From contig JAUQYZ020000150.1 in the NCBI GenBank assembly GCA_030587475.2, positions 1-10,550 of the forward strand: a DNA stretch of 10,550 bases, written 5' to 3'. Source of the DNA: Candidatus Sigynarchaeum calidifontis. Lineage in GTDB: Archaea > Asgardarchaeota > Lokiarchaeia > Sigyniarchaeales > Sigyniarchaeaceae. The notes under the pieces are model-generated. The model was not told the origin of the DNA, did not search any database, and saw only the letters and a program-made list of their open reading frames with translations. Positions 1 to 10,550 of this stretch are shown here, in pieces. A program made the translations under genes and the position numbers. Positions within the stretch are counted from its first letter, which is position 1, and each line of letters begins with the position of its first letter.

Positions 1-1
1 C

Positions 2-736
2 CGTGCCGACGCGATATAGCCCCTGGATATGCTTCACGCCCGCGACCAGCGCGCATATCGCGATGGTCGGGACGAAGAATATGAATGCCGCGGCGTGGTA
101 ACCGATGGCACCGAATGTAAAAAACGTGGTCGCAAATGCAACCTTGTGGCCATCCAGGATCTTCTTGGTGCCGAGCAATCCGATGTCGCGGGACCAGGGG
201 TCGTGGAGTAAAACGAAGTAATCATCGACCAGCTTCCACGCCTTGTACGAGTGCGGGATGTACGCGAGTCCAAAGACGATGGCGACGATGCAGAGCGCGA
301 TCTCGCCCGCCATCGACGCCATCACCGGTGAAGGCCACGGGAAGATGTACCAATTAAAGGCCGGGGTTGGAAAGAGAGCCGGCGCGAACATGATGATGAC
401 GGAGATGACTGCCCAGAAAAACCCGATGAGACCGGCGGCCATCGAGTTGAACAAGAACCGCGTGAAGAGCTTGAACTGCATGATGTTCCTGTCATCACCC
501 AGGACATGAATCGTGCTCATCAAGTCCCTCGTGAGCACGAGCGTGCGGAAAAATGCTATCACGCACAATGTGGCGATGAAGAAAAAGCCCGCGAGTGCCA
601 CGTGCGGGCTGGAAACGACAGAGAACGCCGATGCGATGCCGGCAATGATCGAGAAGCCGAGCGCGTATGCTGCATGGTTGGCGATCGCACGCACGATCTT
701 GCCGATCTGGAGAAAACTCGGTTGCTGCTGGCTCAT
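2..736 (-). CDS. Hypothetical multi-pass membrane protein (about 6 TM segments visible), C-terminus truncated by window edge
   Basis: Not in the ORF track because it has no stop within the window. Manual translation from ATG at 736: MSQQQPSFLQIGKIVRAIANHAAYALGFSIIAGIASAFSVVSSPHVALAGFFFIATLCVIAFFRTLVL...FLFNSMAAGLIGFFWAVISVIIMFAPALF...GEIALCIVAIVFGLAYIPHSYKAW...FATTFFTFGAIGYHAAAFIFFVPTIAICALVAGVKHIQGLYRVGT. It is open for 245 codons with GC-rich third positions and a TATA-like element about 40 nt upstream. No family recognised. Confidence 0.85.
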   Translation of the reverse strand, partial: MSQQQPSFLQIGKIVRAIANHAAYALGFSIIAGIASAFSVVSSPHVALAGFFFIATLCVIAFFRTLVLTRDLMSTIHVLGDDRNIMQFKLFTRFLFNSMAAGLIGFFWAVISVIIMFAPALFPTPAFNWYIFPWPSPVMASMAGEIALCIVAIVFGLAYIPHSYKAWKLVDDYFVLLHDPWSRDIGLLGTKKILDGHKVAFATTFFTFGAIGYHAAAFIFFVPTIAICALVAGVKHIQGLYRVGT

Positions 737-770
737 TGCTGGCGTTCCACCAGGATAGTGAGGGGAACTC

Positions 771-786
771 GCCTTTAATAAACCTA
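771..786 (-). promoter_or_regulatory. Putative archaeal TATA box for the minus-strand membrane protein
   Basis: Minus strand reads AGGTTTATTAAAGGC about 40 nt upstream of ATG 736. Confidence 0.45.
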
Positions 787-1057
787 CATCAACCAAGACC
801 GGATGAACGAGCGGGACATGAACAAGCCATTATAACAACGATTCGCCGGTTTTGGGCCATTTAGCTCGACCAAAGGCGAAAAACATCATCCTATACGGCC
901 TTGCAAGGCAAACGGTTCAATTAATGAAAGCAGTTTGCGATCCGTTCATGCACGGCAACTGGCGAATATAACCGTGCACACCATTATGTTAAAACGGTTA
1001 CATTCAAGTGGCCGATTGCAAAGGTTTAACGTAAAGCAAGCGAGGCCATGGTGCATA

Positions 1058-2038
1058 TTGGTAAAACAGGCAAGCACGGGCAAGCAGCGCGTGCCGGGGC
1101 GGCATAACTACCCGTCGAAACACGTCGACCCCGGCAGCTTTCTCGAAAACGACGAGGTGGCACGGATGCTCGATCCTGGCGAAAAGGTCTCGCAAGACGA
1201 TGCGTGCAAGATTTTTAACTGCGTGCATTGCAACGAGTGCGGGACATCGCACGAGCGCGCGCTGCTCGCGAAGAAATTCATCGAGAGTGGTTGCACGTTC
1301 GATGGCCGGGACGAGCTGGAACAAAACTTCAAGAAAACCGGCACGCCCTACCAATCCAACAAGATGCGTATCCGCGTCCCGCCGGGCATCCCGGCACGGA
1401 GCGACCGGCTGTTCTTCATGGGCTGCCTGAGCACGATCAAGCTGCCGAAATTTACCGAGGATGCCCTCAAGTATTTGCTGGCGCGCGGCATCGACTTCAC
1501 GATCCAGTCAACGGAGACGTGCTGCGGTTATCCCGCCTACGCGGCGGGCTTGTTCGGCGAGTACGAACGCGTGAAGGCCAAGAACGCGGCATTGTTCGCG
1601 CAGTACAAGGAAGTGGTCTGCTTGTGCCCCGCGTGTTATTTTCTCTTCACGTCGGACTATCCTAAACTCGACACGAGGTTCTCGTACATCTCCGAGTACC
1701 TGACCCCGCCGGCCACTAAGAAGGCCGGATCGGTCAGCGTCCAGCACATGTGCCAGCTTCAGAACCGCGGGCATCCAGAAGTGAGCGACCAAACCAACAA
1801 GCTCTTGCGCGTTTCGGGATACGAGGTAAAAGACGTGCCGCATTGGTGCTGCGGGGGCGGGAAGGGATACATGTACCGGACCGACGTGATCGACAAGATC
1901 GCCGAGACCCGGATGCAAGATTTCACGGGCGACTACATGACGACCATGTGCCCCGGCTGCTATTGGATCCTCAAGGTCTACGGCGCCAGGTGCAAGGTGG
2001 AGCCGCGATTGAAGTCTATCTTCGAATTGCTGACATGA
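1058..2038 (+). CDS. (Fe-S)-binding protein with two cysteine-rich CCG domains (HdrD/GlpC-like oxidoreductase subunit)
   Basis: N-terminal CVHCNEC motif. CCG domain 1: FFMGC...ETCCG...CLCPAC. CCG domain 2: QHMC...HWCCGGG...TMCPGC. I favour the in-frame TTG at 1058 (MVKQ...) over the track start at 935, because 935-1057 is AT-richer and contains a TATA-like AAGGTTTAAC at 1021-1030. The start remains uncertain. Confidence 0.85.
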   Translation: MVKQASTGKQRVPGRHNYPSKHVDPGSFLENDEVARMLDPGEKVSQDDACKIFNCVHCNECGTSHERALLAKKFIESGCTFDGRDELEQNFKKTGTPYQSNKMRIRVPPGIPARSDRLFFMGCLSTIKLPKFTEDALKYLLARGIDFTIQSTETCCGYPAYAAGLFGEYERVKAKNAALFAQYKEVVCLCPACYFLFTSDYPKLDTRFSYISEYLTPPATKKAGSVSVQHMCQLQNRGHPEVSDQTNKLLRVSGYEVKDVPHWCCGGGKGYMYRTDVIDKIAETRMQDFTGDYMTTMCPGCYWILKVYGARCKVEPRLKSIFELLT

Positions 2039-2065
2039 AGCCATGATTCAAGACCATCTTTACGA

Positions 2066-2101
2066 ATACTTATTTAATCCTCGACGGGTTGGTTATAACC
2101 A
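2066..2101 (+). promoter_or_regulatory. Putative promoter (TTATTTAA at 2070-2077) plus perfect 12-bp palindrome TGGTTATAACCA (2090-2101) upstream of the large surface-protein gene
   Basis: Seen directly in the AT-rich 110-bp intergenic region; function is inferred. Confidence 0.4.
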
Positions 2102-2148
2102 CGAGATCCTAATGATATAATGCATGATCAAATGACACGGGATGAAAC

Positions 2149-5100
2149 ATGCGGGTACAGATCGTCAAACTAAGGGATCAAGCAATTCCATACATCGTGC
2201 TTTCGATGATGCTCTTCGTTGCGCTGTCCACCTTGGAATCGATGCAAAATAGAGCTGGGGGGTCAAATCAATGCCTTGGAACGGTGATGAGCCCGTCGGC
2301 CATCGAGGGTACCTCGAAACCCCTTGCGATAATGCAGCAAGCAACCGTGACGCGATCTTTCTACCCCTTGAGTCTTCCCACGGACACCTCCTTCTTGTTG
2401 GTTAGCGATTGGCGCTCGAAAAACGTCACGATCGATTTCAGCGGGGTCTCGCATTACAAGGACTGGATCGCCAACGGCGCGTTCACGGGGAGTATCGCGC
2501 CTTGGGTATTTAAAACCACGCATCCCACGGATCTTTTACAAACGAGCTCGTCTGGAATCGCGCAGATTACCCTCACTACGAATAAAAATCTCCCCGCAAA
2601 TGCCTATGCATTTTTCGAGGAGAACGTGACTATACCAGAGCCGTTGGTAAGCAATAAATTGGTGTCTGTCTCTATGGACTACAATTTTGACGATGGGGCA
2701 AAAACTCCACCATCGGAAATGAGCCTTATAATATCTATCACAATAAGTGGTGTCGAGAAAAACGTCTCGGTACCCTTGACGAATCTCGTTGTAGGCGCGT
2801 GGACCGGGCTCGTGTTAACCTATAACCCACAAACTGTTGGACATGTATTACCAGGTCTTGCGATTGTACGAGTGGGAATCTACACCTATGACCCGGCAAG
2901 AACTGCATCCTTGACCCAGAGAATTTCCCTCGACAATGTCCGATTCAACATCTGGACAAGTTTGAACCAGAACGGTGCTTTGATCGTTCGGGACAACGAG
3001 TTCAATCAGAATTATTCATATCAAAATATCACTTTGGGCACGGGACGGGCGTTCATCGACGTGCAGCGGAGCCGGGCTACATCCAGCGATGTAGTTTTCA
3101 CGATTTTCAAGAATCCGGTCATCACTGAGGCGATCGAAGTGTACAACATCACGGTGAATTCTTTTGTCGAGAAACAGTTCAACTCCACGGTTGGTGTCTT
3201 GCCGGGCAGCCAATATTACACGGAAGGCTCCTCTGTCAATTGGACGACGTATTTGCATTTTGTCACTCCCTTTAATTACATGTCCCAGCGGGCCTTGATC
3301 GTGAAACCGCCGGACTGGATGGTTTTCAGCATAACAAACGGTTTCGGGATCAATCGCTTGCCGCAGTGTGTTGGAACTGGTATCGGTAGCACTACCGTGG
3401 TTATCCCAAAGGACATCTTGTACGATGGCTTGTGGAAGCTCGAAGCGACAAGCGCTAACTATGTCATCGGTGGCAACATCCAAGTATGGAACGCCGGGTC
3501 GTTCGTAAACAAGACGAGCGTGTTCGTGGGCGATGTTTTCCGTGTCACCACCCGGTTAAATGGTTCCTTGAGCTTGACGGGCAGCTCGATTGCTTGCACG
3601 ATCTTCTACCCGAACAATTCCGTCTATTTCAGCGAGACCAGGACTCCCTCTTCCTCGGAGGTGCTGTTCGGCAACTTTACCGTGGATGCCTCCAAGCCTG
3701 TCGGCCCCTACCGGGTCCAAGTCAACTGGACAAATGATCTCGATCCCTCGAAAAATGACAAGATTGGCTTGATCGATCTCGAATTCCAAGTCATCCATCA
3801 CGCCAACATCACCGCGGTCACCAGCTTTTTCCAGCGGGTTCCCGGGGAACCGCTCCTCGTGAAGGTGAAGGTCATGGACACGGATGCGAACCTGTTCTTG
3901 CCGTCGGCGGACGTCATGTTCAACACGTCGTATGGCATCTCTGGAACCATGACATACTTCGGCGCGGGCGTCTACGCCGCCGAGATAGACACGACCGCGC
4001 TCGCCTTCGGCGACCATTACTTCTCGTTCAACGCGTCGAAGGCCTGGTACATGGATTGCCATGGAACCAACCTGGTTCACGTGAAGATCGTCTCGGAATC
4101 GTTGAAATTGGAAGTGCCGCGGGATATCAAGACCGTTTCCGCGAATAGCTTTGCAGTCTATCGGCTTAACCTGACCGGCTCTATCTCCCAGATGCCTTTG
4201 CATCCGGCAACTATCACGACCGACTGGTTCAGGCCGTATACGATCACGGATCACGCCAACGGGACCTACACGCTCAACCTCTCCACCTACGAGGCCACGA
4301 CCAGGTCGACCCCGGAGACCTTCACGATCACCATCCACGCGAGCAAGACCAACTATGCCAGCACGTCCGACATCGTCATCTTGACGGTCAACCCGATCGC
4401 AACGTCCCTCCAGATGAACACGACGTTCGTGGAAGTCTATGCCGGCGATCGGTTTGCCTTGAAAGCAAACTACACGGTCGACTCGAACGGTAGCTTGATC
4501 CCGGGTGCCACGCTCGCGGTCACCTGGCCTGCTTATTACCAGGTACAGCCCGCCGGCGCCGAGTTCGTGATCACCTTCAACACGACGGCGTTGGGTATCG
4601 GCACCTACACCGGGTTGCTGAACGTGACACGCCCGGGGTTCCAAGCCCGGATCGAGAGCTTCTACGTCGTGGTGAAGCCCGTGAAAACCCAGTTGATCGT
4701 TCTCAACGCGGAGCCGATTCAATTCGCGAAAGGGACGGTGGGAAACCTGAGCTGCCGTTACCTGGCGGGCGGCGTCGATTTCTTGGGCGGCACCCTCGTC
4801 CTCATGGGCGACATCACGGGAACCTTCTCGCGGGCTGGCTCGACATATTATTTCGTGATCGACACGGCGTTGTATGCAAAGGGCACGTATTTCGTGCAAG
4901 TGTACGCGTACGGGCTGAACGTGGAATCTTACATCAAGGATGTCATATTGTCCATCGTCCCGATCCCCGCAGATGGCGTGTTGAACGCCACGTTCCTGGA
5001 GGCATCGTTCGGCAGCCAGGTACAGCTCGAAGCGAATTATACCGTGGTGGCAAACGGTAGCACGATCGCCGGCGCCACGATCCACGTCAATTGGCCTTCC

Positions 5101-6582
5101 AACTACACATATTCGTTGCTGGGCGACCGGTACGTGATCACGCTCGACACGTGGAACTTGACCATGGACACCTACGCGTGCATGGTCAAGATGGCACATC
5201 CGGATTATAACGACGTGTATGAAAACTTCCAGGTGATCGTGAGGCCCATCAAGACAAGACTCCAGGTCGACAACGCCACGCTGCACGAGTTCGTGCGGGG
5301 GGACGTTGCTACCATAAGCTGCTCGTACACGGCAAGCGGATCGCCGCTTCTCGGTGCGTCTCTATCCTTCACCGGTGCCATCACGGGCAATTTCACGTGG
5401 AACGGGAGTCGTTACGTCTTCACGTTCAACACGTCGGCATACACGTCCAAGGTATACGATGCACAAATAATGGCCACGAGGGCAAATGCAGAGACGCAAA
5501 TCGTGGATTTTCTGTTCAGGATCGTGCCCCTTAGCCTCAAGATCAATTTGACCACGAGCATCTCGATGACCTACCGGGTCGGGCAAGAAAACGACATCGT
5601 GTTCTGGATCGCCGACACGAGCCACGGCACGAACAGGACAGACCTTGTCGTGCAATTCACGATCAACTCGGTGACAACGCGCGTGTTTCCGCAACCAAAC
5701 GGCACGTACACGATATCCATCAATCAATTGAACCTGCAGCCCTCTTCAGATCCATACTTGCTCAGCATCACGGTGATCAACCCCCACGGGGAGAACGTCG
5801 TTTCCACGGTGACCATCGTGTACACGACGCAAACCATCGACTGGTGGCTGATCGTCATCGTCGCGGGCGGGGTCAGCGCGATCTTTATCGTGGCGATCGG
5901 CATCTACACGTCAGCGCGTCGCAGGCGGCGCCGGATCGAGGCGGAACGCATGGACATCATCAACAAGGCACGCGACCTCTTCAACCTCAACAACATCATC
6001 GTCCTCGACAAGCGATCCGGCATCGACATATTCGGGCAAACCTACGGCGAGTTCAAGCTGGACCCGACCCTCGTCTCTGGCTTCCTCTCGGCGATCGGCA
6101 CGTTCGGGCTCGAGCTCACGAACACGGACGAGGACTCGCAAACCATCAAGCTGGAATACAAGAAGTCGAAGATCGTGATATCCGAGTTCAAGGGCTTCCG
6201 CATCACGATGATCATGAAGGACGCCCCTTCCAGCGCCATGCTCGCGTCGCTCGACCGGTTCGCCCACGACATCGAGGAGAAATATGGCAAGCTCTTGCAA
6301 AATTTCAACGGGGAAACGACGGCATTCCAAGACATGGGAAAACTCATCGAGAAACACTTCCACGTGTCATTCGTCGCCCCGCTCAAGATCAACCCCCGCC
6401 CCAATGTCAAGCTCACGCAAGACGAGAAGCTCATCTACAACAAGGCAAACGACGTCGCGATGGCCAAGGGGATGCAGCCCTTCTATGCAAGCGAGATCTT
6501 TGCAAGCGTGGAACTCGATCACAAGGCTGTCGAAGCCTTTTTCTCGCTCATGAACAAGGGCATCATTACTCCGGCAGAATAA
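2149..6582 (+). CDS. Large single-pass surface glycoprotein / receptor-like protein: N-terminal hydrophobic signal, CBM/jelly-roll-like domain, about 7 Ig-like modules, TM helix, cytoplasmic longin-like domain and C-terminal winged helix
   Basis: N-terminal hydrophobic stretch AIPYIVLSMMLFVALS. Thr/Val/Asn-rich beta ectodomain with more than 30 N-x-S/T sequons by hand count and none after the TM. TM WWLIVIVAGGVSAIFIVAIGIYT (5842-5910) followed by six Arg (5917-5934, positive-inside). Tail LNNIIVLDKRSGIDIF...DPTLVSGFLSAIGTFGLEL...IKLEYKKSKIVISEFKGFRITMIM...LDRFAHDIEEKY has the longin beta-beta-alpha-beta-beta-beta-alpha pattern. The end LTQDEKLIY...FYASEIF...AVEAFFSLMNKGIITP is wHTH-like. Confidence 0.85.
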   Translation: MRVQIVKLRDQAIPYIVLSMMLFVALSTLESMQNRAGGSNQCLGTVMSPSAIEGTSKPLAIMQQATVTRSFYPLSLPTDTSFLLVSDWRSKNVTIDFSGVSHYKDWIANGAFTGSIAPWVFKTTHPTDLLQTSSSGIAQITLTTNKNLPANAYAFFEENVTIPEPLVSNKLVSVSMDYNFDDGAKTPPSEMSLIISITISGVEKNVSVPLTNLVVGAWTGLVLTYNPQTVGHVLPGLAIVRVGIYTYDPARTASLTQRISLDNVRFNIWTSLNQNGALIVRDNEFNQNYSYQNITLGTGRAFIDVQRSRATSSDVVFTIFKNPVITEAIEVYNITVNSFVEKQFNSTVGVLPGSQYYTEGSSVNWTTYLHFVTPFNYMSQRALIVKPPDWMVFSITNGFGINRLPQCVGTGIGSTTVVIPKDILYDGLWKLEATSANYVIGGNIQVWNAGSFVNKTSVFVGDVFRVTTRLNGSLSLTGSSIACTIFYPNNSVYFSETRTPSSSEVLFGNFTVDASKPVGPYRVQVNWTNDLDPSKNDKIGLIDLEFQVIHHANITAVTSFFQRVPGEPLLVKVKVMDTDANLFLPSADVMFNTSYGISGTMTYFGAGVYAAEIDTTALAFGDHYFSFNASKAWYMDCHGTNLVHVKIVSESLKLEVPRDIKTVSANSFAVYRLNLTGSISQMPLHPATITTDWFRPYTITDHANGTYTLNLSTYEATTRSTPETFTITIHASKTNYASTSDIVILTVNPIATSLQMNTTFVEVYAGDRFALKANYTVDSNGSLIPGATLAVTWPAYYQVQPAGAEFVITFNTTALGIGTYTGLLNVTRPGFQARIESFYVVVKPVKTQLIVLNAEPIQFAKGTVGNLSCRYLAGGVDFLGGTLVLMGDITGTFSRAGSTYYFVIDTALYAKGTYFVQVYAYGLNVESYIKDVILSIVPIPADGVLNATFLEASFGSQVQLEANYTVVANGSTIAGATIHVNWPSNYTYSLLGDRYVITLDTWNLTMDTYACMVKMAHPDYNDVYENFQVIVRPIKTRLQVDNATLHEFVRGDVATISCSYTASGSPLLGASLSFTGAITGNFTWNGSRYVFTFNTSAYTSKVYDAQIMATRANAETQIVDFLFRIVPLSLKINLTTSISMTYRVGQENDIVFWIADTSHGTNRTDLVVQFTINSVTTRVFPQPNGTYTISINQLNLQPSSDPYLLSITVINPHGENVVSTVTIVYTTQTIDWWLIVIVAGGVSAIFIVAIGIYTSARRRRRRIEAERMDIINKARDLFNLNNIIVLDKRSGIDIFGQTYGEFKLDPTLVSGFLSAIGTFGLELTNTDEDSQTIKLEYKKSKIVISEFKGFRITMIMKDAPSSAMLASLDRFAHDIEEKYGKLLQNFNGETTAFQDMGKLIEKHFHVSFVAPLKINPRPNVKLTQDEKLIYNKANDVAMAKGMQPFYASEIFASVELDHKAVEAFFSLMNKGIITPAE
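4393..5526 (+). repeat. Intragenic tandem duplication of a two-domain unit (2 x 567 nt = 2 x 189 aa; A 95 aa + B 94 aa)
   Basis: Copy 1 (4393-4959): PIATSLQMNTTFVE...ANYTVDSNGSLIPGATLAVTWP...PVKTQL...SCRY...GDITGTF. Copy 2 (4960-5526): PIPADGVLNATFLE...ANYTVVANGSTIAGATIHVNWP...PIKTRL...SCSY...GAITGNF. The domain-boundary prolines fall at identical offsets (4393/4960/5527 and 4678/5245). Confidence 0.85.
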
Positions 6583-6603
6583 ACGCCACGTGAAGTAAAC
6601 GGG

Positions 6604-6660
6604 ATGAAGATATATATGCAACCGCGGACGACATCTCGATTGCTATCAACCGACGGGGTG
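6604..6660 (+). promoter_or_regulatory. Putative internal promoter (GAAGATATATATG) and SD-like GGGGTG upstream of the Rag-like GTPase
   Basis: TATA-like run at about 6609-6617. GGGGTG at 6655-6660 lies 8 nt before TTG 6669. Confidence 0.4.
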
Positions 6661-6668
6661 CAAGAACC

Positions 6669-7298
6669 TTGGTAAAAAAAGTCTGTTTCATCGGCCCCCC
6701 CGCTGCGGGCAAGACCACGCTGCGCCGGTTCTTCTTCGAGGGGATACCTGCAGACCTGCTCATGAAGCGGCAAGAACCGCCCTCGATAGGCTTGAAGCAC
6801 GACGTGTTCGATTATATCTTCATGTACCCGCCGGAAACGAAGAAACCCTCCCCCGCGAAGGTGCCGTTCAAGCTTGCCCTCGTCGACACGTCGGGCCAGG
6901 AGATGGAGAAATGGGTCACGACCCAGCGCAAGGAGGTTTTTTCCGGGACAGATCTGGTTTTTTTCATCTTCGACGTGAGCGAGTGGGCAGACCCTGTCCG
7001 CCGGCAATTCATCTGCGACTATATCTGGTTCGTGTTGCGGACCAGGAACGAGCTCGCGCCTTCCGCACTGTTTTATATCCTCGCGCACAAGTACGACAAG
7101 ATTGCCGGCAAGCGGAGCGACATGAACAAAACACGTCGAGATGTTTCCGAGGGTATCAAGGATTATTTGTTCAAGAAAAAGGAACTGGTTGTTTCCCTTC
7201 ACGTTTCTGTAACGAGCTTGCATAAAAATTACCGCAACCACACGTTTTCGACATTGCTCGACCTCATGACCGATTCGATGCAAGACCTCCTGGAATGA
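6669..7298 (+). CDS. Stand-alone Rag/Gtr-like small GTPase (no C-terminal roadblock domain)
   Basis: G1 GPPAAGKT, G2 PPSIG, G3 DTSGQ, G4 HKYD, G5 TSL. The HKxD G4 and TS[IL] G5, together with the segment F-x3-D-x-V-F-F-I-F-D-V-S, are characteristic of the Rag/Gtr1 family rather than Rab (NKxD/SAK). TTG start. Confidence 0.8.
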   Translation: MVKKVCFIGPPAAGKTTLRRFFFEGIPADLLMKRQEPPSIGLKHDVFDYIFMYPPETKKPSPAKVPFKLALVDTSGQEMEKWVTTQRKEVFSGTDLVFFIFDVSEWADPVRRQFICDYIWFVLRTRNELAPSALFYILAHKYDKIAGKRSDMNKTRRDVSEGIKDYLFKKKELVVSLHVSVTSLHKNYRNHTFSTLLDLMTDSMQDLLE

Positions 7299-7340
7299 CT
7301 CCCATCCCCGCAACAAACGACAAGCGCGCGAGGATATCCA

Positions 7341-8417
7341 ATGATTGCACGGACAGACATCATCGCCGGCATCGTGTTCTCGAAATACGACGAGATCGCA
7401 GGCCCCGACGCGTTTTACTGGGTGCCCGGCGAGTTGACGAGGGAAACGCTCTCGATCGTCAGCAACCGGTCGCTCAACATGCTCTCGGGAGACGAGCGGT
7501 CGATCCCGAAGGAACTGGAGATCGTCACGTTCCCGTCCATCGAGTTGAAGGGGATGATCAAGTTCTTGCAGATCAGCGACAGCTCGAAGCGCGGCGGGTT
7601 CGTGAACGCTTCGATCACGCTGCTTTTCAACGACAAGGACGCGTCGATTTTTTACAAATATCGTGCCGAGTTTAACCAGCCTTTCGAGGAATTCAGCCGC
7701 GTGATCATGGATCTCGAGCAGCGAAAAGCCAATGCACGTGAATACATTGAAAAATTCACCAAGTTCAACGCGCGTGTTAACGAGATCATCAAGGACTTGT
7801 TCGAAAAAGAAGTGGGCCTGAAGGACAAGGTCGAATTTCCCGAGGCCGACGAGGGTGTCATCAAGTATAGAATATACAAGTTCAAGGTGATCGTCGTCGG
7901 GGACCCGGAGGTTGGCAAGACATCCTTGATCTTGCGATATACCGACAACGCGTTCCGCCGCACGTACATCACGACCATCGGCGTCAATGTGACCGCCAAG
8001 AACCTCACGTACAGCGATCGCAAGGTCAAGTTCGCGATCTGGGACATCGCTGGCCAAACCAAGTTCCAGAAAACCCGCCGCCACTTTTACGAGGGCGCGC
8101 AAGGGGTCATCATCGTGTTCGACCTCACGCGGCCGGACACCTTCGAGAACATCGGGAAATGGTATGACGATGTCAAGCAATCCGTTAAAAATGAGCTACC
8201 CGGCATCATCCTTGGCAACAAGGCCGACCTCGCAAACGACATCATGGTGTCCAGCGAGAAAATCGAGAAGATAGCCCAGAAATTGCGGCTCGGGTACATC
8301 GAAACGTCCGCGCTGGACGGCAAGAACGTCAACGAGGCATTCTTGTATCTCGCGGCCATGCTCGTGAACAAGGGGAAGGAAGAGACCGAGAACATCGATG
8401 AACCAGAAGAAACGTGA
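7341..8417 (+). CDS. Fusion of an N-terminal uDENN/longin-like domain (NPRL2/FLCN/SMCR8/C9orf72 type) and a C-terminal Rab-like small GTPase
   Basis: N-terminus IAGIVFSKYDEIAGPDAFYWVP matches the hydrophobic-x-[FYW]-D-x3-G-P opening of uDENN longins, and a D-S-S-K-R-G loop follows. A helical linker leads to the GTPase at about 7878-8370: G1 GDPEVGKT, G2 TTIG, G3 WDIAGQ, G4 NKAD, G5 ETSAL, with RabF-like IGVNV, KFAIW, FYEGA and IVFDLT. SD-like GAGGA at 7330-7334. Confidence 0.9.
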   Translation: MIARTDIIAGIVFSKYDEIAGPDAFYWVPGELTRETLSIVSNRSLNMLSGDERSIPKELEIVTFPSIELKGMIKFLQISDSSKRGGFVNASITLLFNDKDASIFYKYRAEFNQPFEEFSRVIMDLEQRKANAREYIEKFTKFNARVNEIIKDLFEKEVGLKDKVEFPEADEGVIKYRIYKFKVIVVGDPEVGKTSLILRYTDNAFRRTYITTIGVNVTAKNLTYSDRKVKFAIWDIAGQTKFQKTRRHFYEGAQGVIIVFDLTRPDTFENIGKWYDDVKQSVKNELPGIILGNKADLANDIMVSSEKIEKIAQKLRLGYIETSALDGKNVNEAFLYLAAMLVNKGKEETENIDEPEET

Positions 8418-8451
8418 GTCCTGGTTTCCACACGCCATGGCGACTGCTGGT

Positions 8452-8466
8452 AAAAATAAGAGAGGA
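8452..8466 (-). terminator. Possible pyrimidine/U-rich terminator for fwdDB in the convergent intergenic region
   Basis: Minus strand reads CCTCTCTTATTTTT about 30-45 nt after the fwdB stop. Archaeal terminators are often oligo-U. Confidence 0.3.
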
Positions 8467-8496
8467 ATGACGGGTAATGACGATGCATTCATTTAT

Positions 8497-9861
8497 TCAA
8501 ACGTGCTTCTCGCCCAGCTTCTTTTCGACGACTTGGACGAGTTCGTGAAGCCAATACGCGTTTGATGGTTTACAGCCCTCGGGTGGCTCGACGATTTTAC
8601 GCATGTGAATGGGGATCCCATCCATCCGGTAACATGATGATTCGGCTTCGATGCCATCGTGCGTGCCAGGGATGATCAAGTTGGCCAGCTCGGTGGTGGG
8701 GGTCGGGTGGACGTCGCACGCGATGAGCGGGATCTCGGCCATGCGCTCGACCGATCTTTGGGGCATGTGTGCGCCCGGATCGGCGGCGATGTTGAGCATG
8801 GCGTCGACTTCCTTGCGCCTGAGCATGTCGACACCAGTGAACTCGCCGATGTTGTACCGGGGGAAGCCACGGGCAAAGTTGACACCATACGGGTAGCCGG
8901 TCATCCATGACAAGACCTGATTGAGCCCCGTGACATTGTAGTGGCCGCGCAAGGGCATGATTTGAAATTTCGTGATGTTACAGAGATCTTGCGTGAGCCC
9001 GATGGCCGCGGCGACGCTATTCTTCTTGGATGCGCTGTGCGTGAGGCCGAGCCCGAAAAAAATGGCGCCGTACGACGCCGCCTTCATGTCCTCGGCGAGC
9101 TGCCGCCAGACCGCGATGGGAACGCCGCCCACCTTCTCCTTCGTGATCTGGGCGCCCTTGATGATGGCGCGCAGGGTCTGGAAGGCCTCGTAATCGGCGC
9201 CCATCTCGATCTGGATGTGGACATCGGCCAATTTCGCTGTGTCCGTGTGCCGGGGGTCGACCACAACGAGCTTGCGCTCCTGGCGGCCATGACGCCTGAA
9301 ATAGCCAGAAACGTACGTGGAATAGCGGGACATGTGGCGCGCGTGCGCATTCATCGGGTTACAGCCCCAATACACGATGAGATCTGCCCGATTCTTCACC
9401 TCGCCAAGCGTCGCCCCCGCATACCCGACTTCTTGAATTGCTTGCACGCTAGGGCCATGGCAGTGCGTCACTTGGCCATCGATCGTCCCACCGACGAGCT
9501 CCGTCAACCGCACGCCTTCACGAATCGCTTCGACGCTGGTCTCGCTCCAGCCGAAGAGCAGCGGGTGTTTTGCCTTGATCAGGATATCCGCCGCTTTATC
9601 CAGGGCCTCGTCCCATGAAATCGGCTTGAACGCCTCTTTCTTGCTCGCCCGCCAGAGCGGCGTCGTGAATCGCTCGGCGCCCCTGCATGGCAAGAAATTG
9701 GCAGTGCCGACTTTACAAGCATTATACACGGTAACGATCTCGTTGTTGACGACCTCGCAAGCGATATCATCGCAGGCACAGCCATCAAATACACAAGTGC
9801 AGTCGGTGACGAGCTTCTTGCCGTCCTTTTCCGTGATCTTCGCGTTTTCCGTGATGAACAT
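8497..9861 (-). CDS. fwdB: Formylmethanofuran dehydrogenase subunit B (W/Mo-bis-MGD catalytic subunit)
   Basis: N-terminal CVFDGCACDDI...NAC Fe-S motif, metal-ligand motif CHGPS (Cys codon TGC at 9460-9462), ATLGEVKNRADLIVYWGCNPMNAHARHMSRYS, VVVDPRHTDTAKLAD, FFGLGLTHS, PLRGHYNVTG, TGYPYGVNF, ADPGAHMP, YRMDGIPI. W versus Mo (fwd/fmd) cannot be told from the sequence. Confidence 0.95.
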   Translation of the reverse strand: MFITENAKITEKDGKKLVTDCTCVFDGCACDDIACEVVNNEIVTVYNACKVGTANFLPCRGAERFTTPLWRASKKEAFKPISWDEALDKAADILIKAKHPLLFGWSETSVEAIREGVRLTELVGGTIDGQVTHCHGPSVQAIQEVGYAGATLGEVKNRADLIVYWGCNPMNAHARHMSRYSTYVSGYFRRHGRQERKLVVVDPRHTDTAKLADVHIQIEMGADYEAFQTLRAIIKGAQITKEKVGGVPIAVWRQLAEDMKAASYGAIFFGLGLTHSASKKNSVAAAIGLTQDLCNITKFQIMPLRGHYNVTGLNQVLSWMTGYPYGVNFARGFPRYNIGEFTGVDMLRRKEVDAMLNIAADPGAHMPQRSVERMAEIPLIACDVHPTPTTELANLIIPGTHDGIEAESSCYRMDGIPIHMRKIVEPPEGCKPSNAYWLHELVQVVEKKLGEKHV

Positions 9862-9883
9862 GGTGATTCTTTCGCCTCGGTGG

Positions 9884-10294
9884 TTATTGCTTGAGCGGGT
9901 CGATGTACCTCTCTCGCATCAGGTCCGCCATTTGCAAGGGGGTTTTCTCGGGCACGGGCTCGACCTCGACGACCGTGTCCTTGTACTGCGGGCAGCCCGA
10001 GCATTTCGTCTCAGGGCCGATGATGATGTTCGTCCATGGGCCCCTCGGCATGAACCCGATACCTGGATGGGGTCCATCCGGCGTCAATTGCGAGCTAACG
10101 ACCACCTTGCCGTATTCATTCCGGACCTCGACCGCGGTGCCGGGGAACGTTCCCATCTTCTTGAAATCGGCCATGTCGAGATAGATGACAGCCGCCACGT
10201 TGCGGTAATCGGGCAGTTTCTTTCCTCCGCCCTTGATAATGACACCTTGCGGTACTGTCGCCCCGGAAGTAACGTGGATCTTGATCGCTGGCAT
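9884..10294 (-). CDS. fwdD: Formylmethanofuran dehydrogenase subunit D (molybdopterin dinucleotide-binding)
   Basis: SGATVPQG...Y..AAVIYLD..D.KKMG...G..VEVRNEYGKVVV...PHPGIGFMPRGPWTN...P.YKDTVVEVEP matches the FwdD pattern. It ends 22 nt upstream of the fwdB start. Confidence 0.9.
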   Translation of the reverse strand: MPAIKIHVTSGATVPQGVIIKGGGKKLPDYRNVAAVIYLDMADFKKMGTFPGTAVEVRNEYGKVVVSSQLTPDGPHPGIGFMPRGPWTNIIIGPETKCSGCPQYKDTVVEVEPVPEKTPLQMADLMRERYIDPLKQ

Positions 10295-10352
10295 GATTCA
10301 TCAAGTCTTCTTCGTGTGCGGCATGCCACGTGCCCAGGGGGCTCGTTCGTGC

Positions 10353-10370
10353 CGGTAAAAAGCTCTTTCC
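10353..10370 (-). promoter_or_regulatory. Putative BRE-TATA promoter of fwdDB
   Basis: Minus strand reads GGAAAGAGCTTTTTACC about 60 nt upstream of the fwdD ATG. An alternative candidate, GAAATTATTAATTTT, lies at about 10410-10424. Confidence 0.35.
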
Positions 10371-10534
10371 TCGATGCTCACACGTTGTATGGTTGTCATT
10401 ATCCCCTCGAAAATTAATAATTTCACCTTTGGAAAATGCGTCATTTCGCCATCGAAGCGTTTTCCGCATCGGATCCGATCCGGTTCTGATACCATCGAGC
10501 GAACATGACCGCGACCACGTTGTCACGCCGCGCA

Positions 10535-10550
10535 CGAAAAACCCCTTATA
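10535..10550 (+). promoter_or_regulatory. Putative BRE-TATA of a divergent gene beyond the window
   Basis: CGAAAAACCCCTTATA at the right edge: purine-rich BRE-like segment followed by TTATA. Confidence 0.3.

Follow-up and report, generated by a model that had tools for sequence, protein, structure and literature searches.

The window (the whole 10,550-nucleotide stretch of DNA analysed, positions 1 to 10,550 of contig JAUQYZ020000150.1, here C118) comes from Candidatus Sigynarchaeum calidifontis, whose genome measures 4.99 Mb at 54% GC. Three co-directional genes stand in a row on its forward strand: one for a large surface protein, one for a Rag-like G domain protein and, beginning 42 nt after the Rag-like ORF stops, one for a longin domain fused to a Rab-like GTPase (Table 1). 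The cytoplasmic tail of the surface protein is of a simple longin type, and ~15 more ORFs in the genome share that tail. A CCG-domain gene (935-2038, +) lies 5' of this module, and minus-strand genes for a molybdopterin oxidoreductase (8497-9861) and a dinucleotide-binding protein (9884-10294), which we take to be FwdB/FwdD-like, converge on it from the other side. Both flanks are retained in the related loci L051-L054. The closest named homologues are those of Ca. Sigynarchaeum springense (82% across the longin and 89% in its Rag-like neighbour), where the pair carries the consecutive accessions MDO8083984.1 and MDO8083985.1, followed by other Lokiarchaeia. The surface-protein gene is found at the module in L053/L054, a linkage limited to close relatives, and was rejected as a fixed part of the module, being missing in L051/L052, L055, L062 and L063; in L051/L052 its place is taken by two proteins of 360-382 aa with a related tail and by a lone Rab-like gene. 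A promoter and terminator scan of the window, by a method ill-suited to archaea, gave signal at chance level.

Table 1. Positions of the genes, domains and motifs of the module within the window
Feature	Position	Strand	Details
Single-pass surface protein, 1477 aa	2149-6582	+	37 N-x-S/T sequons; a single hydrophobic helix around residues 1234-1252
Roadblock-less Rag-like G domain, 209 aa, candidate client	6669-7298	+	PF04670 E 3.6e-9
Longin-Rab fusion ORF	7341-8417	+	358 aa; longin fused to intact Rab-like (RasL) GTPase
GP-motif/arginine-finger longin domain	7341-7814	+	Residues 1-158; five strands, helix 1, two C-terminal helices; AlphaFold2 pLDDT 93
Beta1-beta2 loop Y16-D-E-I-A-G21-P22 with GP motif	7386-7406	+	Conservation; predicted-complex contacts
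D80-x3-R84-G85 loop, beta4-beta5, candidate arginine finger	7578-7595	+	R84 codon 7590-7592
Linker, residues 159-176, conserved F166-P167	7815-7868	+	Low pLDDT block 161-170
Rab-like (RasL) G domain	7869-8417	+	PF00071 E 4.5e-50, residues 182-339

A preliminary description of this DNA had singled out a D80-x3-R84-G85 motif between two beta strands of the longin, downstream of an FSKYDEIAGP opener, and had read it as an arginine finger of the folliculin (FLCN) type. The codons agree with this placement (GAC at 7578-7580 for D80, CGC for R84, then GGC GGG for G85 and G86), and the opener occupies residues 13-22. An AlphaFold2 model of the longin, built on an alignment of 83 sequences (pTM 0.88), has strands at residues 8-17, 21-28, 60-64, 69-79 and 87-97, with R84 in the hairpin loop between the last two (beta4-beta5) and G21-P22 at the beginning of beta2. 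The best solved match to this fold is a Lokiarchaeota longin (8YQG, Z 18.9), followed by chains of Lst4, FLCN, FNIP2, C9orf72, NPRL2/3 and SMCR8 (Z 10.9-13.1), while the longins of DENND1, TRAPP, SNAREs and adaptins rank lower (Z no higher than 10.2). Matches in the structure atlas point the same way, with a Heimdallarchaeota Folliculin-type cluster at TM 0.76, Avl9 at TM 0.66, and C9orf72, NPR2 and SMCR8 clusters; single-sequence searches of the longin against the PDB and Pfam returned only noise (DcrB, E 0.013). The model thus supports assignment of the N-terminal domain to the FLCN/SMCR8/NPRL2 class of longins, as the preliminary description had proposed. The fold scores of Lst4, which is non-catalytic (Z 13.1), and FLCN (Z 13.0, 6NZD_H) are equal; fold cannot separate catalytic from non-catalytic subunits, and the arginine can.

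The bare D-x3-R-G pattern occurs in the genome's long six-frame ORFs about 0.06 times per 165 residues and about 0.004 times per 10-residue loop. It is therefore expected in ~6% of domains of this size, and it is its conservation that counts. A profile search of 1.84 billion representatives yielded 147 relatives of the longin, and conservation was scored over 163 homologues sharing <70% identity, after P0133 (PAS repeats) had been removed as a false positive. R84, whose retention in homologues was at issue, is present in 86% of the 163, as is G85, with D80 at 76%, G21 at 90% and P22 at 87%, while positions 79, 81-83 and 87-89 are conserved in no more than 33%. R84 and the GP pair rank with the best-conserved positions. 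The conservation of D-x3-R-G is not due to chance.

The same longin is joined to Rab-like, Rag-type, roadblock, DENN-type, TIR-bearing and helix-turn-helix partners. The last two are seen in P0016 and P0113, a longin-Rab-TIR protein of 525 aa and a longin with a TrmB-type helix-turn-helix (518 aa), both with the arginine. Fusions to a Rag-type G domain plus roadblock have it in 23/23 cases; spacing from the arginine to the P-loop is constant in that class at 80-85 residues, and the Sigynarchaeum genome holds one such fusion of its own (C209:67005-68492). Among 98 non-redundant longin-Rab fusions the arginine is found in 79 and absent from 19 (~19%). Genomes carry two to six longin-Rab copies, this one six, five of them with the arginine. 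A tree of the fusions implies at least three independent losses of the arginine, the GTPase domains staying intact. Loss is unlinked to loss of the catalytic glutamine of the Rab domain (69/5/17/2, Fisher p 0.63) or of its switch-I proline (57/19/16/3, p 0.55), so that an obligate pairing in cis is unsupported and the preliminary suggestion that the longin acts on its own Rab domain finds no backing here. Two loci (L065:1480-3728 and L067:3717-6215) each contain two longin-Rab genes in tandem, of which only one has the arginine, recalling pairs of the FLCN-FNIP kind. By analogy, the copies that lack it resemble the arginine-less partner subunits of eukaryotic complexes.

Human FLCN, in its PDB sequence, does contain the motif named in the preliminary description, as D160-S-L-A-R164-G-F within residues 146-176. 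A profile of Folliculin-scoring Asgard proteins joined with the window longin aligns this region ungapped with the D-x3-R-G of the family at E 0.78, a value usable for register only. The comparison is partly circular: a profile of the longin family alone matched 8YQG and missed FLCN, which appeared only once the Folliculin-scoring Asgard proteins had been added. The GP region aligns ungapped with SMCR8 residues 58-80 (E 0.24), which include the SMCR8 GP motif, G68-P69 (PMC12290439). The longin-Rab protein of the window gave no match to Pfam PF11704 Folliculin (cut-off 23.3 bits); matches were found in 20/83 homologues, some of them over the cut-off (P0028 at 26 bits), and matches over the cut-off occur in 24/151 genomes of the phylum and 0/14 controls. 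In 22/23 examined matches, the arginine of R-G falls at Folliculin profile position 60-62. The profile register thus supports R84 as the equivalent of FLCN R164. SMCR8 R147 (DLEARGF) and NPRL2 R78 are presumably equivalents too.

The fused Rab-like domain has intact motifs (GDPEVGKT, YITTIG, WDIAGQ, NKAD, ETSA) and no C-terminal cysteine. Asgard Rab-like proteins of this kind have been classed as RasL rather than true Rabs (Vargova et al.). Foldseek searches with the full-length model (pTM 0.76, with switch I at low confidence) returned Rab chains only, headed by Rab1, Rab8 and Rab10, which is uninformative on domain orientation. Spacing from E157 to the P-loop has a median of 30 residues (range 20-38). 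The switch-I proline (window 7965-7982 and orthologues) is missing in 8/8 fusions linked to a Rag-like gene and kept in 24/26 others in the tree. Its absence counts as one evolutionary event, possibly marking a Rab domain that is drifting from the longin pocket.

The Rag-like protein carries the motifs GPPAAGKT, PPSIG, DTSGQ, HKYD and TSL, scores 36.8 bits against PF04670 (cut-off 22) and has human RagA as its best PDB match (E 2e-4). Its Q77 is invariant in 17 homologues. The catalytic glutamine is kept across Rag-like proteins, and no conserved arginine of their own was found in the P-loop or switch I. The C-terminal roadblock domain that would serve dimer formation is absent, full-length homologues spanning 202-214 aa. 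A gene of this type lies immediately 5' of a longin-Rab gene in 4/4 genomes of the family, two of which have the arrangement twice, and in a further lineage 3.2 kb 5' of one; of the 12 Rag-like copies in the family, five lie apart from the longin-Rab genes. The Rag-adjacent fusions form a single supported clade (95/89), so the linkage counts as one old event, and the pairing has been held across deep branches and through duplication. In the larger sister family, fusions occur in 25/25 genomes searched, with no Rag-like gene beside them in the loci read. One duplicate pair, found on the organism's own contig C198 (L055:3854-5609) and as an orthologue in G152 (L057:3119-4899), has a longin without the arginine and a Rab switch-I threonine changed to serine, next to an intact Rag-like neighbour. 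At another locus (L062:2468-4992) two tandem Rag-like genes precede one longin-Rab gene, the outer one with a divergent switch I.

Structure prediction with two longin copies, the Rag-like G domain and GTP/Mg gave a complex score of 0.76, against 0.02 for the best control, the controls being unrelated proteins and not other GTPases. The score mark is reached by 58/80 solved complexes and 2/110 mismatched pairs, and close cousins of a true partner often pass it as well (10/12 colicin pairs). A pass may also echo the solved FLCN-RagC, NPRL2-RagA or SMCR8-ARF1 complexes. Runs agreed in at least 92% of contacts, with partner pLDDT of at least 87. In the predicted complex, R84 of one longin copy touches three residues of the Rag-like protein, A12 (the Ras G13 position, in the P-loop) and the switch-I prolines P37 and P38. 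Its catalytic glutamine Q77, at the Ras Q61 position, is met by Y16 and G21, and I40 is lodged among Y16, P22, L45, L48 and N89. A further part of the interface, residues 18-23 and 38-50, comes from the second copy. This predicted layout resembles the two-longin cup described over the GTPase in C9orf72:SMCR8:ARF1. It supports binding of the Rag-like neighbour and favours GAP action on it in trans, although the fused Rab domain, with its similar switch-I motif, could dock in the same way.

We suggest that the longin is of the GAP type and that the Rag-like G domain encoded beside it, engaged in trans, is its likeliest client. This is our best explanation, held at somewhat less than even confidence. 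That the longin is an arginine-finger GAP, whichever GTPase it serves, appears highly probable given the predicted geometry. Of the trans-acting GAP put forward in the preliminary description, the finger position of R84 is borne out by the predicted complex, while client choice and GAP activity, like the role of the Rab domain, are what we infer. In such a mechanism two longins, either two copies or one plus a paralogue, would make a cup in which the GP loop and helix 1 would grip both switch regions (I and II) of a small GTPase in its GTP state and keep its catalytic glutamine in place. R84 would enter between the P-loop and switch I and, like FLCN R164 and SMCR8 R147, neutralise the transition state. 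The fused Rab-like domain would then act as another switch, either carrying the GAP or gating it, and the two GTPases would form a relay.

R84 could instead be a true finger whose client is the fused Rab domain, either in cis or, more plausibly, across a longin dimer (a homodimer or a paralogue pair), with the Rab belonging to the partner protomer. The Rab fusion is the widespread arrangement, whereas a Rag neighbour occurs in a single clade only; Rab switch I and that of the Rag-like protein share the docking motif P/T-T-[IL]-G, the pTM of the full-length model suggests a defined domain packing, and the relative 8YQG is dimeric. However, the arginine is lost independently of the Rab glutamine and switch-I proline, and switch I is of low confidence in that same model. 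Strict cis action would moreover demand an almost fully extended 18-residue linker, as judged from topology, because R84 and the terminus of the final helix lie at opposite ends of the sheet. We regard a Rab client as unlikely.

A second alternative is that the longin is a binding platform or adaptor for the GTP state, effector- or GEF-like. R84-G85 would then owe its retention to binding or to the hairpin turn, and hydrolysis would not be accelerated. The repeated arginine losses beside intact GTPase domains are what such a role would allow, as is the arginine-less copy on C198 with its retained Rag-like neighbour; 8YQG has the GP motif and no R-G, and eukaryotic longins are mostly GEF or adaptor subunits. 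Against this, 86% of the homologues, with Rab, Rag, roadblock and DENN-type fusions among them, retain the surface arginine, and distant Asgard families have it at an unchanged profile position, the pattern expected of a catalytic residue. The arginine-less copies fit the non-catalytic subunits FNIP, C9orf72 and NPRL3 of the eukaryotic longin GAPs (PMC12290439). A platform without catalysis seems rather unlikely. Finally, the longin might be a broad-specificity GAP that serves a number of the small GTPases abundant in this genome, in which case its gene neighbours would be a poor guide to its client. Such a GAP would suit the variety of fusion partners, the Rag-like genes that stand apart and the eukaryotic relatives acting on Arf, Arl, Rag and weakly Rab, but the Rag-like/longin-Rab pair has persisted across deep branches and through a duplication. 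We regard this reading as improbable.

Returning to the Rag-like protein as client, we consider it conceivable, if doubtful, that the operon is a working prokaryotic pair of longin GAP and Rag-like GTPase arranged as a relay. A GAP of the folliculin type, carried by a Rab-like switch, would inactivate the roadblock-less Rag-like GTPase; the relay might lie under a membrane receptor, and paralogues with and without the arginine would pair in the manner of FLCN and FNIP. If R84 proves to drive GTP hydrolysis by the Rag-like protein, that would date the arginine-finger chemistry of FLCN, GATOR1 and C9orf72-SMCR8, which figure in nutrient signalling, Birt-Hogg-Dube and ALS/FTD, to before the origin of eukaryotes. 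To our knowledge, no GAP has yet been matched to any Asgard small GTPase. The gene layout makes GAP-GTPase matching hard in these archaea (Tran et al. 2024, PMC10933270), and the client of the Asgard finger longins was left open when they were described (PMC12290439). Two small soluble proteins, from adjacent genes and with a predicted catalytic geometry, make this question testable.

The motif of R84 is real, conserved and rightly read as an FLCN-type finger, and the class to which it belongs is already known. Longins with a GP motif and an arginine finger, and with a possible GAP role on ArfR or Rag/Gtr, have been reported from Asgard archaea (Traffic 2025, PMC12290439, section 2.6), so that the novelty implied in the preliminary description was overstated. 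Both motifs have the same structural arrangement there as here; the proteins shown in that report number ~15, are mainly heimdallarchaeial and are assigned no client, and its text does not deal with GTPase fusions or Lokiarchaeia. Fusions of longin-GTPase and longin-GTPase-roadblock type were described in Promethearchaeum syntrophicum MK-D1 by Tran et al. (2024, PMC10933270), who leave the longin finger unmentioned. MK-D1 is in culture, and its protein WP_147663355.1 (P0182) has the same longin, with R96, on a Rag-type G domain plus roadblock instead of a Rab-type domain. FLCN-like and NPRL2-like longins with many fusions were noted by Liu et al. (bioRxiv 10.1101/2020.10.19.343400). Our literature search found no paper that connects the finger with longin-Rab fusions or identifies its client, and none describing 8YQG or the LokiRag structures. 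What we add is the Rab-fusion class, a GAP-type longin on a Rab-like switch beside a roadblock-less Rag-like protein, and a named candidate client.

Among solved structures, the longin domain of the Lokiarchaeota Roadblock-Longin protein (8YQG; rmsd 2.1 over 145 residues, sequence E 3.6e-12) is the nearest relative of the window longin, dimeric and with the GP motif, and unlike it has neither an R-G finger nor a GTPase fusion. The released PDB entries 8YQG, 8YL2 and 9M28 comprise this longin dimer and two Rag-like GTPases, so that work on such regulators may already be under way elsewhere. In the monomeric 'DENN GAPs' Avl9 and DENND6, the catalytic arginine sits between beta4 and beta5 of the longin, as here, a finger position that the preprint generalises (bioRxiv 10.64898/2026.01.05.697756). 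Avl9, however, grips the switches with its cDENN domain, and the 358-aa chain of the window has no DENN domain: the DENN/NPRL-type domain that follows the longin in eukaryotic longin GAPs is absent, and the C-terminal half is a Ras-family G domain. C9orf72-SMCR8-WDR41 (an ARF GAP, with R147; 7MGE) and the NPRL2-NPRL3 pair of GATOR1 (a RagA/B GAP) match the fold at Z 10.9-11.6, and the GP motif is in register with G68-P69 of SMCR8. Both consist of separate DENN-type subunits that pair as heterodimers on lysosomes, in contrast to the fusion encoded here. Human FLCN, which with FNIP2 forms a RagC/D GAP (6NZD, 6ULG, 8DHB), matches the longin fold at Z 12.8-13.0 (rmsd 2.7-3.9 over 136-151 residues), with D160/R164 of FLCN in register with the D-x3-R-G of the window longin. 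Compared with FLCN, the window protein has a fused Rab-like GTPase in place of a DENN domain and no fixed FNIP-type partner, and its candidate client differs from the Rags that FLCN targets in the missing roadblock domain.
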